IMG/VR virus record: IMGVR_UViG_3300032205_000001
Coordinates: 108,218-172,217 of that record
DNA length: 64,000 nt
DNA from: a virus
Lineage: Duplodnaviria > Heunggongvirae > Uroviricota > Caudoviricetes
Reading direction: 5' to 3' (one strand)
The position numbers and the translations under genes are program-made. The notes beneath the pieces were generated by a model. The model was given only the letters and a program-made list of their open reading frames with translations. It was not told the origin of the DNA and did not search any database. Shown in pieces: positions 1 to 64,000 of the stretch. The number at the start of each line of letters is the position of its first letter. Within the stretch, counting starts at the first letter, position 1.

Positions 1-137
1 TCTTCGTCGCACCACTTCGTGAGCATCTCGTAGACTTCCTTGTCGATGCCCTTCTTCGTCGAAGAGAGGCCTCGCCGGATGACGTAGATGACGTCTTCTA
101 GGTGTTCCTCAGGAATCGCGAGAATCTCTTTGGCCAT
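1..137 (-). CDS. hypothetical protein, truncated by window edge
   Basis: Manual translation MAKEILAIPEEHLEDVIYVIRRG...; ATG overlaps the TAA of the upstream ORF (TAATG coupling). Confidence 0.6.
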   Translation of the reverse strand, partial: MAKEILAIPEEHLEDVIYVIRRGLSSTKKGIDKEVYEMLTKWCDE

Positions 138-316
138 TAGCTTTGAGCTGGTGGTTCGGGCGCCTGGTACTTGTGGACGAATTCATGAGCATGATCGTCA
201 CAGAGGGTCGTCTTGCCGGTACCCAGCGCCTGATCGGCGACATAGATGAAACCGGCCTTGCACCAATGACAAGGCCGGTTCTCGGACACCTTTTCGATTT
301 TCACTTCCAATTGCAT
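137..316 (-). CDS. small Cys/His (zinc-binding-like) hypothetical protein
   Basis: ORF track 137..346; start moved to ATG 316 because the longer version overlaps tRNA-Arg; CHWC...CDDH. Confidence 0.55.
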   Translation of the reverse strand: MQLEVKIEKVSENRPCHWCKAGFIYVADQALGTGKTTLCDDHAHEFVHKYQAPEPPAQS

Positions 317-319
317 TCG

Positions 320-393
320 TGATTCCGGCAGGATTCGAACCTGCAAATTTTCTCTTTAGGAAAGAGGCGCCTTATCCATTGGGCTACGGAACC
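320..393 (-). tRNA. tRNA-Arg(CCU)
   Basis: Cloverleaf, anticodon loop TTCCTAA, T-loop TTCGAAT. Confidence 0.85.
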
Positions 394-395
394 AT

Positions 396-472
396 TGGTA
401 CATCCGGCAGGATTTGAACCTGCGACCTTGGAGGTAGAAGCTCCCTGCTCTGGTCCACTGAGCTACGGATGC
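396..472 (-). tRNA. tRNA-Arg(UCU)
   Basis: Cloverleaf, loop CTTCTAC, encoded CCA. Confidence 0.9.
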
Positions 473-504
473 GCAGAGCATCCGCCGGAACAAGCTACGG
501 ATGC

Positions 505-2343
505 CTAAGCGACCTTGTCGTCCTCGGTCTGAGTCTCGACGGTTGCCTGGTCATGGGAACGGAAGACATTCTCCTCTGGAACGTCGTCATTGTCAAAGGC
601 CAAGACGCCCTTGGTGGCACGACGAGTCGATGGGATGTACTGCGCGTTCTCGGGACCCTTGACGTAGTCCTTCTTCCAGAACCTCTTAATCGCAAGCCAT
701 TCGCCAGGCTGAGGCAGCGCCATGTCACGCTCGCGCAGTTCGTTGCGAACCCACTCATCGACAGGGCGGTCCTTGTAGATGCTGTACTTCTTATTGTCGA
801 GATCAAGTTCCAGTTCGACATCCATCGGCGTGTAGCCACGATAGATTTTGCAGCACCAGTGGCCGCGCACATCAAATCGATGAGACAGCTTCGCGCGCAG
901 CTTGCCGCCTGAGTATCCCTTGCTGATCTCCCTGATCACTTTGTCGCGCAGGTAGACCGTGTAGAACATCGGAGGGACGGCTTGCTTGATGCCGAGGTCG
1001 CCAAGCTTGTTCTTGAACTTGCTGATCGTGTGCAGGCTGGGCTTGCGCTGAGCGATGACGGTTGAGTGGTGATCGTTGATGCAGTCGACGAGCCCGTGCA
1101 GGACGAACGGCGCCAAACACAGCTTGTGGTTCCACATCACGAATTCCTGGACGTGGTGCGTAGAGATATGGAGGTTCATCTCCCAGGTCTCGCCGTGATC
1201 GATGTAGCCCTTGCTGATCAAAATCTCGTGATGCTCGCCGCTGGCCTCGGCGATGATGCCGACGAGCATGTATTCACCTGGGTCAAGACCACGCGTCTCA
1301 GCCTGGAGCTGGGAAAGCGCAATTCCGCCTGTGAGCGCAAACCAGCAAGTGTCGAACGGAAGCTTGTCCGGGAACGGAAGGCGCTGCAGGGCTTCGGCCT
1401 GACGCTTGTGGAGAAGGATCCCCTCTTCCTCGGGAACGTCCACATGTCCCTCACGAGGGTCGTAGAACTTGAGATGGGCGATATCCTCGGTGACGTGACG
1501 GTCGACCGAAATATGCAGCTCGTTGTACGACTCCGGCGTGATCTCGAAGATGCGCGCTTTGCGAAGGTAGTTGTACATAGCCCCGCACTCGGTACGGAAC
1601 TTCTCTTTGACCTTCTTGTTCCCCCAGTTCTGCTTGAGGGCGCGGAGAACCATCAGGTAGTTCTCGACGACGTACTCGTGGGCCTTGTTGTCGGGCTTGC
1701 CCCACCACGGCATCTCCTTTGGCTTCCACGGCAGCGGTCCGCCACCGATTTCTTCTAGAAGTGTAGGGATGCGCAGGATGCGCTCCATCTGAAGCTTGAG
1801 CCGGCTGGTCTCAGGAAGCCACTGCGGCGCCTTCGCGCGCAACGTTTTCAGCGTGTCTTCCCATGCCCGCTGGATGCTGGAACGAAGCTCGTCGGCGGTG
1901 AACCTCTCGGCCTGCTCCAAGATCATGTTGATGATGCCACCGGGAAAATGGCCGCCATCATTGAAGTACAGCCAGTAGACGTCTTTCTCTTCGTCTTGGC
2001 GACGCGCACGCAAGAACCACATCCCCCACTTTTTGCGGAGGCTCTCGAACAGCAGCCGGTCGTTTTCCGAGACTCGGTAGCCGACCCATTGCTCACCGCT
2101 ATCCAGCATGAGGCCGATGTATTTAGGGTTCGGCGACTTTGATGGCTTGTCAGCGTCGAGCTTGTCCTGCCACCGGATGGTGATGTTGCCCTCGGGGATT
2201 ACCTGCTGTTCTGTCACAGGCCAGATGAGCTGAACGACGGGGTAGAGATAATGCGTCGCCCCCCTTGGACAAGGGACCGCATCCGCTCCGACACGGACGA
2301 TGTTCTGTCCTTCGACGATGGGGGTGTCCGGGGTGACCTTCAT
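505..2343 (-). CDS. large hypothetical phage protein (612 aa)
   Basis: Long ORF with natural composition; no family recognised. Confidence 0.8.
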   Translation of the reverse strand: MKVTPDTPIVEGQNIVRVGADAVPCPRGATHYLYPVVQLIWPVTEQQVIPEGNITIRWQDKLDADKPSKSPNPKYIGLMLDSGEQWVGYRVSENDRLLFESLRKKWGMWFLRARRQDEEKDVYWLYFNDGGHFPGGIINMILEQAERFTADELRSSIQRAWEDTLKTLRAKAPQWLPETSRLKLQMERILRIPTLLEEIGGGPLPWKPKEMPWWGKPDNKAHEYVVENYLMVLRALKQNWGNKKVKEKFRTECGAMYNYLRKARIFEITPESYNELHISVDRHVTEDIAHLKFYDPREGHVDVPEEEGILLHKRQAEALQRLPFPDKLPFDTCWFALTGGIALSQLQAETRGLDPGEYMLVGIIAEASGEHHEILISKGYIDHGETWEMNLHISTHHVQEFVMWNHKLCLAPFVLHGLVDCINDHHSTVIAQRKPSLHTISKFKNKLGDLGIKQAVPPMFYTVYLRDKVIREISKGYSGGKLRAKLSHRFDVRGHWCCKIYRGYTPMDVELELDLDNKKYSIYKDRPVDEWVRNELRERDMALPQPGEWLAIKRFWKKDYVKGPENAQYIPSTRRATKGVLAFDNDDVPEENVFRSHDQATVETQTEDDKVA

Positions 2344-2596
2344 GCGGACCTAGCTACAAGGCATTTGGTCCGCGCTTTCATGAATCTGCGAAAACGCTTG
2401 CGCCGACCGTAGTTGTCACTTTTTTACGATTGGCTGTCAGATGCGACGCCCTGTGACCGTCATGAGGGTGGAAGGCGCAGGTCTCATATCAGATAGACCT
2501 CGGCCGTTATGGATACAGAAAGGAGATAGGACGGCCGATTTTCTGTCCGATTGGTGTCACACGGCGCGTCCAGAGAACGACAGGCAAACAGAACAT

Positions 2597-2788
2597 GCTC
2601 TCGCTGGAGAGATTCGACCGTCCGGGGTTATCGCGGAAGAAACCGGCTCTAGGCCGCACACCCATGCCTTCGGTACCTGCCGTTGGGATGGTAGCGGCAA
2701 CCTGCGCAGGTCTGAGCTGGGGACCTGAGGCGTCTACAGGAAACCGGGAAATGCGGTCGTTGCGTGGGTTCGAATCCCACGGAGAGCA
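2597..2788 (+). ncRNA. tmRNA-shaped small RNA (~192 nt)
   Basis: 5' GCTCTC...GATTCGAC (tmRNA-like D-loop analogue); helix GACCGT/GCGGTC; 3' T arm CGTGGG-TTCGAAT-CCCACG followed by GAGAGC-A pairing with the 5' end. Confidence 0.65.
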
Positions 2789-2791
2789 CGA

Positions 2792-3073
2792 ATGGCAAAG
2801 AGGACTAAAAAAGAACAGCGCCAGCTGGAGGCCCAGTGGCGCGACGAGGAGGAGTACCTCAAGGAGGAGATAGAGCGCGACCTTGAGGAGAACGTGCGTC
2901 GTCTGTGGAAAACGACGCGGTGGTACCTCGGTCACGAGGAGTGGACCTTCTACCAGGGTTTCGAAGAGGACACCTGGTGCGGTTGCGACTGCAACAGGTG
3001 GAACCGCTTTGAGCTGCAGAAGGCGATCGATCGTCTACGAGCTTGGCGTGCCCGCAGGGAATACTGGATCTAG
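2792..3073 (+). CDS. hypothetical protein
   Basis: 93-aa ORF starting 3 nt after the tmRNA-like RNA. Confidence 0.6.
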   Translation: MAKRTKKEQRQLEAQWRDEEEYLKEEIERDLEENVRRLWKTTRWYLGHEEWTFYQGFEEDTWCGCDCNRWNRFELQKAIDRLRAWRARREYWI

Positions 3074-3164
3074 CGGAAGACGGCGGAGTCGAACCGCAAG
3101 CGAGTTCATCACCCGCTCCATCCCGCTTCCAACGGGCTCAGGCTCCACAGCCTGTTCATCTTCC
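3074..3164 (-). tRNA. tRNA-Ser(GGA)
   Basis: GGAAGAT acceptor, loop TTGGAAG, long variable arm. Confidence 0.85.
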
Positions 3165-3168
3165 AGTG

Positions 3169-3378
3169 CTACCGACGTCTAGCACGTTTTTCCGGTAGCT
3201 GTATGACCTGATTGCTATTGCGGCTCGTTTTCACTGGGAGCTTCCTGATCTCGGCGAGGCGACGGGGATGAGCCCGTTTGGCCTCTGTCGTCGTCCCGCA
3301 CTGTTGGCAGTACGTGACGTAAGCATTTTCCGTGTCGTGAACGTCGAGGTGATCGTAGCCGCAATTGAAACACTTCAA
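3169..3378 (-). CDS. zinc-ribbon protein
   Basis: CxxC...CxxC (CFNC, CQQC). Confidence 0.65.
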   Translation of the reverse strand: MKCFNCGYDHLDVHDTENAYVTYCQQCGTTTEAKRAHPRRLAEIRKLPVKTSRNSNQVIQLPEKRARRR

Positions 3379-3384
3379 GGTGTT

Positions 3385-4054
3385 TTAATCCCAGTCCCCT
3401 CTCAGGTACCTCTTGAGCTGCCACTGCTTGTTCAGCACGTGATCAGTGACAACGCCGTCCTGAGAACGGATCGTTCTGCGTTTGTCTCCCCGCATCCCCG
3501 AACCGACCTGTTCACGCCGCGAAGATGACGTTTGCGCAGAATGTTGGTTGTGTGCCGCATCCCAGAGTCTTGCTCGAAGAACCTCAAGCGCAGTTTCTTT
3601 GTTGCTGTGCTGAGATCTTTCAGACTCACATCTAACCGTGATCCCGCTCGGTATGTGCGTGAGCACGACGGCGCTATCCGTCACGTTTCGGTGCTGGCCG
3701 CCGGCCCCAGATCCACGACAGAATTTCCAATCCAGGTCGCCATCGTTGACGATGACCTGAGTCGGAGAGCGCTCGGGCAGAACGGCAACCGTGATGGTGC
3801 TGGTCTGCATCCGTCCACGCTTCTCGGTGGGCGGCACCCTCTGCCATCTGTGCCCACCTGATTCGTTGGCAAACGCTACATCGGAGCCCTTGCCAGAGGC
3901 CTTGAAGACAAGAAGGCCTGGTCTCTCGCTCACGATTTCGAGGTCAAAGACCCCTCCGAGCCCCCATCTTTGCGTAGATCGCAAACTGGTCGCGAACGAG
4001 TAATTTGGCATCATCGCCGCCCTCGGCGGCCCTAATTTCGACAAAAACCGACAT
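3385..4054 (-). CDS. class I peptide chain release factor-like protein (RF1-type PxT, GGQ; lacks domain 1), expressed via +1 programmed frameshift, 222 aa
   Basis: ORF1 from ATG 4054 MSVFVEIRAAEGGDDAKLL...RRGL ends at CTT-TGA-C (3949-3943); the +1 frame continues DLEIVSERPG...GGHRWQRVPPTE...GSGAGGQHRN. Confidence 0.9.
3943..3958 (-). promoter_or_regulatory. prfB-type +1 frameshift cassette (internal SD GGAGG, 3-nt spacer, CTT TGA C)
   Basis: Minus-strand CGGAGG-GGT-CTT-TGA-C; same layout as E. coli prfB AGGGGG-TAT-CTT-TGA-C. Confidence 0.85.
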
Positions 4055-4072
4055 CCACCGACCATAGCCGAT

Positions 4073-4240
4073 TCAGATGTCTATGACAATAATCGTCGAC
4101 TTAGGCTCTTCTTGTCGAGGGCGTTCCTCTGGTTCCCAGGGGTGATGCTCGATTTGCAGCGGGGCATGGATGTCCTGCTTTGGGCAATGCGGACAGTAAT
4201 GCCAGGCTGGCCTCGCATGAGGGCATAGCGGTATGTCCAT
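4073..4240 (-). CDS. small Cys/His-rich hypothetical protein (55 aa)
   Basis: Manual translation MDIPLCPHARPAWHYCPHCPK...; fills the gap between RNA ligase and RF. Confidence 0.5.
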   Translation of the reverse strand: MDIPLCPHARPAWHYCPHCPKQDIHAPLQIEHHPWEPEERPRQEEPKSTIIVIDI

Positions 4241-4258
4241 ACTCAAAGTATAGCCCGT

Positions 4259-4876
4259 TCAGCTGTCGACGATCTTGCGACCTTCAACCTCGCCATATTT
4301 CGTCATGACGCGGTCGATCCATTTCTGGGTCTTGGCCTTCGACATGACGAGCTTATGTCCTTCTCCGCCTTTACCGACGACACCTTCTTCGGTGATGTCG
4401 GATATCTCTCCCTGTCGGACTTGGTCGACGAAGCCACGCGTCCATCGACGAGTGCCGAGAAATCTGGGAATGTTGAGATGCTCGAACAGCTTGAGAAATT
4501 GTTTCGGGCCGAGAATTCCCTTCTTGTACGGATTCACATCGAACAGGGTTAGCTGTTTTTCGTCTTCAGGTTCATGGAGCCCAGCGAACGAGCGAGGTCC
4601 CCAGAATTCAGTGAAAACGATCATCCGTTCCCATCGCTCATCGCGTGCGACCTTGATCAGTGGTTCAGCGAGAGTTCTTTCAAACACGGCGATGGCGCCG
4701 CCGAACACCTCGTCGGTTTCGTCAAACAAACGAGTGCGAGTGCCGTGCTTGTACCAGCCGCTCTTCCTGGCCCACTCCCAACGCAGGTTGGAACCGTCGA
4801 GCTTGTCGAAGACGTAGGCATCGAATTCTCGAAAGTCCTGCCCAGTGCTTCGCGGGATGGATGGATAGTCCTTCAT
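4259..4876 (-). CDS. ATP-dependent RNA ligase-like nucleotidyltransferase
   Basis: Motif I KLDGSN, EF(W)G motif, EGVV motif IV, C-terminal KAK. Confidence 0.8.
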   Translation of the reverse strand: MKDYPSIPRSTGQDFREFDAYVFDKLDGSNLRWEWARKSGWYKHGTRTRLFDETDEVFGGAIAVFERTLAEPLIKVARDERWERMIVFTEFWGPRSFAGLHEPEDEKQLTLFDVNPYKKGILGPKQFLKLFEHLNIPRFLGTRRWTRGFVDQVRQGEISDITEEGVVGKGGEGHKLVMSKAKTQKWIDRVMTKYGEVEGRKIVDS

Positions 4877-5145
4877 TGAACGAGATCATCATCATGCAGC
4901 CGGCAGTAGCCGAGAGGCTCTCCGCCACCGCCGCAGGTGCAGTCAGCCTCTTCAAGGCAGCCTTCAGGAAGACAGACCGCCGAAAAAGGATAATCCGCCC
5001 GAGGGAGCACCTTATCCATCTCGACGATGTATAGATGACCGACGGACGGGAACGACGCGGCAACCCCTCTGACTCGCCCACGACCCTTCAGGTCTGGTGT
5101 GTCGACGAAGACAAGCTGGTCTTGCCTGTACGTGTACTCGGCCAT
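4873..5145 (-). CDS. hypothetical protein
   Basis: 90-aa ORF coupled to the ligase gene by overlap. Confidence 0.6.
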   Translation of the reverse strand: MAEYTYRQDQLVFVDTPDLKGRGRVRGVAASFPSVGHLYIVEMDKVLPRADYPFSAVCLPEGCLEEADCTCGGGGEPLGYCRLHDDDLVQ

Positions 5146-5182
5146 TTACCCGGGGTATCAGGTGATGGTCGGATTGTCAAGA

Positions 5183-5275
5183 TGGAGGAGAGCTGAGGAA
5201 TCGGACCCCAACCGAGTTACTCACCCGGTCCCTTCCGCTTCAAACGGACGCCCGTCCCAGACGGGTTAACTCTCC
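5183..5275 (-). tRNA. tRNA-Ser(UGA)
   Basis: Loop TTTGAAG, long variable arm, CCA; T-loop variant TCCGATT. Confidence 0.8.
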
Positions 5276-5300
5276 AAATGCGGCCGAAGCCGCTACAGGC

Positions 5301-5855
5301 TCACTCGTCCTGCTGCTCGGTCAAATCCGAGGTCCAGTACAGGTACGACGCCCAGGCGTCAGGAGCTGACGTCTGGCTGACCTGGATGGTCATCACCGGT
5401 ACCCAGTTCGGCTGCGCCGGCTTCGAAAGCAGACGCATTCCAGCCTGAGCCGGCGTGCGGTCTTTCTTGTCGCGGTTGCAGTCGTAGCAACAGGTGACGA
5501 TGTTGCTCCACTCGGTCTTTCCGCCCTGCGCGCGGGGAGTGACGTGGTCGTACGTCAGATCCGCCATCTTGCCCTTCATGCCACAGTACTGGCAGGTGTA
5601 CTTGTCGCGGGCGAAGATGTTGACACGAGAGAACTTGACCTTCTGCTTGTGGCGCCGGAACGCATTCAGCAGACGGACAACAGCGGGGATCTTGATGACG
5701 AGGCTGACCGACCGGACATCGTGGTCGTACTCCTCGATGACCTCAACCTTTCCCATCGTCAGTAGAGTGATAGCCCTCTGCCAGGAGATGGCCTTGATCG
5801 GCTCATATCCCTGAGAGAGCACAAGAGTTCGCAAATTCGTAGTAGCAGTCGACAC
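5301..5855 (-). CDS. HNH endonuclease
   Basis: CQYCG...TYDHVTPRAQGG...NIVTCCYDCNRDK. Confidence 0.92.
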   Translation of the reverse strand: MSTATTNLRTLVLSQGYEPIKAISWQRAITLLTMGKVEVIEEYDHDVRSVSLVIKIPAVVRLLNAFRRHKQKVKFSRVNIFARDKYTCQYCGMKGKMADLTYDHVTPRAQGGKTEWSNIVTCCYDCNRDKKDRTPAQAGMRLLSKPAQPNWVPVMTIQVSQTSAPDAWASYLYWTSDLTEQQDE

Positions 5856-5915
5856 GAGGGCACCTCCTTTCGTTTGGTTCTATATCTACAATCGTAACAG
5901 ATTTCGTTTTCAGGG

Positions 5916-5998
5916 TGCCCCGGGCGGGAGTCGAACCCGCACGCTTTTTACGGCGCTCGTTTTTGAAACGAGTGTGTCTACCACTCCACCACCAGGGC
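5916..5998 (-). tRNA. tRNA-Leu(CAA)
   Basis: Loop TTCAAAA, variable arm. Confidence 0.88.
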
Positions 5999-6071
5999 GC
6001 ACGCGACCGGAATCGAACCGGCAACCTTCCCGTTGCTTAGGCGGGATGTTCTACCTTTGAACTACGCGAGC
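5999..6071 (-). ncRNA. aberrant tRNA with 9-nt anticodon loop (CCTAAGCAA)
   Basis: D and T arms normal; U3-U70 mismatch; no discriminator or CCA, abuts tRNA-Leu directly. Confidence 0.7.
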
Positions 6072-6079
6072 ATGAGCCG

Positions 6080-6108
6080 ATTAAATCGTCTCTCTATTCG
6101 AATGTCAA
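6080..6108 (-). promoter_or_regulatory. sigma70-type promoter
   Basis: TTGACA-17 bp-TTTAAT just upstream of the 5999-6071 RNA. Confidence 0.55.
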
Positions 6109-6114
6109 AAGAGA

Positions 6115-6196
6115 TGGTGCCGGAATCGGGACTCGAACCACAATTTCTCTCGGCGCCTCACGGCGGCGAGCACATTATCGATATATGCTATCCGGC
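6115..6196 (-). ncRNA. tRNA-like RNA whose anticodon arm is a GNRA-capped stem
   Basis: GCCGGA/TCCGGC-A-CCA; arm CTCG-C-CGCC-GTGA-GGCG-C-CGAG; weak T stem. Confidence 0.65.
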
Positions 6197-6201
6197 ATTC
6201 G

Positions 6202-6315
6202 TGCGGATGGATGGACTCGAACCACCGACTCCCAAGTTATAAACCTGGTACTCTTCCTGGCGTCCTTGTTCACGTCGATTGCTCTTCGTGGGATCGCTCT
6301 CTGAGTTACATCCGC
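6202..6315 (-). tRNA. tRNA-Ile(UAU)-like gene with ~40-nt D-loop insertion
   Basis: GCGGATG/CATCCGC; D stem ACTC/GAGT enclosing 49 nt; loop TTTATAA. Confidence 0.7.
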
Positions 6316-6320
6316 AGATG

Positions 6321-6396
6321 CGGATCGGGCGGGATTTGAACCACACAGTTCCCAGGGCTATTAACCCCGGGTGTTCTACCGTTGAACTACCGATCC
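6321..6396 (-). tRNA. atypical tRNA, anticodon AAU (Ile, A34), 7-bp anticodon stem
   Basis: CCCGGGG-TTAATAG-CCCTGGG; bulged T stem. Confidence 0.65.
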
Positions 6397-6402
6397 ATTT
6401 GG

Positions 6403-6756
6403 TTATTTGATCAGAGGGAAGTTTGACACCTCCTTCTTCACAAGGGATCGGTGGCACGGCACGATGCCGATAGCCATAAGTTGACCATTCCAGGGAGCAT
6501 CGGGCTCTCGGATGGCAACATGAGGAATGTTCTTCTTCTTGAGCTTCTGTTCGAGTCGAAGAAGCTCAAGCTCGCTGCGCGCACCAAGGGCAACCGCTCG
6601 TGTATCAGACGGAAGGTTGCCAGGGCTGCTCTCGCCTGCGGCGTGAATCAGCTGGGCGCAGAGGTCACCGATGGGAGCATCGAGGCGACCAATGCAGTAG
6701 TGGTAGAGGCAATTCTCGACGGAAACGACCGGAGAATCGTCTGGACTTGCAGGCAA
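6403..6756 (-). CDS. peptidyl-tRNA hydrolase type 2 (Pth2)-like protein, start uncertain
   Basis: CAQLIHAAGES...SELELLRL...IREPD...MAIGIVP pattern resembling the PTH2 fold. Confidence 0.6.
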   Translation of the reverse strand: MPASPDDSPVVSVENCLYHYCIGRLDAPIGDLCAQLIHAAGESSPGNLPSDTRAVALGARSELELLRLEQKLKKKNIPHVAIREPDAPWNGQLMAIGIVPCHRSLVKKEVSNFPLIK

Positions 6757-6843
6757 CCACGCCGCCTGCGGGGCACTCGAAGCGTCAAGCTCGGGAAGAC
6801 ATCGTGGAAATGACGATAGGGCCGACCAGGAGACCTGTCAACC

Positions 6844-7155
6844 CTACTTCTCGACTTTCACGCAACGGCCGAAAATCGCAGAGGGAGCAACCCAGCCGTT
6901 GATGAATCCCTTGTTGTTGGCGATTTGGAATCGCTTATCGGCGCCGATGGCCCTGATGAGATGGAAGAGCACCTTGCCGTTTACCTTGACGAGTACAACG
7001 TCACCAACGTTGAGTGAGCCGGCATCTGTCACCGGCTCCACGGTGCAGAGGTTCCCGTCATCCACCTTGCCCGTCATTGAATTGCCGCGAGGCCGGAACT
7101 GAACGGTTTCTCCAGCCTTCAGCTTCGCGATATGTCCTGTTGCCCATCCATCCAT
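6844..7155 (-). CDS. S24/S26 peptidase-like protein
   Basis: GNSM motif, GDVVLVK...HLI. Confidence 0.6.
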   Translation of the reverse strand: MDGWATGHIAKLKAGETVQFRPRGNSMTGKVDDGNLCTVEPVTDAGSLNVGDVVLVKVNGKVLFHLIRAIGADKRFQIANNKGFINGWVAPSAIFGRCVKVEK

Positions 7156-7172
7156 TGCTTGTACCTACAAAT

Positions 7173-7352
7173 CTAGAAGCAGCAGCTATCACGGTAGTGA
7201 CACTTTGGGCACTTCATATGCGCGTGTTCGGGCACTAACGGGATATTGCAGGTTGGACAGGAGATATCCGGGTCACATGTAGCGCCTAGAAGACGCTCAA
7301 GTTCCGCTACATCCACGAATCTAGGTTCCGCCTTCTTTTTCTCGTCTGTCAT
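7173..7352 (-). CDS. zinc-ribbon protein (59 aa)
   Basis: CPTC...CPKC; start set at ATG 7352, outside the tRNA. Confidence 0.6.
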   Translation of the reverse strand: MTDEKKKAEPRFVDVAELERLLGATCDPDISCPTCNIPLVPEHAHMKCPKCHYRDSCCF

Positions 7353-7355
7353 TTG

Positions 7356-7438
7356 TGTCACCGACTGGATTCGAACCAGCACGCCTTGCGGCACCAGCAC
7401 CTCAAGCTGGCGAGTCTACCAAGCTCCTCCACGGTGAC
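7356..7438 (-). tRNA. tRNA-Leu(GAG)
   Basis: Loop TTGAGGT, variable arm GCCGCAAGGC. Confidence 0.9.
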
Positions 7439-7442
7439 GTAA

Positions 7443-8660
7443 CTACTTCTTGTACTTGCCGATGCCGAAATGGTCAGCAAGTGTCTTCTTCACGTCTTCG
7501 AAGATCTCGTTCACGGAGCGGTTCATGTCGAGCGTAACGACGTTCGACATGTCGCCGAACAGCTTCTTGTACTCGACGTCGCAGGCATGCGCGTATTTGA
7601 CGGCACTTTCCTCTGCGCTCTGTGAGTATCCGATGTCCATGCCGGCGGCGTAGTAATTGGGAACGCCCTTGTCTTTCATGATGCGCTCGAACGCCAGCCG
7701 AACTGGTGCGATGCAGTGGAAGATCAGATCGGGCTTCCGCATGCCACTGTAGACGTAGTTCAGAAGCTGCGTGTCTACGCCGCGAACCTTGTCTCGTACG
7801 TACGAGGTGTAGATATAGCGATCTGTGACGACGATGTTGTTCTCCTGCAGAGCAGGAATCACATCGTTTTCGTAGCGAGTGATCATGTCAGCCGCGTGCA
7901 GGATGCTGAACATGACCGGCGTCAGAAGTTTTTTCTTCTTGGCCTTCTTGATCGTCTTGCCGAGCAGCTTTGACGAATTCCACTTGGTGGTGGCGACGTC
8001 GTATCCGTGATCATCTAGCCAGTCGACGAGATGCTCCGTTTGAGTCGTCTTGCCCACGCCATCCACGCCCTCAAATACGATGAAGAGTCCTTTGTCGGTT
8101 TTCGTCTTGGCGTTGAGGATGTCGTTGACCTGGTCGTCGATGATATCTTCGACGAGGGCGCCTGGTGCCCGCATGATTGCTTCAACCGTCTTGTGGTGGG
8201 CGAAAGCGAAGCTCGCAGCATGGTGAATGCGGGCGTTGTCCTGGAAGGCCATGTGCGGCAACTTGCCAATGGAGCACCACTTCGCCTCGGCGGCGTCAGA
8301 TCCGGCCTTTGCTTCCGCGTTCGGCTTAACCTTGGCCCAGAACGTCACCCCTGATTTGTTGTGTCCGAATTCCGGGTATCCTGGATTCCACGGGGCAAGA
8401 AGGTGCAGCTCCTTTAGGTGAAGGCCGGTTTCTTCTTTGGCTTCCCTGCGAGCGCCATCTTCAACGGTCTCGTATTGCTCGACATGACCGCCGGGTAGAG
8501 CCCACCAGCCCTTGAACGGGGCGCCGCCACGTTTGGTGATCAATACTTCGATGCCGTTCTGAGGGTCTTCGCGGAAGATGGCCACGCAAGCAAGGACGCC
8601 AGTATCATTGGACGTCATCTCGCGAAGCTCGTCGCAAACCCGTCTCAACGACGTAAGCAT
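7443..8660 (-). CDS. tmk: Nudix hydrolase - thymidylate kinase fusion
   Basis: Nudix box GGHVEQYETVEDGARREAKEETGL; P-loop EGVDGVGKTTQ; DRY motif. Confidence 0.9.
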   Translation of the reverse strand: MLTSLRRVCDELREMTSNDTGVLACVAIFREDPQNGIEVLITKRGGAPFKGWWALPGGHVEQYETVEDGARREAKEETGLHLKELHLLAPWNPGYPEFGHNKSGVTFWAKVKPNAEAKAGSDAAEAKWCSIGKLPHMAFQDNARIHHAASFAFAHHKTVEAIMRAPGALVEDIIDDQVNDILNAKTKTDKGLFIVFEGVDGVGKTTQTEHLVDWLDDHGYDVATTKWNSSKLLGKTIKKAKKKKLLTPVMFSILHAADMITRYENDVIPALQENNIVVTDRYIYTSYVRDKVRGVDTQLLNYVYSGMRKPDLIFHCIAPVRLAFERIMKDKGVPNYYAAGMDIGYSQSAEESAVKYAHACDVEYKKLFGDMSNVVTLDMNRSVNEIFEDVKKTLADHFGIGKYKK

Positions 8661-8662
8661 GA

Positions 8663-8872
8663 TCAGTCCGAGTAGCCCTTAACGCCACGGCGCGGGATGT
8701 TCACATCGTCAGGGGCTTTGGTCTTCAGCTGCTTCTTGCCTTGCTGACGGAGGTAGCGGGTAGCTCCGCGTTTGGCTTCCTTGCTGGCACCGGGGCTGCG
8801 CTGAAACGCAGCACGCAAGGAGCCGCGCATCAAAGCCTCGGTGCGAATGTCTTCGATCAGCTGCTTGAACAT
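8663..8872 (-). CDS. hypothetical protein
   Basis: 69-aa ORF, tightly packed. Confidence 0.6.
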   Translation of the reverse strand: MFKQLIEDIRTEALMRGSLRAAFQRSPGASKEAKRGATRYLRQQGKKQLKTKAPDDVNIPRRGVKGYSD

Positions 8873-9126
8873 TAGCGTCGACCTCTCTCATACCAGTCGC
8901 TGCACATTTCATCGAGCGGCCAGCTGGGAAGTTTATGGCTGCCGCCATTCCAGCGAGCGTAGTGAGGAGACCCGCAGGAATGCTCCTTTACGTTCACGAA
9001 ACGGCAGTTGGCGCAGGAAGATCCACCTTTTGGAACCCTCAGCAACGCCTTATGGTCGGACGGGAATGTCTCCGCGTTAGTCTCGCTAAGCACGCGACGA
9101 GATTCGTGGATGATCCATCCGAACAC
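8872..9126 (-). CDS. hypothetical protein (Cys-rich)
   Basis: 84 aa; CANC...C...C. Confidence 0.6.
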   Translation of the reverse strand: MFGWIIHESRRVLSETNAETFPSDHKALLRVPKGGSSCANCRFVNVKEHSCGSPHYARWNGGSHKLPSWPLDEMCSDWYERGRR

Positions 9127-9182
9127 CTCGCTACACTATTCCAACAGATCCGTGCTGTCAAACCTCAGCAAACACACGGTTT

Positions 9183-9260
9183 TGGTACCGACGAGGGGAT
9201 TCGAACCCCTACTGCTCAGATCCTAAGTCTGACGCCTCCTACCAGTTGGGCTACGTCGGC
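9183..9260 (-). tRNA. tRNA-Leu(UAG), short variable loop
   Basis: Loop CTTAGGA, CCA. Confidence 0.85.
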
Positions 9261-9268
9261 AAAATCTT

Positions 9269-9345
9269 TGGTACCCCCGGCCGGAGTCGAACCGGCACTG
9301 GACCAGGCTTAAACTGGATGTCTCCTACCGTTGGACTACGAGGGC
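9269..9345 (-). tRNA. tRNA-Leu(UAA), short variable loop
   Basis: Loop TTTAAGC, CCA. Confidence 0.85.
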
Positions 9346-9530
9346 AAACACAACTCTAGCGGGACCTTTTGCACGATAATGGTGTTGCCGCACCGAAAGA
9401 AGTAGGTTCTTCCATCGTGGGAATCGGCGTCTGCAAGCGCTTGCGCGGCTGCCGAAGATGGCCCCAGGATTCTGGCCGTTGCCTCTAACACGTCCCTTGA
9501 GACCTTCGTCAGCTTCTTGCGTACTGCCAT
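9336..9530 (-). CDS. hypothetical protein
   Basis: 64-aa ORF; stop lies in the tRNA 5' end. Confidence 0.45.
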   Translation of the reverse strand: MAVRKKLTKVSRDVLEATARILGPSSAAAQALADADSHDGRTYFFRCGNTIIVQKVPLELCLPS

Positions 9531-9800
9531 TTAGTTCACCGGAGCTGTGTTGAACCCCATCTGGATGAGCGCGTTGCGCAGGTTGCGGAAGTTGGGGTTC
9601 GCACTGTTGACGGTTGATGCCGCCAACTCGATGTATCCAACCAGGGATTCATTGTCGAGTTCGTCGATGCGGGCTCCGGTGAAGAGAACGGCATCATGGA
9701 GCAGGCTGTAGCAATGACGCTTTTGGTCGTCACGCTTGCACTGACGCTGAAGGTCAGCCATCTGAGCCTGCATCCGCTTGACCTTATCTTGAATCGACAT
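9531..9800 (-). CDS. hypothetical protein
   Basis: 89-aa ORF. Confidence 0.6.
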   Translation of the reverse strand: MSIQDKVKRMQAQMADLQRQCKRDDQKRHCYSLLHDAVLFTGARIDELDNESLVGYIELAASTVNSANPNFRNLRNALIQMGFNTAPVN

Positions 9801-9802
9801 CT

Positions 9803-9878
9803 TGGTACCCCCGGCAGGGATTGAACCTGCGACATCCGGCTTGTAAAACCAGCGCTACTTCCACTGAGCTACAGGGGC
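9803..9878 (-). tRNA. tRNA-Val(UAC)
   Basis: Loop TTTACAA, CCA. Confidence 0.88.
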
Positions 9879-9911
9879 AAGGTCCGTCATTTTCATCAAG
9901 TGACCAACTTT

Positions 9912-10751
9912 TTAGATGGGCGCCCGCAGCACATCGCGGACATCGTAGCTGAGGCTGTTCCACCACTCCAGCTCCGCCTTGGTGAGCTTCTTGTAGTACC
10001 GCCACACACCGAAGACACGATGCTCGGTGGAGTAGGTGCGCCACCAACCATTGTCTCCGAGGGAGCGGAATCCCGGCGAGCTGTACTTCTCGACGAGAGC
10101 AGCCGGCGTGGTCTCGACACGGCGGTGGAGGTCGTGGGAGATGTGGCAGCGACCACGGATGGCCTTGCAGGTATCCCAACGATCGACGTCATCGTGGAGC
10201 GCCCAGGCGTGGGGCTTCCAGCCGCTGTCGATCACCTTCCGGTCACGAGCAAAGGCGAGAGCCTGCGCCAGGGACGGACCGCTGTATCCGCTCTGCCATA
10301 CACGACGGTAGCGCTTGCCACGGTCCTGCAGCAGTCCCTCATCGTCGATGAAGAAGCGCTGGCTGCGGTAGTGCGCCAGAGCATCGCTCGTCGTGCCAGC
10401 ACCCTCCACCTCGGTCAGCATGTGCTGATTGACGATGTGCCAGGCGCTGAGCTTGCGAGTATCGAACGTCCCCGCGAGCTTGCTGCGGACATCATCCCAG
10501 CGCTCGCCGCAGTGGCTAGCAAGCCAGCCGTAGCAGGGACCGAGATTGTCCGTGAAGCCCTTGTGGACCTTGTTGCGAGGCTCCGGGTCGGAATCCTCGG
10601 CGGCGTCGATGTCGAAACGCACGTTATCGAGCCAGACCTTGGTCCGGCTGCGCTCGTGACGGTGCGACTCGTTGCGCTCGTCTTTGTTGTGCTTATAGCG
10701 TCCGCCCTCGACGGCGGACCTCGAAATATCCTTGGTTGCCATGTACGTCAC
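9912..10751 (-). CDS. hypothetical phage protein (279 aa)
   Basis: Long ORF with SD-like GGAG upstream. Confidence 0.75.
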   Translation of the reverse strand: MTYMATKDISRSAVEGGRYKHNKDERNESHRHERSRTKVWLDNVRFDIDAAEDSDPEPRNKVHKGFTDNLGPCYGWLASHCGERWDDVRSKLAGTFDTRKLSAWHIVNQHMLTEVEGAGTTSDALAHYRSQRFFIDDEGLLQDRGKRYRRVWQSGYSGPSLAQALAFARDRKVIDSGWKPHAWALHDDVDRWDTCKAIRGRCHISHDLHRRVETTPAALVEKYSSPGFRSLGDNGWWRTYSTEHRVFGVWRYYKKLTKAELEWWNSLSYDVRDVLRAPI

Positions 10752-10850
10752 TCCTGGAAATGCACTGCAAGTTCGCTAACTTACATGTGATTTCAGTAGT
10801 GCCGCGCATTGGTGTTTCCTTGGACTTTCGGTTGGTTTCTACGAGAGAGG

Positions 10851-10894
10851 CTTGCTTACCGTTGCTCCCTTCCGGGCCTGGCGGGGTTCACAAG
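10851..10894 (-). ncRNA. SRP RNA domain IV (helix 8) hairpin
   Basis: CTTGTGAACCCCGCCAGG-CCC-GGAA-GGG-AGCAACGGTAAGCAAG: CAGG/AGCA symmetric loop and GGAA tetraloop. Confidence 0.8.
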
Positions 10895-10902
10895 TTGAAT
10901 GC

Positions 10903-10931
10903 ACCCTAATGGACGAGCGGCGCATTGTCAA
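10903..10931 (-). promoter_or_regulatory. sigma70-type promoter upstream of the SRP-like hairpin
   Basis: TTGACA-17 bp-TAGGGT. Confidence 0.55.
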
Positions 10932-10938
10932 GAATTAG

Positions 10939-11067
10939 TCTGGCAGTGAAGAGTCGAACTTCTGTTTGATAACCGTTTCCGGTCGGTTCGCGAACGAACA
11001 AAGAAGTGGTCACGGAGCGCTACAGGCTTGCGCCTGCACCCTAGGGCCCTCCTAGGGAAGCTGCCAG
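10939..11067 (-). ncRNA. tRNA-like/Y-like hybrid RNA 1
   Basis: CTGGCAG/CTGCCAG ends, T-loop TTCGACT, two hairpins in place of the D arm, module TTGTTCG-TTCG-CGAACCGA...ACGGTTATC. Confidence 0.75.
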
Positions 11068-11069
11068 AT

Positions 11070-11202
11070 TGGTCGACAGGGTCGGGAATTGAACCCAACT
11101 ACCACCAGTCCCTTGGTAACCATAAATCTACGGTTCACCGAAGCGAACAAAGAGCGATCCACGGCGTTTTTTACTGGTGCTCTACCGTTGAGCTACCTGT
11201 CG
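11070..11202 (-). ncRNA. tRNA/Y-like hybrid RNA 2
   Basis: Full tRNA body with CCA; module TTGTTCGC-TTCG-GTGAACCG...ATGGTTACC inserted in the anticodon arm. Confidence 0.8.
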
Positions 11203-11203
11203 G

Positions 11204-11274
11204 TCCCCCACGGAAGAGTCGAACTTCCGTCCTTCGCTTATCAAGCAACCGCTCTGCCATTGAGCTAGTGGGGG
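11204..11274 (-). tRNA. tRNA-Ile(GAU)
   Basis: Loop TTGATAA. Confidence 0.82.
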
Positions 11275-11330
11275 TTGTTACAGATCTTTGTGCGTTTGTT
11301 CCAGATCCAGATCGGGGATAGCCTTTGATC

Positions 11331-11489
11331 ATGCTGATCGCAATCTGGCCACTCGTCATCGCCGTCATTGGCGCCCTTGTGTACGCGCTTGCGAGTAACT
11401 CGAAAGCGGCTGAACTTGGCCGCCTCGTGTTCTTCTGCGGGTTCTTCTGGCTGGTGTACAGCCTCGTTGGACACACGCTGAAGATGTGA
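11331..11489 (+). CDS. small two-TM membrane protein (52 aa)
   Basis: Manual translation MLIAIWPLVIAVIGALVYALAS...FFCGFFWLVYSLVGHTLKM; sits exactly between two tRNA-Ile genes. Confidence 0.65.
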   Translation: MLIAIWPLVIAVIGALVYALASNSKAAELGRLVFFCGFFWLVYSLVGHTLKM

Positions 11490-11492
11490 TCG

Positions 11493-11565
11493 TAGGACTG
11501 GCTGGATTTGAACCAGCTACCCCGCGCTTATCAAGCACGTGCTCTACCAAGTGAGCTACAGTCCC
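11493..11565 (-). tRNA. tRNA-Ile(GAU)
   Basis: Loop TTGATAA. Confidence 0.9.
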
Positions 11566-11575
11566 AAACTGAAAG

Positions 11576-11659
11576 TGCCGGTGACAGGGGTCGAACCTGC
11601 CTGGCCTTGCGGCCACTGCGCCCTGAACGCAGCGTGTCTACCAAATCCACCACACCGGC
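11576..11659 (-). tRNA. tRNA-Leu(CAG)
   Basis: Loop TTCAGGG, variable arm. Confidence 0.9.
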
Positions 11660-11663
11660 AAAA

Positions 11664-12069
11664 GGGAAGTCCGTGAGTGTGCTGCTACGCCAAATGCTCT
11701 AAGGGCTGTTTCGGCCGTCGGGGCTCTCGCACTTCTGCGTTCGCACTGCTTCCCCTCAGACCCGCATTTCCTCTCGTACTGCGCGGGCAAAGCCGATCCG
11801 TGCTACCTGACTGTTTGGTCACGAGCGCCGAAGCTGTTGGAGGAAACTTACCCGTTTGACCGGGGTTAGAAATGCCAACGTGCTGCAACGCCGTCTAGTC
11901 TTCGCGTCCCTGTGGTTATACTCCGGTCGAGCAGTCTATCCCTCGGTCGTACTATTGACCTTTGTTGGGGACCGGAAAAGCTTGATTTCGCCTGCGCCGG
12001 GCTACTTTCTACCACTCGCAACTCTTCAAAGGATTGCTGCTTCTAAGCCAACCTCCTCATCGTCCTTCC
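11664..12069 (-). ncRNA. ~405-nt structured RNA containing 23S rRNA H43 and sarcin-ricin loop sequences
   Basis: GGAGGTTGGCTTAGAAGCAGCAATCCTTTGAAGAG at 12022-12056; CCCGC-GC-AGTACGAGAGGAA-AT-GCGGG at 11761-11787; ends pair GGAAG/CTTCC; bounded by two tRNAs. Confidence 0.75.
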
Positions 12070-12070
12070 G

Positions 12071-12144
12071 TCGGGGTGGTGAGACTCGAACTCACGAATT
12101 CCCTGGTCCCAAACCAGGTGTCCTGGCCGCTAGACTACACCCCG
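12071..12144 (-). tRNA. tRNA-Pro(UGG)
   Basis: C1-G72, loop TTTGGGA. Confidence 0.88.
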
Positions 12145-12150
12145 TAAACA

Positions 12151-12525
12151 CTAACCGAACCTGTTGCTGCCGAACGGCGCTATCATGCATCGTACGCCAG
12201 CATCGTCAAGAATTCCTGCCATCCTTCGACGACCAGCATCGTTAAATGAGTGCAGGACAACGAACTTTGGCCGCATCTCTTCCGGCAAGGTGGCGATGAA
12301 TTCAGCCACGTGTGTGCCGGTCTTCTCGTCGGATGCTGGACGACCAGCCGCAGCTAGCTCGGACAGGTCGTGGTCAAGGTACGCGAGATCGAACTTGGTC
12401 TTGGCAAGAGCCGCGCAAGCATCTGCGTAGTTCATGACCGCTGTGATGTCCATGCCGATGCGATCCATCTTGAACTTCTTGTGGCGCTCAGCGTCGTCGT
12501 CTAGGAAGAAAATTTTCTGGTTCAT
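12151..12525 (-). CDS. cyclic-phosphate processing receiver (cREC)-like domain protein
   Basis: FLDDD...YLDHDL...TG...LHSFN..GRRRM signature. Confidence 0.8.
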   Translation of the reverse strand: MNQKIFFLDDDAERHKKFKMDRIGMDITAVMNYADACAALAKTKFDLAYLDHDLSELAAAGRPASDEKTGTHVAEFIATLPEEMRPKFVVLHSFNDAGRRRMAGILDDAGVRCMIAPFGSNRFG

Positions 12526-12533
12526 ATGATCTT

Positions 12534-12668
12534 TGGTTGGACAGGTCGGGCTCGAACCGACAACACTCCGCGTTCTAGGCGATAACCATTCCTCGGTCGG
12601 TTCACTTGCGTGAACAAGGAATTGAAAAACGGCGTTTTAGAGGCCTCTACCAATTGGGCTACTGTCCA
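12534..12668 (-). ncRNA. tRNA/Y-like hybrid RNA 3
   Basis: TGGACAG/CTGTCCA-A-CCA; module TTGTTCAC-GCAA-GTGAACCG...ATGGTTATC in the 5' strand of the anticodon stem; residual loop CTAGAAC. Confidence 0.8.
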
Positions 12669-12678
12669 AAAAGTTTCG

Positions 12679-12808
12679 TTGCGCAACCAGGACTCGAACC
12701 TGGAACATCCCGCTTAATAGGCGATAACCATCTCTCGATCGGTTCGGTTGCCCGAACAATGTGGTGAAAAACGGTGTTTTAGGCGCTCTACCCTTGAGCT
12801 ATTGCGCA
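12679..12808 (-). ncRNA. tRNA/Y-like hybrid RNA 4
   Basis: TGCGCAA/TTGCGCA; module TTGTTCGG-GCAA-CCGAACCG...ATGGTTATC; residual loop CTATTAA. Confidence 0.8.
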
Positions 12809-12819
12809 GTAACAGATCG

Positions 12820-12946
12820 AGCGGCGAGGAGGAATTGGACCTCCACTTTCTCCTTGCATGGGATAACCATCCTCAGGCGGTTCGGTTGCCCGAACAAGAT
12901 GGCGAAGACGGAGATTTTAGACGTGCTACCGTTACACTATCGCCGC
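12820..12946 (-). ncRNA. tRNA/Y-like hybrid RNA 5
   Basis: GCGGCGA/TCGCCGC; module TTGTTCGG-GCAA-CCGAACCG...ATGGTTATC; residual loop CATGCAA. Confidence 0.8.
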
Positions 12947-12948
12947 AG

Positions 12949-13021
12949 TGGGAGCGGAGGGATTTGAGCCCTAACACCGAACGGCTTATGAGACCGTCGT
13001 CCTGACCCGCAGGTCGCTCCC
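12949..13021 (-). tRNA. tRNA(CAU), elongator Met or Ile2
   Basis: Loop CTCATAA; reduced D arm; T-loop CTCAAAT. Confidence 0.7.
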
Positions 13022-13022
13022 G

Positions 13023-13217
13023 TTATACAAGGCCGTGCTTTTCAGCCAGCCACAGTGGAATCACTAGGGTGCCCTCCGTGTCTTCCTTGTAGACCTCGGA
13101 GTCGTCGTCGATCTGAGACTTAGGAAGCCAGACCTCCTCGCCTTCGATCTCCACGAGGAGGGCCTTCTCGGTCTCACGAAGTGCCTTTGCGTTCTGGATT
13201 TGGACTGTTTCCGCCAT
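13023..13217 (-). CDS. small acidic hypothetical protein
   Basis: 64 aa, ETEKALLV...WLPKSQI; SD-like sequence upstream. Confidence 0.7.
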   Translation of the reverse strand: MAETVQIQNAKALRETEKALLVEIEGEEVWLPKSQIDDDSEVYKEDTEGTLVIPLWLAEKHGLV

Positions 13218-13303
13218 CCGAGGAACCCTCGATACTTGGACGGGAAACCATTGTCAAGAACCGTCGGTTGCTGGATCTACCGAACTTGTAGTATTCATGG
13301 GAC

Positions 13304-13852
13304 ATGTTCAGGCCACTGATCGACGCTTTCCGTGCCGAGCTTCAGGAAGACGAGACGTCCACCGATCGCCCAGAGCCAGAAGGCGAAAAGAAGGCTGCTC
13401 CAGATGCTGAAGCCTCGCCGAAGCGGAGCAAGCACGACCGCGCCTCCGATCGGATGGGCTTCATCCTGAGCACTCCGCTTGCGAACATGTCCCGCAAGAA
13501 GATGATGAAGATGATCCCGCATCTGATGCATCACTTCACGAAGGGTCACGGCAAGCCAGGCGAAGATGGCAGCGTTGACCGGGATGACCTGTCCACGCTG
13601 AGTCGTCATGCGAAGCACATCTCCGACCAGGCCAACGGCATTCGTCGTATGCCTGGAGCGGCTCACCACCTCGCTGGTCACCTCACGCGGCACGTTGCTG
13701 ACTGCCACGATCGTATGGCCAAGACGATGAAGATGGCCGACATGCCAGAAGAGGCCGACCTTCACGCGAACGAGGGTGGCAAGTTCCGTGCGCTATCGAA
13801 GCACCACAAGATGACCGCTCGCCGTCACGGCATCTACGACGAGAGCTACTAG
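13304..13852 (+). CDS. His-rich hypothetical protein
   Basis: 182-aa ORF antisense to the array. Confidence 0.65.
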   Translation: MFRPLIDAFRAELQEDETSTDRPEPEGEKKAAPDAEASPKRSKHDRASDRMGFILSTPLANMSRKKMMKMIPHLMHHFTKGHGKPGEDGSVDRDDLSTLSRHAKHISDQANGIRRMPGAAHHLAGHLTRHVADCHDRMAKTMKMADMPEEADLHANEGGKFRALSKHHKMTARRHGIYDESY

Positions 13853-14088
13853 AAACGATCCCAGGGCGGCATGTGCGGCGAACGCTGCACGTGATCCCTC
13901 CAGCCAGTGGCGCCAGGCACGAACGAACCAAGGTACGGCTGCCAGTGTGGCTTGACTCGATGAACCTCATCGCGAGCGTTCTCGAAGTCTAGCTTGCCGT
14001 CTACGTAGTCGACGTAGAGGAAGATCGTGTCCTTGACCTCTCCGCAGCCCTGGTAAACGTTCAGCAGTGTCAGCTTCCTCGTGCGCAT
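13849..14088 (-). CDS. hypothetical protein
   Basis: ORF from ATG 14088 with SD AAAGGA. Confidence 0.55.
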   Translation of the reverse strand: MRTRKLTLLNVYQGCGEVKDTIFLYVDYVDGKLDFENARDEVHRVKPHWQPYLGSFVPGATGWRDHVQRSPHMPPWDRF

Positions 14089-14102
14089 GTCGTCCTTTCT
14101 AG

Positions 14103-14173
14103 TCCACCACGCTGGACTTGAACCAGCAACCAACCGCTTATAGGGCAGCCGCTCTACATTGAGCTAGTGGTGG
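14103..14173 (-). tRNA. tRNA-Ile(UAU)
   Basis: Loop CCTATAA. Confidence 0.75.
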
Positions 14174-14174
14174 A

Positions 14175-14244
14175 TGGCAGGCTGTGAGGGAATCGAACCC
14201 CCCTTCCCGGCTTTGGAGACCAGGACCGTCCCAGACGACAACCT
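14175..14244 (-). tRNA. tRNA-Trp(CCA), reduced D arm
   Basis: Loop CTCCAAA, G73, CCA. Confidence 0.75.
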
Positions 14245-14249
14245 AAGAG

Positions 14250-14321
14250 CGCATCTACGAGGACTTGAACCTCGGTTTCAGCTTTCGGAGAGCTGTGTCC
14301 TATCCACTGGACGATAGATGC
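14250..14321 (-). tRNA. tRNA-Arg(CCG)
   Basis: Loop CTCCGAA. Confidence 0.88.
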
Positions 14322-14322
14322 A

Positions 14323-14397
14323 TGGTACCCCTACCAGGACTCTAACCCGGATCTGCCGGTCCGTAGCCGACCGCTCTTTACATTGAGCTATAGGGGC
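14323..14397 (-). tRNA. tRNA-Arg(ACG)
   Basis: Loop CTACGGA, CCA; T-loop TTAGAGT. Confidence 0.8.
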
Positions 14398-14398
14398 A

Positions 14399-14474
14399 TG
14401 GTGACTCCAAGAGGACTCGAACCTCTAACTTCCTGTTCCGTAGACAGGCGCTCTATCCATTGAGCTATGGAGCC
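14399..14474 (-). tRNA. tRNA-Arg(ACG)
   Basis: Loop CTACGGA, CCA. Confidence 0.9.
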
Positions 14475-14489
14475 AAGAAACGATCGGCT

Positions 14490-14744
14490 CTACGGTGAAC
14501 CGGAGCCGAGATGCTTAATGTACGCTGCCAGCCGGGCGACGACTTCATCAGCTTGGGGGTAGCTGATGTCGCGTAGGACTTGCTCGATGGTGGACAGAAT
14601 TTTGGTGTCTGGCCAGCCGCATCCACGAGCATCCTTGTAGAACGAGACCCAACAAGGGATCAAATCGTTCCGCCGGAGAAACTCGAAGACGATCTCAAGC
14701 GGTATCCCGCGAGAATTGTATGCGGCGAACACGTTGCCCACCAC
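14490..14744 (-). CDS. hypothetical protein
   Basis: 84-aa ORF; F..Y...G.PL motif loosely like an AlaRS segment. Confidence 0.55.
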   Translation of the reverse strand: MVGNVFAAYNSRGIPLEIVFEFLRRNDLIPCWVSFYKDARGCGWPDTKILSTIEQVLRDISYPQADEVVARLAAYIKHLGSGSP

Positions 14745-14919
14745 GTACCTTCCGTCTCTGGTCTCTCCTATGTAGAAAAGCTTTCGGCGTCCCGCGACAT
14801 TTCGTACCTCCGTTGTGAATGAGTTAAGTACGCGTTGCCCGACTTACGCGGCAGGGTAGCCACCGCGCACCATACCTGGCTGCACCATTAAGATTATCTT
14901 GAGTGGAACACGTACCTAG

Positions 14920-14993
14920 AGCCCGCACCCAGAGTCGAACTGGGCCATCCTGCTTACCAAGCAGGCGTGCCGAACCGCGATCACTTTACGGGC
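14920..14993 (-). tRNA. tRNA-Thr(GGU)
   Basis: Loop TTGGTAA; unusual D arm. Confidence 0.75.
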
Positions 14994-14997
14994 ATGC

Positions 14998-15203
14998 TGC
15001 TTCTGGTCGGATTTGAACCGACGTCTCTCGATTCGTCATGCGTCGCATGTAGTCGACCGATTGATCAGACCGGCCTCCTTGAAGGTGATCTGCCTCCGTG
15101 CGACTTACCCGGTCAGCTCAGCCGTAAGAGACGATCTATCCCTCCGTGCTGTGCCGATGAGCTGCTGCTTGATCGAGCGCCTTAACCACTAGGCTACAGG
15201 AGC
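14998..15203 (-). ncRNA. tRNA body with ~130-140-nt insertion at the anticodon loop
   Basis: GCTCCTG acceptor, D arm TAGCCTAGTGGTTAAGGC, stem CTCGAT/ATCGAG enclosing the insert, T arm GTCGG-TTCAAAT-CCGAC. Confidence 0.8.
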
Positions 15204-15358
15204 AAAAGTTTGATTCTCCCAGTTTGTGCTCGTGACTAGACCTTTCCGTCGGGCCCTGCTGACGCTCCACATTACTGGGCGTCCGTCCGAGTTACTGGTT
15301 GGTATCTCATCGGCTGGTTCTAGAAGGGCCGACTTTGACCTCCAGACGAATCACTCCG

Positions 15359-15431
15359 TACACGAGCTGGGACTCGAACCCAGGATATTCGGCATGTGAA
15401 GCCGACGTTCTTGCCGCTGAACTACTCGTGC
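15359..15431 (-). tRNA. tRNA-Val(CAC)
   Basis: Loop TTCACAT. Confidence 0.88.
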
Positions 15432-15436
15432 GTGAC

Positions 15437-15542
15437 GTGAACAAGGTGTGCATCTTGGAGATCAGCAACCACCGTTTAGAAGCGGCAGCGCATGACAGTC
15501 GGGTTATTAACCTGATTTGGTAACCAATCTGCGTCGGTTCAC
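15437..15542 (-). ncRNA. Y-RNA-like element A
   Basis: GTGAAC-C-GA...TGGTTACC...CCAA...TT-GTTCAC. Confidence 0.7.
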
Positions 15543-15546
15543 TTCG

Positions 15547-15618
15547 TGCGCGATACTGGAATCGAACCAGTGATCTCTTGCATGTCAAGCAAGCGTTCTG
15601 CCGCTGAACTAATCGCGC
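15547..15618 (-). tRNA. tRNA-Val(GAC)
   Basis: Loop TTGACAT. Confidence 0.9.
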
Positions 15619-15621
15619 ATA

Positions 15622-15680
15622 GACGAACAAGTGGGTGCTCGTGGGTGATTTACAAGATAACCCATGGGCTTCGGTTCGTC
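15622..15680 (-). ncRNA. Y-RNA-like element B
   Basis: GACGAAC-C-GA...TGGGTTATC...ACCCAC...TT-GTTCGTC. Confidence 0.75.
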
Positions 15681-15802
15681 GAAAATCTGTGCCTTTGACT
15701 CCAGGAAAAATCCGGTTATATTTGATCCGATGATCTGAGACCAGTGTATCGGTCTCATTGATGCCCGACCTCTGGAGTGATGGTGGGCGGCTGGCGCTTT
15801 GA

Positions 15803-15878
15803 TGGTGACCCTGGTGGGAATCGAACCCAACATTTCCGGGGTGAAAAGCCGGTTGCTTAGCCATTGGCAGACAGGGCC
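15803..15878 (-). tRNA. tRNA-Glu(UUC)
   Basis: Loop TTTTCAC, CCA. Confidence 0.8.
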
Positions 15879-15882
15879 ATGT

Positions 15883-16071
15883 ATGAAGAAGGAAGATCTA
15901 GTTCGCTGGTTGAAAGTTTACGGAGACCACAAGGACAGCTGTGGAATTACCCAGGTGATCAGAGATCACCGGGCGAAAACCGACTCGGAGGGCAGAAAAA
16001 TCTACCCAGAATGCAGCTGCGGCTGGACTGAGATCAGCCGGTCGCTGGACAAACTATTCAAGCTGAATTGA
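15883..16071 (+). CDS. hypothetical protein (62 aa)
   Basis: ATG 15883 to TGA 16071 fills the gap between two tRNAs; HxxxC...CxC. Confidence 0.5.
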   Translation: MKKEDLVRWLKVYGDHKDSCGITQVIRDHRAKTDSEGRKIYPECSCGWTEISRSLDKLFKLN

Positions 16072-16140
16072 GCACGCCGAGGGAGTCGAACCCACTACTT
16101 ACAGGGTTGCAATCTGTAGCCTGGCCGCCAGGTGACGTGC
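16071..16140 (-). tRNA. tRNA-Cys(GCA)
   Basis: Loop TTGCAAC, U73. Confidence 0.8.
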
Positions 16141-16146
16141 AAAGCC

Positions 16147-16212
16147 CACGAACAAAGAGATGAACCTTGGGGTGATCATTAACAGTGATAACCAAAGCTC
16201 GAACGGTTCGCG
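16147..16212 (-). ncRNA. Y-RNA-like element C
   Basis: CGCGAAC-C-GT...TTGGTTATC...CCAA...TT-GTTCGTG. Confidence 0.72.
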
Positions 16213-16221
16213 GAAAAAATT

Positions 16222-16286
16222 GAACGAACAAGTTGGTTGCTCCAAGGAGTCACATGTTAGGTAACCTTGGTGCGATCGGTTCGCTC
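16222..16286 (-). ncRNA. Y-RNA-like element D
   Basis: GAGCGAAC-C-GA...CCAAGGTTACC...CCTTGG...TT-GTTCGTTC. Confidence 0.75.
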
Positions 16287-16324
16287 GAAAAGTTCGGTGA
16301 GCAAGAATTTGTGACTGGTTAGGT

Positions 16325-16398
16325 TGGTCGGGAGGCGGATTTCAACCGCTACCTCCGGGGGTTCTAGCCCCGGCGCTCTAGCAATTAAGCTACCCCGG
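16325..16398 (-). ncRNA. aberrant tRNA, anticodon AGA, short class I body, weak acceptor stem
   Basis: CCGGGG-CTAGAAC-CCCCGG; encoded CCA; only about 5 acceptor pairs. Confidence 0.6.
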
Positions 16399-16424
16399 CG
16401 GTAATCCAATCACGACGGCTCACC

Positions 16425-16501
16425 TGGCATCGCTACAGGGATTCGAACCCTGGTTTCCGCGCTGAGAACGCAGCGTACTCGGCCGACTGTACGATAGCGA
16501 C
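16425..16501 (-). tRNA. tRNA-Glu(CUC)
   Basis: Loop TTCTCAG, CCA. Confidence 0.85.
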
Positions 16502-16507
16502 AAAATA

Positions 16508-16566
16508 GCGAACAAGTTTGTGCTCGTGGGGTACATTTGGCAGATAACCCACATGCTTCGGTTCGC
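16508..16566 (-). ncRNA. Y-RNA-like element E
   Basis: GCGAAC-C-GA...GTGGGTTATC...CCCAC...TT-GTTCGC. Confidence 0.75.
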
Positions 16567-16567
16567 A

Positions 16568-16644
16568 TGGTGACCCTACTGGGATTTGAACCCGAGATTT
16601 CAGCCTTGAGAGGGCCGCGTCCTAAACCGTTGGACGATAGGGCC
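16568..16644 (-). tRNA. tRNA-Glu(CUC)
   Basis: Loop CTCTCAA, CCA. Confidence 0.9.
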
Positions 16645-16647
16645 AAA

Positions 16648-16714
16648 GAACGAACAAGAAATGGAGCAGGGGTTGTTCATCCAATTGAGGTAACCCTGTT
16701 CCGACGGTTCGTCC
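16648..16714 (-). ncRNA. Y-RNA-like element F
   Basis: GGACGAAC-C-GT...CAGGGTTACC...CCCTG...TT-GTTCGTTC. Confidence 0.75.
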
Positions 16715-16725
16715 AAAAAGAAAGC

Positions 16726-16811
16726 GATGAACAAGTAGCGCGTCTGGCTTGCAGGTTCGACCCTGCACGGCTTTCGCCGCTTTTCCGATAACTCAAACGC
16801 CTCGGTTCACC
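16726..16811 (-). ncRNA. Y-RNA-like element G with internal T-arm-like hairpin
   Basis: GGTGAAC-C-GA-G-GCGTTTG-AGTTATC...GCAGG-GTCGAA-CCTGC...CAGACGC...TT-GTTCATC. Confidence 0.72.
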
Positions 16812-16854
16812 TAAAACGGACTTTCGCCTGTCTTGAGGCGATTGTCAAAAGGAA

Positions 16855-16917
16855 GCTCGCTACAATCGACGGACTTGAACCGTCGTAGTCGACGTACCAA
16901 CCCAGGTTGCAGCAAGC
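16855..16917 (-). ncRNA. acceptor/T-arm minihelix-like RNA
   Basis: T arm GACGG-TTCAAGT-CCGTC on a ~13-bp terminal stem; no D or anticodon arm. Confidence 0.55.
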
Positions 16918-16919
16918 CG

Positions 16920-16991
16920 CGTACTCCATGGGGATCGAACCCATCTCTGACGGTTTAACAGACCGGCGCATCACCAGATCGCTAGGAGTAC
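16920..16991 (-). tRNA. tRNA-Asn(GUU)
   Basis: Loop CTGTTAA, G73. Confidence 0.75.
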
Positions 16992-17134
16992 AATTTCGCC
17001 ATGTGGACCTGACGTCTCGGGTCCTCTGCTCACGAGGGAAACCGTCCTGACGAGGATCGTGCTAGCTGTCCTTGTCTTCCAGACGACTTCAATGTGAAGC
17101 CTTGCTGCATGCCGCATGGCGACGGCTTGCCTAG

Positions 17135-17217
17135 CTCCAGGGGTTGGATTCGAACCAACGATTGGGTTTCCCACGCACGGTTAACAGCCGTGTGCCTTAC
17201 CGCTAGGCTACCCTGGA
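17135..17217 (-). tRNA. tRNA-Asn(GUU) with long variable arm
   Basis: U1-A72, loop CTGTTAA, variable arm containing TGGG-AAA-CCCA. Confidence 0.8.
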
Positions 17218-17297
17218 ATAGGGCGAACCGGATCACTAACGGACCTTGCGGTCCTTACGCAATCGCTCCCGGGGATATTCCACCCTAGTAGTTCGCT

Positions 17298-17372
17298 TGG
17301 AGCTGACGCCCGGACTTGAACCGGGAACCTCGTCTTTACGAAAGACTTGCACCGCCATTGTGCTACGCCAGC
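17298..17372 (-). tRNA. tRNA-Thr(CGU)
   Basis: Loop TTCGTAA, CCA. Confidence 0.88.
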
Positions 17373-17381
17373 TAATATTCG

Positions 17382-17453
17382 TTCGGGCGGAAGGAGTCGA
17401 ACCCTCAACATTAGGCTCCAAAGGCCCACGTTCTGCCATTGAACTACGCCCGA
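17382..17453 (-). tRNA. tRNA-Gln(UUG)
   Basis: U1-A72, loop CTTTGGA. Confidence 0.88.
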
Positions 17454-17477
17454 TCAGTTTCTGTGTATACTCAGCCT

Positions 17478-17654
17478 ATGCACGACAAAAGAAAGCAGAG
17501 CCTCTATTTTCCCGAGGGAATGCTCGAAGAAGTCGTCGCAGAAGCGACGAGACTCGATCGATCATTGTCCTGGGTTGTTCAAAAGGCCTGGGAGCTGTCG
17601 AAGGAAAAGCTTAAGGAGCTTCCTGCGGCACCTGGAGCTGGCGACGGGATTTGA
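17478..17654 (+). CDS. TIGR04563 (MXAN_4361/4362)-like small RHH-type protein
   Basis: DKRKQSLYFPEGML...AEATRLDRSLSWVVQKAW matches my recollection of this myxobacterial family. Confidence 0.75.
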   Translation: MHDKRKQSLYFPEGMLEEVVAEATRLDRSLSWVVQKAWELSKEKLKELPAAPGAGDGI

Positions 17655-17707
17655 ACTCGTAACCTTCTGCTTACAAGGCAGCTGCACTACCGTTGTGCTA
17701 CGCCAGC
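17633..17707 (-). tRNA. tRNA-Thr(UGU)
   Basis: Loop CTTGTAA, CCA. Confidence 0.88.
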
Positions 17708-17712
17708 ATTCG

Positions 17713-17785
17713 AGCGGACAGCGGGAATCGAACCCAGCCTGAAGATGCTTGGAAGGCACCTGCCTCACCAGTCGGCCTTGTCCGC
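17713..17785 (-). tRNA. tRNA-Gly(UCC)
   Basis: Loop CTTCCAA, U73. Confidence 0.85.
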
Positions 17786-17787
17786 GT

Positions 17788-17863
17788 TGGGGTGTCTAGA
17801 GGGAATTGAACCCTACTCTTCAAGAGCCACAATCTTGCGTGCGACCACTACACTATAGACACC
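17788..17863 (-). tRNA. tRNA-His(GUG)
   Basis: G-1:C73, loop TTGTGGC, CCA. Confidence 0.9.
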
Positions 17864-17869
17864 ATATCG

Positions 17870-17942
17870 AGCGGACGGCGGGATTCGAACCCAGCCTGAT
17901 CTTCCTTGGCAAGGAAGTGCCGCACCTAGCGGCTTCGTCCGC
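17870..17942 (-). tRNA. tRNA-Gly(GCC)
   Basis: Loop TTGCCAA, U73. Confidence 0.85.
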
Positions 17943-17950
17943 AAAATCAG

Positions 17951-18025
17951 TCGGGGTAGCCGGATTTGAACCGGCAATCTCATGGTCCCGAACCACGCGC
18001 TCTAACCAGATTGAGCCATACCCCG
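17951..18025 (-). tRNA. tRNA-Pro(CGG)
   Basis: Loop TTCGGGA. Confidence 0.9.
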
Positions 18026-18082
18026 GAAAGGGCGCTAGGCGTACTGCCTAGCTTTCATCTCCCACGGATGGGAGCACCCCGG

Positions 18083-18154
18083 TCGAGCTAGCGGGAATCG
18101 AACCCGCGATCCCTTGTCCCCCAGACAAGTGCGATGCCGCTTCGCTATAGCTCG
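18083..18154 (-). tRNA. tRNA-Pro(GGG)
   Basis: Loop CTGGGGG. Confidence 0.82.
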
Positions 18155-18240
18155 GAAAATGGGCTTCGTTGATCAGTAAAGATCTGCAGGGCCTTTAACC
18201 CCAAACCAGGGCACGCAGCTCACACCCTGGACTTGAATCG

Positions 18241-18330
18241 TGCCGCTCTGGGAGTCGAACCCGCATCCTACGCCAGGAACAGAGGCATTTCCTCCTCCAG
18301 CTGGCTTAGGTTCCCGCCAGGAGGAACGGC
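18241..18330 (-). ncRNA. tRNA-like RNA lacking an anticodon loop
   Basis: GCCGTTC/GAGCGGC-A; T-loop TTCGACT; GCCAG/CTGGC arm encloses a GAGG/CCTC hairpin. Confidence 0.55.
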
Positions 18331-18343
18331 GCAAATGCTTTCG

Positions 18344-18431
18344 CGGAAGATGAGAGACTCGAACTCTCGGAGCAGTTATTAGCCGCTCTACGGTTTAGCA
18401 AACCGCTGCCTTACCACTCGGCCAATCTTCC
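18344..18431 (-). tRNA. tRNA-Ser(GCU)
   Basis: Loop TTGCTAA, long variable arm. Confidence 0.92.
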
Positions 18432-18436
18432 AGTCG

Positions 18437-18507
18437 TGGAGCCAAGGAGAATCGAACTCCTATATCTCGGGTGCAAGCCGAGCGCACTCCCTTTGTGCTA
18501 TGGCCCC
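18437..18507 (-). tRNA. tRNA-Ala(UGC)
   Basis: G3-U70, loop CTTGCAC. Confidence 0.9.
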
Positions 18508-18509
18508 GT

Positions 18510-18637
18510 TGGGATCGAGGACGGGATTCTCACCCGCAACCTGCCGGGTACCTAACCCGGAACTCTTGTAGCACTTGTTCGTGACCAAGTAAATGCGCAC
18601 TCCTTGATCCGTAACAGAGCCTTGAGCTACCTCGATC
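18510..18637 (-). ncRNA. tRNA-like RNA with ~50-nt D-loop insertion, anticodon AGG
   Basis: 8-bp GATCGAGG/CCTCGATC plus CCA; arm CCGGG-TTAGGTA-CCCGG. Confidence 0.7.
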
Positions 18638-18638
18638 G

Positions 18639-18709
18639 TGGACCCACGGGGAATCGAACCCCGATCTCAGCGATGCGAACGCTGCATATTCCCGTTGTAC
18701 GATGGGCCC
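18639..18709 (-). tRNA. tRNA-Ala(CGC)
   Basis: G3-U70, loop TTCGCAT. Confidence 0.88.
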
Positions 18710-18719
18710 GAATCTATCG

Positions 18720-18790
18720 TGGAGTCACCGGGAATCGAACCCGGGTCTCTGCGCTGCCAGCGCAGCATCTTCCCTCTGGACGATGACCCC
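18720..18790 (-). tRNA. tRNA-Ala(GGC)
   Basis: G3-U70, loop CTGGCAG. Confidence 0.88.
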
Positions 18791-18792
18791 AA

Positions 18793-19014
18793 CTATTTCT
18801 GTTTCTTGAGTAGCTGACAGTTGGCGCAGAGCAGCTCGTAATCTGTTGGCCAGTTCTTCAACTTGAGAATTCTCGGAAGCGTCTCGTCAGGAGCTATATT
18901 TTTGCCGGTTACGCGGAGAAACGAGAGCACTCGTTCATCTGCGATTCCGCAGGTCTTACAGGCCCCGCCGTAGTGAGCAAACGCTTCGGCTTTGTCTTGT
19001 GGATCGTTCGGCAT
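18793..19014 (-). CDS. HNH-like zinc-finger protein, probably degenerate
   Basis: YGGACKTCG...LLCANC; catalytic DH not evident. Confidence 0.55.
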   Translation of the reverse strand: MPNDPQDKAEAFAHYGGACKTCGIADERVLSFLRVTGKNIAPDETLPRILKLKNWPTDYELLCANCQLLKKQK

Positions 19015-19028
19015 GTTGCCGAGTATAG

Positions 19029-19102
19029 CGGGAACGACGGGACTCGAACCCGCGATCTCCGGCGTGACAGGCCAGCGGGGACTCCAGCTCCCCTACGTCC
19101 CC
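19029..19102 (-). tRNA. tRNA-Asp(GUC)
   Basis: Loop CTGTCAC, G73. Confidence 0.88.
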
Positions 19103-19109
19103 AACTCAG

Positions 19110-19182
19110 CGGATGCAACGAGGATCGAACTCGCCTGGTCTTGATCGACAATCAAGCGCCCTCACCAGAGAGCAATACATCC
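19110..19182 (-). tRNA. tRNA-Asp(GUC)
   Basis: Loop TTGTCGA, G73. Confidence 0.78.
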
Positions 19183-19256
19183 AAAAAGAAGAAACGGGCA
19201 GGTGAGCTTGTATCACCTTGTGGCGCTTATGACCGTCCAACCCGTTTCAGAACTTG

Positions 19257-20168
19257 TTACGACCGAGGGCGAGCGCCGTTGCCGTTGCCGCCGATGTTGG
19301 TCATCAGGGCGAGAGCCTCGGACTGAGCCTTCGAGTTGGCGGCGCCATCGACTGCAGCGCGAGCCAGCTTGACGTTCTCCTCGTAGGCCGTCTTGAGCTG
19401 AGCCTGCAGCTCCTTGATCTGTGCGTCGTTGCTGACGACCTGCTGCTGGAAGCGCTGGTTGTCGAACTGCAGCTTGTCGACCTCCGTCTTGTGCTGCATC
19501 TGAGCGATCTGCGCCTGGTGGTTGAAGTCCTTCGTCAGCACGTTCTTCAGGATGGCCTCAGCCTTGGAGACCTCCTTCTTCACGTCCTCGTCGAAGGTAG
19601 CGGCCTTCTGGAGAGCGGCCTGGTACTCGGTCTCCTTGGTCTTCAGGACGAACTCGCGGTTGGCGACGTCCTTCTCGAAGGCCTCCTGGCGATCACGCTC
19701 CTGGTTGTTGCGAACCCGAAGCTCCTCGGTCCACTTGTCGTTCTCGGCCCGACGATTCTGGTGAAGCTTGTAGGTGTAGGCTTCCTCGTCACGGGTACGC
19801 TCCTGAGCCCGCTGAGCGATGGTCGCCAGGTTGTCCTGGGCGAGCTGCTCCTTCTGCTTCGCTTGCTCTTCGAGGTACTGCTGATGAAGAGCCTTGGCCT
19901 CATCGATGGTCAGCAGGACGTTGTCGACCCCGTGAAGGTTCTCCATCTCCTGCTTCTTCAGAGTGATGGCTTCGGTGACCGCTTGGTACTCGGCGTTCTT
20001 CTGGATCAGCTCTTCGCTGATTTTCGAGAAGTCCGCCTGGACCTTGAGGCTGGTTGCCGTGATCGCCGACAGCGACGATTCGACATTGAAATTCGCAGCC
20101 CTGCCGACTGCAACCGCGTTCTTGTTCTGCTGGACCTGTTGCTTCTTGGTGCTCTTCTTCGATGCCAC
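19257..20168 (-). CDS. coiled-coil protein (303 aa)
   Basis: Q/E/K/A-rich heptad composition; SD GGGAG. Confidence 0.85.
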   Translation of the reverse strand: MASKKSTKKQQVQQNKNAVAVGRAANFNVESSLSAITATSLKVQADFSKISEELIQKNAEYQAVTEAITLKKQEMENLHGVDNVLLTIDEAKALHQQYLEEQAKQKEQLAQDNLATIAQRAQERTRDEEAYTYKLHQNRRAENDKWTEELRVRNNQERDRQEAFEKDVANREFVLKTKETEYQAALQKAATFDEDVKKEVSKAEAILKNVLTKDFNHQAQIAQMQHKTEVDKLQFDNQRFQQQVVSNDAQIKELQAQLKTAYEENVKLARAAVDGAANSKAQSEALALMTNIGGNGNGARPRS

Positions 20169-20263
20169 GGTGACTCTCCCTGAAATGGTTTGACGTGCCC
20201 TATGTCTGGGCTACGCGAACAATCGCAGAAGGGTCTGACATCGAATGCCGGTAATTGTCTACG

Positions 20264-20351
20264 CGGAAGACGGAGGTATCGATCCCCAACCGGGTCACCC
20301 CGGTCCATCTCAGTTCGAATGAGCGCCCCTGCCATCAGAGGTTCATCTTCC
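20264..20351 (-). tRNA. tRNA-Ser(CGA)
   Basis: GGAAGAT acceptor, loop TTCGAAC, long variable arm. Confidence 0.8.
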
Positions 20352-20425
20352 ATGCTGCCTCAACCCTTGCGGGAAACCGTTGAAGGCTTCGGTGCTGCCA
20401 CCGAGGTTTTACAAAGCACACAGCC

Positions 20426-20501
20426 TGGTGCCCCCAGAAGGACTCGAACCTTCAACCAACCGATTAAGAGTCGGGTGCTCTAACCATTGAGCTATGGAGG
20501 C
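20426..20501 (-). tRNA. tRNA-Lys(CUU)
   Basis: Loop CTCTTAA, CCA. Confidence 0.92.
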
Positions 20502-20558
20502 GAACTTCATCAGGTACTACCCATGCTGATGAGCCATGCCGTCGCGGCAAACGTCGGG

Positions 20559-20631
20559 TGCCCCAGTTCTGAGTCGAACAGAAATCTTCCCGTCTTCAGC
20601 GGGACGCTTAGACCACCTAAGCTACCGGGGC
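20559..20631 (-). tRNA. tRNA-Phe(GAA)
   Basis: Loop CTGAAGA. Confidence 0.85.
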
Positions 20632-20751
20632 GAAATGGGGACTTGGCGGTCCCCGCGTCGTTCATCTATTCAGTTATCAGGAGCCTCGCTTGGGTTGTCC
20701 GGGATTCTCTCTTGGAGAAGTTATGCCCAGTCGCGCTTTGCTTTGGCTTGG

Positions 20752-20823
20752 TTCGGGCTCAGGGATTCGAACCCCGATTCATGGTTCCAGAGACCAGTGT
20801 CCTGCCTGTTGGACGAAGCCCGA
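20752..20823 (-). tRNA. tRNA-Gln(CUG)
   Basis: U1-A72, loop CTCTGGA. Confidence 0.85.
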
Positions 20824-20847
20824 ATGATTACTGCTGCATCGTTGAAG

Positions 20848-20918
20848 TAGGGCCGCAGGGAATCGAACCCTGATCACAAGGTTAAAAGCCAAGTGCTCTG
20901 CCATTGAGCTACGACCCC
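20848..20918 (-). tRNA. tRNA-Lys(UUU)
   Basis: Loop CTTTTAA; two U-U mismatches in the anticodon stem. Confidence 0.75.
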
Positions 20919-20961
20919 AGAATTAGGGACGTAGATCTGTTTTCGAATGGTCAACATGTCG

Positions 20962-21045
20962 TGGGAGCGCCAGGAGTCGAACCTGAAGTGACCGCAAGGG
21001 CCAACGCGTTTACAGCGCGCCTGATGCACCGGCATCAACACTCCC
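20962..21045 (-). tRNA. tRNA-Tyr(GUA)
   Basis: Loop CTGTAAA, variable arm. Confidence 0.85.
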
Positions 21046-21054
21046 AGAAACTAG

Positions 21055-21088
21055 AAAAGCCCCCCGGGTTTCCCTGGGAGGCCTCTCT
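21055..21088 (-). terminator. possible intrinsic terminator
   Basis: Imperfect GC hairpin followed by TTTT on the minus strand. Confidence 0.35.
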
Positions 21089-21329
21089 GAGTTCTAGGTA
21101 TTTGTTGGTCTACCTAGCTTGAGGGGCCTCCAGTGGGATCATTCGCGCGCTTGGCCTGGAGATACTGCGGGAGGGGGTGGCTTTCGACGCCGACGGTACC
21201 CAAGGTCTCCAGGCCCGACGCAATAAACCCTTTGCGCCACGAGCACGTGCTCGTTCCGCAGAGGTCTTGCGCTAGGTATGTGGACAGGGATGACATTGAA
21301 GGCGTGCTCTTGGTTTGGTGCTTATCTCG

Positions 21330-21401
21330 TTGCGGAAACGGGGGTCGAACCCGATGTCTCTGGGTTATGAGCCCAGCGTGGAACCGTTTCACTCTTCCGC
21401 G
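21330..21401 (-). tRNA. initiator tRNA-fMet(CAU)
   Basis: C1-A72 mismatch, GGG/CCC anticodon stem, loop CTCATAA. Confidence 0.85.
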
Positions 21402-21407
21402 AATCAG

Positions 21408-21436
21408 AGCCTACGAAAAGATTTACGGTTTGTCAA
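21408..21436 (-). promoter_or_regulatory. sigma70-type promoter at the head of the tRNA array
   Basis: TTGACA-17 bp-TAGGCT, 6 nt before the tRNA-fMet 5' end. Confidence 0.65.
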
Positions 21437-21607
21437 GACTGAAGGCACCTACAGGTGTAAGTATCCGATTTTTCGATGACTCAATCTTTGGCGTCTTGAA
21501 TGTCTTACACGTGTCTAATAGGTGAAGCAGACGTTACGTTATGAAAAGGACTTGATCTTTTCAGAATTGTTGGCATGCTCAAGGCACTCCATGAAAGGAG
21601 GTCCCGT

Positions 21608-21928
21608 ATGAAGTACACACGAGTTCTCATCGCCAAGGTAGCCCTGGGTGTAGCAACCGAAGACGAGGTCTTCTGGGTGGGCAAGTGCATCGCTGATGGA
21701 TGCGGCTGCAAGAACGACGTCGAGAACATCCGTGCGTTTGCGGAGCTTCCATCGACACCGTTCTGCGTCGACGAGCGTGACCTGATCCAAATCGCCGACA
21801 CGAACAAGATGTCGACGATGGCGGCAGATCACATCGTTGCCTGCGAGCGGTGCTCGAAGATCGGCCACTACATCGCGAACATGTCGAACCCGGAGACGGG
21901 CATCGAGCGCAAGTCTCTCGCGGGCTGA
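21608..21928 (+). CDS. Cys-rich hypothetical protein
   Basis: Strong SD AAAGGAGG before ATG 21608. Confidence 0.75.
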   Translation: MKYTRVLIAKVALGVATEDEVFWVGKCIADGCGCKNDVENIRAFAELPSTPFCVDERDLIQIADTNKMSTMAADHIVACERCSKIGHYIANMSNPETGIERKSLAG

Positions 21929-21947
21929 TCTATCCACCACAACCAAC

Positions 21948-21989
21948 GAAGCCGGCTGGTCCAACTCGGGCCGCCGGCTTCTTGTTTTT
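21948..21989 (+). terminator. intrinsic terminator
   Basis: GAAGCCGGC...GCCGGCTTC followed by TTGTTTTT. Confidence 0.7.
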
Positions 21990-22032
21990 CTAGCTACAAC
22001 TCCTCTAGACAATTGGGCATCCCCTGGATACC

Positions 22033-22308
22033 GTGCGCCGGATGAAGGGTTTGCAGGTACTTCTTCTGCTCGGGCTGCTTAGCATCTCGACGTGGGGACT
22101 CTCCGGGGAAGGCCCCATCTGGACGAAGTACGTCGGCGCCGGCTTCGTGCTGGTGGTCTTGATGCTGATCCTGCAAGGCGTGTCCAACCTTCCAACGGCG
22201 ACTGACTTGCGCAAGGCGATGAGCGCCGTCGAACAAACCAAGCAGGTCGTCAACCCAGATGACATGGACATTGTCGAGGCTCGCAGCCAGAGGGTTCCGC
22301 GAAACTAA
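22033..22308 (+). CDS. small membrane protein
   Basis: Two hydrophobic segments. Confidence 0.65.
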   Translation: MRRMKGLQVLLLLGLLSISTWGLSGEGPIWTKYVGAGFVLVVLMLILQGVSNLPTATDLRKAMSAVEQTKQVVNPDDMDIVEARSQRVPRN

Positions 22309-22925
22309 TGGCGAGCAAGATCGTCATCCTTGAAGTCCCGGACGACAAATGCGACGGGCTTATCGATGCCATGCAGAAGCGTTCGTATACCGTCCATGTG
22401 TTGGATCGGGACGGGCGCAAGAAGCTCGTTGACTGCCCAGCGTGTAATCACAAACTGAGCAGAGAGAAGACGTATACGATCGACGATGGCTTCGTGGAGG
22501 TCTTGACGAAGATCGCCAAGAAGATGGTCGTCGCCAAAACGGTCATCGTCACGAACAAGAACAATCCGATGACCGCAATTCCACCAATCGAATATCCGCG
22601 ATGCGTGGAGATTGATCAGACCATGATGTTCAGGGCTGAGACCTTCGGCATGGTCAAAAGATTCCAGGACGGCAACCGGCTGACGCATTACGTGACCGCC
22701 GCAGGTCTCTCGTTCCTTAGCGGTGAGAAACCTGCTTCGCCCTGTACAGTGGTAACGCTAGACGGCGACGTTGTCGAAACATCTGGAGAACTTGCGCTTG
22801 AAAATGTAGACTACGAAAACGAAATCAGAGCGGGGACTCTGAAGCGTGACGCCCAGGACGCCGTCGAGGAGATTCCTGAACACGTCATGAAATTTGTGAT
22901 TAACGGCCAGATGAGCCTTATCTGA
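22308..22925 (+). CDS. hypothetical protein
   Basis: 205 aa, CPAC motif, overlap-coupled. Confidence 0.75.
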   Translation: MASKIVILEVPDDKCDGLIDAMQKRSYTVHVLDRDGRKKLVDCPACNHKLSREKTYTIDDGFVEVLTKIAKKMVVAKTVIVTNKNNPMTAIPPIEYPRCVEIDQTMMFRAETFGMVKRFQDGNRLTHYVTAAGLSFLSGEKPASPCTVVTLDGDVVETSGELALENVDYENEIRAGTLKRDAQDAVEEIPEHVMKFVINGQMSLI

Positions 22926-22935
22926 GGGGGCACCG

Positions 22936-23211
22936 ATGACGAAGTCCGATTTGATCCGCCACATCTCTGTGATGAACGAAATCCCTTACCCGGAAGCCGA
23001 GAATGCGGTTAACGCCGTATTTGACACGATGTCGGGCGCCCTCAAAGATGGTCGGCGCGTCGAGATCCGTGGGTTCGGTTCGTTTGCTCCCAGGGAGTAT
23101 GACGGATACATGGGGCGCAATCCGAGGACCGGGGAGGTCGTCAACGTTGCCCCCAAGAAGCTACCGCACTTCAAGTGCGGAAAAGAGATGCGCGAAGCGC
23201 TGAACGCCTGA
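22936..23211 (+). CDS. ihfB: integration host factor beta-like protein
   Basis: MTKSDLI...RVEIRGFGSF...GRNPRTGE...PHFKCGKEMREALN. Confidence 0.88.
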   Translation: MTKSDLIRHISVMNEIPYPEAENAVNAVFDTMSGALKDGRRVEIRGFGSFAPREYDGYMGRNPRTGEVVNVAPKKLPHFKCGKEMREALNA

Positions 23212-23217
23212 GCAAGG

Positions 23218-23535
23218 ATGAACATGAGCGAGAGCGTAACCAAGGCAGTGCTCACCGATGCGGTGATCGAATCCGTTCCGTCGCTGACGGGCAAGAAGGC
23301 AGTGGCAGTCGTGGAGAGCATCTTCGACTGCATCTGCGAAACGCTTGTCAAAGGCGAGGAGGTGAAAATCTCCGGGTTCGGGAAGTTCAGCCCACACGAG
23401 AAGAAGGCGCGCAAGGGCCGCAATCCGAAGACAGGCGAGCCCATCACCATCTCAGACCGTCGCGTCCTCAAATTCAAGGTCAGCGACTGTCTCAAGGCCG
23501 AGATGAACGGAGCAACCTTCAATGGCGAAGAGTAA
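23218..23535 (+). CDS. ihfA: integration host factor alpha-like protein
   Basis: VKISGFGKF...KARKGRNPKTGEPITISDRRVLKFK. Confidence 0.88.
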   Translation: MNMSESVTKAVLTDAVIESVPSLTGKKAVAVVESIFDCICETLVKGEEVKISGFGKFSPHEKKARKGRNPKTGEPITISDRRVLKFKVSDCLKAEMNGATFNGEE

Positions 23536-23737
23536 TATCGAGACCGGCGTTGAGAATATCGCCGGACTGGCCGTCATTTCCGTGGAAAAGGAATTCGGAA
23601 TCGCTGGTCTTGATCACTTGCTTAAGGTTGTGGAAGAGCGAAGAAAGACGCTACTCTACGAGGCTCAGAAGGAGCGCAATTGGGCTCCCAAATGACCATA
23701 CCTTGACAATGCGGGCAACACCGCATAATGTCTTGCT

Positions 23738-24184
23738 ATGGCAAGTGCAGCACGCAAGATGAGTGGTCCAACGAAGATTGTCGAGCTAGACGGCGTTCCG
23801 ATAGCGAAGTGGAAGATAGATCCCAACGCTGTCCACCTGTGGAAGGGCAAGCTGTGGAAGAAGGAGAACGTCGGTTGCGTTCTCTGCGTCGAGAAGGAAG
23901 GCAACGAGCACATCACGCTCTGCCACTCCGACGACTCCGGCAAAGAGCACTTCTACTGCATGGAGCACGGTGAGCTGTCTGCTGTGCCGTACTCTTCGAA
24001 GAAGGTCTACACGATCACCATCGGGACCGTCACGCGCGAGGGCGAAGAGACGCTCAATGACGTGATGCTCTTTCCTGCCGAGATGACGCTGCCTGAGCAG
24101 GAGAAGCTCATCAATCGTCTCCTGGACGAAGCTCAGAAAGAGGAAGTCGACTCAGGCCCGATTCCTTCCGATGAAGACGAGTGA
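23738..24184 (+). CDS. hypothetical protein
   Basis: 148 aa; TTGACA promoter-like sequence at 23703. Confidence 0.75.
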   Translation: MASAARKMSGPTKIVELDGVPIAKWKIDPNAVHLWKGKLWKKENVGCVLCVEKEGNEHITLCHSDDSGKEHFYCMEHGELSAVPYSSKKVYTITIGTVTREGEETLNDVMLFPAEMTLPEQEKLINRLLDEAQKEEVDSGPIPSDEDE

Positions 24185-24244
24185 TTGAGGCCTATACACG
24201 TGAAAAGTGTAGACAATCACAAAGCTGGCGGGCATCTATATCGC

Positions 24245-24433
24245 ATGTCCCCAAGTGGTCCTCGCCCGCGCGAGCCAAGCGAGAGACAGGTAGAAGCTGC
24301 CGCCCAGGCGTGGATGACGTGGCAGTTCCCTGGTCGTGACTGGGATGATGCTGTTCCAGCGATGAAGAACAAGTTCAGAGACGGAGCCCGACGTGCATTG
24401 CTTGCTGCAGCCATTGCCGAGCTAGAACGCTGA
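24245..24433 (+). CDS. hypothetical protein
   Basis: ORF from ATG 24245. Confidence 0.5.
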   Translation: MSPSGPRPREPSERQVEAAAQAWMTWQFPGRDWDDAVPAMKNKFRDGARRALLAAAIAELER

Positions 24434-24530
24434 AAAAGTCTTCCAGGCTGATTGTAGATACGGGGTGAGCTAAGTGCTCGCCCCGTTTCGTTTTGACAAT
24501 CAACGGGTTGACCTATATACCGGAGTCCAC

Positions 24531-25862
24531 GTGAAGGTACCGCTAACGATCGAGGATGATTACGTCGCTGACTGGGGCCTGTTCGAGGGTGTTCGCGAGT
24601 TCATGCAGAACGGTCGTGATGCCACCCGAGATGGTTGCACGTTCGATGTCGTGTATTTGCCCGACGCAAACACGATTCGAGCAAAGACGGTCGGCGCCAA
24701 GCTAGAGCACAGATCTCTGCTCCTCGGCGCCTCTACCAAGCGTGGCCGCAGCGACATGCTTGGTAACAAGGGCGAGGGCTACAAAGTTGGCTCGCTCGCG
24801 CTAATTCGTCTCGGCAAGGGCATCAAGATTCGAACCGGCAGCGAAGTCTGGGTTCCGGCCATCGAGTTCTCGAAGAAGTTCGGCGCGAATGTTCTTGTGT
24901 TCGACATCGATGGCAACCGCAAGGACGTCAAAGAGGTCGTCGTCGACATCACGGGCGTGACCCAGGACGAGTGGGATTCGATCAAGCGTCGCTTCCTCTT
25001 TATCGACGACGATCATAAGACCATCGTCGATTCGCCGGTCGGCGCAGTCATCTTGGACGGCCTCGGTCAGGTATTCGTCGACGGCATCGAGGTCTGCAAG
25101 CTGGAGAAGTTCCGCCACGGCTACAACTTCCGCCCTCAGGATGTGAAGCTGGACCGTGATCGTCGCCTCGTCGAGTACTGGGAAGCGCATCAGCTGACCG
25201 CAAAGGTCTGGGAAGCGCTGTACATGCGTACAACGCGCGAATTCTGTGACCAGGTCGATCGAATGCTGGCCGACAACGTGCCCGACATCGAGCATTTCCG
25301 CTACGAGTGGTGCGTGGGCATGAACACGCGCAAGCAGGTTGCCGAGCGCTTCAAGGAGAAGATGGGCGGTCCCATTATTCCTGTGAAGACCGAGAGCGAG
25401 GTCCGTGAGATCGAGTTCTACGGTCGCAAGGGAACCGTCGTCGAGTCCGAACCTCTTCGGGCCATCCTGGAGAAGGAAGTCGGAACCATCGAACAGGTCA
25501 AGAAGGAGCTGGCCGACGAAATCAAGTCGGAGCATCCGATGGTTACCCTGGCGCCAGAAGAGGCCAAGAACTTCGTGATGGCCTTGGAGTTCGTGTCCAA
25601 GGCGACCAAGCGAGCCGGTCTAACGATTACGCAAGACATCACGATCGCAGAGTTCCGTATGCCGAGCACGTTGGGCATGCGCAAGAGTGGAAAGATCTAT
25701 CTCAGCCGGAACACGCTCGTCTCCTTCCAGGAAGCGCTCAAGACGCTTGTGGAGGAAGTCGCTCACGAGGTTGGCGGCGACGCCACGCACGACCATGTTG
25801 AGCGCATGCACGAGATCTACGCCAACGGCGTCGCTGCGATGATCGAGGGTAGTGGTGCCTAA
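24531..25862 (+). CDS. GHKL-type ATPase-domain protein
   Basis: N-box REFMQNGRD; LLLGASTKR...GNKGEGYKVG; C-terminal EEVAHE. Confidence 0.75.
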   Translation: MKVPLTIEDDYVADWGLFEGVREFMQNGRDATRDGCTFDVVYLPDANTIRAKTVGAKLEHRSLLLGASTKRGRSDMLGNKGEGYKVGSLALIRLGKGIKIRTGSEVWVPAIEFSKKFGANVLVFDIDGNRKDVKEVVVDITGVTQDEWDSIKRRFLFIDDDHKTIVDSPVGAVILDGLGQVFVDGIEVCKLEKFRHGYNFRPQDVKLDRDRRLVEYWEAHQLTAKVWEALYMRTTREFCDQVDRMLADNVPDIEHFRYEWCVGMNTRKQVAERFKEKMGGPIIPVKTESEVREIEFYGRKGTVVESEPLRAILEKEVGTIEQVKKELADEIKSEHPMVTLAPEEAKNFVMALEFVSKATKRAGLTITQDITIAEFRMPSTLGMRKSGKIYLSRNTLVSFQEALKTLVEEVAHEVGGDATHDHVERMHEIYANGVAAMIEGSGA

Positions 25863-26142
25863 GGCTGAATCAGATGCCGTCCTTTGCGTTGGCTGCGGAC
25901 GACCTATCGGAAAGTACAAGTCGCCCCGTAATCCGGGCGAACGTGCTGTCGAGGTTCGTGTTGGCAAGCTACTACAGAGCCAGATTTCCGACGGAAAACG
26001 GAAGCCAGGCCGACCACGAACGAAGGTTGAGAAGTTCAAAGCCGAGAAGCTCTGGGGGATGATGCATCTCGAATGCTTCGTCAGGTCGCTTGAATCGCCT
26101 GATGACGTGTTTGCCCAACTGAGCGCCATCAATGGCCGATGA
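25852..26142 (+). CDS. hypothetical zinc-binding protein
   Basis: CVGC...HLEC. Confidence 0.65.
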   Translation: MVPKAESDAVLCVGCGRPIGKYKSPRNPGERAVEVRVGKLLQSQISDGKRKPGRPRTKVEKFKAEKLWGMMHLECFVRSLESPDDVFAQLSAINGR

Positions 26143-26356
26143 TGATGACAACAGCATCCTCGGCGGCCTCAAGAAGATGGCCGAGCTGGAGGGATACAGA
26201 GAGGGCACGCCCGGAAATGAGAGACGTGTCCGCCAGCTCAAGGTGATCAAATGCCGCGAGCTTCGCGGTGTATCGTTCTGCTCCGAATGCAAGTATTACG
26301 ATGACTGCGAGCTGATCAAACAGGTAATGCGCGAGCAGCAGGGCTACGAGGAGTAG
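26132..26356 (+). CDS. Cys-rich hypothetical protein
   Basis: C...CSEC....C. Confidence 0.65.
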   Translation: MADDDDNSILGGLKKMAELEGYREGTPGNERRVRQLKVIKCRELRGVSFCSECKYYDDCELIKQVMREQQGYEE

Positions 26357-26362
26357 GCGGCC

Positions 26363-27166
26363 ATGTCTATCGTCAAGATTCTATTCGACGACATCAAGTT
26401 CCATCCTGAGATCAAGAATCCTCGCGATGAGCTGAAAGACATCGACGATCTAATTTCTTCGCTGAAGTCGGTCGGGCTCCAGGTGCCGCTGACCGTTATG
26501 GAGATCGAACTAGAGAACTACCTCGTGGTCGGGTTCCGTCGACACGAGGCAATTCGCCGCATCAGAGAAGGCGATCCACGGGCATTTAGAACCATCGAAG
26601 TCAGGAAGTTCAAGGGCTCGCTTGCAGAGGCGCAGGTTCTCAACATTACCGAGAACATTCAGCGTTCCGAGCTGACGCCGATGGAGATCTGTCGCAGCGT
26701 CGAGATCCTCATGAACCTCGGGTACAAACAAAAGGAAGTCGCCGAGAAAATTGGCAAATCCCAAACGTGGGTCTCAAATGCCATGCAGTTCAGAAAGCAG
26801 GCAGTTCCACAGCTTCAGGAGGCTGTGAGAACAGGCGATATTCCTTATGGTTTTGCCAGAGATATCGCAACGCTTCCAGACAAAGAGCAAAGGGATAAGG
26901 TCAAGACCCTGGCGAAGAAGACCAGCGCGTCTGATCAGAATGATGTAAAAGGGGCGCCCAAGACCAACAAGGCGGTAGACGCTCAAGTGAGAAAGGTCGT
27001 CAGAGAAACATCCGGCAGGGTCATTCGGCCATCGACATCGGAAATTCGTTACGAGGTAAATAGGCTATCCGATACAGGCCGCAAGCCGTCCGACGACTTT
27101 GATCTGGGCGTCATGATTGCCCTCGAATGGGCACTTGGGGAGAGAAAGACGCTTCGGCGTCCATAA
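26363..27166 (+). CDS. ParB/Spo0J-like protein
   Basis: GLQVPL...VVGFRRHEA...NITENIQRSELTPME plus HTH QKEVAEKIGKSQTWVS. Confidence 0.88.
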   Translation: MSIVKILFDDIKFHPEIKNPRDELKDIDDLISSLKSVGLQVPLTVMEIELENYLVVGFRRHEAIRRIREGDPRAFRTIEVRKFKGSLAEAQVLNITENIQRSELTPMEICRSVEILMNLGYKQKEVAEKIGKSQTWVSNAMQFRKQAVPQLQEAVRTGDIPYGFARDIATLPDKEQRDKVKTLAKKTSASDQNDVKGAPKTNKAVDAQVRKVVRETSGRVIRPSTSEIRYEVNRLSDTGRKPSDDFDLGVMIALEWALGERKTLRRP

Positions 27167-27179
27167 CCCGGAGGCACTG

Positions 27180-27812
27180 ATGTTGAGATGGTTGTTCCCA
27201 GGCTTTAACTGGGCAGTGGTGTTTTTTGTTTTTTGGGGAGGATGGGCTGATGCAGATGCTCCAAAAATCGTTCCAGCAGAGACCGTGGAGTACGCGAGTA
27301 TTGTCTCATCTGGATCGGCTGTTCAGCTTCCGCCGTCACCTGATGAGAATGGTGTCGGGTCCAGATTCGGCGATCCTGGCGATCAGTGGACAGGCGGAGC
27401 CATGGCTTGTTCGCCGCACGCCAAGGTAGACTCCAAGATGCATGCATGCGCGCACCGTTGGTACCCGTGCGGCACGCTGCTCATCGTGGAGTACAAGGGT
27501 CAACGCAACTGGTGCGAGGTCACCGATCGAGGACCGTACGGCGCAAACGTTTTCGCGGCTGACGGCAAGATGGTCATGGACGGTGGCTCTCCAGCTTGGT
27601 ACGTGATGGTCCACCAGGGAGACCCTCCACCCGACGAGCTGTGCCCCGATGGCGGCTGCAAAGGTCGTTGGCGCGGCGTCATCGACATGAGCCCGGCCGT
27701 CAGCAAGGGCATGGGACATCCAGGGATGGGCTACGTGCGCGTCTGGACGCTCAAGAAGATAGTCGACTACCAGAACTATCTCGCCACCAAGAAGCCGCCT
27801 GCATCGTCGTAG
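27180..27812 (+). CDS. RlpA-like double-psi beta-barrel protein, signal/TM at N terminus
   Basis: CAHRWYPCGT...VTDRGPY...VIDMSPA motif. Confidence 0.75.
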   Translation: MLRWLFPGFNWAVVFFVFWGGWADADAPKIVPAETVEYASIVSSGSAVQLPPSPDENGVGSRFGDPGDQWTGGAMACSPHAKVDSKMHACAHRWYPCGTLLIVEYKGQRNWCEVTDRGPYGANVFAADGKMVMDGGSPAWYVMVHQGDPPPDELCPDGGCKGRWRGVIDMSPAVSKGMGHPGMGYVRVWTLKKIVDYQNYLATKKPPASS

Positions 27813-27833
27813 CTTGAACGCGGGTCGGAGCAG

Positions 27834-28226
27834 GTGTTACCTTCCGGCTCCGTGTCGCAAGAAGCCGCCAACAGGGCCCTGTCCATCGTCGTCGGGATGA
27901 TGAACGACAGGAGCGGCCTTTGGCAGGTTACGCCGGAACGTATATCTCTACTTAGAGATGCATGCGGGCAGATGTCTTCACGTGCAAAGCCAGCCGTGGA
28001 GGATATGCTCGTGGTTGCTGCGAGTGGGGAGCGTTTCTGGAAACCTACGGCGGAGCAGTACTTCGCCCTGGCGGAAATCAGAACCAAGTCGCTTTCCATC
28101 GATAAGAAGACGATCGAGAAAACGATCAACGAAGTAATCGCCTGTGCGCAACGTGACCGAGTGGCTCATCGCGAATGGGTCAAGAACGTTATCGACGTTC
28201 TCACCAGGCTCGCCAACGAGAAGTGA
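27834..28226 (+). CDS. hypothetical protein, start uncertain
   Basis: 130-aa ORF. Confidence 0.6.
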   Translation: MLPSGSVSQEAANRALSIVVGMMNDRSGLWQVTPERISLLRDACGQMSSRAKPAVEDMLVVAASGERFWKPTAEQYFALAEIRTKSLSIDKKTIEKTINEVIACAQRDRVAHREWVKNVIDVLTRLANEK

Positions 28227-28238
28227 CCTTCGAGGGAC

Positions 28239-28499
28239 ATGTTGACAATGCACATGCCAGGTGGTTCGATGACTGTTCGGAAGCAGATAAAGCAGGAATA
28301 TGTAAGGCATCCGTTCACAAAGAAAAAGCTCCTCGTTATTGACACGTTTGAGCCGAGCGATGCCGCGCCATGTCCTCAGTGCAAGACCGGAACGATCAAA
28401 CAAATCAAGGTAGTTGAGTCGGAGTATCGTGGAGGGGTTCGCTACAACATCGTTACCTGCGATAAGTGCGAGCAGCCTGTGTGGGTTGTGCCGATGTGA
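28239..28499 (+). CDS. zinc-ribbon protein
   Basis: CPQC...CDKC. Confidence 0.7.
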   Translation: MLTMHMPGGSMTVRKQIKQEYVRHPFTKKKLLVIDTFEPSDAAPCPQCKTGTIKQIKVVESEYRGGVRYNIVTCDKCEQPVWVVPM

Positions 28500-28564
28500 T
28501 GGTTTTGAGAAGGTGACCGACGGCATTCTGCAAAACCTGATGTAGTTCGAAAGGCAGCGTATCG

Positions 28565-29173
28565 ATGGGTGCTCTCCTAATGTTTCCTTCTCGCTTTCGT
28601 GACTACACGGACAGCTTCACCGAATGGAAGCAGCAGACCTTTAGGTCGTTACCAGTGCTAATGAAGCAGGTCATCCGTCAACACGAGGTGGCCTGGTCAG
28701 CGAAGCTGGAAGAGAACCTGAACCGTCCGATGGCTGAGATGGAACAAGCCGACGAGGTTCATCCTGGAGTCTGGATTGGAAGCTACTCGTCGGTCGTCGA
28801 TGACCGGCTCATGAACAACGAAATCGACGTCGTGCTCAACATGGCCATCGAGTGCGACTACGCGCTGAAGGCACCGAAGACGCAGCTCGTGAAGATCGGC
28901 ATCGAGGATGGTCGTCTCACGAACGTCGGCGTCTTTCGTAAGGCGGCCGAGGTGATTCACACGGCCAAAGAACAAGGCAGGGCGACGCTGACCCACTGTG
29001 CTGCCGGCGTGAGCAGGAGCAGCACGGCGGTGCTTGCGTACTTGATGATCTATGAACGCATGGGATGGAGCGACGCCCTCTCGTATGTTCAGTCCGGCAG
29101 ATCGTGCGTCAACCCGCATCCTCTCCTGGTGAGGTCCCTCATCCGAGATCTTGGATCTGACTTCGTCCCCTAG
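28565..29173 (+). CDS. dual-specificity protein phosphatase
   Basis: P-loop HCAAGVSRS; IEDG acid loop. Confidence 0.92.
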   Translation: MGALLMFPSRFRDYTDSFTEWKQQTFRSLPVLMKQVIRQHEVAWSAKLEENLNRPMAEMEQADEVHPGVWIGSYSSVVDDRLMNNEIDVVLNMAIECDYALKAPKTQLVKIGIEDGRLTNVGVFRKAAEVIHTAKEQGRATLTHCAAGVSRSSTAVLAYLMIYERMGWSDALSYVQSGRSCVNPHPLLVRSLIRDLGSDFVP

Positions 29174-29295
29174 TGTACCGACCCACTAGAGAACACTAGG
29201 AGTGAGCCAGCCATGTGCTGGCTTCTCTTCGTTTTATTGACATTGACGGACACGGTCTATAGCGTGCGCCCCCTACAAGGATCTTGGGGTGCTCG

Positions 29296-30537
29296 ATGTC
29301 GATCGATGAAGATCTGCAGGTCTCTTCCGAAGTCGTAAACGCAGACTGGCAGTTCGATGTAATTCGAACCTATGTCCTTGGCGTTGAAATCTTGGACACA
29401 CGTCTAAGTGACGCCGAATTTCGTTTACTCACTCTGTTGAGACTAAGGGCAGGCGGCGGCCGAAACAACGTCGTCTCGTACGAAACGCTGGCCAAAGATC
29501 TTGGAACGAGCGCACGCACAATCAAGCGCACGATGGCCGGTCTAAAAGAGAACGGGTACGTCACCTGCGAAGCGCGCGGATATGGCGCTTCCACAAAGAA
29601 GACCATCGCCTCGATGAGTGAGCGCTTCGACGCCGACATCCTGACGATGAACCGCAAGCAGCTCCTAGGGTCCGAGCGCACCGACGACATGCTCAACCGG
29701 CTGCGCAGCCTTAACAATGCAGCCGAACATCCATTGGTGCCAAAAATGTCCCCATCCGAAACTACTGGGGAAAATCAGGTCCAGAGGGGACAAATTTGTC
29801 ACCATGGAGGGGACAAAAATGGCACCTCAGAGGGGACAAATCTGGCCCCTAAAGTAAATCAAGATAACGTAAATCAAATCGAAATAGATTCACCTCGCGC
29901 TGCTCGGTGTCAGCCACCTATGGTGTCTGATCCTACAAGATCTTCGAAGATCGAAGACACAGAGGGAGACAGAGACTCAGGAAGTCTGAGATCTGAGAAA
30001 GCAGAGACACCTCGCGATTCCCGTGACGACGACATGGAGCGCGCAAAGGCAGCAGCCGATGCCGCCATGAACAACGCCACCGCAAGATCCAGGGTCCAGT
30101 TGGACAAGCGGCGAGAGAGGGCCGAGCGGGAAGATCGTGACGGAACCCGTGAGGAGCGCGAGAAGCTCAAGCGCATGACCAAGCAGGAGCGCCAGACGAT
30201 TGGCGCAAGGTTCGAGGACTGGGCCCGCAACGAATACGATCTGTTCTTCCCGGAGGAAAACCTTCGCATGGCTCGCTTGGACGAGAAGGGCTTCTCGGTC
30301 CTGAAGCGAATGTTCGAACAGTACGACGGCAACGAGCGGATCATCCGCCGTGCTTGGACGTACACCTGCGAGAACTGGGACGAGCTTCGGAAGAAGTTGA
30401 AAATTGAGGACACCGTTCCTACCATCTGGCTGCTGTACGCATTCCGTGCGCGGATTTTCCCGCTGTCACAGGAACGCCAAACGAATCGCCAGGTGGCAGA
30501 GCACGCAACCACCGAGAAAAAGGCCGGTGAGTGGTGA
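29296..30537 (+). CDS. replication initiator with N-terminal winged HTH
   Basis: LSDAEFRLL...SYETLAKDLGTSARTIKR; directly upstream of loader and DnaB; internal iterons. Confidence 0.75.
   Translation: MSIDEDLQVSSEVVNADWQFDVIRTYVLGVEILDTRLSDAEFRLLTLLRLRAGGGRNNVVSYETLAKDLGTSARTIKRTMAGLKENGYVTCEARGYGASTKKTIASMSERFDADILTMNRKQLLGSERTDDMLNRLRSLNNAAEHPLVPKMSPSETTGENQVQRGQICHHGGDKNGTSEGTNLAPKVNQDNVNQIEIDSPRAARCQPPMVSDPTRSSKIEDTEGDRDSGSLRSEKAETPRDSRDDDMERAKAAADAAMNNATARSRVQLDKRRERAEREDRDGTREEREKLKRMTKQERQTIGARFEDWARNEYDLFFPEENLRMARLDEKGFSVLKRMFEQYDGNERIIRRAWTYTCENWDELRKKLKIEDTVPTIWLLYAFRARIFPLSQERQTNRQVAEHATTEKKAGEW
29747..29840 (+). repeat. iteron-like repeats, probable origin
   Basis: GAGGGGACAAA at 29784, 29807 and 29830 (23-bp period) plus inverted TGTCCCC at 29747. 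Confidence 0.7.
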
Positions 30538-31190
30538 ACGACGAAAACGCTTGCGCAGATGACCGCCCACACCGACGAAAGCTAACGGAGGCGGACTTCC
30601 GTCGAGTCAACGTCGGCAAGGCGTTCTGGGGGTCGCGCACCGATCATATTCAGCATGATGAGACGAGGGACGTGATCCTCCGCTACCGGAAGAACATCGA
30701 GTCGATGATCAAGACCGGAAGCGGCCTGATCTTCCTAGGTCCACCAGGGGTCGGGAAGACGTCGGCCGCCGTGTGCATCGTGAAGGAAGCCATCGTGGCT
30801 AGGTACAGCGTGTATTTCGCAACCCATGCCGAGATGCGCGAGCTTCGCTTTTCGAGGAGGGATGAGCTTTTCGGGGATGGTACCGACGGAATTACGATAG
30901 CCAAGAAGGTCGAGATCGCAGACCTGTTGGTGCTCGATGGGTTCAACGAGCCATTCTTCACGGACAAGGTGTTCGGCCCGCTGCAGTTGGAGGAGCTGCT
31001 TGTTTATCGGTCGTCGCGGAAGCTGACCACGATGATGACTACGAGAAGCGGGGCCACGCTGAAGAAGGAAGAATTCACCGATCTGTTCGAGCAGATCAGC
31101 CAGTGCATGGTCCCGTTGAACATGGGCGGGAAAAACATGCGAGACGATGACCGCAAGAAACTTAGTGTCCGAGTTCTAGGTGGACGCTAA
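30531..31190 (+). CDS. DnaC/IstB-like AAA+ helicase loader
   Basis: GPPGVGKT; LLVLD. Confidence 0.82.
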   Translation: MVNDENACADDRPHRRKLTEADFRRVNVGKAFWGSRTDHIQHDETRDVILRYRKNIESMIKTGSGLIFLGPPGVGKTSAAVCIVKEAIVARYSVYFATHAEMRELRFSRRDELFGDGTDGITIAKKVEIADLLVLDGFNEPFFTDKVFGPLQLEELLVYRSSRKLTTMMTTRSGATLKKEEFTDLFEQISQCMVPLNMGGKNMRDDDRKKLSVRVLGGR

Positions 31191-31194
31191 ATAA

Positions 31195-31446
31195 ATGGGT
31201 CCAGATCTATCCTTCACTTGTCAGATCTGCGGGCAGTCAATTTCTCGTGGAGAACACACTATCCGGGTTGTCGCTGAGACATGTATAAGCGACGGCATCG
31301 GCGGTGGCTCTAAGCAGACAGACGGCAGCGAGGTCGTCTTCTCTGTGTTCCATATGGAATGCGTTTGTGCGACCTACGCTAGTCGTGAATGCGACGTCAT
31401 TGCCTATATTTCAGAAGCCCGCGAGGTGATCGATGGACATCGATAA
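31195..31446 (+). CDS. hypothetical zinc-binding protein
   Basis: CQIC...HMEC. Confidence 0.6.
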   Translation: MGPDLSFTCQICGQSISRGEHTIRVVAETCISDGIGGGSKQTDGSEVVFSVFHMECVCATYASRECDVIAYISEAREVIDGHR

Positions 31447-32776
31447 GGAATTCGTTCGAGCTGTTGTTCGTGGCGGAAGGCCTGCTGTTCTGGCGGCCAT
31501 CGACAGGTACATCGATCGCGAAGTAGAAATTGGCGGCGAAAAGGGGACCTACCTCTTCGGCGACGGGAAAAAGGCGTGGGGATTCGTTAAGGAATTCTAT
31601 AACAAGTACAACGATGTGCCTTCTATCGAAGCCATCGAAGGAAACCTTGGAATCGACCTTAGCGGCACGATGAACGAGCCCTATGGGTTCTTCCTCGAAG
31701 AGATCCTGAAACGCCGCCTATGGCAGTTACAGCGCCACGGAACCAAGACGGTTAGCGAGAAGCTGGAGGCCAAAGATCCTACCGGAGCTGCTGAGGTTTG
31801 GGCCGAGATTCATCGCAAGATTCAGGAAGAGGCCCTCACGGTACGCAAGGTCGAGTCCCTGTTGTCGCTCGGAAAGGATCTAATCCAGGACTACAAGGAC
31901 GCGAAGGCAGGCAAGCGTGGAATTCCTACGCCGTGGCCATCAATGGACCAGCAGACCCTGGGATGGCAGCCAGAAGACCTGATTCTTTTCGTTGGACGTC
32001 TCGGCGTCGGAAAGACCTGGTCGTTGGTGATTTGTGCGCATACGGCATGGAAGCACGGTAAGCGAGTTCTGGTCGTCTCTACGGAGATGAACAAGAAACA
32101 GATGGCCCGGCGCTTCTTTGCGTTGCACCTGAAGATGCCGTATGACGAGATCAGACGAGGCAAGCTTGGCGAGTTCGTCGAGGACAAGTTCTACAAGGGC
32201 GTCGAGGAGATCATGGGAGAGCAGGGCATCGACATCGTTGCCGGCGATTTCGATTACTCGATCGACAACATCTCGGCGGTTCTTGGCGACCTGAAGCCTG
32301 ACCTCATGGCTCTCGACGGTCCGTACCTGATCAAGAATTCAGGAAAAGATCGCCACGAGCGTGTCTCGAACACGTTTGACGATTTCAAGAAGCTCGGAAA
32401 GCGCCACCTACACGCGACCATCACCAACCTCCAGTTCAACCGTTCTGCCAAGACTGGCGATGCCAAGACGATCGCCGCCGACAACATCGGCATCACCGAC
32501 GTCGCCGGCTGGAACGCTGATGCCGCCTACGGTCTTCAGCAGACCGAGGAAATGCGGAAGAACTGGGAGATGGGCATGAAAGGCCTTAAGGTTCGTGAGG
32601 GCTTGCCAGATGAATTCAAGATCCACTGGAACCATCAAGCGATGGATTTCTCGGAGATTGGCGGCAGTAATACGACGCCAACTAGCCCAACGTCTGGAGG
32701 AGGAACGCCAAGCGGCGGAGGAGGCGATGCTGCCTACGCCGTCGAGGACGACGGATTCGACGATGTCCCATTCTGA
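31433..32776 (+). CDS. dnaB: DnaB-like replicative helicase
   Basis: GRLGVGKT, STEM, LDG, LQFNR, KVRE. Confidence 0.9.
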   Translation: MDIDKEFVRAVVRGGRPAVLAAIDRYIDREVEIGGEKGTYLFGDGKKAWGFVKEFYNKYNDVPSIEAIEGNLGIDLSGTMNEPYGFFLEEILKRRLWQLQRHGTKTVSEKLEAKDPTGAAEVWAEIHRKIQEEALTVRKVESLLSLGKDLIQDYKDAKAGKRGIPTPWPSMDQQTLGWQPEDLILFVGRLGVGKTWSLVICAHTAWKHGKRVLVVSTEMNKKQMARRFFALHLKMPYDEIRRGKLGEFVEDKFYKGVEEIMGEQGIDIVAGDFDYSIDNISAVLGDLKPDLMALDGPYLIKNSGKDRHERVSNTFDDFKKLGKRHLHATITNLQFNRSAKTGDAKTIAADNIGITDVAGWNADAAYGLQQTEEMRKNWEMGMKGLKVREGLPDEFKIHWNHQAMDFSEIGGSNTTPTSPTSGGGTPSGGGGDAAYAVEDDGFDDVPF

Positions 32777-33032
32777 AGTCGAACCCCGGCGTTGTCCGCG
32801 CTGCAGCAAGTTTGTGACGAGCAAAACCGCCTTCGCCGTCCATCTGTGGACCGATGGAGACAGGCTGCTTTACGATGTTGTTTCGGCCAAAAATACGCCT
32901 ACAACAGGGATGCTAATGCATCTTACAGGGGACAGACAGTGTGGGTCAGAAGTTTCTGGTTATGTAGGCAAACTACTCAAAAGGCTAGGACTCACGCTGG
33001 ACTGCGATACCTCGTTTTTGGACGGGTTGTAG
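32763..33032 (+). CDS. hypothetical zinc-binding protein
   Basis: CPRC...HLTGDRQC. Confidence 0.55.
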   Translation: MSHSEVEPRRCPRCSKFVTSKTAFAVHLWTDGDRLLYDVVSAKNTPTTGMLMHLTGDRQCGSEVSGYVGKLLKRLGLTLDCDTSFLDGL

Positions 33033-33117
33033 CCGTTGACAATTTAGCCTTTACCTCTTAATGTCCGATATAGAAAAGGTGCTAAGATAAGCACCATCGA
33101 CAGCTAAGAGGTAAGCC

Positions 33118-33465
33118 ATGGCGACCAAGCGAGTTCAGGAAGTGATCGATCGGTTCGTTGCAGAACTGGTCGAGGTTTGTGAGAAGGAGGCCGCCGAGAA
33201 CATTCAGAGCAGGCTGCGAGATGCTTTGGGTTCGGAAATTGCGCTGCCTCCTATGACAGTGAAGCGCAGGAAGACGACGAAGGGCTATTCGGTTCTTCGT
33301 CCCTGCCCGATCCCGGACTGCAAGGACACGGCAGCGCCTCGTCACGGAATGGTGTGCAAGAAGCACAGCACGCTTCCGCGTGAGGAAATTCTGGTTGCCC
33401 GTGACAACGCGGTCAAAGAGGGCGGCGTTTGGTTCAATCTGAAGCCAGGCAGGAAGACCGCCTGA
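33118..33465 (+). CDS. small zinc-finger protein
   Basis: CPIPDC...GMVCKKH; SD GAGG. Confidence 0.75.
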   Translation: MATKRVQEVIDRFVAELVEVCEKEAAENIQSRLRDALGSEIALPPMTVKRRKTTKGYSVLRPCPIPDCKDTAAPRHGMVCKKHSTLPREEILVARDNAVKEGGVWFNLKPGRKTA

Positions 33466-33728
33466 TGCCGAAGAAGAAGCCAGCGAAGAAGAAGGTACGA
33501 ACCGAAGAGGAGTATCAGGAGCTGCGCAAGGCAACGGTTGCGCTGGCGAACTGCGCAATCCTGACCCTCGCCAGCAAGGGCAAGCTCGGTGCCGGTTCAG
33601 GGATGACGATCAACCTGAAGACCAAGCAGGTCAGGCACTGGTCTGCGCAGTTCTTCGATGCGCTCGATATGGTTGGCATCGTATACGATCGAGACAAGTA
33701 CTTCGAGAAGCCGAAGCGCAAGCGCTGA
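33465..33728 (+). CDS. hypothetical protein
   Basis: TGATG-coupled. Confidence 0.65.
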   Translation: MPKKKPAKKKVRTEEEYQELRKATVALANCAILTLASKGKLGAGSGMTINLKTKQVRHWSAQFFDALDMVGIVYDRDKYFEKPKRKR

Positions 33729-33746
33729 TCGTGGTATCATGGACGC

Positions 33747-34181
33747 ATGAAGTGGCAGGACGTACCTGCACTCGTGCGTCATTCGACGTTGGCGATCTAC
33801 AACAAGTCGACTGGCGGCGGTGCCGACGGTTTTATCAAGGCGCTACGCATCTCCAGGGACACCCTTGCGAAGCAGGGGTACGTCTACGCTGGCCAGAAGA
33901 TGGCAGTGCTTGAGGAAATCAAGCTGACAGCCAAGGGCTGGTTGCAGAATCGCAAGCATGTGGCCGAGGGGCGATCGGGGGCGGAGAAGGACAAGGCGTT
34001 CGCTCAGCTGTGGAAGCTGATCGAAAATCGCGTCTGGGAATTGGATGGTCCATCCGGCGAAAAGCCGAGCCCGCCAAAGAACAGCGAAGAAGCCGCTGCT
34101 CGTGAGAAAATGCCATCGAAGCCAGGCGAGAAGCCAAAGGTTGACGATAGACGAGGTCTTGTCTACCCTCCGCCTAAATGA
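33747..34181 (+). CDS. hypothetical protein
   Basis: 144-aa ORF. Confidence 0.7.
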   Translation: MKWQDVPALVRHSTLAIYNKSTGGGADGFIKALRISRDTLAKQGYVYAGQKMAVLEEIKLTAKGWLQNRKHVAEGRSGAEKDKAFAQLWKLIENRVWELDGPSGEKPSPPKNSEEAAAREKMPSKPGEKPKVDDRRGLVYPPPK

Positions 34182-35239
34182 GAGCTGAGCACATAGAATA
34201 TGTGCTGCGAGAGCTTGGCTGTTCTAAAATCAAAAACAAGGGCAACGAAGTAGAGAGTAGGTGCCCGTTCGTAGCGTGCTCAAACAAACGCGGCTCGTCC
34301 TTTTATATCGACGTGTCTCTAGATGATGAGAGCACGTTTTTTTGTCACAGATGCAAAGCGAAGGGCACGTTACGAGGGTTGATGTATCTCCTCTATAAGG
34401 AGTCTGGACGAGACCGTTCAGATCTAAGGGCGTTTGTTCTTGCGAACAATTTAGTAGATCCAAAAAAACAGCTGGCGAGGGTGGACGCTGCAGCTGGCTG
34501 GTATGCGACGCCTAGGAGCGATCGTATGCCTGCGACCGTAGAAGGCGGCAAGGATTACTCAGATCCTTTACTGCGCGCCGACATGAAGCCGCCACTTCCA
34601 GAATCAGCCGTCGAGCTGATGGAGAAGATGCGCACCTGGATTGACCAGGAGGCGTGGAATTATCTGACAGGACCAGAGCGAAGGTTGACGCCACAGACGA
34701 TTGAGAAGTGGAAAATCGGTTGGCATCCGAGACTGCGTCGAATTTCAGTTCCTCAATACGACCGGATCGGCCGACTGGTAAATCTATCGGGGCGTCATGT
34801 GCCGTATTGGCCTGAGTGCGTTCCGTTGTCGGAGTGGGAAAGCAAGGCGCCCAAATGGATGCACTCGCATGGGTTCGATCGCGAGCTGTATCTGTTTGGC
34901 GAAGATTGGCTCAAAACCGACGGAGACGGCAAGGGAACTGTGTTTCTCGTCGAGGGTGCGTTCGACGCCATCTACATGGACCAATGCGGCGTTCCCAACG
35001 TTGCCGGAATCAACGGCTCGTACATCAACGATACGCAGGTCGACAAGATCCTAAAGTGGTTCGACTTTGTAGTTATTCTGATGGATGGAGATCAGGCCGG
35101 CATCGACGCTGCTGCTAGAATCGAAGCAAGACTACTGCGAAGGATCCAAACGGTTACGTTCCTGATCCCCGACGGCAGAGATCCAAATCAGATGACAGAC
35201 AACGAGGTCGAAGATCTGAAGAGCCGGTTCCTTTCTTGA
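34178..35239 (+). CDS. DNA primase (zinc-binding domain plus Toprim)
   Basis: CPF..C...CHRC; VEGAFDAI; MDGDQAG. Confidence 0.9.
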   Translation: MRAEHIEYVLRELGCSKIKNKGNEVESRCPFVACSNKRGSSFYIDVSLDDESTFFCHRCKAKGTLRGLMYLLYKESGRDRSDLRAFVLANNLVDPKKQLARVDAAAGWYATPRSDRMPATVEGGKDYSDPLLRADMKPPLPESAVELMEKMRTWIDQEAWNYLTGPERRLTPQTIEKWKIGWHPRLRRISVPQYDRIGRLVNLSGRHVPYWPECVPLSEWESKAPKWMHSHGFDRELYLFGEDWLKTDGDGKGTVFLVEGAFDAIYMDQCGVPNVAGINGSYINDTQVDKILKWFDFVVILMDGDQAGIDAAARIEARLLRRIQTVTFLIPDGRDPNQMTDNEVEDLKSRFLS

Positions 35240-35326
35240 CTATGTCAGACCCTCTTGGTACTGCTGGACCGTCGCCCGAACCGGACGACTCAAGGTTCCG
35301 ACAAGGACCACTTCAGGAGATCTAAG

Positions 35327-36109
35327 ATGGCGAAATCATGGTACGAGACTGGATACGAGGGTGCGGAGAAGGAGCAGGAGCGCAGGGCGATGGGTTACCC
35401 ACCCGATCGCTTCTGGCTGAAGCCAGGCACCTCCAAGGAGATCGTCTTTGTTGGAGACGATCCGTTCTGCATCAACGAGCATTCGTGGCGTGATAGCGAG
35501 GGTAACTGGCATCAAGCCACTTGCACCGCGAAGATCAACGACAACGGATGCGGTGGTTGCGGCCAACCGGGTGTAAGCCGCCCGGACTACACGGGCCACT
35601 ACACGATCGTCGACATCACCGGCTACACGACACAGAAGGGTGAGAACAAGAACAGACTCATCCTTCTGCCGGCCAAGACCAAGGTGATCAACAAGTTCAA
35701 GTTCAAGAAGGAGAACAGGGGTTCTCTTCTTGGGCAGCTGTGGAACATCACACGCGCCGACGAGAACGCTCCCAACACGGGCGACGATCTCGATCATGTG
35801 CGCGAGCTGAAGTCCATGGAGGGCCTCCTCAGCGTTGTCCAGTACAAGGGCAAGAGCCTGAAGGAGATGATCGAGAAGGCCAACGGTTCTGGTTCGGAAG
35901 CCGAGAAGACACGCAAGTATCTCGCGCACCACTTCCAGATCCCTGACAGCGGTCCGATCCCGATGAAGATCCCGCAGTTCAACTTCCCGGTGCTCTGTGC
36001 CCCGTTGGAGTTCGGAACACTGCGGGCACTCGTTGCGGATGCTCAGCCCTTCAAGAAGCAGGGCGGCGCGTCGGAGACCAGCAAGTCCGACGACGAAGTT
36101 CCGTTTTGA
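35327..36109 (+). CDS. phage single-stranded DNA-binding protein (gp32-like)
   Basis: DRFWLKPG N terminus, H/C zinc ligands, acidic DDEVPF tail; follows the primase. Confidence 0.65.
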   Translation: MAKSWYETGYEGAEKEQERRAMGYPPDRFWLKPGTSKEIVFVGDDPFCINEHSWRDSEGNWHQATCTAKINDNGCGGCGQPGVSRPDYTGHYTIVDITGYTTQKGENKNRLILLPAKTKVINKFKFKKENRGSLLGQLWNITRADENAPNTGDDLDHVRELKSMEGLLSVVQYKGKSLKEMIEKANGSGSEAEKTRKYLAHHFQIPDSGPIPMKIPQFNFPVLCAPLEFGTLRALVADAQPFKKQGGASETSKSDDEVPF

Positions 36110-36181
36110 TCGTCTGACGGAATGGTAGCGAGTGGCCGCTCTTTGCGGCTTCTCGCTATTTGCGTTCTGGAATGGAATCAA

Positions 36182-37603
36182 ATGCAGATCCACGTCGATG
36201 GATGGTCATGGCTTAAACTTGAAGAACTGAGCGAAACCAACGCCCAGGTCATCAAGCGCAAGCTGACGCTTGTCGATGTAGTTCGTCGTTCAGCGGTCGT
36301 AAACAGGGCGTACGTCGAGAGGGATGGGCGGCTTGGAATCCCACGTTCGTTCTTCAGGAAGTCGGTCACCAAAGAACATGATGTAGTCTTCGACTGCAGT
36401 CATGGGCTTCCGTGGCCTGGTCGCGTTAAGGCCCCAGATGGAGCCCTTTGGGCGCATGCTCAGGATGGCGACGTCGACGACCTTGCCCTTGTTGATGCTT
36501 TCACCGGGGGCAAGCCAGCGGACTTCTTTTCGAAGGACCAGAAGACTGGGATAGGGCTGATCCTGAATTCGTTGTGTGACCAACGAGCCGGTGATGGCAT
36601 CGCCATTTTTTCTTCCGAGCAAGCAGCCGCCAAAGTCTGCTTATCGATCATCAAGTCGTTCAAGATGCGAACGCTAGTGGTGACACCGCCAGGCGCACCA
36701 CTAGCGATGTGGAAAACGGTTGTTGGCAGGTACTTGCCCGACGCAAGCGTTTGCGTCATACGCCGAGGCCAACGGGATAACGTTGACGCCCACATCACGA
36801 TCAGCACCATCGATGACATCCAGGACTTCATTACTCGTGGTGAGATCAAGCCTGACGAGTTCGGGTTCATCGTTACGCATCAGATACAGGCAATCGACCC
36901 GGTTGCATGGTCGAGAGCGATATCGTTCTTCTCAGCGTCAAAGCGTCTAGGAATCGCGGATTCCGGGGCCAAGTTCGATGCGGGCATGAACAGGATCTAC
37001 AAGTATCACCTTGGAGATCCTGTGTTCTGCTCTGACCCGGACTACGCGCCGGTCAAGGTCAGGCGTGTTTGGTCGACGTGGAAAATTAGCTCGTGGGCCA
37101 AGGTGAATCCGCAGTTCGTTTCCAAGGAGACGCTGCTGAGCCACATGTGTACCGCCACGACGTACAACACACAGGTCGTTGAGCAGGTTATTGAGGCCAT
37201 GAAGAAGGATCGCAAGATTCTGGTCTTCAGCGAGCGTGTCCCTCATCTCAAGACGCTCAAGCTACAGATCGAGTCAGAGTGGTCAGGGACAGCCAAGAAG
37301 GTCGACTTTGCGATCGATGGCATGTCACCCGAGGAAGTTGCTGACGCTGCTGACGGCGACGTGATCTTGACAACGTATTCGTTCGCCAAATCCATGCCAG
37401 AGATCATCCTGCTGGATACGATCGTCCTGGCTACGCCGATACAGAACCCGTTGCCGTTTGCGAAGCTTTGCCAGATCAAGGATCCAAGTAAAAAGCAGCC
37501 GATTATCGTGGACATGCGATGCGATGAGATCCCGGTTTGTCGAGATTACGGCAAGTTGAGGGACGACATATATCGCGTGTCATTTGGCCAAGATAGCGGA
37601 TAG
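36182..37603 (+). CDS. SF2 helicase-like protein with degenerate motifs
   Basis: Helicase layout (ITISTID, LGIADS, ILVFSERV.HL, LDTIVLATP) but no GKT or DExH. Confidence 0.7.
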   Translation: MQIHVDGWSWLKLEELSETNAQVIKRKLTLVDVVRRSAVVNRAYVERDGRLGIPRSFFRKSVTKEHDVVFDCSHGLPWPGRVKAPDGALWAHAQDGDVDDLALVDAFTGGKPADFFSKDQKTGIGLILNSLCDQRAGDGIAIFSSEQAAAKVCLSIIKSFKMRTLVVTPPGAPLAMWKTVVGRYLPDASVCVIRRGQRDNVDAHITISTIDDIQDFITRGEIKPDEFGFIVTHQIQAIDPVAWSRAISFFSASKRLGIADSGAKFDAGMNRIYKYHLGDPVFCSDPDYAPVKVRRVWSTWKISSWAKVNPQFVSKETLLSHMCTATTYNTQVVEQVIEAMKKDRKILVFSERVPHLKTLKLQIESEWSGTAKKVDFAIDGMSPEEVADAADGDVILTTYSFAKSMPEIILLDTIVLATPIQNPLPFAKLCQIKDPSKKQPIIVDMRCDEIPVCRDYGKLRDDIYRVSFGQDSG

Positions 37604-37650
37604 CCATGATTGACAGTGGAGGATCTACTAGGTAGTTTCCGAATGTTCAG

Positions 37651-38232
37651 ATGGAGTCAATGATGATCGAAAATGAGAACGTAAGCGGGCAGAACGGAAA
37701 GTCGGAGGCTCCATCTGACGGTAAGACTGTTTGGACGTATCGTGGCTGGTACGAGAAGAACAAGGAAGCGCTCTCAAAGAAACGCAAGGAGCGCTACCGC
37801 AAGGACAAGGATTACCGCGAGAAGGTTCTTGAGCAGAACAAGGACTACCGCGCGAAGAAGGCCAAGGAGAAACCGGCCCAACCCAAGGCCAAGGTAAGAA
37901 CGCCGAAGCATCGTAAGCCAGTGATGATGGAGATCCCGGTGAAGGGGAAGCCGCAGCAGGTCTCCATGGTCCATGTCGGAGCGTTTGCCAGGGCGATCGG
38001 ACGCAGCGTTCCAACGATTCATCAGTGGGAACGTGTTGGGCTGTTGCCACGTACGCCGTTCCTTCTTGAGGGCAGGAACAAACAGGAGCGTCTGTACTCG
38101 GCCGATATGATCGGCGTCGTGCGTAATGTGTTGAGCAGGCGTGGTGCGACCGTTGCTTCTACGGATACGAATTTCTACACGGAGATCAGGGACGGCTGGA
38201 TTGCTCTTGGCGTTCCTCTGGAGGATGACTAG
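37651..38232 (+). CDS. DNA-binding protein with MerR-like HTH
   Basis: VGAFARAIGRSVPTIHQWERVGLLP...RLYS. Confidence 0.75.
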   Translation: MESMMIENENVSGQNGKSEAPSDGKTVWTYRGWYEKNKEALSKKRKERYRKDKDYREKVLEQNKDYRAKKAKEKPAQPKAKVRTPKHRKPVMMEIPVKGKPQQVSMVHVGAFARAIGRSVPTIHQWERVGLLPRTPFLLEGRNKQERLYSADMIGVVRNVLSRRGATVASTDTNFYTEIRDGWIALGVPLEDD

Positions 38233-38543
38233 TGAAGGCGCAAAATTCTACGGTCTATGTGACTCGCACGATTGGTTCAAACAAAGGACCGAAGACGAGC
38301 AGTGAGTCTGAGGACATCATCGCCATTCACAAGTTCGAAACGGAACCGGCAAAGGTGACAGTCGACTATGCGTTGACGGTTAACCTGGGCAACTTCGAAT
38401 CTGCAAAGATCGGCGTTTCTGTCACTGTTCCGTGCTACTCGGAAGAGATCGACAAGGCGTACGAATTTGCTCAGGGATGGGCAGAGGAACGTCTCTCTCA
38501 CGAGAGAGACCAGATCGTCAACCGCAGCCAGGCGCCGCTCTAG
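38232..38543 (+). CDS. hypothetical phage protein
   Basis: TVNLGNFESAKIGV motif. Confidence 0.7.
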   Translation: MKAQNSTVYVTRTIGSNKGPKTSSESEDIIAIHKFETEPAKVTVDYALTVNLGNFESAKIGVSVTVPCYSEEIDKAYEFAQGWAEERLSHERDQIVNRSQAPL

Positions 38544-38552
38544 GAGATACAG

Positions 38553-39779
38553 ATGGCCAGGAAAAAGAAGAGCGAGGAAGAGGTCGAGGAGGTCGAACAG
38601 GAGCAAGTGCAGGAAGAAAAGAAGCCTGCCAAGCCTGGCGTTGACGATCGCGATGAGCAGCTCTCTGCCTACTTCAAGCAGGCAGAGAAGAACTACGGCA
38701 AGGGAGCTATCCAGTTCGCCATCGATCATGGTCATGAGAACATTTCCAGGATCACCACCGGGATTCTGCCGCTCGACGTGAGTCTTGGTGGCGGCCTACC
38801 TGTTGGCAGGATCTCGATGTTCTACGGACCAAAGTCGTCGTCGAAAACGACCTGCTTTCTTCGTGCCCTAGGCCGCGCCCAGCGGATGTGCTCAACCTGC
38901 TGGACGCCTGCGTTTCCTATTTGGCGCGTTGACATCTCCGGTCTGAAGCCGAAGTGCAAATGCGGCGAGTATCGCAAGGTCAACGCTGCCTGGCTGGATG
39001 TTGAGGGCGTCTGGGATGCCGGATGGTCAAGTAGGTTCCTGGACACGTCGCGTATCGTTTTCAGCGATCCTGATACAGGAGAGCAGGCCTGCGACATTGC
39101 AGACTCGCTTCTGCGCTCAGGCGCGGTCGACATCATCGTGATCGATTCCGTTGCGTTCATGACGCCGGTAGCGGAAATCGAGAGGTCGGCGGCTGATCCA
39201 ACGGTTGGAACCCAGGCACGACTTCTCGGCAACATGTTTCGCAAGCTCGTCTCTGGAACTAACACAGTGGGCAAGCGAGACGGTCGGCGTCCAACGGTCT
39301 GGTTCACCAATCAGATCCGCCACAAGGTTGGCGTCATGTTCGGCAACCCGGAAACGGTGCCTGGTGGATTCGCTCAGGGGTTTGCGACGTCTACGGAGAC
39401 GCGCATGTCACAGGGCAAGACCCACGAGGACAAAGAGACCGGAATCATTTCTCGTGTGGAGATGAGGATCCGTAACGAGAAGAACAAGTGCGGCGTCGCG
39501 AAGATGGAAGGGGAGTACGACCTCATTCTTCGTGATAGCGAGGTCAAGAAGCTGGGCGACGTCTACGACGAGAACTATGCCATCAAGATTGGCCAGCAAT
39601 GCGGTCTGATTGAGATTGGCCGTGGTCGTGGCAACACCGTCTGGAACGGCAAAGAATTCGATGGCAAGTCCTTGCTGGAACGGTACTGGATGCAGAACCG
39701 AGACGAGTACGAAGACTTCAAGCTGAAGCTTCTCGAACACGTCAGGACGGTCAGCATCGAGCACGAGGCTCAGCTTTGA
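38553..39779 (+). CDS. recA: RecA recombinase
   Basis: LDVSLGGGLPVGRI, GPKSSSKTT, IVIDSVA, FTNQIRHKVGVMFGNPET; Cys-rich insertion. Confidence 0.93.
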   Translation: MARKKKSEEEVEEVEQEQVQEEKKPAKPGVDDRDEQLSAYFKQAEKNYGKGAIQFAIDHGHENISRITTGILPLDVSLGGGLPVGRISMFYGPKSSSKTTCFLRALGRAQRMCSTCWTPAFPIWRVDISGLKPKCKCGEYRKVNAAWLDVEGVWDAGWSSRFLDTSRIVFSDPDTGEQACDIADSLLRSGAVDIIVIDSVAFMTPVAEIERSAADPTVGTQARLLGNMFRKLVSGTNTVGKRDGRRPTVWFTNQIRHKVGVMFGNPETVPGGFAQGFATSTETRMSQGKTHEDKETGIISRVEMRIRNEKNKCGVAKMEGEYDLILRDSEVKKLGDVYDENYAIKIGQQCGLIEIGRGRGNTVWNGKEFDGKSLLERYWMQNRDEYEDFKLKLLEHVRTVSIEHEAQL

Positions 39780-40159
39780 GCGATTCCAAGCTGCCGTCGT
39801 ACTTCACTCCGCACGAAAAGAAGACGCGGAAGAAGAAGTCCATGGCCCAGGAGGGCCGTGTGGCGGGTGCTGTTGGTGGCCGCCGTCAGAAGGCGTCTGG
39901 CGCTCTTCCTGGATCCAAAGGTGATGTGCGCTCTGTAGAGCTGTTGAACGAGTGCAAGCGCACGGACAAGAAGAGCATCTCGATCACCATCGAGTATCTC
40001 CAGAAGATCACCCAGGAGGCGGCCTTCTATAACAAGGTTCCGTCTGTCGCCATCGAGATTGAATCCCCGCCCAAGTTCGTGAACCGGGACTGGATCCTAG
40101 TTCCTGCTGGGTTCTTCAACGAGCTGATTGAGGTCTATCGTGGAAGAAAATCAGACTGA
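39776..40159 (+). CDS. PD-(D/E)xK nuclease / Holliday junction resolvase-like
   Basis: QE.RVA...SGA...KGDV...ECK. Confidence 0.75.
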   Translation: MSDSKLPSYFTPHEKKTRKKKSMAQEGRVAGAVGGRRQKASGALPGSKGDVRSVELLNECKRTDKKSISITIEYLQKITQEAAFYNKVPSVAIEIESPPKFVNRDWILVPAGFFNELIEVYRGRKSD

Positions 40160-40610
40160 AGAAGTCCAAGAGATTCAGCCGACACCATCTCTGCCGATCA
40201 CGGATAGTGAGCGTGCGGCCATCGATGCTGCCATCGAACAGTGGGCGAAACTTGGCAAGCGTCGCGGTGTATTCTCTGAATCGACCAGATACAGGGAGAT
40301 CATCGCTGACCAAGACCTATGCAAGAGGGCCGACGAACTGATTGCAGAGGGCCTCGTCTCTATCAAGACGAAGGTCAAGGAAGACACCGCCGAGAAGATG
40401 TTCGATCGCTTGGCCAAGATCGTTGACGACTGGAAGGACCGCGACGAGCAGACCACGTTGGCGATCGTGTTCTTTCGATACATGGATACGATGCGGTTCT
40501 TTATGGCCTACCGTGGCAAATATCGTGGCAGGGAGCGCAAGTCGTCGTTGACAAAGCAAGAAGCGCTTGCTGAGCTGAAGGCTCGCGGGCTTACCAAGGG
40601 CAAATCATGA
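40128..40610 (+). CDS. hypothetical protein
   Basis: 160-aa ORF; start may be GTG 40140. Confidence 0.7.
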   Translation: MRSIVEENQTEEVQEIQPTPSLPITDSERAAIDAAIEQWAKLGKRRGVFSESTRYREIIADQDLCKRADELIAEGLVSIKTKVKEDTAEKMFDRLAKIVDDWKDRDEQTTLAIVFFRYMDTMRFFMAYRGKYRGRERKSSLTKQEALAELKARGLTKGKS

Positions 40611-40867
40611 AGACGAGAATTCAGCTTGCAGGCGGCGCACACGGATCTCAGGAAAAAACCCTTTGGAGGGGAGAACTTCCTCTGTGGTCCGGTATTCCTG
40701 GCATGCGGGTTGTTCTATACAAGCCCAGCGATGAAGGCGAGGGCGAAGCAGTGCCTCTGCAGTTTCGTCAGGTGGCGCTTGAGATCAACATCACTACGAA
40801 CGAATCCGAGCAGGTTATCTACGTCTCGCCGGTAGACAAGACCAAGCAGAACGAACTGCTGGGATGA
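40607..40867 (+). CDS. hypothetical protein
   Basis: Overlap-coupled ORF. Confidence 0.65.
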   Translation: MKTRIQLAGGAHGSQEKTLWRGELPLWSGIPGMRVVLYKPSDEGEGEAVPLQFRQVALEINITTNESEQVIYVSPVDKTKQNELLG

Positions 40868-40868
40868 C

Positions 40869-41147
40869 ATGTTTGGATGGCTACGCGAGAAACGAGCGAA
40901 GAAAATGCGTGCATCACTAGCGGATGCGCTACTCGCTCAGGCGGCTGCTTCGCTGCAGGGCGGTAGTAGGTTCCAGTTTCGCGTGGAGGCCATCGGCGGA
41001 GAGTCGGAGCTGAAGCGGTTCGTGGTCAAGCTGTCGACGGTCGTTGGCTACAATGTTTGGGCCAACTGCGGTCACGGTCTAGTTACGGTGTACAGCAACG
41101 ACACGGTTGAGAATTCCAAGATCGTTATCGCCACTGTGAGCATGTAA
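40869..41147 (+). CDS. hypothetical protein
   Basis: 92-aa ORF. Confidence 0.65.
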   Translation: MFGWLREKRAKKMRASLADALLAQAAASLQGGSRFQFRVEAIGGESELKRFVVKLSTVVGYNVWANCGHGLVTVYSNDTVENSKIVIATVSM

Positions 41148-41491
41148 TGTCCTATCTGGCCATCAAGAGAAACAAGTTCCTTGTTCGACCGGATGGCTCG
41201 GTTGAGTTGAGGGTGGAGCTACTTAGCGATCTGTCTTCGGAGCCGAGGATTTGGCTTCAGTGTGCGTCGTGTGGCGATGAACTTGTGGAGTGGTCGGATA
41301 GGAAGTTGTTTGCCTGCCCGGAGTGTGGCCACGAAATCACGTTTCCTGAGATTGATGTGCTCGGGAAAAAGACGGCGACGGTTCTCTGCGAACGATTTGG
41401 CCTACCTGAGGGCTACAAAAAGAAGGGACTTCTATGGCGCTTTCTCGGCTTGTTCGGAAGCAAAAAAAGACTTCCAGCGCCAAAGAGCTGA
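41147..41491 (+). CDS. zinc-ribbon protein
   Basis: CASC...CPEC. Confidence 0.7.
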   Translation: MSYLAIKRNKFLVRPDGSVELRVELLSDLSSEPRIWLQCASCGDELVEWSDRKLFACPECGHEITFPEIDVLGKKTATVLCERFGLPEGYKKKGLLWRFLGLFGSKKRLPAPKS

Positions 41492-42336
41492 TCGAGGCCG
41501 CTATGCGGCAGGCTGTCGGCGAAATGGCGCCGATGAGGCCGGACGATTGGATTCGTATATCCAGTCTTGGTGCCCTATGCCCACGCGAGCAGGTACTTCG
41601 TGCTCGATTCAACGTACCCAAAAAGGTTGGCATCAGCCCAGATCTCGGGTTCACGTTCGAGTTCGGTCACGACGTCCACTACATGATGCAGAACAAAGTC
41701 ATGCCAGCGACAGGCAAGATTGTTGGCTCATGGCGCTGCGTCTGGTGCGGCGAGGTTTACGGGTCTATTCGTGGCGAGGGCCTGGTTCCGCGCCCAGATC
41801 GATGTATCCGCTGTGGTGGCATTGCCGGCGAGCAGACGAGAGTCAACAACAGACCCATCGAACACGAGAGGTCGGAGTCGTTTGTGTTCGTTGAGGAGTG
41901 GGTTGGAAACTACGAGCACATGATTGGCGGCTCGCCAGACGGCTATTTTGTCGATGGAGATCCCAAGTCGTTTACACCAAACGATGTGGTGATCTTGGAA
42001 TTCAAGGGCGCTGCAGACGGCACCTATGTGAAGTTCGAGAAGGCGCCAGACTTCATGCACGTAATTCAATCCCAGTGTTACATGTGGATCACTGGGTTCA
42101 AGCGCACGAAGATCATCTACATCAACAAGGGCAACACCGGGTTGGACGGCATCGCTGAGCACGATGTGGTGTATGATCCAGAAACCATCACCATGGTGAC
42201 GAACGCAGTCAAGGAAATCAGGACCGGGCTGGCTGGCGGCCCTGTGCCGAGGCGTGAGGCCTGTGGCGATCCTGGATGTCCTAGGGCCAAAGCCTGTGAT
42301 GTTTCGAAGCAATGCTTCTCTGGAGACTTCAAATGA
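41434..42336 (+). CDS. Cas4-like PD-(D/E)xK exonuclease
   Basis: C at N terminus, GHDVH, GSPDG, LEFK, QSQCY, C-terminal C..C...C. Confidence 0.8.
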   Translation: MALSRLVRKQKKTSSAKELIEAAMRQAVGEMAPMRPDDWIRISSLGALCPREQVLRARFNVPKKVGISPDLGFTFEFGHDVHYMMQNKVMPATGKIVGSWRCVWCGEVYGSIRGEGLVPRPDRCIRCGGIAGEQTRVNNRPIEHERSESFVFVEEWVGNYEHMIGGSPDGYFVDGDPKSFTPNDVVILEFKGAADGTYVKFEKAPDFMHVIQSQCYMWITGFKRTKIIYINKGNTGLDGIAEHDVVYDPETITMVTNAVKEIRTGLAGGPVPRREACGDPGCPRAKACDVSKQCFSGDFK

Positions 42337-42692
42337 AGAAGCCGATCATCATAGACTCTGAGTGGATTAGGCCGATGGACGCTGGTTCGTCCGCCAAGAT
42401 CTGCATCGCCTGTTCGATGGAAAGCGCCCGTTGGAGCGTTGGGAAGCCACCTAACACCTATCTGACTTGTGCGCGTTGTTTTCTCTATACGAGCCCATGG
42501 GGGAAGTCGAACAAGGAGAAAATTGCCTCATTCGTTGCTGAGGTCCAAGAAGTGCTTGGCCGCAAGATTGAGGACGATGGCTTTGTTCGGCACGGAGAAG
42601 CGGACAGGATCCTGTCGTCTATTGTTGCGGTTTCTGGAATCGCTCGCGTGAGGGCTCAAAGAAGGCTTAGGAATGAAAGTCCTGGCTCTTGA
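42333..42692 (+). CDS. hypothetical zinc-binding protein
   Basis: CIAC...CARC. Confidence 0.65.
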   Translation: MKKPIIIDSEWIRPMDAGSSAKICIACSMESARWSVGKPPNTYLTCARCFLYTSPWGKSNKEKIASFVAEVQEVLGRKIEDDGFVRHGEADRILSSIVAVSGIARVRAQRRLRNESPGS

Positions 42693-43317
42693 TCTAAGTC
42701 TCAAGGGAACTGGAATCTGTGTCCTCGAAGGTGAGCTTGGTTCGAAGCCAGCCATGCGGACAGAGAGATTCCCGCAACCAGAGGTCAAGACGGTCGAAGA
42801 CAGGATCAAGCGTCTTGAGGCCATCGCTGAGCACATTGTCCAGCTGATGGACGGCGAGCGCCCAGACCACGTGATCATCGAAGCGCCGGCCAAGAATCAA
42901 ATGTGGCAGGCGGCGGCCATTGGCGAGGTCCACGGCGTCGTCAAGCTGCAGATCTATCTGGCTACGAAGAAGATCCCGATGGTCAAGGAGGCCTCCGAGA
43001 TGCGGAAGGTTGTCGTCGGGAAAATCGAGAGAAAGATGGTTCCGGTCGTCGACCGGAAGGGAAAGGTCAAGAAGCAGGCGTCCTACGGTCAAATTGATGG
43101 CAAACGGGGAAAGAAGCGAGCGACCATCAAGGATGTCATTGAAATGCGCCTAGCCGAGCTGGGGCTGCACTTTTCTACCCAGGACGAAATGGACGCCTAT
43201 GTCGCTGCCAAGTACTGCTGGGATAAGGTTAGCCCCACAGAGCAGGGCAGTTTTGATGACCCAAAAGAGACGCAGAATGACCGGGCAAAACCAGGTTCTG
43301 ATCAGCGGCTACGTTGA
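42673..43317 (+). CDS. RuvC-like resolvase
   Basis: VLALDLS..GTG; VIIE; DEMDA. Confidence 0.85.
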   Translation: MKVLALDLSLKGTGICVLEGELGSKPAMRTERFPQPEVKTVEDRIKRLEAIAEHIVQLMDGERPDHVIIEAPAKNQMWQAAAIGEVHGVVKLQIYLATKKIPMVKEASEMRKVVVGKIERKMVPVVDRKGKVKKQASYGQIDGKRGKKRATIKDVIEMRLAELGLHFSTQDEMDAYVAAKYCWDKVSPTEQGSFDDPKETQNDRAKPGSDQRLR

Positions 43318-43612
43318 ATCTCGTGTGCTTGCTGGGAAGACCGGGGACGGCGGAGAAGCCTGTTCCTTTACAGTTGCATCTGGAGATAGCGGGCAGAAGA
43401 CCACCCACGTGAGAATCAATGCGTACGGATCGATCGCTGAACAATGTGAACAGGAGAGCAGAGTCGGCGTGTACTGCGTGATCTTCGGCGAGTTGATGAA
43501 TCGACCGGGGAAGTTCGGTAAGCTTACCGAGATTAGAGCCAAAAAAGTGGAGTTCGTCTCCGACGTTGACAATGGAGCCCAAGGAGATTCAGATGCCGGA
43601 CCCGAAGACTGA
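43277..43612 (+). CDS. ssb: SSB-family OB-fold protein
   Basis: NQVLISG...FTVA...INAYG..AE...VIFGEL. Confidence 0.7.
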   Translation: MTGQNQVLISGYVESRVLAGKTGDGGEACSFTVASGDSGQKTTHVRINAYGSIAEQCEQESRVGVYCVIFGELMNRPGKFGKLTEIRAKKVEFVSDVDNGAQGDSDAGPED

Positions 43613-43736
43613 AAAGAAGCACGAAGCACCAGGTTGTGGATCCTGTGGTGACAAGCGAGTCATGCTTTCGGAGGAGAAAAACTCTCCACCGAGGTGTGCT
43701 GGCTGTGGTAAGCCTGTTCCCCGACCGAAGACCTGA
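43593..43736 (+). CDS. small zinc-finger protein (47 aa)
   Basis: Manual translation CGSC...CAGC; SD AAGGAG. Confidence 0.55.
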   Translation: MPDPKTEKKHEAPGCGSCGDKRVMLSEEKNSPPRCAGCGKPVPRPKT

Positions 43737-43752
43737 AACAGGGGGAATCTAA

Positions 43753-44727
43753 ATGGGCACGACCCTTCGAGTAGTTGGCAATGGCGAGAAAAAGATCGTT
43801 GGTTCGGATGCTTCGAAGCCGTCCGAAGAAGATCTTCTCAAGGCAGAGAACCAACTACGCGAAGAGGCTCGATCTCTGGTCCAGGAAATCGACCGGAAGT
43901 ATTGGGATCTTGGTCGCGTCCTGTTCGAGGTCTATGACGGCGTGCCGGGCGGTTACCGTGCCCTGATGAGCGGCGCTGGATCCAAGCAGGATCGTAAGGC
44001 GTTGTTCGAGAAGTGGGGCTACAAGAACTTCGGCGAGTACTGCGAAAACGAAGTTGGCCTTCGTAAGCGGACTGCCGAGAACCTCCGGTACGCCTACTAC
44101 TACTTCACGATCCAGCAGGAGATGCCCGAGTCGGTCATCGACCAGCTGGTCTCGATCGGCCGCTCGAAGGTTTACCTGCTCGCCGGCATGGCGACCAAGA
44201 GCAGTATCGCCTTGTGGCTTGAGAAGGCCAAGGAGCTGACCTTCGAAGATCTGAAGAAGTCCATCAAGTCGGCCAAGGCAGTTGCCGCTGGCAAGAGTGA
44301 AGATTCCGAGGAGAGAGACTCGACTCCTCCCAGGTCGACGGCGACGGTGCCCGACGAGGATGAGTCCGACGAAGAGTCAAACAGCGAGAAGTACGACACC
44401 AAGGATCTTCCGAAGCCAGACGAGTGGCACACGATCACCGGCAACATGGTGGACTCGCAGTACGAGGTCTACCAGGCGGCGCTAAAGCGGGCCTCTGGAA
44501 TCACCAGCTCGGACAAGGTTGGCTACAACCTGGACTTCATCTGCCAGGACTTCCTCGCCAACAACAATTTCTCGAACGTCAAAGAGAAGGATCGTAGCGC
44601 CTATCTGAACAAGATGGAGCGCAGGCTCGGTGTCCTCCTGATCGCGATTGATCCGAACACTGGCAAGCCGATTCATGGCCGTGACCTTCTCTGGCGGATG
44701 ATCGAGGAAAGCAAGTCGGAGAAGTAA
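43753..44727 (+). CDS. hypothetical protein
   Basis: 324-aa ORF. Confidence 0.8.
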   Translation: MGTTLRVVGNGEKKIVGSDASKPSEEDLLKAENQLREEARSLVQEIDRKYWDLGRVLFEVYDGVPGGYRALMSGAGSKQDRKALFEKWGYKNFGEYCENEVGLRKRTAENLRYAYYYFTIQQEMPESVIDQLVSIGRSKVYLLAGMATKSSIALWLEKAKELTFEDLKKSIKSAKAVAAGKSEDSEERDSTPPRSTATVPDEDESDEESNSEKYDTKDLPKPDEWHTITGNMVDSQYEVYQAALKRASGITSSDKVGYNLDFICQDFLANNNFSNVKEKDRSAYLNKMERRLGVLLIAIDPNTGKPIHGRDLLWRMIEESKSEK

Positions 44728-45197
44728 TGGGCTTCGGCAAGAAGAAGAGACAGATCCGAGAAGCAGTCGAGAAGTGGGGTTGCTTCGGCTTCTTTGGCTA
44801 CGGCCAGGGAAGGGCTGTGGCCGAATTCGGCCAGAAGGTGATGGACGGAAAATCCGCCTGTTTTGATTTTTGCACGCGCGCAAGTGCTTGCAGAGATCAG
44901 CACCACGAGGCCATGAACAAGCGCTACCCACAGCTTGCCCAGCTCGTCGAGAGCACGGCCAGAATCGCGACGCTCCGCAAGTTGGACGTTGTGAAGGAAG
45001 TCGTCGAGGCGATGAACAACGCCGTCGAGATGAAGATGGATGAGGCGCTTGAAGTTCAGCAGTCTCTCACTAAGTTCAAGATCAACACGATGACGGACCA
45101 CTTCCGGGTAGGCCAATTCGAGAACATCCAGGATGGTCTCGACAGAAAAACGCCTGGATCTAGTGCGCCGTCGACGTCTTTGATCAAAGCTTCTTAG
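44727..45197 (+). CDS. hypothetical protein
   Basis: TAATG-coupled. Confidence 0.75.
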   Translation: MGFGKKKRQIREAVEKWGCFGFFGYGQGRAVAEFGQKVMDGKSACFDFCTRASACRDQHHEAMNKRYPQLAQLVESTARIATLRKLDVVKEVVEAMNNAVEMKMDEALEVQQSLTKFKINTMTDHFRVGQFENIQDGLDRKTPGSSAPSTSLIKAS

Positions 45198-45205
45198 GAG
45201 GGACT

Positions 45206-45673
45206 ATGGCTCGCATCTATCAGGCTCTGCAGCGTCAGAGTGACAAACGCTGGGATATGACAGTTTCCTCTGATGAGGAAGGCTGGGCCCATGCCGAGGG
45301 ATACTGCGCAGGCTGGCGTGGAGATCCCGACGAAGCCGAAAAAGAACGCCTCAACAAGATGTTCGGCGAAGGCTTCTCAGATCGCCTCCAGGCTGACTGG
45401 GATGCGAAGCGCGAGTTCAAGGACAAGTTCCACACCGACGGTCACGCAACCAGCGCCGAGGCGTATGACTGCTACAGGCAGTACGAGCTGGATTGCGAGC
45501 TTCGTTTTTGGGAGAGCAAGTCCGAGCAGCGGAAGTGCCAGGTCTGCGAAACGTGGACTACGCACCGAGCAGAACTTGGGCATGGATGCTCTCGCGAGTT
45601 CATCGTGTGCCCAGAGCATTCGACGAAAGACCAGATCAAAACCCTGATGGAGAGAAAAGATGTCGCTCGTTGA
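45206..45673 (+). CDS. hypothetical protein
   Basis: SD GGAGG; Cys/His motifs. Confidence 0.75.
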   Translation: MARIYQALQRQSDKRWDMTVSSDEEGWAHAEGYCAGWRGDPDEAEKERLNKMFGEGFSDRLQADWDAKREFKDKFHTDGHATSAEAYDCYRQYELDCELRFWESKSEQRKCQVCETWTTHRAELGHGCSREFIVCPEHSTKDQIKTLMERKDVAR

Positions 45674-46229
45674 TCTGAACGGAATGCCCGTTGGGCAGGT
45701 TGGTCGTAGCAAGATTACCGACAAGAACGGGATCAACTACGAGGACATGAATCGCCTCTACGAGGTCATTCTCCAACGCCTCAAGACCAACCGCAAAGAG
45801 GGGGCGATTCATCGTCGTATCCACATCTCGATGCAGAAGGTCGAGTCGGCCATCGCCTTCTGGAAGAAGATCTACTTCGAGAACACCATCGAGGGCCGCT
45901 TCATGAACGGCATCGAGGCCTACGAGCTTGGCGACCCAGTGAAGACGCCCGGTGTGAAGTGCGACAAGGGTCCGTACATCGCCATGTGCAACCTGATGGC
46001 GCTGGAAGCGATCAGGATGATGGGTGACGAGATGCCGACTGCCGAGAAGGCAGAGCTGCTGGCCTTCGCCTCCGACCGCGAGAAGGAGATCTCGGCCTTT
46101 TGGAAGGAAGTCTTCGCTCCAACGGTCTTCATGGCCGAATGGTCGTGGAAGGCTGTCCTGGCTGTTCTCGTCGGGAATCCTGCGGCGATCTCTGAGATCT
46201 TGGATAACTACCAAGTACAACTGCCGTAA
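45660..46229 (+). CDS. hypothetical protein
   Basis: 189-aa ORF. Confidence 0.75.
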   Translation: MSLVDLNGMPVGQVGRSKITDKNGINYEDMNRLYEVILQRLKTNRKEGAIHRRIHISMQKVESAIAFWKKIYFENTIEGRFMNGIEAYELGDPVKTPGVKCDKGPYIAMCNLMALEAIRMMGDEMPTAEKAELLAFASDREKEISAFWKEVFAPTVFMAEWSWKAVLAVLVGNPAAISEILDNYQVQLP

Positions 46230-46341
46230 TCGGAGAAGCTTAGGTCGGAAGCCGCCTTACATGCCGTAAGGCGGATTTTTTGTGCCCGAATGCTTACGTA
46301 AATATTTGCGCGATTGATCGATTCATTGTATTTCCCTGGGA

Positions 46342-47118
46342 ATGGGGGAAGCCATTCCTGAGAAAAGGAAGAGGTCCCGTTGGACCTCAGACGAGGAAGA
46401 CCTTCTGCGTAAGCTGTGGGGCACGCAGAGGGACTCAGAGATCGCCGACAACCTTGGCAAAACGCTGAAGGCGGTTCGATCTAAGGCCACAGAGATGAAC
46501 GTTCGCGCCGAGAAGGGGCGGCGCACCGTTTGTAGATCCGGCAGGATCGCCTTTCCGTGGACCCAGGAAGAAGATCTGGTTCTCATCAAGAACGTCGGCC
46601 ACCTGAGTATCTTCGAGCTGCTTGAGCTGCTCCCTCGCCGGAACAGGCTCGCAATCGAGCGTCGGTGCTATGAGCTTGGTTTTTCGCCAACGCAAGGGAC
46701 GCACACCAGGCTGCAGATTGAGCGCGAAACGGGATACGACTGGCGACAGATCCAGCGTGCTCGTGATGCGCTCGGGCAGACCTGGAAGCGCTATGGCGTT
46801 CGCAAGTACATGATTACGTTTGATCAAGTTCAAGACATCATCGAGTACTTAAAGAACGAAACGAGGAAGTGGTCCCTCCACTACGATCTCGACTGCTGCC
46901 GTTTGTGTGGCGTGTCTGGCAACGAGGAGCGCACCAGGCACTCTGGCGACGGCCTGTGCAAGCGCTGCTGGGATTTCCGTCGGCACGGTAGGAGCCAGAT
47001 CGTCGACGCCCTGAAGAAGGGCAAGATGATGCTCCTCACTGAGGAGACGTGGCACGCCTACGTTCGTGATGAACCTCAGGTCGTTCCAGAGGAAACCATC
47101 ACCGCAGCGGCCAGTTAG
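46342..47118 (+). CDS. protein with Myb/SANT-like HTH repeats and a zinc finger
   Basis: RWTSDEEDLLRK and PWTQEEDLVL repeats; CRLC...CKRC. Confidence 0.7.
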   Translation: MGEAIPEKRKRSRWTSDEEDLLRKLWGTQRDSEIADNLGKTLKAVRSKATEMNVRAEKGRRTVCRSGRIAFPWTQEEDLVLIKNVGHLSIFELLELLPRRNRLAIERRCYELGFSPTQGTHTRLQIERETGYDWRQIQRARDALGQTWKRYGVRKYMITFDQVQDIIEYLKNETRKWSLHYDLDCCRLCGVSGNEERTRHSGDGLCKRCWDFRRHGRSQIVDALKKGKMMLLTEETWHAYVRDEPQVVPEETITAAAS

Positions 47119-47155
47119 TCTGGCTTATCTACAGCTGGATAGATAGGATGCGGGC

Positions 47156-47371
47156 ATGACAATGAAGATCAGGCCCGATACGGTGCGCAGCGAGATCGAG
47201 CAAGTGCTCGCAATCCTTGCTGGATGGAAAGAAAGGCTAGATGCTGGTATTCCAGGGGATGAAATGCCTGGTAACGAGCTGAACGTCGAGATCTTCCAGT
47301 TCCAGTTCCGAGGTGAAATTCAGCTCGCTGCCGAACGGCTGCTGGCCATTGTCGAGGTTCTTGAAGGATGA
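47156..47371 (+). CDS. hypothetical protein
   Basis: 71-aa ORF. Confidence 0.6.
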   Translation: MTMKIRPDTVRSEIEQVLAILAGWKERLDAGIPGDEMPGNELNVEIFQFQFRGEIQLAAERLLAIVEVLEG

Positions 47372-48126
47372 GCGATCTAGATATCGAACGTATCGAAGTG
47401 GATCCTGCGGACCTCGTAGGTGCCGAATGGAACCCCAACGAGATGGGGGAAAACGAGTTCAACCTCCTGAAGGAGCAGATCAGGGAGGTTGGGTTCATTG
47501 ACCCGCCAACAGTCGTCGAGGTCGAGAACCAGAAGGGCAACCGTTTCTATCGAATCATTGGCGGTCACCATCGCGTGGCAGCAGCCAAGGAAGTCGGCTT
47601 GCCGAAGATTCCCGTCGACCTTCTCAAAGGTGACCGCTGGAAGGATGAGGATCTCCAGAAGCTGCAGACCGTTCGCATGAACGTGCTGCACGGCAAGATG
47701 AACCCAGAGAAGATGGTCGCGCTCTACAACGAGATGGCGACCAAGTACGGACCAGCCGTCACCAAGATGCTTGGGTACACGAGCGACCAAGGCATCAAGA
47801 AGATGATCAAGGCCGTCTCTGCCGAGCTGGCGAAGGGCCTTCCACCGGACTTGTCTGCGCAGTTTCAAGAGCAGGCGAAGGAGGCCAAGACCGTCGACGA
47901 TCTGGAGAAAATCATCCAGAAGCTGATGCAGGAGAGCGGCGACTCGGCGAAGTACGGCTTCGTTGTGTTCGCGTGGGGCGGCAAGGAGCATATCTACGTC
48001 GCTATGTCCGACAAGACCAGGGAAGCGATGAAGCGCATTGTTCGCGCTACTCGTTCAAAGAAGGTCGACATCAACGAGCTGATCGAAGAAGCCGTTGTTG
48101 ATGCAGCTCGGAATCTGGAGTTCTAA
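47368..48126 (+). CDS. ParB-like N-terminal domain protein
   Basis: WNPNEM...GFIDPP...IIGGHHRV.AA. Confidence 0.85.
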   Translation: MSDLDIERIEVDPADLVGAEWNPNEMGENEFNLLKEQIREVGFIDPPTVVEVENQKGNRFYRIIGGHHRVAAAKEVGLPKIPVDLLKGDRWKDEDLQKLQTVRMNVLHGKMNPEKMVALYNEMATKYGPAVTKMLGYTSDQGIKKMIKAVSAELAKGLPPDLSAQFQEQAKEAKTVDDLEKIIQKLMQESGDSAKYGFVVFAWGGKEHIYVAMSDKTREAMKRIVRATRSKKVDINELIEEAVVDAARNLEF

Positions 48127-48423
48127 ATGGACCCGTCCAAGCCACAGCTTCTGCCAGACGACGTTGTAGGCGACACGCGCCGAATCCGTATCGTCAGCAT
48201 CGATCCTTCTACGGGAAGGGATAAATCGATCGTAGGAGAGGCCTGGCAGGACACGGACGGGAATCTGCACGGAACCGGCATTGCTGCAGTCATGCTGTTT
48301 CAGCCAGCAGCACAGGACAAGTACAGGACTTCGTCGGTGGCGGCCGATCTGTCTCCGCTTTCTGTTCTGTACGCGCGCATTGCACGAACGTCGTTTCTCA
48401 GAGTGGAGATCATTGAACCATGA
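48127..48423 (+). CDS. hypothetical protein
   Basis: 98-aa ORF. Confidence 0.65.
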   Translation: MDPSKPQLLPDDVVGDTRRIRIVSIDPSTGRDKSIVGEAWQDTDGNLHGTGIAAVMLFQPAAQDKYRTSSVAADLSPLSVLYARIARTSFLRVEIIEP

Positions 48424-50027
48424 GCGACGACTTTGGCGAAGCGCTTACTCGGGTGATCAAGAAGGTTCAGCGCAACGGTAAGCCCGTCAAGCAGGCATTT
48501 CATGTGAGGCAGGCAGCTCCCGGCGATGAATACTCGGCGCTCAAGACTTCGGCGCTCAAGACTTCGCCGCAGAAGAATCCGAAGGCGACTCCGAGGCCAG
48601 CATCGCAAGATCCTCAAGCAGTACAAGATCCGGCGGCGCAGGACATCCCTCCTGAGGAGATGCAGCAACCGCCGGTCACCAGGATGACCGTCAGTTATTT
48701 TGAGCCGCCCTGGAAGAAGGACGAGGAAGAGGAGCAAGACCCAATTCCTCGTGCTCTGCGGAAGCGGTTCGACAAGGACAACAAAGCGGCCAATTTCATC
48801 AATCCTCAGGTCACTGGGATGCCGGTGATTAGCGTTGTGCCGACGGATAGGATTTTCTGGGGCGGTGACGAGCCGGATATTTTGCGGGCTCTGCGCCTTG
48901 GTTCTATTCGCAGGATGCGCCTCGTTGGTGACAACGGGATGATGGTCGTCAAGCTGGAAGCGATAGGCAGTGGTTCGTATGCAGTGTCAGCCGGTTCCTT
49001 CTATGCCTACATGTGGATGGAGTCGCTTCGCTGTCCGCTATTGAGACAGATCTGGGGAGATCTGATCGATTTCGGTGAGAACGGTACGCTATCAAAGCGC
49101 GCTGCCGCAGCATATGAAACGGCCAAAGCATGCGGACTTGACGATCTGACGCCGCCGACGGTTTACCGCCAGGACACCGAAGGTGATGTCCGAGCGATGC
49201 TTCCTGATTCGCTCATCGAACGTATCTCAACAGAATGGGTGTCTAGGCAGACCGGCAAGGATGCCGATACGGTTCGTAAGGAAATCAGCGGTCATGCCAC
49301 GGTGCAGCTAATTAGAGGCGAGCCGTGGCCTATTGAAGAAGAAGAATGGTTCAGCAACCTGTTCAAGGAGAGCGACCCTGATGCGCTGAATCAGATCTGG
49401 TCGTACCTTCCGCCAGAGCGTCGTGTCGCATTTTTGCGGCTGGCAGCCTTGGATTTCCTTGTTGGATCTCTGGATCGCTCCTACGGAGACATGGCGTTCT
49501 CTGATGACCCACGCCACCCAGTGATGGTGTTTGGCGGGGAAATGAGCTGTCCGTGTCCTCGAAAAATCGGCCTTGCCTACATTGGCGGAAATTATTCCGG
49601 TTATGCAGACCCACTAGATCCGACATCCGGTGGTCTGCCATTGCTCTGGAGCGAAGCCTCAACAATGCTCGCTACACAGGGAACAGACCAGGAAATCGCA
49701 GACTTTGAGGCCATTGGTATTTCTGTGGCTGACCGTATGAAAGACGACCGAGGATCTGAGCTAGCCAGGGCTTTGCTTGAGTATGGGTTGACGCCTTTGC
49801 AGATTGCTGGGATTCTGACTCGGATCTGGATGATGCAGACGTTCTCTAGGGACATTGCCAGGGATCCTTACTTCGCTGCGAGGTATTACGGTTCTGTTGT
49901 CTCTGGGAATCCAGATTCGCTGATGGAAGGATTGGCCGACTTCGCGAACAACGTTCTAAGCAAGGTGATGGTCAACCCGTTCGACTTCTATGAAGAAATG
50001 AAGAGAGACGATGCAGGCGATATCTGA
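48420..50027 (+). CDS. HipA/PI3K-like kinase-fold protein, probably degenerate
   Basis: AAAYETAKACGLDDLTPPT; DFLVGSLDRSYGD. Confidence 0.6.
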   Translation: MSDDFGEALTRVIKKVQRNGKPVKQAFHVRQAAPGDEYSALKTSALKTSPQKNPKATPRPASQDPQAVQDPAAQDIPPEEMQQPPVTRMTVSYFEPPWKKDEEEEQDPIPRALRKRFDKDNKAANFINPQVTGMPVISVVPTDRIFWGGDEPDILRALRLGSIRRMRLVGDNGMMVVKLEAIGSGSYAVSAGSFYAYMWMESLRCPLLRQIWGDLIDFGENGTLSKRAAAAYETAKACGLDDLTPPTVYRQDTEGDVRAMLPDSLIERISTEWVSRQTGKDADTVRKEISGHATVQLIRGEPWPIEEEEWFSNLFKESDPDALNQIWSYLPPERRVAFLRLAALDFLVGSLDRSYGDMAFSDDPRHPVMVFGGEMSCPCPRKIGLAYIGGNYSGYADPLDPTSGGLPLLWSEASTMLATQGTDQEIADFEAIGISVADRMKDDRGSELARALLEYGLTPLQIAGILTRIWMMQTFSRDIARDPYFAARYYGSVVSGNPDSLMEGLADFANNVLSKVMVNPFDFYEEMKRDDAGDI

Positions 50028-50271
50028 CAGACGGCGCATCAGGATCTATATGATGACCGTCGCTGACGGTAAGCCATCGCTGTCTCCGGCGGCAGATGCG
50101 TGGCAAGAGGCCGACGGAACCGTGATCGTCTCTGGGCTGTGGGGCGGTTTGCTTCCGTTTGCTCAGGAAGATAACGCTCTCTTGGCTACTCAGGCTGGTG
50201 TGTCACCGCTTGAGTGGCTTCGTATGCGGTTGGCGAATATGCCGACCGTATCGACGGAGGTCTTCGACTAA
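50011..50271 (+). CDS. hypothetical protein
   Basis: 86 aa; similar layout to 48127..48423. Confidence 0.6.
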   Translation: MQAISDRRRIRIYMMTVADGKPSLSPAADAWQEADGTVIVSGLWGGLLPFAQEDNALLATQAGVSPLEWLRMRLANMPTVSTEVFD

Positions 50272-51584
50272 TGTCCAGGTCGTGGATCGATCCAGCAACA
50301 ATTCTTGCGCCAGGCAAGGCTGCGAAGCTGTTGTCCGAGATTGCTGCTGACAAGACAGCTGTTTTGCCCTCTCAGGCCCCAGGTCTGGCGGTCCAAAACG
50401 CTCCAGTTGCTCCGGCTGCTGATGTTGGCCAGGGTGCGCGCGGTAGCGCTCCGCCGCCTCAGATCGGAGTTCCGCCACCACCTGCAGCACCTGTTTCTCC
50501 AGCTGCTCCAAAGCCGATTCAGTTCCAGCAGGTTCCTCGTATGACGGAACTGCCTGGCCAAGAGCCCAGCTTGGCAGCAAGGGCACGCCCAGATCTTCCG
50601 ACGGCAGCGGAACGCCACCAGGGCTTCGTCGGTTCGTATAGCGATCCTCAGGCGATGAACAAGAGCCTGCGCCAACACGGCAAGGGCAGCTTGAATGTCG
50701 TATTTCATGGGCAGCTAGCAAATGGCGGTGGATACATCGCCAAGCCGCATGAAGGAATCGGGCATCGAGATCGCTTCCGTCCAGACGAAGCGCAGCGAAT
50801 GAATGATGAGACTTTTCAGTCTCTCAAGAACGATGCGCCTGCAAACGCCGAGCGTCACAACGCCACCTACGATTTGATGTCGGCAATGGGGGCTCATCAC
50901 ATGGTTGCGCCTGGAATGCAGGCGAACATGCATGGTGCTCATCAGTTCAAGGGCGCTTCGCCGGACGAGATGGACACGGACGAAAAGCGTCTGACGATGG
51001 CGAAGCACCATGCCGGTGGCCTCGCTCACGTTCAAGAATTCATCCCGGATACCACGCCGGTAAACCAGGCGTCCCCAGAACAATTAAACCAAGTCGACTC
51101 CGAGCACAGGCTACACGGACTCGTTAGTCATCTCCTGATGGGAAACGGAGACGCTCACAGCGCCAACGTTTTGCTCCATAAATCTGGTCACCCGGTTCTG
51201 ATCGACCACGACATTACCTTGGGTTCATCGCAAGCACAGGCATATAAAGAACATTTTGGAAAACCGTCGATTCGGTCGGTATTTGCGCCGGGCGGCGCGC
51301 TTGACTATCAAGCCAAAATGCCTAAGGATGCTAATGGTCAGCCGATGCCTGTTGGAACCAATTACCCGCCGAGAATGGCCGAAGTCCTGAATAGGGCAGC
51401 GGAGGGGTATTATTCCAAGGGTCCAGGCGCTCTCAATTTGTCACCGCAGGACCATGCCGTCTTGCAGCAGAACGCGCGTGACTTGCTTTCTCACGGCCTT
51501 GAGGGCACGCTGAGTCGCCGGCATGACATTGATGCCGAGCAGCGCGCCAAGAAGGCGGAGAAGGTAGCCAGGCTGAAGAAATGA
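50271..51584 (+). CDS. HipA/PI3-4K-like kinase with Pro/Ala-rich N terminus
   Basis: YIAKP; ATYDLMSAMG; HLLMGNGDAHSANVLL; LIDHD. Confidence 0.75.
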   Translation: MSRSWIDPATILAPGKAAKLLSEIAADKTAVLPSQAPGLAVQNAPVAPAADVGQGARGSAPPPQIGVPPPPAAPVSPAAPKPIQFQQVPRMTELPGQEPSLAARARPDLPTAAERHQGFVGSYSDPQAMNKSLRQHGKGSLNVVFHGQLANGGGYIAKPHEGIGHRDRFRPDEAQRMNDETFQSLKNDAPANAERHNATYDLMSAMGAHHMVAPGMQANMHGAHQFKGASPDEMDTDEKRLTMAKHHAGGLAHVQEFIPDTTPVNQASPEQLNQVDSEHRLHGLVSHLLMGNGDAHSANVLLHKSGHPVLIDHDITLGSSQAQAYKEHFGKPSIRSVFAPGGALDYQAKMPKDANGQPMPVGTNYPPRMAEVLNRAAEGYYSKGPGALNLSPQDHAVLQQNARDLLSHGLEGTLSRRHDIDAEQRAKKAEKVARLKK

Positions 51585-51880
51585 AGGTTCTCTTCGTCTC
51601 AAGTCAGGGTCGAACCAGGGCAGTCGTCTGGCAGAAGGATGTCGACATCGTCTTGGCTCGCGTCTGGTACGACAACAAGACGACCGAGGACAAGATCTGC
51701 GATTCCGACACCTTGTATGATGCGATTGATGAATGGGGCGGGCTCTATTCAGCTGTTCATATCGCAGAGGTGGATGACTTGCGCAGCGCGTTCAAGTACC
51801 TTGGCAAGGCTTCGGATCTAGCCGAGACTTTGCCCGAGGTCAGCGCGTATGAAATCCAGCCCATTGCCACAGCTCCGTAG
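51581..51880 (+). CDS. hypothetical protein
   Basis: 99-aa ORF. Confidence 0.65.
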   Translation: MKVLFVSSQGRTRAVVWQKDVDIVLARVWYDNKTTEDKICDSDTLYDAIDEWGGLYSAVHIAEVDDLRSAFKYLGKASDLAETLPEVSAYEIQPIATAP

Positions 51881-53189
51881 TGTTTTTGGGCCACTAGCGC
51901 AGAATCCGCCACAACGTAACAGTCAGCCAGCAGAAGAGCCGGCCGAGATTGATACGTCAGGCGTGCCGGATGTTCTTCCGGCTGAGGCAGTCTTCCATCC
52001 GAAGACCGAGGTTGAGCTGATTCCGGCATGCCGTATCGATGGCTCGGAGCGGAACGCGCCCTGGAATTTTGCAGAGCCGCAGGTCTGGAACTGGCTCCGA
52101 ACGACTCCGATCGAGCATATCGACGAACAGATGCTCGACGGCACAAGGGGAACGTTCTTGGCCTGGTGTCGGAACGACGACAACGAGCTACGTGGAACCC
52201 TCCTTCGTTTCGATACGGTTGGGTTCGACAAGATTTATGAGCTATGGGGCGACGAGTACACGTTGACCGTCGAAGCTCACGACCCACTTCGTCGTGAGCA
52301 GGCCGCCTACGAAGTTGCAAAGGCGATGGGATGTGAAGACATCGTTCCGCCGATCGCAGCTCGTGAGGTCAACCTTGTTCCTCTCATCTCTGATGCAGTA
52401 CGAGACAAGGTAGCCGCCCAGTACAACATGGATCCGCTTCTCGTCGACGAGACGTTTGGCGTTGTGGCGGCGCTTCAGCTTCTTCCTCTCAACGCTACGA
52501 ACTTCATCGAGTACTGGGCGACGTTGGGAGCTGATTCGGTCAACCGCTATAGCAGGGCGTCCGATGCTCTTCGTCACAGCATCTACAGAGCCATCGCATT
52601 GGATTTCGTTCTCGGCACCGGGAATCGTTCGCTCGCTGATTTCATGCACAACGAAGCAAATGACACCGTTGTCATGTACGGCATGGGCATAACGTTTCCG
52701 AGTCCTGTTGGGATCGCAGATAGCTATCTGAACCAGAGGTCCATTGGATGGGAACGCGAGCTTCCTGCGCCCACTCAGGATCCGATTCCTGGAGTTCCAC
52801 CATCGAGCGTGGACACGGTGTGGCTCAGCCGTGAATTCAGGAACAAAGAGATCGAAGAGTGCATGATGACCTTTCAGCAGATGAGCAAGGCCATGCAGCC
52901 GGAGGTCATATACCTGCTTATTCAAGCACTTGAGGACATCGGTGTACCGCCAGACAATGTGGCCGGATTCGTTGCTAGAGTTGCTTTTCTCCAGGAAGAT
53001 CCAGAGTCTGTGATTGCTAACCAGTTCGATTTTATTCGAAGCATTCTGGTTCCAATGCGCAGAGGGTACGGCTTCGACCAGGGCCGCAACGCCAAGATCG
53101 TGCAGATCGTCAACGACACCATGACGCAAGCGACTGGAGTGCCTTATGATTTCGTATCCAGCATGCAAGCGCAGACCGAACAGGAATGA
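51849..53189 (+). CDS. HipA/PI3K-like kinase-fold protein, probably degenerate
   Basis: EQAAYEVAKAMGCEDIVPP; DFVLGTGNRSLADF. Confidence 0.6.
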   Translation: MKSSPLPQLRSVFGPLAQNPPQRNSQPAEEPAEIDTSGVPDVLPAEAVFHPKTEVELIPACRIDGSERNAPWNFAEPQVWNWLRTTPIEHIDEQMLDGTRGTFLAWCRNDDNELRGTLLRFDTVGFDKIYELWGDEYTLTVEAHDPLRREQAAYEVAKAMGCEDIVPPIAAREVNLVPLISDAVRDKVAAQYNMDPLLVDETFGVVAALQLLPLNATNFIEYWATLGADSVNRYSRASDALRHSIYRAIALDFVLGTGNRSLADFMHNEANDTVVMYGMGITFPSPVGIADSYLNQRSIGWERELPAPTQDPIPGVPPSSVDTVWLSREFRNKEIEECMMTFQQMSKAMQPEVIYLLIQALEDIGVPPDNVAGFVARVAFLQEDPESVIANQFDFIRSILVPMRRGYGFDQGRNAKIVQIVNDTMTQATGVPYDFVSSMQAQTEQE

Positions 53190-53306
53190 CGCAAACACTT
53201 GCGCGGTAGTGTCCATGGCTACGATTTGAGGTGAATCGCGATTCCCGCTAAGATCTGGATAGTTCCATGTCGGATCTCCGACTTTACTGGGGACATTCAG
53301 AGAGGA

Positions 53307-54056
53307 ATGGCGATGTCTGATACCACCCGGCGTCCTCCAATTCGGCCAATCAGTCGAGAGCCAAAGCGCGTGGCGGCTTCGCTGCAGGAGTGCCGTTGTT
53401 TTGACGAGGTTGATCGTCGGCTCAGGATTGGATGGGGGTCGCCAGATCTTGCGAAGTTCATCCAGGAAGAGAGCCAAGAGCTGACCGAGCTGAGCACTAA
53501 CTACGTGCGCAAGATGATCGACGAATATCGCAAGACCATTCCGCCGGCTGAGCTGCTACTGACGACGCAGAATACGATCGTTGCTTCGAACGCAGCCAAG
53601 AAGTTCTCGAACGGCATGGAGGAGCTGGAGAAGCTCGACGAGCTGTACAACCTCCAGATGGAGCGCATCAAGATTGATGTCGCCAACGAGAAGAAGATCA
53701 ACAAGCTGTTTCCATCGACGGGACGCGAAGTCTTCTATGCGATGAAGATCATCCATCAGACGTCGCAGCTCAAGATGGATCTTGGTATTGCCAAACGACA
53801 GCTGGGAGAAGTCTCTGTCTCTGGCACTGCAGCCGTTCAGATCGGTGCCCGGTACGACGACAACGTTGGCCGCGTGATGGCTGACCCCGATGGCCGTCGC
53901 AAGGTGCTTGGAATGGTAGAGGCGCTGATGACGCTTGGGTCCAAGGTCAGCATCGACGCCTCGGAGATCGTGAAGAATGCGGCTGCCGCATACGCCGGGG
54001 AAGACATTCCTGACGACGACATTATCGATGTGCCATCTACGCCGGAAGCTGAGTAG
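53307..54056 (+). CDS. probable terminase small subunit
   Basis: Helical protein directly upstream of TerL; position-based inference. Confidence 0.5.
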   Translation: MAMSDTTRRPPIRPISREPKRVAASLQECRCFDEVDRRLRIGWGSPDLAKFIQEESQELTELSTNYVRKMIDEYRKTIPPAELLLTTQNTIVASNAAKKFSNGMEELEKLDELYNLQMERIKIDVANEKKINKLFPSTGREVFYAMKIIHQTSQLKMDLGIAKRQLGEVSVSGTAAVQIGARYDDNVGRVMADPDGRRKVLGMVEALMTLGSKVSIDASEIVKNAAAAYAGEDIPDDDIIDVPSTPEAE

Positions 54057-54058
54057 TT

Positions 54059-56077
54059 ATGGCGATCAAAGATCTCGGAGGGCGTGTTCGCAGCGAGCAG
54101 ACCTCAGACGAAATCGTCCGTATGCTCAAGGCGAATTTTGCGAGCCTTTCGCCAGCAGAGCAACAAGCTGTGATGCTCTGCCTTCAGGAGTTAAACGATC
54201 CGGCATTCAACGAACTTGAAGAGAAGGAAGGCGTTGCGCCGACCAGAATCTACGATGTTCTCACCGAAGCTGAGTACGCCCACAAGCCGGTGGACATCGA
54301 GACGTTCGTTCGCGATCCGTATTACCTCGGAAAGACCTGCGACGCCCTCTATCCGAAGCTGATGGATGACATGAAAGAACTATTCTCGGGCAGCTACCGA
54401 GAAATGATTCTTTCGGGGTCTATTGGTTGGGGAAAGAGCTTCTTTGCGTCGATTGCAGCATGCCGAATCATCTACGAGCTGTCTTGCATGCGCGACCCGC
54501 ACAAGAGCTTCGGCATCGGTAAGGGAACCGATATTACATTCGTCGTTCTCTCGGTTCAGGAAGACCTCGCCATCAAGGTCGCGTTTGAGAACATTGCAAA
54601 CAAGATCAAGGAGAGCGACTACTTCAAGGAGAATTTCGCGTTCAAGCCGCTCAAGAAGGAGATCATTTTCCCCAATCACATCCAGGTGGCCGCTCGTGCG
54701 TCGACAGACAGCGCAGCACTTGGTTTGAACGTCTTCTCGGCATGGATCGACGAGGGTAACTTCCTCGCTCCGATGCGCAAGAAGGGCGGCATCGAAAGTC
54801 GCATGGGCCTCACCGATCGCGCCCAGTTCCTGTACAGCCAGCTCATTCGTCGTATGAAGTCGCGCTTCCAGCGCCACGGCAAGTTGCCAGGCATGATGAT
54901 CGTAGTTTCTTCAAAGCAGACACACGACGACTTCACGGCCAAGCGCATTCGTGAATCGAAGGACGATCCGACTCTGTTCGTGAGGGACTACGCGACGTGG
55001 CACACCAAGCCAGAGGGTACGTACTCTAGTGAGACGTTCCAGGTGTTGGTAGGAAACAGCCTCGTTCCGTCGAAGGTTCTTACCCCAGAGGAGGTCGAGC
55101 CCACCAGGGCCAAGCTCCAGGACGGGATGATTATCATCGACGTACCGATCGACTTCAAACATGACTTCGTCAACGACTGCGAGAACGCAATCCGCGACGT
55201 TGCCGGCGTTGAAACCGTCTCGGTTTCTCCATTCATTCAACAGCGCGACAAGATCGTTCCCTGTATCGACATCAACAGAAAGCATCCATTTACTGTTGAT
55301 GAATGGGTTCAGACGCTAGGCGGCGATTTCATCTGGACGATGCTTGCAAGGCAGGTCGATCAGCGGGATGGAGCCGAGGTCATCAGGACGTGGCAGCCGC
55401 TCTATTTCCCAGGCTACGCACGCCACGTTCACATCGATCCGTCTCTCAATGGAGACGCGACAGGAATCGCAGTTGGATGCGTGACGGGCTACAAGAACGT
55501 GATGCGTCGTGATGAAGCGACGCAAGAGCAATACGTCGAGCGAGCCCCAGACATCTGGGTTGATTTCATGCTTCGAATCAAGCCGCCAATCGGCGGCGAG
55601 ATCGACCAGGGATTAGTAAGGGCGCTTGTCTACAAGCTGCAGGCGCATGGTTTCTACATTGCGCTGGCGACGATGGATCAGTTCAATAGCGCCTCAACTC
55701 TGCAGAAGTTCGCTGCGAAGTCGATGACAGCTGAACGTATCTCGGTTGATAAGCCGATGGATGCCTACGACTTGTTGAAGTCTGCCATCTATGAAGGTCG
55801 GATCAGCTTCTACAACTACAAGCCGTTGTTGGAGGAGTTGGGATGGATCCAGAAGGACAACATCCGCAACAAGGTCGACCACCCTCAGAACAAGAGCAAG
55901 GACGTCGCCGACGCTCTGGCCGGCATTACCTTCTCGTTGACGACGATGTATCACGGCACCCCTATGGGCGTGTTAAAAGGGGTGTCTCAGCACTCTGATC
56001 CAATACTTGAAGCCCAGCGTCAGGCAGTGGAAGATGAGCCGGCCGAGATCGAAATTCTTCCATTCTTGCAAGGATGA
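54059..56077 (+). CDS. terL: terminase large subunit
   Basis: SGSIGWGKS, WIDEG, VVSS, HIDPS, DVADA. Confidence 0.9.
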   Translation: MAIKDLGGRVRSEQTSDEIVRMLKANFASLSPAEQQAVMLCLQELNDPAFNELEEKEGVAPTRIYDVLTEAEYAHKPVDIETFVRDPYYLGKTCDALYPKLMDDMKELFSGSYREMILSGSIGWGKSFFASIAACRIIYELSCMRDPHKSFGIGKGTDITFVVLSVQEDLAIKVAFENIANKIKESDYFKENFAFKPLKKEIIFPNHIQVAARASTDSAALGLNVFSAWIDEGNFLAPMRKKGGIESRMGLTDRAQFLYSQLIRRMKSRFQRHGKLPGMMIVVSSKQTHDDFTAKRIRESKDDPTLFVRDYATWHTKPEGTYSSETFQVLVGNSLVPSKVLTPEEVEPTRAKLQDGMIIIDVPIDFKHDFVNDCENAIRDVAGVETVSVSPFIQQRDKIVPCIDINRKHPFTVDEWVQTLGGDFIWTMLARQVDQRDGAEVIRTWQPLYFPGYARHVHIDPSLNGDATGIAVGCVTGYKNVMRRDEATQEQYVERAPDIWVDFMLRIKPPIGGEIDQGLVRALVYKLQAHGFYIALATMDQFNSASTLQKFAAKSMTAERISVDKPMDAYDLLKSAIYEGRISFYNYKPLLEELGWIQKDNIRNKVDHPQNKSKDVADALAGITFSLTTMYHGTPMGVLKGVSQHSDPILEAQRQAVEDEPAEIEILPFLQG

Positions 56078-56841
56078 CCATGGCTGCCCATAAGAAGCGG
56101 AAGAAAAAGAAGCAGTATAGGTCAGTATTTCCAATACTATACCCATCTAGGCTGGGTACTCCGTATGGTTATCGCCCAGGATCTACGAACGAATTTGGTG
56201 GAAAGGGTGCTTCGCCTGGCGCTTCTGGCTCCAATGGCGGTTATGGCGCCGGGGTGATGCCTGGTGGCTCTGGCGGATCTGGAACTGGTGGCACCGGAGG
56301 TGGTGGGACCGGCGGGGTCGGAGAGTCACGCGGGATCAAGCCAAGCCGTGCTCGCGTTCTTCATGAGATGCGGAAGGCCATGGGATGTACGACCGGAAAT
56401 GACCGACCCAATTTCGGAGGCGACGCATTTCCGTCGAGTCCTCTCGTTGAGTATTTCGGCGATGGCCCGCAGGTCGCTTTCGGCGGCTATTCAGTCCCCA
56501 ATTGGTCAATGGTTGGAATGAGAGGCGGCGGCCCTGTTATCGGCGGCCCAGGCTTCTATCACGATGGCCACGGAGAAGGCGGTAAGTACAACTTTCAGAA
56601 GTCGCCTGGTCTCGGTTTCAGAACTGAGCAAGCCTGGAAGATCTGGGACAAGGCGCTTGAGCTGATGAAGTCGGAACCTCAGCTCACAAAGGAATCGATT
56701 CTCATGCGGGCGATGGCGAAATCCGGCGTCTATCGCGGGTCGATAGATCCAGCAGAGATTCGTCTTCTGGAGATGGGAATCGATTGGTATCTGAGCGATG
56801 CCGGTCAGTACACGAATCGTCGGGACGTCTTCTACACGTAA
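56074..56841 (+). CDS. Gly-rich hypothetical protein
   Basis: 255 aa, low-complexity G/S/T tract. Confidence 0.7.
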   Translation: MTMAAHKKRKKKKQYRSVFPILYPSRLGTPYGYRPGSTNEFGGKGASPGASGSNGGYGAGVMPGGSGGSGTGGTGGGGTGGVGESRGIKPSRARVLHEMRKAMGCTTGNDRPNFGGDAFPSSPLVEYFGDGPQVAFGGYSVPNWSMVGMRGGGPVIGGPGFYHDGHGEGGKYNFQKSPGLGFRTEQAWKIWDKALELMKSEPQLTKESILMRAMAKSGVYRGSIDPAEIRLLEMGIDWYLSDAGQYTNRRDVFYT

Positions 56842-56847
56842 GTATTC

Positions 56848-57114
56848 ATGAAAATACAATCAGAACTGAAGAACGACCCGGCCCAGGCCTTTGGAGACGC
56901 TCCAGAGGAGGAGTACACGTTCCTTCTGGTGCCCGTTGCGGTGTACTCAATGGTGTCGCAGATCGCACGACGGGATCAATGTTCGGTTGGAGAGGTGTTC
57001 CAAAGAGCGCTTCTGCAGTATGTTCAGGCCGCTGATTCGGCCGCTAAGCGGCCACAAGATCGACAGCAGATGGGAAGGCCAGAGCCAGCCATTGTTGTCA
57101 AAAAGAGGAGATAA
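56848..57114 (+). CDS. hypothetical protein, RHH-like
   Basis: 88-aa ORF. Confidence 0.6.
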   Translation: MKIQSELKNDPAQAFGDAPEEEYTFLLVPVAVYSMVSQIARRDQCSVGEVFQRALLQYVQAADSAAKRPQDRQQMGRPEPAIVVKKRR

Positions 57115-57116
57115 CG

Positions 57117-57542
57117 ATGTGGCAGACGGTTCTTGAAAATCTGATTCCGACGATCTTCATCATCATCACGCCGCCCCTGGCGCTATTTGTGGGCAAGCTG
57201 TTCCATAAGCTGGCCGTGAAGTGGCATATGGAGAGCGCCCTGGCCTACGAAGACAAGGTCGACGACCTTGTTATCAAGGGCATCCAAGCTGTTGAGCAGA
57301 AGAGCCTGGCTGCCGCCAAGAAAGGTGGAGAGCCAACGCCGAACGAGAAGAAGCTCGACGATGCGATGAAGTTCGTGAACGCACAGCTAGCTGCTCTCAA
57401 GTTGCCTGAGAAGGCTGCCAATGAGCTGTCTATGTTGGTTGAGTCGCACCTCTTCACTGGGGCCAAAGACCAGCCAGCCCCTGCTCCAGCTCCGCTGCCG
57501 CCAGCTGACGTAACACCAACTGACGTAAAGCCAGCATCTTGA
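57117..57542 (+). CDS. LL-H-type holin-like protein
   Basis: N-terminal TM, then IQAVEQ...KKLDDAMKFV...IESH-like pattern. Confidence 0.6.
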   Translation: MWQTVLENLIPTIFIIITPPLALFVGKLFHKLAVKWHMESALAYEDKVDDLVIKGIQAVEQKSLAAAKKGGEPTPNEKKLDDAMKFVNAQLAALKLPEKAANELSMLVESHLFTGAKDQPAPAPAPLPPADVTPTDVKPAS

Positions 57543-57556
57543 GGTAGGATCCGCCC

Positions 57557-57880
57557 ATGCCACTCGCGCCTGCATTTCCGCCTCCGCTGCCGAGCAACAT
57601 CAAGTCGATCCGGTTCTATGCGACCGGAACGGCTACCGGCGCGTTTACTGGCAACGAATTCGCCTTCCAGCGTGTTGACCCAGCAGATCCAGCGGTGCCG
57701 GAACAGGGTTGGTCGTACACGATCCAGATCACGGCAACCTCAGCGAATATTGAGTTCTCGTTCGATGGAACCAATGTTCACGGCATCGTCTTGGCTGGAA
57801 AGACGAACCAGTACCAGAAGCGTCACGAGGGTGGTATTGCGGTTCGTGGCTCGGGCACGTTTTACGTAGAAGCCTGGTAG
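57557..57880 (+). CDS. hypothetical protein, possibly virion
   Basis: Beta-rich 107 aa; SD GAGG. Confidence 0.7.
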   Translation: MPLAPAFPPPLPSNIKSIRFYATGTATGAFTGNEFAFQRVDPADPAVPEQGWSYTIQITATSANIEFSFDGTNVHGIVLAGKTNQYQKRHEGGIAVRGSGTFYVEAW

Positions 57881-57913
57881 GTTAGTCAAGATCCTTGTGG
57901 TAGTGTCCTCGCT

Positions 57914-58273
57914 ATGTCTGAGGAGGACTCTACGAAAAAGGCCGCTGATTCCGTTGATACGGACTGCGGCCTTTCCTTTTATGACGAACTTGCCGAGAAA
58001 CAAGGCATTTCCGTAAAAGCCGAGAGATCACCACTAGAAGACGCAATCCTTCAGCAGGCTTTGGCTTTTCAAAAAACCAAAGCAGCGAAGCGGGCAGACC
58101 GTCCCCAACAAGGACCATCTCCATCCGACTTCGGTGATCACGAGCCCATTCCACTCGATACGATCTGCATTGTCCCTGTGTTCGCCACAGGCGAGAGCGT
58201 CGTCGAAAACGTTCCCGAGACCGTAGAAGAACTGGAACAAGATCTCAAAGAAAGGAGAACGGCCGATGGTTGA
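57914..58273 (+). CDS. hypothetical protein
   Basis: 119-aa acidic ORF. Confidence 0.65.
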   Translation: MSEEDSTKKAADSVDTDCGLSFYDELAEKQGISVKAERSPLEDAILQQALAFQKTKAAKRADRPQQGPSPSDFGDHEPIPLDTICIVPVFATGESVVENVPETVEELEQDLKERRTADG

Positions 58274-58376
58274 GTTCACCATTCCGCGAAAGCGCATGCT
58301 TCGCCCTGTTCGTCGCTGCAAGTCGGGCTGCATAGGATAGCCGGGCCTGCAAAGGACCCGGCTTAACCATCAACAG

Positions 58377-58673
58377 ATGATGACCTTGATCTGCTTCATC
58401 CTTGCTTGCTACGGCGTCACCAACATCGTGACGGGCGGGAAGATTTTTCAATGGCTCCGAGATCTGCTCAAACCAGTCCCGGTCCTTGGCTACTGGATCA
58501 AGTGTCCGATGTGCATTTCAGTTCCGGTCGGAGTTGGGTGGTATCTGCTCGGACTTCGGCCGGAACTGGATGCGTCTTACTGGGTTTCTGCTGCGGCATG
58601 CGGGATGATTTCAAGCGGATCTTGTTGGATTTTCCGAGTGGTGCTGTTCCGCTTGGGAGAGGATGAACTGTAA
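58377..58673 (+). CDS. DUF1360-like membrane protein
   Basis: TM segments, IF..LRD, CPMC. Confidence 0.65.
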   Translation: MMTLICFILACYGVTNIVTGGKIFQWLRDLLKPVPVLGYWIKCPMCISVPVGVGWYLLGLRPELDASYWVSAAACGMISSGSCWIFRVVLFRLGEDEL

Positions 58674-60490
58674 TGGGCTTCTGGGGCGACATTGGATACC
58701 GAGTTCGCGGGCTGCTCCGTTATGACAAGGAGCAGGTTGTCCTAAGCCTGGCCAAGGGTGGAACTGCCTCTGGTTATCCAGCGACTGGTTTCGATCTGCT
58801 TCAGGCCTACGGCCAGGACATCCTCAGCGACTACCTCAAGCTCGAACACGACCTGATGTCCAGGTACGTCGACTACGAGGAGATGGACGATTACCCTGAG
58901 CTAGCCAGCGCGATCGACATCTACGCAGATGACGCCACTCAGGTTGAGTCGCTACAGAACAAGGTCGTTTGGGTAGACAGCCCAGACAAGACGGTTCAGT
59001 CGATTCTTGAGGAAATGCTCTGGAAGCGCTGCCGTGTTGACGAGGAAGTTTGGGAGATGACCCGGACGCTCGTGAAGTACGGCAACGACTACGAGGAGCT
59101 TCTCGTTACCGGCGATGGTCTCGTCGGATTCAACTTCTTGCCTCCGCCGACCATGCGCCGCATTGAGGGTCGCCGAGGTGAGTTGTTTGGTTTCGTCCAG
59201 GACTTCAAGGGACGCTTTGGATACTCGCCAGAGGAATTCAAGCAGCTGCTGGCTCAACGTGCCGGTGGCGGCAATACGCCGAATTACAAATACGCTGCCC
59301 TAGAGGACTGGGAGGTTGCTCACCTTCGTTTGCGTTCGAAGCATCGCCGCTCGATCTACGGGTACTCAGTTCTTGAACCGGCTCGTTGGATCTGGAAGCG
59401 ACTGATGCTGCTTGAGGATGCTGCGATGGTGTATCGCCTGCAGCGCGCTCCTCAGCGTTACGCCTTCTATATCGACGTCGGTGACATGCCGCCGAAGGAA
59501 GCAATGGGCTTCCTGCATAAGATGCGGCAGCAGTACAAAAAGACGAAGTTCTACAATCCGCAGACCGGCAAGCTGGATCTAAAATACAACCCGCTTTCCG
59601 TCGACGAAGACTTCTTTGTCCCCGTGCGCAAGGGCGTTCAGGCGACGAAGATTGACGTTGTTGGATCGCCCTCCTGGCAACACATGGAGGACATCGAGTA
59701 CTTCAAGTTGAAGCTCTATGCGGCGATTAAAGTGCCCAAGGTCTACCTTGGATCTGAGGCGCCTCGCGCTAAGGGTGTGCTTTCACAGGAAGATGTACGC
59801 TTCGCCAGAACTGTCCTTCGTATTCAACGCGAAGTGAGGAACGGCATCAAGAAGATGTGCCGCGTCCACCTGGCGGCCCTTGGAATCAATCCGGCGCAGG
59901 TTGAATTCGAGGTCTATATGACCGTGCCCAGCTCGATCTTTGAGCTGGCACAAATGGAGGTCCGTAATGCCAAGGCGGACTTTGCTGGCCGCATGAGCCA
60001 GTTCGTCTCCTTGCACTGGATTCTCCAGAAAGTCTTTGGACTTAGCGAAGAGGAGATCGAGTACATCATCAAGGAGCGCCACGAAGAGCAGCTCGCTGAT
60101 GCTGAGATCCAAGCGAAGGCGATGGGCCTCACCATGGACGTTCAAAACAAGGCCGCTCTACACCAGCAGGCGGCGTCGGCTGAGATTCAAAATCAGCAGG
60201 CTCAACAGATGGCAGCCGCGCAACCGAATACCGCCAAGGCGGAGGAACTGCGCAAGCACTTACGTCATGCTGGAAGCATGTCTCATACATGGCCACTAAT
60301 GAGACAGCGCCTTGGCTATCGCCCGATATCCGAACAAGAGCTGTATCACGGCAATCGTGAGCACGAGAAATTGGTCGGCGACAATCTCGACAAGATTTTG
60401 GCGTCCAATACCGGATTTGCTAGAAGACTCGAAGAGTTGGGGCAGCTCGTGAACGAAATCAAACTGAGCATGCCGCGCAACCAGTATTAG
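58673..60490 (+). CDS. portal protein (T4 gp20-like)
   Basis: LLEDAAMVYRLQRAPQRYAFYIDVGDMP...EDFFVP...DIEYFK.KLYAA.KVP. Confidence 0.93.
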   Translation: MGFWGDIGYRVRGLLRYDKEQVVLSLAKGGTASGYPATGFDLLQAYGQDILSDYLKLEHDLMSRYVDYEEMDDYPELASAIDIYADDATQVESLQNKVVWVDSPDKTVQSILEEMLWKRCRVDEEVWEMTRTLVKYGNDYEELLVTGDGLVGFNFLPPPTMRRIEGRRGELFGFVQDFKGRFGYSPEEFKQLLAQRAGGGNTPNYKYAALEDWEVAHLRLRSKHRRSIYGYSVLEPARWIWKRLMLLEDAAMVYRLQRAPQRYAFYIDVGDMPPKEAMGFLHKMRQQYKKTKFYNPQTGKLDLKYNPLSVDEDFFVPVRKGVQATKIDVVGSPSWQHMEDIEYFKLKLYAAIKVPKVYLGSEAPRAKGVLSQEDVRFARTVLRIQREVRNGIKKMCRVHLAALGINPAQVEFEVYMTVPSSIFELAQMEVRNAKADFAGRMSQFVSLHWILQKVFGLSEEEIEYIIKERHEEQLADAEIQAKAMGLTMDVQNKAALHQQAASAEIQNQQAQQMAAAQPNTAKAEELRKHLRHAGSMSHTWPLMRQRLGYRPISEQELYHGNREHEKLVGDNLDKILASNTGFARRLEELGQLVNEIKLSMPRNQY

Positions 60491-60568
60491 TTGGTAATCA
60501 GATCTGCGCGTGCTTGACACACGCGATCGATTAAACCAGTATCCCTTCAAGCAAAGGCTTGGGGATCG

Positions 60569-61525
60569 GTGAAAGCCAACCAAACATCAGCGTCTCGGAT
60601 CGTCCCGTTGGATTCGCTCAAGAGCCTCGTTGAGGGGTCGTTTGAGCATCTCGGAGCGAGCCTGGATGAAGCGGTTGCGAAAAATTTTTCGTCACTGTCC
60701 AAGACGAACGTCGAGGTTTCGCGCATTGCGACCTTTAAGGATCACTTGATCCTGGGCACCGCAGCTGGCGAGTACTTCAATGTCAAGTATGAGAACAAGA
60801 ACGGTGAAATCGTTCTCTCTGCTTGTGAGAAGGTCGACGTCCCAGTTGTGACGCCGTCCAATGCGGCGAAATCCGTCAAGGAATTCTCTCTCAACGCAGT
60901 TGATGCGTTGATGGCAGAGGACGCCCCTTCGGCAGCGAAGCGCATCCTTTACTTGGTCGATCTGCAGGAGCAGAACCAAGTGGTGAACGCTCGCGATTAC
61001 GTCGCTGAAGCGATGGCCACTGTTTCTTCTGGTCGGCCGTGGCGACAGGCTCTCTCTTCTCAGTCGAAGGAGATTGCCCGCCAGGTAGTAGACAAGCTGG
61101 AGTCGATCCGCTCGTCTGCTCTGGAAGCGAAGTACAAAGCCCTCTACGAGTCTGACGAAATTCCCGAGGGGGATTTCGAGAAGTTCAGGACTCTAGCGGA
61201 GAACGATCTCAAGTCGCTTGCAGATCGTTTGCGTGTCCTGCACGAGGCCGTTGAGGGAGCGTATTTGCCCTTCAAGGATTCCTTGACCAAGGATGAGCTG
61301 GACGAGTCCGACGAGGATGTCCTGTCTCACTTCTGCTTCTTCTCTGAAGACCTCATTGAGGATCTCGGCGAGGTCAGGTCACTGGTGGCGGACACGATCG
61401 AGAACGAACAATGTGTTATGTGCCTCGGTCAGGTTTACGACACTATTGCCGAGTCGCTTGCTGACTGCGAAATCGCAGGTGCGTTTGTTCAGCGCATGGC
61501 TGGCGCATTCGACGACGCAGCGTAA
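60569..61525 (+). CDS. hypothetical head-module protein
   Basis: 318-aa ORF between portal and protease. Confidence 0.75.
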   Translation: MKANQTSASRIVPLDSLKSLVEGSFEHLGASLDEAVAKNFSSLSKTNVEVSRIATFKDHLILGTAAGEYFNVKYENKNGEIVLSACEKVDVPVVTPSNAAKSVKEFSLNAVDALMAEDAPSAAKRILYLVDLQEQNQVVNARDYVAEAMATVSSGRPWRQALSSQSKEIARQVVDKLESIRSSALEAKYKALYESDEIPEGDFEKFRTLAENDLKSLADRLRVLHEAVEGAYLPFKDSLTKDELDESDEDVLSHFCFFSEDLIEDLGEVRSLVADTIENEQCVMCLGQVYDTIAESLADCEIAGAFVQRMAGAFDDAA

Positions 61526-61557
61526 ACCCGGAACCTCGACGAAATAGGAGAAGCGAA

Positions 61558-62541
61558 ATGTATCCAGGACGCAATTACAAGCTGACTACTCTCGAAGAGG
61601 ATTTCCGCAAGATCGGTCTTCTCCCGCCGGAGAAGAAGCTGCAAGAGGTCGACGACTCTACGGAGCCGCGCGACATTCCTTCGCCAGACCCGAGCACGAT
61701 GGGTGGCGGTTCCGGCAATGACGACAGCCAGGCTACGCCGGCTCGTCACAAGTACGCCAAGCAGCCGAAGCCGAAGATGGCGCCGGACGAGAAGGACGAT
61801 CATGACGATCCGCTGGAGGCTGGTGCCACCCAGGGCGGCAAGTCGGCCGGCTCGTACAAGAAGGTTGCCGGCGGCAAAGAAGCCAGCCTGGAAGACGTCA
61901 GCTATCCGCAGGGCTACCAGACCCTGAAGGACAAGGTGATGGCTCGCGCGAAGGACAAGGGCAAGACCCCAGCGGTCGCCCAGGGTCTTGAGCCGACCAA
62001 GAGCATCGCCGGCATGGGCAAGAAGCACGAGTCGCAGAACGTCAGCCGCGCTGCCGAGTTGGTGGGCGAGGTTGAGGCTCTGCTTCAGGGTTCGCAGATG
62101 GGCGAGGATCTCAACAACCTCGCACACGGTTTCACCCTGATCGGTGAGAACTGCGCACTTCTGGCGAATCGACTCGTCGATATCGCCGAGCACTACAACG
62201 TCGATGACGCCATCGCCGAGATGGAGGAGCTGTACAACAGCGCCGTTGAGGCCTGCAGCATCATCGAGTCTGCCGAGAAGGAAGAGGAGATCGACGTCGA
62301 CGGTCTCAAGGAAGCCTTCCGCGTCATGACGCTGTCTCTCATGGACGCCGTCGAGATGTACGACTCCACCCTCGTCGAGATGTCGAAGGAAGACGACGAC
62401 AAGGATGACGATGATGATGACGACGACAAGGATGACGACGGCGATGACGATGATGATGACAAGGACGACGACGGAGGCATGGCCGCTCGCATGGCCAAGC
62501 TGAAGGCGATGAAGGGCAAAAAAGGCCCTTTCGGAAAGTAG
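61558..62541 (+). CDS. acidic head-module protein, possibly scaffold-related
   Basis: 327 aa with an Asp-rich tail. Confidence 0.75.
   Translation: MYPGRNYKLTTLEEDFRKIGLLPPEKKLQEVDDSTEPRDIPSPDPSTMGGGSGNDDSQATPARHKYAKQPKPKMAPDEKDDHDDPLEAGATQGGKSAGSYKKVAGGKEASLEDVSYPQGYQTLKDKVMARAKDKGKTPAVAQGLEPTKSIAGMGKKHESQNVSRAAELVGEVEALLQGSQMGEDLNNLAHGFTLIGENCALLANRLVDIAEHYNVDDAIAEMEELYNSAVEACSIIESAEKEEEIDVDGLKEAFRVMTLSLMDAVEMYDSTLVEMSKEDDDKDDDDDDDDKDDDGDDDDDDKDDDGGMAARMAKLKAMKGKKGPFGK
62390..62473 (+). repeat. Asp-rich low-complexity coding repeat (D-run/K units)
   Basis: GAC/GAT runs punctuated by AAG. Confidence 0.8.
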
Positions 62542-62600
62542 GGCTCACTCTAGAAGAGCCCAGGGCCCGCAGGACGGCATATGCCTCGGGTCGCAAGGAA

Positions 62601-62768
62601 ATGGCGTTTGGATTGGAACCACGAGACGGCATCGGAGGAAAATCGACCAGGAACCCAAAACGGAGACAGAAGAAGTCGGATCTAGGATTTGATTACGACG
62701 TCGGATTTAAGTCTCCTTTCGGACCCAGGTCGCCTTTCGCCGGCACGTTCAAATGGATGAGAAGGTAA
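62601..62768 (+). CDS. small basic protein (55 aa)
   Basis: Manual translation MAFGLEPRDG...KWMRR; SD AAGGA; abuts the protease ATG. Confidence 0.55.
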   Translation: MAFGLEPRDGIGGKSTRNPKRRQKKSDLGFDYDVGFKSPFGPRSPFAGTFKWMRR

Positions 62769-64000
62769 ATGGCCCAACTCGGAAAACTCCTCGTAGACAC
62801 ACTCTCCTTTAGGGCGACAACCCTAGAGGAGAGCAAGTCTGAACCCGGCAAGTACATTGCTCGGGGCGAGTTCGCTCGTGCCGATCGAGCGACTGAGAAC
62901 AAGCGCCTCTACCCAGCATCCCTGTGGGAGCGTGAGATCGGACGCTTGGGCAAGCAGCTCAAGGAAGGGAAGGTCTACGGCGAACTAGACCACCCGATGG
63001 ACGGTCGCACCCAGCTCAAGCGCGTCAGCCATTTTATTACCGATCTACGACTTGAGAACAACGTCGTTGTCGGAACTGCGGTGATCCTTGACACGAGCGA
63101 AGGCCGCAACCTCAAGGCGATCCTTGATGGCGGTGGCGCGGTCGGTGTTTCTTCCCGTGGATTCGGAACCACGAAGCCGAACCTCAAGGGCGAAGAGGTC
63201 GTTCAGCCGGACTACCGACTGATGACTTTCGATTTCGTGGCAGAACCGGCGCAGCAAAGCGCCTATCCAGAAATCAGCGTTGAGAACAAAGAGCCTTCTC
63301 AACACACGGAGGCAGCAGCGATGGATGAGAACATGACGTTTGAGGACTTCAAGAAGGCTTATCCACAGCTTGCTGAGCACTTCGCAGACGATGCGGAGCG
63401 TGAGTACGAGAAGCGCATGGCCGCTGTTTGGGCGAAGAAGATCACCGGCTCGAAGGAGGAGGCTCAGACGAACCTCCGCGCCGAGTTCGCTGAGAAGCTC
63501 GAAGCTGCCGTTGCCGAGGCCAAGAAGGAGATGGAGAAGACCATCTCTGAGCGCCTGATGAAGGATCCGGGCGTCGGTCTTGCCAAGAAGACCCTTGGTG
63601 AGCTGAAGGAACTCCTTCGTCCGTTCATCATTCCCCAGGATGTTGAGCAGGTCGTCAAGGACAAGGAAGCCGAGATCTCAAGGCTGGAATCGAAGCTCGC
63701 CGAGAAGGAGCTGGAAATCGGCAAGTTCAAGCTCGAAGGCGAGAAGCTCGCTGCAATCGCCAAGGAAGCCGGCTATCGGTTCCACCTGGAGCAGCGTCTC
63801 AATGATATCGGCCACGCCGACGAGATCCGTCAGGCCGTTGGTGATGTCCTGCAGTTCGAGAACCTCAAGTCGATGGACAAGCGCATCGTCGAGATCGCCG
63901 AATCCATCATCGATCGTGAAGCTGCTGCTCAGCAGCGCGACACGGAGCTGGCTTCCCTCAAGGAAGAGGTTGCTCGCCAGAAGCTCATCGCCGAGAAGGC
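62769..64000 (+). CDS. prohead protease (T4 gp21-like) fused to a coiled-coil scaffold domain, truncated by window edge
   Basis: Manual translation: GELDHP, VSHFIT, VSSRGFG, DFVAEP, then a long coiled coil; no stop before 64000. Confidence 0.88.
   Translation, partial: MAQLGKLLVDTLSFRATTLEESKSEPGKYIARGEFARADRATENKRLYPASLWEREIGRLGKQLKEGKVYGELDHPMDGRTQLKRVSHFITDLRLENNVVVGTAVILDTSEGRNLKAILDGGGAVGVSSRGFGTTKPNLKGEEVVQPDYRLMTFDFVAEPAQQSAYPEISVENKEPSQHTEAAAMDENMTFEDFKKAYPQLAEHFADDAEREYEKRMAAVWAKKITGSKEEAQTNLRAEFAEKLEAAVAEAKKEMEKTISERLMKDPGVGLAKKTLGELKELLRPFIIPQDVEQVVKDKEAEISRLESKLAEKELEIGKFKLEGEKLAAIAKEAGYRFHLEQRLNDIGHADEIRQAVGDVLQFENLKSMDKRIVEIAESIIDREAAAQQRDTELASLKEEVARQKLIAEK

What the first reader, a model, noticed from the sequence alone, without database searches (positions are those of the whole stretch)
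10939..16811. Twelve copies of a Y RNA/sbRNA-like module, in two circular permutations, inside a phage tRNA array
Seen in sequence: seven free-standing elements (15437, 15622, 16147, 16222, 16508, 16648, 16726) share a layout. A terminal stem GAAC-C-G(A/T) pairs with TT-GTTC, leaving one bulged C. An internal loop follows, then a compensating upper stem ending in GG (AG in G), then unpaired TTA(T/C)C. The upper stems covary (CCAAGG/CCTTGG, GTGGG/CCCAC, CAGGG/CCCTG, GCGTTTG/CAGACGC). Five more copies occur permuted (next finding). Established knowledge, from recall: the Ro60-binding helix of animal Y RNAs is GGUC-(bulged C)-GA/UU-GAC, and UUAUC after the upper stem is conserved in vertebrate Y RNAs and nematode sbRNAs. 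Inference: this is a multicopy phage Y-like RNA family closer to the animal type than to bacterial YrlA, probably titrating or redirecting host Ro60/Rsr and linked RNA decay or repair. No Ro60 gene is recognisable in this window.
Basis: partly seen in the sequence, partly recalled or inferred. Interest (0 to 1): 0.93.

Follow-up and report, generated by a model that had tools for sequence, protein, structure and literature searches.

The report
Phage Y-RNA array among tRNA genes
A large T4-like phage carries thirteen small RNA genes in its tRNA gene cluster that all show the docking site of the RNA-surveillance protein Ro60; eight are hairpins like animal Y RNAs and five are built into tRNA-shaped bodies, a layout I did not find in the papers I could search.

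Summary
All lie on the minus strand, the strand of the tRNA genes. Eight are free-standing; the eighth carries a whole tRNA-like unit in its loop. Five are tRNA-shaped RNAs in which the module replaces the anticodon loop and a tetraloop caps its lower stem.

A covariance model built only from this window's copies finds:
- orthologous arrays in four related phages;
- family members at most about 0.7 kb upstream of Ro60 (TROVE) genes in six phage records;
- 64 hits in 43 of 80 bacterial Ro60 loci, all on the Ro60 strand.

The stems covary strongly. C8-G, bulged C9, G10.U and UUA(U/C)C never change. The best Rfam match besides tRNA is a nematode stem-bulge RNA family, not YrlA.

The 175-kb record has no Ro60 gene, but it ends where a colinear relative continues for 90 kb. 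That relative encodes a canonical Ro60 with a family member 60 nt upstream.

Verdict: these are genuine Y RNAs, probably released by tRNA processing and probably partners of a phage-encoded Ro60 rather than decoys for host Ro60. This is a new variant of a known system. This scan has met similar phage arrays on other DNA. No transcript or binding data could be obtained.

The parts
16725..16812 (-). F1: free-standing Y RNA. The handle carries a roughly 40-nt apical insert with two hairpins, one of them T-arm-like.
   Evidence: R1 51.7 bits; fold
16648..16714 (-). F2: free-standing Y RNA, 67 nt. Its 3' end lies 3 nt from the 5' end of tRNA-Glu.
   Evidence: R1 57.8 bits; tRNA coordinates
16506..16568 (-). 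F3: free-standing Y RNA, 63 nt, wedged between two tRNA-Glu genes.
   Evidence: R1 64.3 bits; RF01656 28.4 bits
16295..16425 (-). A Y handle (GAGC-C-GU with UU-GCUC) encloses a 74-nt tRNA-like unit (16326-16399, 'Ser aga', no long variable arm).
   Evidence: R1 26.8 bits; orthologues in L122, L127 and L134; tRNA
16222..16286 (-). F4: free-standing Y RNA, 65 nt.
   Evidence: R1 69.3 bits
16146..16213 (-). F5: free-standing Y RNA, 68 nt. Its 3' end lies 5 nt from a tRNA-like gene (16072-16140).
   Evidence: R1 58.1 bits
15621..15681 (-). F6: free-standing Y RNA, 61 nt. Its 3' end lies 2 nt from the 5' end of tRNA-Val(gac).
   Evidence: R1 62 bits; RF01656 33.6 bits with alignment
15435..15544 (-). 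F7: free-standing Y RNA, 110 nt, with a branched apical insert. It lies between two tRNA-Val genes with gaps of 1 and 3 nt.
   Evidence: R1 54.3 bits
12820..12946 (-). P1: tRNA-shaped Y RNA. It has acceptor, D and T arms; the handle replaces the anticodon loop; the lower stem is capped by GCAA.
12679..12808 (-). P2: tRNA-shaped Y RNA.
   Evidence: R2 149.8 bits
12534..12668 (-). P3: tRNA-shaped Y RNA with an encoded CCA end. It stops about 10 nt before the cRec start codon.
11070..11202 (-). P4: tRNA-shaped Y RNA with a 5-bp anticodon stem (CCAGU/ACUGG), a UUCG cap and an encoded CCA end.
   Evidence: R2 98.9 bits
10939..11068 (-). P5: a variant scaffold. It keeps the acceptor stem and T arm, two hairpins replace the D arm, and the handle is capped by UUCG.
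   Evidence: orthologues L122e and L127d
12151..12525 (-). cRec (cyclic-phosphate-processing receiver) gene directly downstream of P1-P3. The same adjacency is kept in four related phages.
   Evidence: PF20274, E 1.6e-12
16568..16644 (-). tRNA-Glu(ctc) abutting F2 and F3 (inferred processing neighbour).
16425..16501 (-). tRNA-Glu(ctc) abutting F3 and F8.
15546..15618 (-). tRNA-Val(gac) abutting F6 and F7.
15358..15431 (-). tRNA-Val(cac), 3 nt downstream of F7.

Best explanation
The thirteen elements are Y RNAs, the small RNA partners of the ring-shaped protein Ro60 (Rsr).

They share one 'handle'. It has a lower helix with C8-G, a bulged C9, G10.U and A11-U. Above that sit an asymmetric internal loop and a roughly 9-bp covarying upper stem ending in GG, followed by unpaired UUA(U/C)C. 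This handle most likely docks on the outer face of Ro60 as in animal Y RNAs (inferred).

The handle carries different 'heads'. F2-F6 have short loops and F1 and F7 have branched inserts. F8 holds a whole tRNA-like unit joined through its acceptor end. P1-P5 have a tRNA-like body joined through its anticodon stem. P1-P5 are the circular permutation of YrlA: tRNA gene order, an open acceptor end and a closed Ro60 stem.

All copies lie in the tRNA operon at 0-11 nt from their neighbours. They are probably cut out of the polycistronic transcript by RNase P and the tRNA 3'-end enzymes (inferred).

The partner is most likely a phage-encoded canonical Ro60 whose gene lies beyond the end of this truncated record (inferred from synteny).

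The RNP probably tethers Ro60 to tRNA-recognising or RNA-decay and repair factors (PNPase, RNA ligase, cRec). It would then handle damaged or misfolded tRNA and other structured RNA during infection (inferred from what is known of Rsr, Y RNA and PNPase and of the rsr-yrl-rtcBA operon).
For: 1. The repeat is real. There are 11 half-pattern matches against 0.01 expected, and 8 R1 hits in the window with none elsewhere in the record.

2. Structure. On 54 sequences, 90.1% of cells pair against 39-44% when partners are slid. 15 of 19 pairs show changes on both sides. The covariation score is 0.604 against 0.10-0.15. A6, C8, C9, G10.U and UUA(U/C)C never change, including in the 31 sequences that do not fit my search pattern.

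3. tRNA-shaped copies. On 17 copies from 5 phages, 85.7% of cells pair against 36-47% slid. Compensatory changes occur in 7/7 acceptor, 3/4 D-stem and 4/5 T-stem pairs.

4. Orthologous arrays, in the same order, occur in relatives L122, L126/G011, L127 and L129.

5. Ro60 linkage in phages. R1 hits lie at most about 0.7 kb upstream of TROVE ORFs, on the same strand, in G001, G002, G004, G006, G007 and G011.

6. Ro60 linkage in bacteria. In 80 Ro60 loci, R1 gives 64 hits in 43 loci, all 64 on the Ro60 strand. R2 finds long tRNA-shaped hits of 50-90 bits in many of these loci, every listed hit on the Ro60 strand.

7. The relative's Ro60. G011 positions 1-104 kb are colinear with this record's 79-175 kb. 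G011 then continues and encodes a 557-aa Ro60 (TROVE 134.7 bits, vWA_Ro60 210 bits). It scores 431 bits to D. radiodurans Rsr and 408-410 bits to vertebrate Ro60. An R1 hit sits 60 nt upstream.

8. Rfam. The only family other than the tRNA-clan models that matches the elements themselves at E below 0.1 is the nematode sbRNA family RF01656. The alignment runs through both stems and UGGGUUAUC...CCCA.

9. Context. The cRec gene starts 11 nt after P3, and an RNA-ligase-like ORF is nearby. Phage and bacterial Y RNAs are established (PMC4201824, PMC12135203).
Against: - The 175 kb held contains no Ro60 gene (TROVE and DUF2828 searches are empty). Its presence is inferred from a single relative. The nearer relative (the 294-kb contig) could not be searched.
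- There are no transcript, processing or binding data.
- Rfam Y_RNA RF00019 gives no match, and RF01656 stays below its gathering score in this window.
- Alignments A2 and A5 were fitted to the model, and part of the outside sample was recruited with a pattern containing the conserved motifs. This inflates apparent invariance.
- Co-occurrence with TROVE is weak evidence on its own. 2 of 4 jumbo contigs taken as a control also carry TROVE. The case rests on adjacency and strand.
- What the heads bind is unknown.
Confidence: 0.8

Rival explanations
1. The RNAs are Y-RNA decoys that capture the host's Ro60. The phage has no Ro60 of its own and floods the cell with handles, to titrate host Rsr away from its own Y RNAs or to redirect it.
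For: The 175 kb held has no TROVE gene. Thirteen copies suit titration. The nearest bacterial Ro60 homologues, mostly Myxococcota, have the same handle next to their genes, so a host Ro60 would recognise these RNAs.
Against: The colinear relative G011 has its own canonical Ro60 with a family member directly upstream, in a region beyond this record's end. All seven held phage records at 90% completeness or more that have R1 hits encode TROVE. The host is unknown.
Confidence: 0.12
2. The elements work without Ro60. They would be processing or insulating hairpins of the tRNA operon, or ligands of another phage protein, and the likeness to Y RNA would be convergent.
For: They sit at tRNA junctions. 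No binding data exist. A conserved 612-aa protein of unknown fold is encoded in the same region.
Against: A model built only from these copies finds 64 of 64 hits on the Ro60 strand in bacterial Ro60 loci, and hits directly upstream of Ro60 in six phage records. A spacer needs no unpaired UUA(U/C)C, bulged C and G.U held constant from 31% to 74% G+C.
Confidence: 0.05
3. P1-P5 are tRNA genes with an intron. The module would be cut out and the halves joined by the phage RNA ligase and cRec to give decoding tRNAs.
For: The body is tRNA-like and the insert sits at the anticodon position. RNA-repair genes are adjacent.
Against: P1-P3 keep only 3 bp of the anticodon stem. What remains has no U33-NNN-purine loop. 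The flanking loop letters differ between orthologues: AAAAAA in P4 against UUUA in L127c. ARAGORN calls no tRNA there. The insert is the same conserved handle found free-standing and beside Ro60.
Confidence: 0.03

Closest known systems
YrlA (Rfam RF02553), the tRNA-like Y RNA of bacteria and mycobacteriophages (Chen et al. 2014, PMC4201824; Wang et al. 2018, bioRxiv 10.1101/312249)
   Same: Both join a Ro60-binding stem to a tRNA-like domain with D and T arms. Both occur in phages and are linked to RNA-repair genes. M. smegmatis YrlA is even cut by RNase P.
   Different: YrlA is a permuted tRNA: T arm, closed acceptor, D arm, with the RNA ends in the Ro60 stem. P1-P5 have normal tRNA order, an open acceptor end (two with encoded CCA) and a Ro60 stem closed by a tetraloop. 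The handle here has the animal-type bulged helix plus UUA(U/C)C. The YrlA model finds none of the 13 copies.
Metazoan Y RNAs and nematode stem-bulge RNAs (Rfam RF00019, RF01656; Kowalski and Krude 2015, PMC4726728)
   Same: Lower stem with C8-G, bulged C9, G10.U and A11-U. An asymmetric internal loop. An upper stem ending in GGG, followed by UUAUC. Sizes of 61-68 nt for F2-F6. The RF01656 alignment covers both stems.
   Different: These are not RNA polymerase III genes. They have no 3' U tail for La and sit inside a tRNA operon. There is no RF00019 match, and RF01656 stays below its gathering score in this window. The review states that bacterial Y RNAs are not homologous to vertebrate ones; this family questions that.
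Short prokaryotic and phage Y RNAs: YrlB (Salmonella, M. smegmatis), and Yrl1 and Yrl2 of Thermus phage phiLo (PMC12135203)
   Same: Small stem-bulge-stem RNAs encoded beside Ro60. Yrl1 and Yrl2 bind phage Ro60 and form a complex with host PNPase.
   Different: Those were found by a CGAA motif next to a divergent Ro60. The G011 Ro60 matches the phiLo protein at only 31 bits. They come in one or two copies and are not in tRNA arrays.
ncRNAs released by tRNA-processing enzymes (for example mascRNA, Rfam RF01684; from my own knowledge)
   Same: RNase P and the 3'-end enzymes, acting on an adjoining tRNA or tRNA-like unit, define the ends of a neighbouring non-coding RNA.
   Different: Here the mechanism is only inferred from the 0-5 nt spacing. 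The system is bacterial and phage-borne.

Membership tests
Animal Y RNA / sbRNA (RF00019, RF01656) | Terminal helix with C8-G, bulged C9, G10.U and A11-U (the Ro60 site) | tested here: met
   C8-G, C9 and G10.U are the same in all 54 sequences. A11-U holds in 35 of the 54 sequences (65%), most of the rest having U at position 11.
Animal Y RNA / sbRNA (RF00019, RF01656) | UUAUC directly after the 5' strand of the upper stem | tested here: met
   UUA(U/C)C in all 54 sequences. In the window it is UUAUC in 8 copies and UUACC in 5.
Animal Y RNA / sbRNA (RF00019, RF01656) | Score at or above the Rfam gathering threshold | tested here: not met
   RF00019 gives no match at E up to 10. RF01656 gives 33.6 and 28.4 bits against 38. 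Bacterial members of the same family reach 39.8-42.8 bits.
Animal Y RNA / sbRNA (RF00019, RF01656) | Own RNA polymerase III gene with a 3' oligo-U tail (La site) | tested here: not met
   The 3' ends abut tRNA genes at 1-5 nt with no U run. The genes are bacterial and lie in a tRNA operon.
Y RNA in the functional sense (Ro60 ligand) | Encoded next to, or together with, a Ro60/TROVE gene | tested here: inconclusive
   No TROVE in the 175-kb record. It is present with an adjacent family member in the colinear relative G011, beyond this record's end. Family members are adjacent to Ro60 in 6 phage records and 43 of 80 bacterial loci.
Y RNA in the functional sense (Ro60 ligand) | Binds Ro60 | not testable with these tools
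   Needs a gel-shift or co-purification experiment.
YrlA (RF02553) | tRNA-like domain with D and T arms | tested here: met
   Met for P1-P4 (P5 has the T arm only) and for the tRNA-like unit in F8: covarying acceptor, D and T stems. Not met for F2-F6, which have short loops.
YrlA (RF02553) | Permuted order: RNA ends in the Ro60 stem and an acceptor stem closed by a loop | tested here: not met
   P1-P5 have an open acceptor and a tetraloop-closed Ro60 stem. Acceptor strands pair 7/7 within a unit against 2-5/7 between neighbouring units.
YrlA (RF02553) | Score at or above the Rfam gathering threshold (69 bits) | tested here: not met
   The only matches are 18.9-28.2 bits on tRNA pairs. There are none at gathering score.
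tRNA (RF00005), for P1-P5 | Anticodon stem-loop with a 7-nt loop | tested here: not met
   ARAGORN calls none. The loop is replaced by the roughly 55-nt handle.

The most novel reading that the evidence does not exclude
This prokaryotic and phage family is the true homologue of animal Y RNAs and nematode sbRNAs. On this reading the whole handle, including the UUAUC that is so far tied to DNA replication in animals, is an ancient Ro60-recognition unit that travelled with Ro60. The tRNA-shaped, acceptor-open form made in tandem within tRNA arrays would be the ancestral state. YrlA would then have arisen from it by circular permutation, through a shift of processing frame in a tandem array. If so, Y RNAs began as by-products of tRNA operons, and the bacterial and animal branches are one family.
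Probability: 0.35. Interest if true: 0.8.

Novelty: new variant of a known kind. Interest (0 to 1): 0.64.

Why it matters
Ro60 and Y RNAs are known from animals, bacteria and a few phages. The bacterial RNAs have been regarded as unrelated in sequence to the animal ones, and many Ro60-bearing bacteria had no identified Y RNA (PMC4201824, PMC4726728).

This array, and the model built from it, point to a large family missing from Rfam with four notable properties:
- It shares the animal handle down to UUAUC.
- It fills the gap in Myxococcota, Chloroflexota, Armatimonadota and many large phages.
- It exists as a tRNA-shaped form that ordinary tRNA-processing enzymes could make.
- It comes in up to 13 versions with different heads in one phage.

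This makes three questions testable: what UUAUC does for Ro60, what the heads recruit, and how YrlA-type permuted RNAs arose. It also ties phage tRNA arrays to RNA surveillance and repair during infection.

Tried and rejected
- Ro60 in the record itself: TROVE and DUF2828 six-frame searches were empty. The DUF2828 control rang nowhere, so that search says nothing.
- Pfam on 19 large ORFs showed no Ro60-like protein.
- The 612-aa ORF 505-2343(-) as a hidden Ro60: no Pfam, PHROG or PDB sequence hit. The AlphaFold model (pLDDT 79.8) has no Foldseek PDB match. Rejected.
- Promoter and terminator scan of the array: nothing above chance on the minus strand.
- Co-occurrence control: 2 of 4 jumbo contigs with a pattern match but no R1 hit also carry TROVE. 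I therefore dropped co-occurrence as an argument and rely on adjacency and strand.
- The 294-kb relative could not be searched for Ro60 because the record is not held. It is not among the top 120 Ro60 homologues.
- Reading tandem P units in the YrlA frame (R1 hits of 19.8 and 15.9 bits across neighbours). The upper stems do not discriminate, but the acceptor strands pair only within units and tetraloops close the lower stems. Rejected as the mature form, kept as an evolutionary idea.
- tRNA-intron reading of P1-P5: rejected (see rivals).
- Host identification from the capsid protein failed; best identity is 36% to an uncultured phage.
- Two Wolin-lab reviews are not held, so I cannot exclude that parts of this are mentioned there.

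Full report
**What is there.** All 47 tRNA genes that ARAGORN finds in the window are on the minus strand, and the elements read correctly on that strand. The motif pairs GAACCG and TTGTTC occur twelve times between 10939 and 16811. The half-pattern GAACCG-N8-14-GGTTAYC occurs 11 times against 0.01 expected from shuffles.

They have:
- a lower stem GAAC-C-G(A/U) paired with UU-GUUC, leaving one bulged C;
- an asymmetric internal loop, 1-2 nt on the 5' side and 5-7 nt on the 3' side;
- an upper stem, which I find to be about 9 positions long and ending in GG;
- then unpaired UUA(U/C)C and a variable apical part.

**Model and thirteenth copy.** A covariance model (R1) built only from these seven finds them at 52-69 bits. 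It also finds an eighth copy, F8 at 16295-16425 (26.8 bits). In F8 the lower stem is GAGC-C-GU with UU-GCUC, a compensated change. Its apical part is a complete 74-nt tRNA-like unit. ARAGORN calls this unit tRNA-Ser(aga), but it lacks the long variable arm of serine tRNAs. The rest of the 175-kb record has no further copy.

**The five permuted copies.** P1-P5 are not loose modules. P1-P4 each sit in a tRNA-shaped RNA with a 7-bp acceptor stem, a D arm, a T arm and 3-5 bp of anticodon stem. The anticodon loop is replaced by the same handle turned inside out: upper stem, internal loop, and a lower stem closed by GCAA or UUCG. P5 keeps the acceptor stem, T arm and handle, but two hairpins replace the D arm. 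Seventeen such RNAs from five related phages align well. On the structure I wrote, 85.7% of cells pair against 36-47% with slid partners. Compensatory changes occur in all 7 acceptor pairs, 3 of 4 D-stem pairs and 4 of 5 T-stem pairs. Acceptor strands pair 7/7 within a unit and only 2-5/7 between neighbouring units. The mature form is therefore the tRNA frame.

**Covariation of the handle.** On 54 R1 hits from this phage, four relatives and unrelated phage contigs, 90.1% of cells pair against 39-44% slid. 15 of 19 pairs show changes on both sides, and the covariation score is 0.604 against 0.10-0.15. A6, C8, bulged C9, the G10.U wobble and UUA(U/C)C never change. That includes the 31 sequences that do not fit the pattern I used to fish in the viral collection. 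Two caveats apply: the alignment was fitted to the model, and part of the sample was ascertained with these motifs.

**What it is.** The phage is T4-like, with gp20 portal, gp21 protease and gp23 capsid at the record's end. The record has no TROVE gene. The RNA family, however, is tied to Ro60:

- In six phage records an R1 hit lies at most about 0.7 kb upstream of the TROVE ORF on the same strand: G001, G002, G004, G006, G007 and G011.
- I fetched 80 bacterial Ro60 loci with 2.5-kb flanks, mostly Myxococcota, Chloroflexota, Armatimonadota and Longimicrobia. R1 gives 64 hits in 43 of them. All 64 are on the Ro60 strand, and most are just upstream of the gene.
- A second model (R2), built from the tRNA-shaped copies, finds long hits of 130-160 nt at 50-90 bits in many of these loci. 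Every listed R2 hit there is again on the Ro60 strand. Inspection shows the same tRNA body with UUG...CCG...GGUUAYC inside.
- The same design occurs in an unrelated AT-rich 360-kb phage that has TROVE (L001).

**Where the partner gene is.** The relative G011 (194 kb) has its cRec protein 82% identical to ours. G011 positions 1-104.3 kb are colinear with this record's 79-175.2 kb. Our record stops there, while G011 runs on for another 90 kb.

In that extra part G011 encodes a 557-aa protein with TROVE (134.7 bits) and the Ro60 vWA domain (210 bits). It scores 431 bits to D. radiodurans Rsr and 408-410 bits to vertebrate Ro60. A 178-nt family member sits 60 nt upstream.

The lack of Ro60 in our record is therefore best explained by truncation. 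The true genome is probably at least 270 kb, not the 80%-complete estimate. I put the chance that this phage encodes its own Ro60 at about 0.65. Otherwise the host's Ro60 would be the partner.

**Relation to known families.** In Rfam the only family other than the tRNA-clan models that matches the elements themselves is the nematode stem-bulge RNA family RF01656 (sbRNAs are the nematode Y-RNA homologues). F6 scores 33.6 bits and F3 28.4 bits against a gathering score of 38. The alignment runs through both stems and UGGGUUAUC...CCCA. Bacterial members next to Ro60 exceed the gathering score at 39.8-42.8 bits. YrlA and the Deinococcus Y RNA model reach only about 21 bits there. Y_RNA RF00019 gives nothing.

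The family is still not a formal member of any Rfam family. It also lacks the polymerase III and La features of animal Y RNAs.

YrlA is described as a circularly permuted tRNA with a closed acceptor stem and its ends in the Ro60 stem (10.1101/312249). P1-P5 are the opposite permutation of the same two parts.

A review states that bacterial Y RNAs are highly divergent from vertebrate ones and not homologous with them. It also states that UUAUC is needed for the DNA-replication activity of sbRNAs (PMC4726728). A UUAUC that never varies in a prokaryotic, Ro60-linked family suggests the motif serves Ro60.

**How it probably works.**

Shown by computation: the conserved, covarying handle; its linkage to Ro60 genes; the variety of heads; and the packing of the genes. 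For the packing, the ends of F2, F3, F5, F6, F7 and F8 lie 0-5 nt from the ends of tRNA or tRNA-like genes. F8, F4 and F5 are 8 nt apart. P1, P2, P3 and the cRec start codon are 10-11 nt apart.

Inferred:
- One long tRNA-operon transcript is cut by RNase P and the tRNA 3'-end enzymes, which releases the Y RNAs with flush stems.
- P1-P5 are processed like tRNAs. P3 and P4 even encode CCA.
- The handle binds Ro60.
- The heads tether Ro60 to other factors.

The tight, conserved link of P1-P3 to cRec fits an RNA surveillance and repair role during infection. cRec is a predicted 2',3'-cyclic phosphate esterase tied to RNA ligases (PMC7824862). An RNA-ligase-like ORF lies nearby. Known precedents are Rsr-Y RNA-PNPase and the rsr-yrl-rtcBA operon (PMC4201824, PMC7790460). 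One plausible setting is a response to host nucleases that cut tRNA. None of this was tested.

**Novelty.** Phage Y RNAs are known from mycobacteriophages, CcrColossus, Bacillus phage G and Thermus phiLo (PMC4201824, PMC12135203). Jumbo phages with TROVE are noted in PMC7824862. In the searchable literature I did not find:
- the animal-type handle in prokaryotes;
- the tRNA-shaped, acceptor-open form;
- arrays of this size inside tRNA operons.

Two key reviews were not available. This scan has reported similar phage Ro60/Y-RNA arrays on other DNA. I rate this a new variant of a known kind.

Noticed in passing
L142-L221 (bacterial Ro60 loci), e.g. L208, L159, L220, L151, L143: Many bacterial Ro60 genes (Myxococcota, Chloroflexota, Armatimonadota, a Sorangium chromosome) sit inside large same-strand tRNA arrays. 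These arrays also hold both Y-RNA types. The whole module of tRNA array, Ro60 and Y RNAs looks like a conserved, perhaps mobile, unit.
   Followed up: partly
L171:1070-1141, L171:1905-1974, L166:2372-2444, L211:1626-1689, L216:2125-2194: Bacterial RNAs beside Ro60 score above the Rfam gathering threshold of the nematode sbRNA family RF01656 (39.8-42.8 bits). This means either real homology or a family boundary that Rfam should revisit.
   Followed up: partly
window 11664-12069 (-): A roughly 405-nt gene-free stretch between tRNA-Pro and tRNA-Leu gives weak Rfam matches to two short pieces of large-subunit rRNA: model positions 1184-1208 at 12030-12054 and 2743-2769 at 11761-11787 (E 1.3 and 4.4). 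This agrees with another first-stage note of an rRNA-mimicking RNA.
   Followed up: no
window 10851-10894 (-): An isolated hairpin matches bacterial SRP RNA just above the gathering score (40.7 bits against 40; model positions 24-66 only).
   Followed up: no
window 14998-15203 (-): A tRNA (Rfam 47.8 bits) carries an insertion of about 135 nt. It is not a member of the Y-RNA family.
   Followed up: no
window 505-2343 (-): A 612-aa protein is conserved in this phage group next to the tRNA array (36 homologues, none with a Pfam domain). Its confident AlphaFold model (pLDDT 79.8) has no Foldseek match in the PDB.
   Followed up: partly
window 3385-4065 (-) and 4259-4876 (-): A short release-factor-like protein (RF-1 and PCRF domains, 226 aa) and a truncated RNA-ligase-like protein (PHROG 548) are encoded among the tRNA genes.
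   Followed up: no
window 12612-12745 and 10992-11140 (-): R1 also scores the frame that runs from the 5' half of the handle in one P unit to the 3' half in the next (19.8 and 15.9 bits). This is the YrlA gene order, and it shows how a tandem array could yield the permuted form.
   Followed up: partly
L131:15574-15996 and L131:17620-19203 (relative G011): Just downstream of the relative's Ro60 gene lie a staphylococcal-nuclease-like ORF and a second vWA-domain protein.
   Followed up: no

What the first reader, a model, noticed from the sequence alone, without database searches (positions are those of the whole stretch)
10939..12946. tRNA-Y-module chimeras: the module is grafted into anticodon arms and capped by UUCG/GCAA tetraloops
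Seen in sequence: five RNAs keep tRNA-like acceptor ends and a T arm (four also keep a normal D arm; two encode CCA). Each carries CCGT...TTGTTC-[stem-TTCG or GCAA]-GAACCG...A(T/C)GGTTA(T/C)C. This is the free element circularly permuted, with its open end closed by a stable tetraloop. Deleting the module restores perfect anticodon stems in hybrids 3, 4 and 5 (TC+CGC/GCGGA, CC+CGC/GCGGG, TCT+CC/GGAGA). Established knowledge: bacterial YrlA also fuses a Ro-binding stem with a tRNA mimic, but in the opposite permutation, with a closed acceptor stem. Inference: these are either aminoacylatable or CCA-bearing Ro60 tethers, or a new class of small tRNA intervening sequences.
Basis: partly seen in the sequence, partly recalled or inferred. 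Interest (0 to 1): 0.9.

Follow-up and report, generated by a model that had tools for sequence, protein, structure and literature searches.

The report
tRNA bodies carrying Ro60-binding Y-RNA stems
A large uncultured phage encodes five tRNA-shaped RNAs with a hairpin branching from the anticodon stem that looks like the Y-RNA stem bound by the RNA quality-control protein Ro60, a new way of joining two known RNA modules that is kept in several Ro60-encoding giant phages.

Summary
On the minus strand, five ~130-nt RNAs (H1-H5) keep tRNA acceptor and T arms; four also keep a D arm, and H2 and H3 encode ACCA. Each carries a tetraloop-capped ~57-nt module in the 5' strand of the anticodon stem.

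The module is the phage's free Y-RNA-like element, circularly permuted. It has helix I (UUGUUC/GAAC-[C]-G, with a bulged C), a 7-9 bp helix II and a UUAY motif.

I found at least 21 such hybrids in three lineages of tRNA-rich large phages. All seven helices covary: 94% of cells are paired against 34-48% in slid controls. The G-C and U.G pairs flanking the bulged C never vary.

A syntenic relative encodes a full-length Ro60, with a Y RNA carrying the same helix directly upstream. A second, complete 360-kb phage with hybrids also encodes Ro60. The window's own record is a fragment, so its lack of Ro60 says nothing.

Best reading (about 0.65): these are Y RNAs displayed on a tRNA body. They would work like YrlA but in a new topology, be processed like tRNAs, and bind Ro60. 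An intron reading is disfavoured. Expression and binding are untested.

The same scan noted the module copies before, on this same stretch.

The parts
12817..12946 (-). Hybrid H5. tRNA body: acceptor GCGGCGA/UCGCCGC, D arm, T arm. Split anticodon stem UCU+CC/GGAGA with loop CAUGCAA.
   Evidence: CM R1 scores 115 bits. Orthologs N5, R5, M5 and E5 carry compensatory anticodon-stem changes: GCU/AGC, CUC/GAG, AUC/GAU, ACC/GGU.
12863..12919 (-). H5 Y module with its A-rich linker: CCGU..UUGUUCGG-GCAA-CCGAAC[C]G..AUGG-UUAU.
12676..12808 (-). Hybrid H4. Acceptor UGCGCAA/UUGCGCA. Split anticodon stem CC+CGC/GCGGG with loop CUAUUAA.
   Evidence: CM R1 scores 139.9 bits. The MFE fold recovers the arms and both module helices.
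12724..12782 (-). H4 Y module, GCAA cap.
12534..12668 (-). Hybrid H3. Acceptor UGGACAG/CUGUCCA. Split anticodon stem UC+CGC/GCGGA with loop CUAGAAC. Encodes ACCA.
   Evidence: CM R1 scores 121 bits.
12582..12640 (-). H3 Y module, GCAA cap.
11070..11202 (-). Hybrid H2. Acceptor CGACAGG/CCUGUCG, 6-bp T stem. The module sits between the intact anticodon stem CCAGU/ACUGG and its loop. Encodes ACCA and abuts tRNA-Ile.
   Evidence: CM R1 scores 71 bits. Orthologs R2, M2 and N2 have compensatory stems: GCCGU/ACGGC, CCGGU/ACCGG.
11116..11172 (-). H2 Y module, UUCG cap.
10939..11067 (-). Hybrid H1. Acceptor CUGGCAG/CUGCCAG plus T arm. The D arm is replaced by two hairpins and there is no anticodon stem. 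The Y module has a UUCG cap.
   Evidence: In ortholog N1 (L280), 5 of 7 acceptor pairs and the second hairpin are changed on both sides.
10969..11023 (-). H1 Y module: CCGU/ACGG helix II, UUCG cap.
15437..16813 (-). Context: a cluster of free, open-ended Y-like modules between tRNAs. 5' ends are near 16810, 16712, 16566, 16284, 16211, 15679 and 15542. One Y stem at 16297-16423 encloses a whole tRNA-like body.
   Evidence: Rfam sbRNA model RF01656 scores 33.6 and 28.4 bits (E 1e-4 and 2.5e-3; gathering score 38).

Best explanation
H1-H5 are stable phage non-coding RNAs in which a complete Y-RNA stem is displayed on a tRNA body. The stem is the presumed Ro60-binding helix, with its bulged C, followed by a second helix and the UUAY motif.

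Its usual open end is closed by a UUCG or GNRA tetraloop. Its apical loop is opened and spliced into the 5' strand of the tRNA anticodon stem, after position 28, 29 or 31. The RNA therefore has genuine tRNA termini and a genuine tRNA elbow.

Inferred mechanism:
- The RNAs are transcribed as part of the polycistronic tRNA array.
- RNase P, 3'-end processing and the CCA-adding enzyme cut them out and finish them like tRNAs. The tRNA fold also protects them, as in the engineered 'tRNA scaffold'.
- The projecting hairpin binds the phage (or host) Ro60.
- The result is a two-module RNP equivalent in parts to YrlA (Ro60-binding stem plus tRNA mimic) but in a third, previously undescribed topology. 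It couples Ro60 to whatever recognises the tRNA part.

Shown here: the architecture, its conservation and covariation, and its co-occurrence with Ro60 genes. Inferred: Ro60 binding, processing, stability, and everything downstream.
For: (1) Anatomy in all five copies is as described.

(2) At least 21 hybrids score 55-140 bits with model R1, against 48 bits or less for ordinary tRNAs. They come from three lineages:
- the window's clade: G000, G001, G004, L280 and L283, about 56% GC;
- G003, 51% GC;
- G002, 43% GC.

(3) Covariation supports every helix.
- CM-fitted alignment A5: 94.5% of cells paired against 34-46% when partners are slid. 30 of 38 pairs have changes on both sides, and 0 of 500 shuffles reach this.
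- Plain MAFFT alignment A3: 93.9% against 39-48%, 23 of 38 pairs, 0 of 500.
- Helix I varies as UUGUUC/GAAC, UUGUUC/GAGC, UUGCUC/GAGC, UUGUCC/GGAC, UUGUUUG/CAAAC, UUGCGUA/UACGC, UUGCUUA/UAAGC and UUGUUGU/ACAAC. The G-C pair, the bulged C and the U.G pair are 21/21 invariant.

(4) The tRNA elbow nucleotides U8, A14, G18, G53, U54, C56, A58 and C61 are invariant.

(5) The module has Y-RNA character.
- Free copies align to the Rfam sbRNA model (nematode Y-RNA homologue) over CG..CCG.AG...UGGGUUAUC...CCCA...ACUUG..CG, at 33.6 bits and E 1e-4.
- The G001 copies read GCCGAAG, which matches the YrlA motif GNCGAAN0-1G (PMC4201824).
- UUAY matches YrlA's YUAY at the start of the V loop.

(6) Ro60 link.
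- G001 encodes a 557-aa protein with TROVE and vWA_Ro60 domains. It matches D. radiodurans Rsr at E 4.5e-128 and Xenopus Ro60 at 6e-121.
- In the 290-nt gap directly upstream lies a ~180-nt RNA closed by AGCGAGC[C]GAAG / CUUGUUCGCU. It has GGUUACC and a U-run, and folds with z = -5.4.
- The complete genome G002 has at least 4 hybrids and a TROVE gene.
- Ro60 occurs in only 371 of 50,697 GenBank phage records.

(7) The hybrids are packed 0-11 nt from neighbouring tRNAs, with no excess of promoter-like or terminator-like sites inside the array.

(8) Engineered tRNA scaffolds show that an RNA inserted in place of the anticodon arm is processed and stabilised in bacteria (PMC3753655).
Against: - There are no expression, end-mapping or binding data.
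- The window's own 175-kb record has no TROVE gene. The record is a fragment that does not cover the part where G001 carries it, so this is uninformative rather than contrary.
- Hybrids lie about 130 kb from the Ro60 gene in G001, not beside it.
- Two other Ro60-encoding jumbo phages, Sinorhizobium phage Phosso and G005, have no hybrids. The fragments G003 and G004 show no TROVE gene.
- No Rfam Y_RNA or YrlA match reaches threshold.
- Many hybrids keep a well-formed 7-nt anticodon-like loop with U33 and A37. One G003 hybrid even pairs a GUA loop with a long variable arm, as in tRNA-Tyr. A pure scaffold would not need this.
Confidence: 0.65

Rival explanations
1. The module is a small intervening sequence. 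It is cut out and the halves are ligated, perhaps by the island's RNA-repair enzymes, to give ordinary decoding tRNAs.
For: - Deleting the module restores perfect 5-bp anticodon stems, and ARAGORN then calls tRNAs in 17 of 20 cases.
- Many loops are 7 nt with U33 and A37.
- A G003 hybrid has a GUA loop plus a long variable arm.
- A cREC domain protein, predicted to process cyclic phosphates and linked to RNA ligases (PMC7824862), is encoded between H3 and tRNA-Pro.
Against: - The would-be anticodon changes among close orthologs of one hybrid type: AUU, CUU, CUU, CAU, CAA.
- Type 5 has A33 in H5, R5 and M5, and E5 has an 8-nt loop. Type 2 loops are 6-8 nt and irregular. H1 has no anticodon arm at all.
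- The phages already carry intact tRNAs for several of these anticodons.
- The insert sits in the stem at three different positions, not at 37/38, and I saw no bulge-helix-bulge motif by eye.
- 57 nt is far too small for a group I intron.
- The insert is itself a conserved, covarying, protein-site-like structure that also exists free and as a stand-alone hairpin.
Confidence: 0.08
2. The RNAs are real tRNA-scaffolded hairpins, but the hairpin binds something other than Ro60, such as another phage or host RNA-binding protein or a nuclease. The likeness to Y RNA would then be convergent.
For: - The Rfam match is below the gathering score.
- The hybrids are not next to the Ro60 gene.
- Phosso and G005 have Ro60 without hybrids.
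- The same phages put other, non-Y inserts into tRNA bodies, so the scaffold is general.
Against: - The same helix closes the RNA that sits directly upstream of Ro60 in G001.
- The invariant features (G-C, bulged C, G.U, then UUAY after the second helix) are those shared by vertebrate and nematode Y RNAs and by YrlA.
- Both hybrid-bearing records judged complete or nearly so, G001 (although itself a fragment by synteny) and G002, encode Ro60, against 0.7% of GenBank phage records.
Confidence: 0.17
3. The hybrids are dead tRNA genes disrupted by a selfish, hairpin-forming mobile sequence.
For: - The module occurs at different insertion points and in different tRNA bodies.
- It also occurs free and alone in intergenic leaders.
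- No parental tRNA can be recognised.
Against: - Acceptor and T stems are 100% paired across 21 copies, with changes on both sides at 11 of 12 pairs.
- The elbow nucleotides are invariant.
- Orthologs are kept at syntenic places across phages whose flanking proteins are only 60-80% identical.
- Pseudogenes would not keep compensatory changes.
Confidence: 0.03

Closest known systems
YrlA (Rfam RF02553), the tRNA-mimicking Y RNA of Salmonella, Mycobacterium smegmatis and mycobacteriophages (Chen et al. 2014, PMC4201824)
   Same: Two modules in one RNA: a Ro60-binding stem with a CGA-type motif, and a tRNA-like domain with T and D arms and elbow nucleotides. A YUAY/UUAY motif sits where the stem meets the tRNA-like part. 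Found in Ro60-encoding phages.
   Different: - YrlA's 5' and 3' ends lie in the Ro-binding stem and its acceptor-like stem is closed by a loop. Here the Ro stem is capped and the acceptor stem is open, some copies with encoded CCA.
- The hybrids keep an extra anticodon-like stem-loop.
- They are multi-copy, sit inside tRNA arrays, and are not adjacent to the Ro60 gene.
- They get no RF02553 hit.
Deinococcus radiodurans Yrn1
   Same: A Y RNA with partial tRNA likeness in a different orientation from YrlA: the stem-loop between its T and D arms takes the anticodon-arm position (PMC4201824). The window's Y stem that encloses a tRNA-like body at 16297-16423 resembles this layout.
   Different: In Yrn1 the Ro-binding stem still holds the RNA's ends. 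The hybrids invert this.
Vertebrate Y RNAs and nematode stem-bulge RNAs (Rfam RF01656)
   Same: Lower stem with a single bulged C next to G.U and A-U pairs, an asymmetric internal loop, an upper stem of about 9 bp, and then UUAUC.
   Different: Those RNAs are free, with open ends and La-binding U tails. Here the ends are joined by a tetraloop and the apical loop is replaced by a tRNA.
Engineered 'tRNA scaffold' for recombinant RNA expression (Ponchon and Dardel; PMC3753655)
   Same: A foreign structured RNA is placed in the anticodon arm of a tRNA whose acceptor, D and T arms secure processing and nuclease resistance.
   Different: The scaffold is man-made, and it replaces the anticodon stem-loop. 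The phage hybrids branch from the 5' strand and mostly keep the anticodon-like hairpin.
tRNA introns (bacterial group I in anticodon loops; archaeal bulge-helix-bulge introns)
   Same: Extra sequence inside the anticodon arm of a tRNA gene, whose removal restores the cloverleaf.
   Different: Size, position, lack of a catalytic core or a bulge-helix-bulge motif, drifting anticodons, and an insert that is a conserved protein-site-like hairpin.

Membership tests
YrlA (RF02553) | Conserved Ro60-contact motif GNCGAAN0-1G (like vertebrate GGUCCGA) on the strand leading into the tRNA-like domain | tested here: met
   G001-type copies read GCCGAAG or GCCGAC. Window copies read ACCGA(A/C/U). The C[C]G core is invariant in 21 of 21 hybrids. 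Motif taken from PMC4201824.
YrlA (RF02553) | The RNA's 5' and 3' ends form the Ro-binding stem, and the acceptor-like stem is closed by a loop | tested here: not met
   The Ro-type stem is closed by UUCG, GCAA or GAAA. The acceptor stem is open, with a discriminator base and sometimes CCA.
YrlA (RF02553) | tRNA-like T and D arms with the nucleotides for elbow tertiary contacts | tested here: met
   U8, A14, G18, G53, U54, C56, A58 and C61 are invariant in alignment A3. D and T stems covary. H1 lacks the D arm.
YrlA (RF02553) | Encoded next to the Ro60 (rsr) gene | tested here: not met
   In G001 the hybrids lie at about 43-44 kb and Ro60 at about 173.5 kb. A different, unpermuted Y RNA is adjacent to Ro60.
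YrlA (RF02553) | Score at or above the Rfam gathering threshold (69 bits) | tested here: not met
   Only spurious 20-28 bit hits over ordinary tRNAs, and none on the hybrids.
Y RNA / stem-bulge RNA (RF01656) | Bulged-C lower stem, upper stem and UUAUC motif | tested here: met
   Alignment of the free copies to the RF01656 consensus. The same elements are present in the hybrids in permuted order.
Y RNA / stem-bulge RNA (RF01656) | Gathering score (38 bits) and open termini at the base of the stem | tested here: not met
   The best free copy scores 33.6 bits. The hybrids are capped, so the model cannot match them.
Y RNA / stem-bulge RNA (RF01656) | Physical binding by Ro60 | not testable with these tools
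   Only genomic association is available.
Canonical tRNA (RF00005) | Uninterrupted cloverleaf detected by tRNA finders, with a stable anticodon among orthologs | tested here: not met
   No ARAGORN call. Rfam gives at most a partial 19.7-bit hit on H4. tRNAs are called only after the module is deleted. The triplet drifts among orthologs.
tRNA intron (group I or bulge-helix-bulge) | Insert at 37/38 or flanked by a bulge-helix-bulge motif, or a group I catalytic core | tested here: not met
   Inserts lie after position 28, 29 or 31 in the stem and are 57 nt long. There is no intron family hit in Rfam. The bulge-helix-bulge motif was judged by eye only.

The most novel reading that the evidence does not exclude
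The hybrids are working tRNA look-alikes with CCA ends, possibly aminoacylated, and with exposed, fast-evolving anticodon-like loops. They would carry Ro60 to proteins that grip tRNAs. Candidates are host anticodon nucleases and other tRNA-targeting defences, or the phage's own tRNA-repair enzymes (cREC, RNA ligase). They would then act as baits or sensors that couple tRNA damage surveillance to Ro60-directed RNA decay or repair during infection.
Probability: 0.15. Interest if true: 0.92.

Novelty: new variant of a known kind. Interest (0 to 1): 0.8.

Why it matters
Y RNAs that combine a Ro60-binding stem with a tRNA mimic are known, but the purpose of the tRNA mimicry is an open question.

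- **A third topology.** Here the same two modules are joined in a third way, using a real tRNA frame with real tRNA ends. The design recurs in three phage lineages and in up to five paralogues per genome. That argues that it is the pairing of Ro60 with a tRNA shape that selection wants, not one particular fold history.
- **Testable RNAs.** The hybrids can be tested directly for processing, CCA addition, charging and Ro60 binding.
- **Natural precedent for a laboratory tool.** They are a natural counterpart of the engineered 'tRNA scaffold'.
- **Gene annotation.** Phage tRNA arrays can hide composite non-coding RNAs that tRNA finders miss.

Tried and rejected
Most hits were chance matches in coding DNA, for example a prophage gene and L005, L163, L276-L279 and L282. 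They still yielded the real members L025, L085 and L137 after a hairpin filter.
- **A strict window-type pattern** found nothing outside the window's own record.
- **The capped pattern in 185,579 species-representative bacterial and archaeal genomes** gave only 4 coding-sequence chance hits, so no cellular copy was found.
- **blastn of hybrid regions against GenBank phages** found only ordinary tRNAs or nothing.
- **Model R1 in other Ro60-encoding phages.** It found no hybrids in Sinorhizobium phage Phosso or in G005.
- **Rfam** gave no Y_RNA or YrlA hit on the hybrids.
- **Search for a parental tRNA.** The module-deleted bodies match every tRNA at background level only, 0.7-0.79 identity.
- **RtcB** is absent from G000 and G001.
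- **Motif scan for a Y RNA beside the G002 Ro60 gene** found nothing convincing.
- **A first helix-scan script** had an off-by-one error. It was corrected.
- **The tRNA-pseudogene reading** was rejected on covariation.
Full report
**Setting.** The window is part of a 175-kb IMG/VR virus record with a T4-type portal gene.
- ARAGORN finds 47 tRNA genes, all on the minus strand between 300 and 21,400.
- Synteny with the relative G001 (194 kb) shows that each record holds about 77-90 kb the other lacks. Both are therefore fragments of a genome of at least about 270 kb.

**The observation.** Read on the minus strand, the five elements are exactly as described.
- Each begins with a 7-bp acceptor strand.
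- H2-H5 continue with U8-A9 and a D arm. H1 has two hairpins there instead.
- All end with a T arm, the acceptor 3' strand and a discriminator base. H2 and H3 add CCA.
- Between lies a ~57-nt module, in this order:
  - an A-rich linker;
  - CCGU, which opens a 7-9 bp helix II;
  - about five unpaired bases;
  - UUGUUC plus 1-2 further pairs;
  - a UUCG or GCAA tetraloop;
  - the returning strand GAAC-C-G with one bulged C;
  - the 3' strand of helix II, ending AUGG (ACGG in H1);
  - UUAY.
- In H3 and H4 the module lies between positions 28 and 29 of the anticodon stem, and in H5 between 29 and 30. In H2 it lies between the stem and its loop.
- A small hairpin with a 7-nt loop completes the stem in H3-H5.
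- The motif GAACCG..GGTTAY occurs 11 times against 0.14 expected.
- ARAGORN, blind to the hybrids as they stand, calls a tRNA in 17 of 20 hybrids and relatives once the module is deleted in silico.
- MFE folds recover the tRNA arms and the capped helix.

**The module is the free element, permuted.**
- Between tRNAs at 15437-16813 lie six to eight free ~60-110-nt RNAs. Their order is 5'-(N)GAAC[C]G - helix II - UUAYC loop - helix II - UUGUUC(N)-3'.
- Two of them align end to end with Rfam's nematode stem-bulge RNA model, the worm homologue of Y RNA. They score 33.6 and 28.4 bits (gathering score 38; E 1e-4 and 2.5e-3 in a 1.4-kb search).
- They share the consensus CG..CCG.AG...UGGGUUAUC / CCCA...ACUUG..CG.
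- The hybrids carry the same two halves in the opposite order, joined by a tetraloop.

**Relatives.**
- Flanking proteins led to G001, at 60-80% amino-acid identity. Its syntenic array holds orthologs of H5, H4 and H2.
- Pattern scans added four more sources: G004, a 15-kb metagenome contig closest to the window (L280, with orthologs of all five), L283, and two unrelated tRNA-rich phages. The two unrelated phages are G002 (360 kb, complete, 43% GC) and G003 (51% GC).
- A covariance model built from 13 hybrids separates hybrids from ordinary tRNAs, at 55-140 bits against 48 or less. It also revealed further copies in G002 and G003.
- No copy turned up in species-representative bacterial and archaeal genomes or in cultured phages.

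**Structure is under selection.**
- On 21 hybrids, 94.5% of cells are paired, against 34-46% when partners are slid. 30 of 38 pairs show changes on both sides, and no shuffle reaches this.
- An unfitted MAFFT alignment of 13 hybrids gives 93.9% against 39-48%, with 23 of 38 pairs.
- Both halves of the split anticodon stem covary, for example UCU/AGA, GCU/AGC, CUC/GAG, AUC/GAU and ACC/GGU in type 5.
- Helix I changes sequence freely. Its G-C pair, bulged C and U.G pair never vary.
- The nucleotides of the tRNA elbow are invariant.
- This rules out decaying pseudogenes.

**Link to Ro60.**
- The window's record has no TROVE gene. G001 does, in the part of the genome that the window's record does not cover.
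- The G001 protein is a full-length Ro60. It has TROVE and vWA_Ro60 domains and matches Rsr at E 4.5e-128 and Xenopus Ro60 at 6e-121.
- In the 290-nt gap just upstream lies a ~180-nt RNA.
  - It is preceded by a TTGACT-17-TAAAGT promoter-like site and ends in a U-run.
  - It is closed by AGCGAGC[C]GAAG / CUUGUUCGCU and contains GGUUACC.
  - It folds with z = -5.4.
  - This is the classical Y-RNA-beside-rsr arrangement, with the same helix as the modules.
- G002, complete and carrying at least four hybrids and about nine free modules, also encodes Ro60.
- Ro60 is present in 0.7% of GenBank phage records.
- Published work shows that phage Ro60 binds phage Y-like RNAs (PMC12135203). It also shows that YrlA joins a Ro-binding stem to a tRNA mimic (PMC4201824).

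**Interpretation.**
- The hybrids have the same parts as YrlA but with the ends moved. Here the Ro stem is capped and the acceptor stem is open.
- Their tight packing among tRNAs, and the lack of internal promoter or terminator signals, suggest release by tRNA processing. The engineered tRNA scaffold shows that such fusions are processed and stable in bacteria (PMC3753655).
- The intron alternative is weak.
  - The would-be anticodon drifts among close orthologs (AUU, CUU, CUU, CAU, CAA).
  - Several loops are irregular, and H1 has no anticodon arm.
  - The insert is itself conserved.
- Still unexplained is why most hybrids keep a tidy anticodon-like loop. This leaves room for a bait or sensor role.

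**Limits.**
- There are no expression or binding data.
- Hybrids are absent from two other Ro60-encoding jumbo phages.
- Part of the covariation evidence rests on an alignment fitted to the model, and the sequences are related to one another.

Noticed in passing
window 10851-10894 (-); L117 about 10945-10990: A hairpin matching domain IV of bacterial SRP (4.5S) RNA: Rfam Bacteria_small_SRP at 40.7 bits, gathering score 40. It sits just after H1, is preceded by a TTGACA-N17-(C/T)ATTAG promoter-like site, and is conserved in G001 and L280.
   Followed up: partly
window 16297-16423 (-): A Y-type stem (GUGAGC[C]G..GAUUACC / ..UUGCUCAC) encloses a whole tRNA-like body, which ARAGORN calls tRNA-Ser(aga). 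This is a third way of joining Y stem and tRNA, through the acceptor end. A homolog lies in G001 near 49465.
   Followed up: partly
window 14998-15203 (-): Rfam tRNA match (47.8 bits) spanning 206 nt, that is a tRNA with an insert of about 135 nt. ARAGORN does not call it.
   Followed up: no
window 6199-6315 (-); L123 19026-19141 (-): A 117-nt tRNA-like RNA with acceptor and T arms but a large non-Y insert in the D/anticodon region. It is conserved in G001.
   Followed up: no
L255 16653-16770, 18444-18623, 18624-18751; L256 1011-1152, 7930-8091 (G002, minus strand): Further tRNA bodies in the 360-kb phage carry 50-100-nt inserts that are not Y modules. The tRNA frame seems to be used as a general carrier.
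   Followed up: no
L284 200-290 and 335-400: Two capped Y-type hairpins stand alone, with no tRNA body, in the gaps upstream of ORFs on a 1.7-kb metagenome contig (48% GC).
   Followed up: no
window 12949-13021 (-); L117 9622-9700; L280 8815-8879: A weak tRNA-like RNA (Rfam 25.6 bits) with a CUCAUAA loop and an aberrant D region lies directly upstream of H5. It is conserved in relatives.
   Followed up: no
L117 8419-9600 (G001): The relative encodes an EF-Tu-like GTPase inside the tRNA array. The window has other ORFs at the syntenic place.
   Followed up: no
window 11660-12069 (-): An ORF-poor stretch of about 400 nt between tRNA-Pro and tRNA-Leu has two tiny Rfam LSU-rRNA fragment hits (12030-12054 and 11761-11787, E above 1). 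ARAGORN makes no tmRNA call there.
   Followed up: no
window 12151-12525 (-): A cREC (cyclic-phosphate processing receiver) domain protein, Pfam PF20274 at E 1.6e-12, is encoded between H3 and tRNA-Pro. It is 80% identical in G001.
   Followed up: partly
whole record (G000) against G001: G000 1-77 kb and G001 104-194 kb have no counterpart in each other, so the true genome is at least about 270 kb. CheckV completeness values of 80% and 91% are overestimates.
   Followed up: yes
window 6320-6396, 5995-6072, 16326-16399, 14323-14474 (-): The tRNA set includes several A34 anticodons: Ile AAU, Leu AAG, Ser AGA and Arg ACG. This is unusual for bacterial systems apart from Arg.
   Followed up: no

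Follow-up and report, generated by a model that had tools for sequence, protein, structure and literature searches.

The non-coding RNA described here, ~410 nt long as read from the sequence, occupies positions 11660–12069 on the minus strand of the window, by which we mean the whole 64,000-nt stretch of viral DNA analysed (IMGVR_UViG_3300032205_000001:108218-172217). The genome to which this stretch belongs (175 kb, ~80% complete) is that of a large, T4-like phage whose capsid protein is of the Gp23 type, and the RNA is surrounded by an array of 47 tRNA genes, all predicted on the minus strand (ARAGORN). An earlier note on this DNA, made from the sequence alone, had placed the RNA between tRNA-Pro and tRNA-Leu on that strand; its coordinates were correct, and all three genes lie on the same strand. 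The parts of the locus, in the 5′ to 3′ order of the RNA, are as follows.

12070–12144, minus strand: tRNA-Pro(UGG) (ARAGORN; Rfam tRNA model, 60.1 bits), adjoining the RNA upstream with zero spacer
12056–12069, minus strand: 5′ strand of P1, the H42-like closing helix (RNA positions 1–14), pairing with 11665–11677
12030–12055, minus strand: H43 copy (E. coli 1056–1081, by BLAST to E. coli 23S), with A1067 at 12044
12023–12029, minus strand: junction strand UUGAAGA of the GTPase-associated centre (GAC) (E. coli 1082–1088), which includes the U1082/A1086 partners and A1088
12016–12022, minus strand: near-invariant joiner GU, Pc 5′ strand UGC (12018–12020, assigned by Pc complementarity) and GA
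12012–12015, minus strand: P2 5′ strand GUGG, pairing with CCAC at 11912–11915
11916–12011, minus strand: arm A, a variable domain of 96 nt closed by P2, with the motif CGAAAUCAAG inside
11908–11915, minus strand: P2 3′ strand CCAC and directly thereafter P3 5′ strand AGGG, together an 8-mer pairing with both P2 5′ and P3 3′
11706–11907, minus strand: arm B, 202 nt, closed by P3 and holding the SRL hairpin
11761–11787, minus strand: SRL-type hairpin, with the 12-mer AGUACGAGAGGA (23S 2654–2665) at 11769–11780
11702–11705, minus strand: P3 3′ strand CCCU, with compensatory variants in other members
11691–11701, minus strand: near-invariant joiner UAGA, Pc 3′ strand GCA (11695–11697) and UUUG
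11681–11690, minus strand: H44 copy GCGUAGCAGC (E. coli 1091–1100), with A1095 at 11686, recognised by its invariant positions and the 1092/1099 covariation
11665–11680, minus strand: ACA (1101–1103), then P1 3′ strand; G1087–C1102 and G1055–C1104 are invariant
11660–11664, minus strand: 5-nt trailer CUUUU between the P1 3′ strand and tRNA-Leu
11575–11659, minus strand: tRNA-Leu(CAG) (ARAGORN), downstream of the RNA

Two segments of the RNA match E. coli 23S rRNA by BLAST, one to 1054–1088 (31/35) and one to 2654–2665 (12/12), with no other notable match. Both had been recognised in the earlier note, as an H43 sequence at 12022–12056 and a closed sarcin-ricin loop (SRL) hairpin at 11761–11787; the stem of the latter extends one base further on each side, giving 7 bp (GCCCGCG/UGCGGGU, 11760–11788). 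The 12-mer AGUACGAGAGGA and an 18-nt core of H43 (12036–12053) each occur exactly and once only in the 64-kb window, and C1076 is replaced by A in the H43 copy. Dozens of phage contigs that are not related to one another have the two motifs at equivalent places, which is far beyond chance. The combination in one RNA of both rRNA elements of the factor-binding site is confirmed. H44, however, is not absent as the note had claimed: the 3′ end of the RNA reads GCGUAGCAGC-ACAC, in which H44 (E. coli GCGUAAUAGC) leads into the 3′ strand of H42. Apart from this exception, the description of the remainder as not recognisably rRNA stands, with no likeness to 23S, 16S or 5S. The ends of the RNA were also correctly said to be able to pair, through RNA positions 1–14 and 393–405, and this closing helix covaries family-wide; in the window it reads as tandem G.A/A.G plus one bulged A. 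H43 and H44 are parted by a 290-nt insertion (RNA positions 48–379), of which 48–49 and 379 replace A1089/A1090. The predicted structure of the window RNA thus contains all of the GAC, H42-H43-H44, with an extra domain inserted behind A1088. The MFE of the window RNA is no better than that of its shuffles (z = 0.46) and the single-sequence fold misses the GAC, so that such folding is uninformative for this RNA; the arms of the window RNA are given as folded by MFE.

A distant BLAST match related both ends of the RNA to an unannotated intergenic stretch of the Xanthomonas jumbo phage XacN1, and four motif scans of IMG/VR yielded 56 full-length copies, 46 of them distinct, on contigs of ~30–550 kb (most >90 kb). 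BLAST with three other members showed that Pectobacterium CBB, Serratia BF, Cronobacter GAP32, Acinetobacter ME3 and Ralstonia RSP15 carry the gene, and BLAST likewise placed it in seven Erwinia phages, Xanthomonas XaC1, XbC2 and XacN1, Yersinia fHe-Yen9-03 and fHe-Yen9-04, and all Prevotella Lak megaphages. In total the family comprises ~50 distinct members of ~220–445 nt in large uncultured phages and cultured jumbo phages. A search of genomes from 185,579 prokaryote species found the 3′ motif on only two contigs, both of them MAG contigs. The RNA is annotated in none of the cultured-phage records, all but one of which have no feature over the gene. Annotators leave the gene blank or place spurious ORFs over it.

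Comparison with Rfam 15, which the earlier note had named as a check, gave no family match up to E = 10 in the window region for GOLLD, ROOL, OLE, tmRNA, RNase P, 6S or further non-rRNA families of the collection. The LSU model RF02541 aligned with 25 nt of that region at 11.1 bits, against a threshold of 50, and the sole match of the YrlA model (17 bits) is located on tRNAs. Ten other members returned no match at gathering score except tRNAs, and an RNA of this type did not come up in full-text literature searches. Taken together, the sequences form a conserved, covarying and independently evolving RNA family for which we found neither an Rfam model nor a published description.

To compare members position by position, sequences were anchored on their conserved ends (42 anchored members), covariation was counted in scripts whose counts ignore phylogeny, and an E-INS-i alignment was evaluated with RNAalifold. 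The 5′ half common to the family consists of P1, H43, the junction UUUAAAGA (1081/1082–1088), GU, the Pc 5′ strand UGC, GA, the 4-nt 5′ strand of P2, and arm A. The 3′ half begins with the P2 3′ strand, continues with no spacer into the P3 5′ strand (usually AGGG), and proceeds through arm B, the P3 3′ strand CCCU, UAGA, the Pc 3′ strand GCA, UUUG, H44 and ACA to the P1 3′ strand. The junction strand is UUAAAGA in most members and UUGAAGA in the window. Within arm A, the motif CGAAAUCAAG is identical from GAAAUCAAG on in L004 and occurs in a shorter form, CGAAUCAAG, in L010 and L068. In arm B, the window shares with the other long forms a hairpin that precedes a GUUYCC-like motif.

Every core helix of this proposed architecture is supported by compensatory change, as tested on the ~50 distinct members. 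In the closing helix, where RNAalifold identified five both-sided changes at several pairs, the P1 pair 1054/1105 is GC in 24, AU in 14, UA in three and GU in one of the 42 anchored members. The H43 pairs vary likewise, 1058/1080 being UA (26), GC (10), CG (3) or AU (2) and 1064/1074 CG (34), GC (7) or AU (1), as does the H44 pair 1092/1099 (UA 20, CG 11, UG 11); 1056.1103 is G.A in 35/42. In 38 of the 46 unique members there is exactly one 8-mer that pairs with both the P2 5′ and the P3 3′ strand, for a per-sequence chance of 0.005–0.22. P2 is formed by at least 14 different complementary combinations across the family, and P3 by seven, including ACGG/CCGU, CGGG/CCCG, AGGC/GCCU, AGAU/GUCU and AGGA/UCCU. 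Pc is UGC/GCA in 45 members; five others differ and are all complementary, among them GUC/GAC (CBB), AUC/GAU (fHe-Yen9-04), UCC/GGA (RSP15) and UUC/GAA (Lak). The joiners around Pc, P2 and P3 are the most invariant nucleotides and have no rRNA counterpart; UAGA-GCA-UUUG is invariant in 42/42 anchored members, save where Pc covaries. A functional site could sit in these joiners.

The tertiary signature of the GAC is retained alongside its helices. At the base triple 1072:(1092–1099), 11 members have C:C-G, 21 have U:U-A and another 11 have U:U-G, and no mixed state occurs. The coupling of 1072 to 1092 is perfect: C goes with C in 11 members and U with U in 31–32, the number varying with the anchored members. 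We take this to be the same (CG)C/(UA)U base-triple exchange that Conn, Gutell and Draper reportedly described in rRNA in 1998. Four or more structural subfamilies each include both states, namely the 243-nt class, CBB compared with fHe-Yen9-04, the short forms with GGGGAAGG and the long forms with SRL; the joint exchange must therefore have arisen repeatedly. In addition, U1082–A1086 has changed jointly to A–U in four members. The 42 anchored members are invariant at U1060, G1071, A1085, G1087, A1088, G1093, U1094 and A1098 and in the pairs G1055–C1104 and G1087–C1102, with A1095 retained in 41/42; the invariant positions cover both partners of the U1060–A1088 contact as well as G1071, which in the GAC contacts 1091–1100. 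As far as can be read from these substitutions, the family keeps the covariations of the native GAC tertiary contacts.

Variation is concentrated at the tip of H43, the most variable GAC positions being 1061, 1067 and 1069. Position 1067 is A in the window and G in 27/42 members, and positions 1068–1070 are also variable. In the 23S GAC, 1061, 1067 and 1069 are reported to make no tertiary hydrogen-bond contribution, and the tertiary fold is required for uL11 binding (PMC6239185). The C-terminal domain of uL11 contacts 1058–1060, 1062–1065, 1075–1083 and 1088 (PMC1802607); in the phage family these nucleotides all lie upstream of the insertion and are mostly ≥90% conserved. The pattern indicates that the variable H43 tip, which in the ribosome is the contact for EF-G, the tRNA elbow and thiostrepton (bound at A1067/A1095), is not under rRNA-like constraint in these RNAs. 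With A1067 so variable, selection for contact with EF-G or a ligand of the thiostrepton type becomes less likely.

The SRL has a patchier distribution. Across 51 family sequences, of which the motif scans supplied 46 and cultured phages five, we counted 29 SRL-type hairpins, all of them in arm B of long forms, including the window, an abundant ~440-nt class and the Lak phages, with two hairpins each in L135 and L149. The earlier note's pair of motifs is kept in part: the GAC is retained in homologues, but the SRL is missing from roughly half of the family and its key bases vary. Nine different 7-bp stems surround the conserved 12-mer core, which is exact in 15/29 copies. G2655, G2659, A2660 and A2662 are universally conserved in rRNA; in the phage hairpins A2660 is replaced by G (L033, L139, L086 and L121), G2655 by A or U (L135, L149, L004 and Lak) and the GAGA tetraloop by AAGC or AAGA (the L050 group and Lak-A1), and G2659 and A2662 also vary. 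The copies read from cultured proteobacterial phages (XacN1, CBB, fHe-Yen9-04, RSP15 and ME3) are short forms without SRL; in its stead, many short forms show a conserved GGGGAAGGACAAG loop behind P3. Close relatives such as L010 and L030 can differ in having the short or the long form between identical flanks, indicating that the arm is exchangeable. Since the SRL is only an accessory and its key bases are variable, SRL-cleaving or SRL-modifying toxins are weakened as a general target, and its absence from about half of the family limits the full factor-binding-site picture to the long forms. GAC and SRL together are described as the factor-binding centre (PMC2330231). Comparisons with 23S, 16S and 5S rRNA revealed nothing recurrent beyond the GAC and SRL; a 16-nt likeness to 16S 541–556, confined to three closely related members, was judged to be due to chance.

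Many homologues, like the window RNA, adjoin tRNAs on the same strand. For such array copies, maturation by RNase P and tRNA 3′-end enzymes is expected: in the window, 3′ processing of tRNA-Pro would generate the 5′ end of the RNA, and the RNase P cut at the 5′ end of tRNA-Leu its 3′ end. The RSP15 copy is preceded at a short distance by a 12/12 consensus promoter (TTGACA-17-TATAAT), and in XacN1 a promoter-like site (TTGACT-17-TAATAT) ends ~8 nt before P1, with a GC-rich hairpin and T-run, found by eye, just after P1. These signals suggest that stand-alone copies in cultured phages are separate transcription units.

A phage-encoded partner protein did not emerge from the carrier genomes. Homologues of L11, L12, TROVE and DUF2828 were not detected in the genome of the window, nor TROVE or RelA_SpoT domains in five other carriers, and an all-against-all comparison of the proteins of six carrier genomes gave no sequence-detectable family common to all. 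UvsX/RecA, DHFR, a YqeY-like protein, a metallophosphoesterase and a CCA-adding enzyme are each encoded in 5/6 carriers, and a DUF2828/DUF7788 protein in 4/6. The immediate neighbours of the RNA gene showed no consistent partner across the carriers compared, being an RNA ligase in XacN1, a PcfJ-like protein in L008, NAPRTase in L009, weak HD and P-loop kinase matches in L122, and cREC_REC in the window (cREC is found in only 1/5 other carriers). A 612-aa ORF of the window (505–2343) was considered as Ro60-like and rejected, its look-alikes being viral hypothetical or AcrVA2-like clusters. The lack of a shared protein family and the differing neighbours make a host partner likelier than a phage one, with a fast-evolving phage partner being possible; uL11 would be the obvious host candidate.

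Based on these features, we hypothesise, with the probability finely balanced, that the RNA is stable, imitates the platform on which factors dock at the ribosome, binds host uL11 and serves as a decoy. A stable ~410-nt RNA would be freed from the phage tRNA precursor by tRNA-processing enzymes, and its two ends would fold as a full GAC comprising P1, H43 and H44 with native tertiary contacts. Pc would interrupt this GAC after A1088 and open into a three-way junction with two arms, of which arm B bears the SRL in long forms. We infer uL11 binding because the contact surface for the uL11 C-terminal domain lies wholly inside the conserved part. The resulting RNA–uL11 particle would be a free-standing imitation of the factor platform, competing with ribosomes for the host protein that docks there. 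The most plausible targets would be effectors of stress or defence that are linked to the ribosome and read the stalk base, for instance RelA, the stringent factor that depends on uL11, or else toxins directed at the GAC or SRL. The variability of the H43 tip and of the SRL key bases argues against elongation factors, thiopeptides and SRL-specific nucleases as a common target, and elongation factors would be less likely targets. GAC-directed toxins such as Tre23, an ADP-ribosyltransferase that modifies H44, may also be targets, although Tre23 needs translating ribosomes (PMC8661411). Against the mimic reading, A1089/A1090 of the H42/H44 junction have given way to the insertion, which might affect uL11 binding, and stripping ribosomes of uL11 would slow the phage's own translation. 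It is rather unlikely that the long forms go further and make, with host uL11, a portable minimal GAC-plus-SRL particle whose geometry is near enough to that of the ribosomal site to trap or misactivate a translational GTPase or RelA–tRNA off the ribosome.

That the GAC serves solely as a Mg-stabilised structural scaffold, with the function (protein binding, catalysis or sensing) residing in the Pc/P2/P3 junction and the arms, is the main rival reading but seems to us unlikely. Such a role would fit the joiners GU-UGC-GA and UAGA-GCA-UUUG, unmatched in rRNA yet more invariant than any other part, together with the variability of the H43 tip and SRL key bases, and the GGGGAAGGACAAG loop that short forms lacking the SRL keep after P3. 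It would not, however, account for a uL11 contact surface conserved beyond the need of the helices, and many lineages have gained a second, independent element of the same rRNA site, in some cases two copies of it, for which selection to resemble the ribosome is the readiest explanation. Conservation of the uL11 surface but not of the factor-contact tip would equally suit a sponge that withdraws uL11 from ribosomes, leaving RelA unactivated (a relaxed phenotype) and termination by RF1, which also depends on uL11, weakened. The RNA sits with large tRNA sets that are predicted to be co-expressed and could raise uncharged tRNA, some carriers (L003 and L074) have amber-suppressor tRNAs, and a protein with an RF-1 domain is encoded in the window itself. 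This sponge is nevertheless rather improbable: it leaves the SRL module unexplained, suppressor tRNAs are lacking from the examined stretches of most carriers, the window among them, and loss of uL11 slows the translation that the phage needs.

Two further explanations find far less room. In a Ro60/Y-RNA-type system, a Ro60-like protein would sit on the closing stem and the rRNA-like part would be the head module. The DUF2828/DUF7788 protein, which in three carriers is encoded 7–19 kb from the RNA on the same strand, would be the candidate, yet P1 covaries freely and has no conserved sequence or bulge, TROVE and DUF2828 are not matched in the genome of the window and TROVE not in the five other carriers, XacN1 and the genome of the window fall outside the DUF2828-like cluster, and the CBB gene lies 183 kb away. 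We regard this system as largely refuted and very improbable. A functionless, decayed or rearranged fragment of host 23S rDNA acquired by the phage might be suspected from L003, where 37/37 nt are identical to E. coli 23S 1052–1088. The earlier note was right, however, that the RNA is not an rRNA gene. In the window RNA, the order of elements (GAC 5′ half, SRL, GAC 3′ half) is non-collinear with 23S rRNA, and the LSU match stays at 11 bits. Across unrelated phages, six helices as well as tertiary contacts show compensatory changes, which refute decay, so that its probability is next to nil. Moreover, the Yersinia phage copy has the U:U-A triple as opposed to C:C-G in E. coli 23S (enterobacterial 23S being assumed to be the same), and the RSP15 copy has a promoter-like site and the XacN1 copy both a promoter-like site and a terminator-like hairpin.

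The closest known relative in form is the GAC of 23S rRNA itself (E. coli 1051–1108, the uL11/thiostrepton 58-mer), which the phage RNA resembles in H43, H44, the closing stem and the junction sequence and, on sequence evidence, in its tertiary covariations (1072:(1092–1099) and U1082–A1086, with invariant U1060, A1088 and G1071). Unlike the 23S GAC, the phage RNA is free-standing and split after A1088 by an insertion of ~130–370 nt that replaces A1089/A1090, its H42-like stem is a simple helix that varies in length and lacks Kt-42, and A1067 is often G. Similarly, the phage hairpin shares with the SRL (H95, E. coli 2653–2667) a bulged-G-type motif under a GAGA tetraloop, here on a covarying stem, but it is restricted to long forms, differs in its 'flexible region' flank and is sometimes present in two copies. 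YrlA and other Y RNAs (RF02553) are comparable as small stable RNAs (stability being a prediction for the phage RNA) that often lie near tRNA genes and mimic an RNA of translation; however, the variable module of YrlA mimics tRNA, whereas the phage family mimics an rRNA site and has no Ro60-binding stem. T4 species 1 and 2 RNAs (rnaC/rnaD) share the setting in a tRNA cluster and presumably the mode of maturation. To our knowledge they have not been reported to resemble rRNA, and T4 is not among the phage-collection records matched by four family members. The decoy concept, in which a plentiful small RNA catches a host protein by posing as its nucleic-acid ligand, is the same as for 6S RNA (open promoter DNA), adenovirus VA RNA and EBV EBER1 (L22), with differing ligands and hosts, and literature searches found no rRNA-site mimic of this kind.

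If the mimic reading is true, phages carry a self-folding, functional piece of the ribosome of ~60 nt inside a small RNA and have long preserved it in lineages that infect Pseudomonadota and Bacteroidota. This would be the first natural mimic of an rRNA site and a new class of phage non-coding RNA, adding an rRNA-site look-alike to the tRNAs, and sometimes tmRNA and Y-like RNAs, of phage translation islands; should the long-form particle also be real, it would be a virus-made, trans-acting piece of the ribosome. The family would further provide a natural experiment on the GAC fold, in which the (CG)C/(UA)U triple exchange has been replayed many times outside the ribosome. These proposals are testable in cultured carriers, namely XacN1, CBB, GAP32, Serratia BF, Acinetobacter ME3 and RSP15, and, if true, the RNA would point to a host process at the base of the stalk that phages must neutralise.

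Copies of the RNA that are truncated or carry additional elements were found in other phage contigs:

L011:2100-2245, plus strand, 3′-only copy
L140:2420-2665, plus strand, 3′-only copy
L135:849-1271, minus strand, member with two SRL-type hairpins in arm B
L149:1523-1947, minus strand, member with two SRL-type hairpins in arm B
L008:3141-3402, minus strand, member with an additional hairpin between H43 and the junction strand
L009:2685-3010, minus strand, member with an additional hairpin between H43 and the junction strand

In L011 and L140, only the end of arm B, the 3′ strand of P3, H44 and the 3′ strand of P1 are left, with coding sequence or tRNAs in place of the 5′ half of the RNA. Therefore, based on these 3′-only copies, the RNA gene decays in some phages. 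The junction strand of the variants L008 and L009 reads CCUAUAAUGAG. Directly after P3, three closely related members, and these alone (L023, L030 and L035), contain 16 nt (RNA positions 159-174) with 94% identity to E. coli 16S 541-556, a likeness that is probably due to chance.

The tRNA genes of the window are interspersed with protein-coding genes, and a further gene lies immediately upstream of tRNA-Pro and the RNA:

7443-8660, minus strand, NUDIX-thymidylate kinase fusion protein
5301-5855, minus strand, HNH endonuclease
3385-4065, minus strand, ORF with RF-1 and PCRF domains, inside the tRNA island
12151-12525, minus strand, cREC_REC (cyclic-phosphate-processing receiver) domain protein

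With these domains, the ORF at 3385-4065 codes for the phage's own protein of the class I release-factor-like type. The cREC_REC family is connected with RNA repair; XacN1 encodes two copies within its terminal repeats, and the gene is absent from four other carriers examined. Also within the tRNA island, 44 nt on the minus strand (10851-10894) match the core of the bacterial small SRP RNA (Rfam RF00169) with 40.7 bits at a gathering score of 40, which could represent a further translation-RNA look-alike or a chance match.

Genes for a possibly Ro60-like DUF2828/DUF7788 protein occur in four of the six carriers compared:

CBB, 102737-104251
ME3, 173077-174522
RSP15, 87646-89016
G004, 167770-169572

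Three of these four genes share the strand of the RNA and lie at a distance of 7-19 kb from it.

Further translation-related RNA genes accompany the RNA in other carrier contigs:

L019:2722-3121, minus strand, copy of the RNA with a tmRNA gene downstream, in a 536-kb phage contig
L003:3087-3162, minus strand, tRNA with a CUA anticodon
L074:10734-10807, minus strand, tRNA with a CUA anticodon

In L019, a tmRNA gene (3249-3498) follows ~130 nt downstream of the RNA copy with one tRNA gene in between, and both are part of a tRNA array. The CUA-anticodon tRNAs of L003 and L074 are amber suppressors (labelled Pyl by ARAGORN), and their presence in these carrier contigs suggests TAG recoding in the respective phages.
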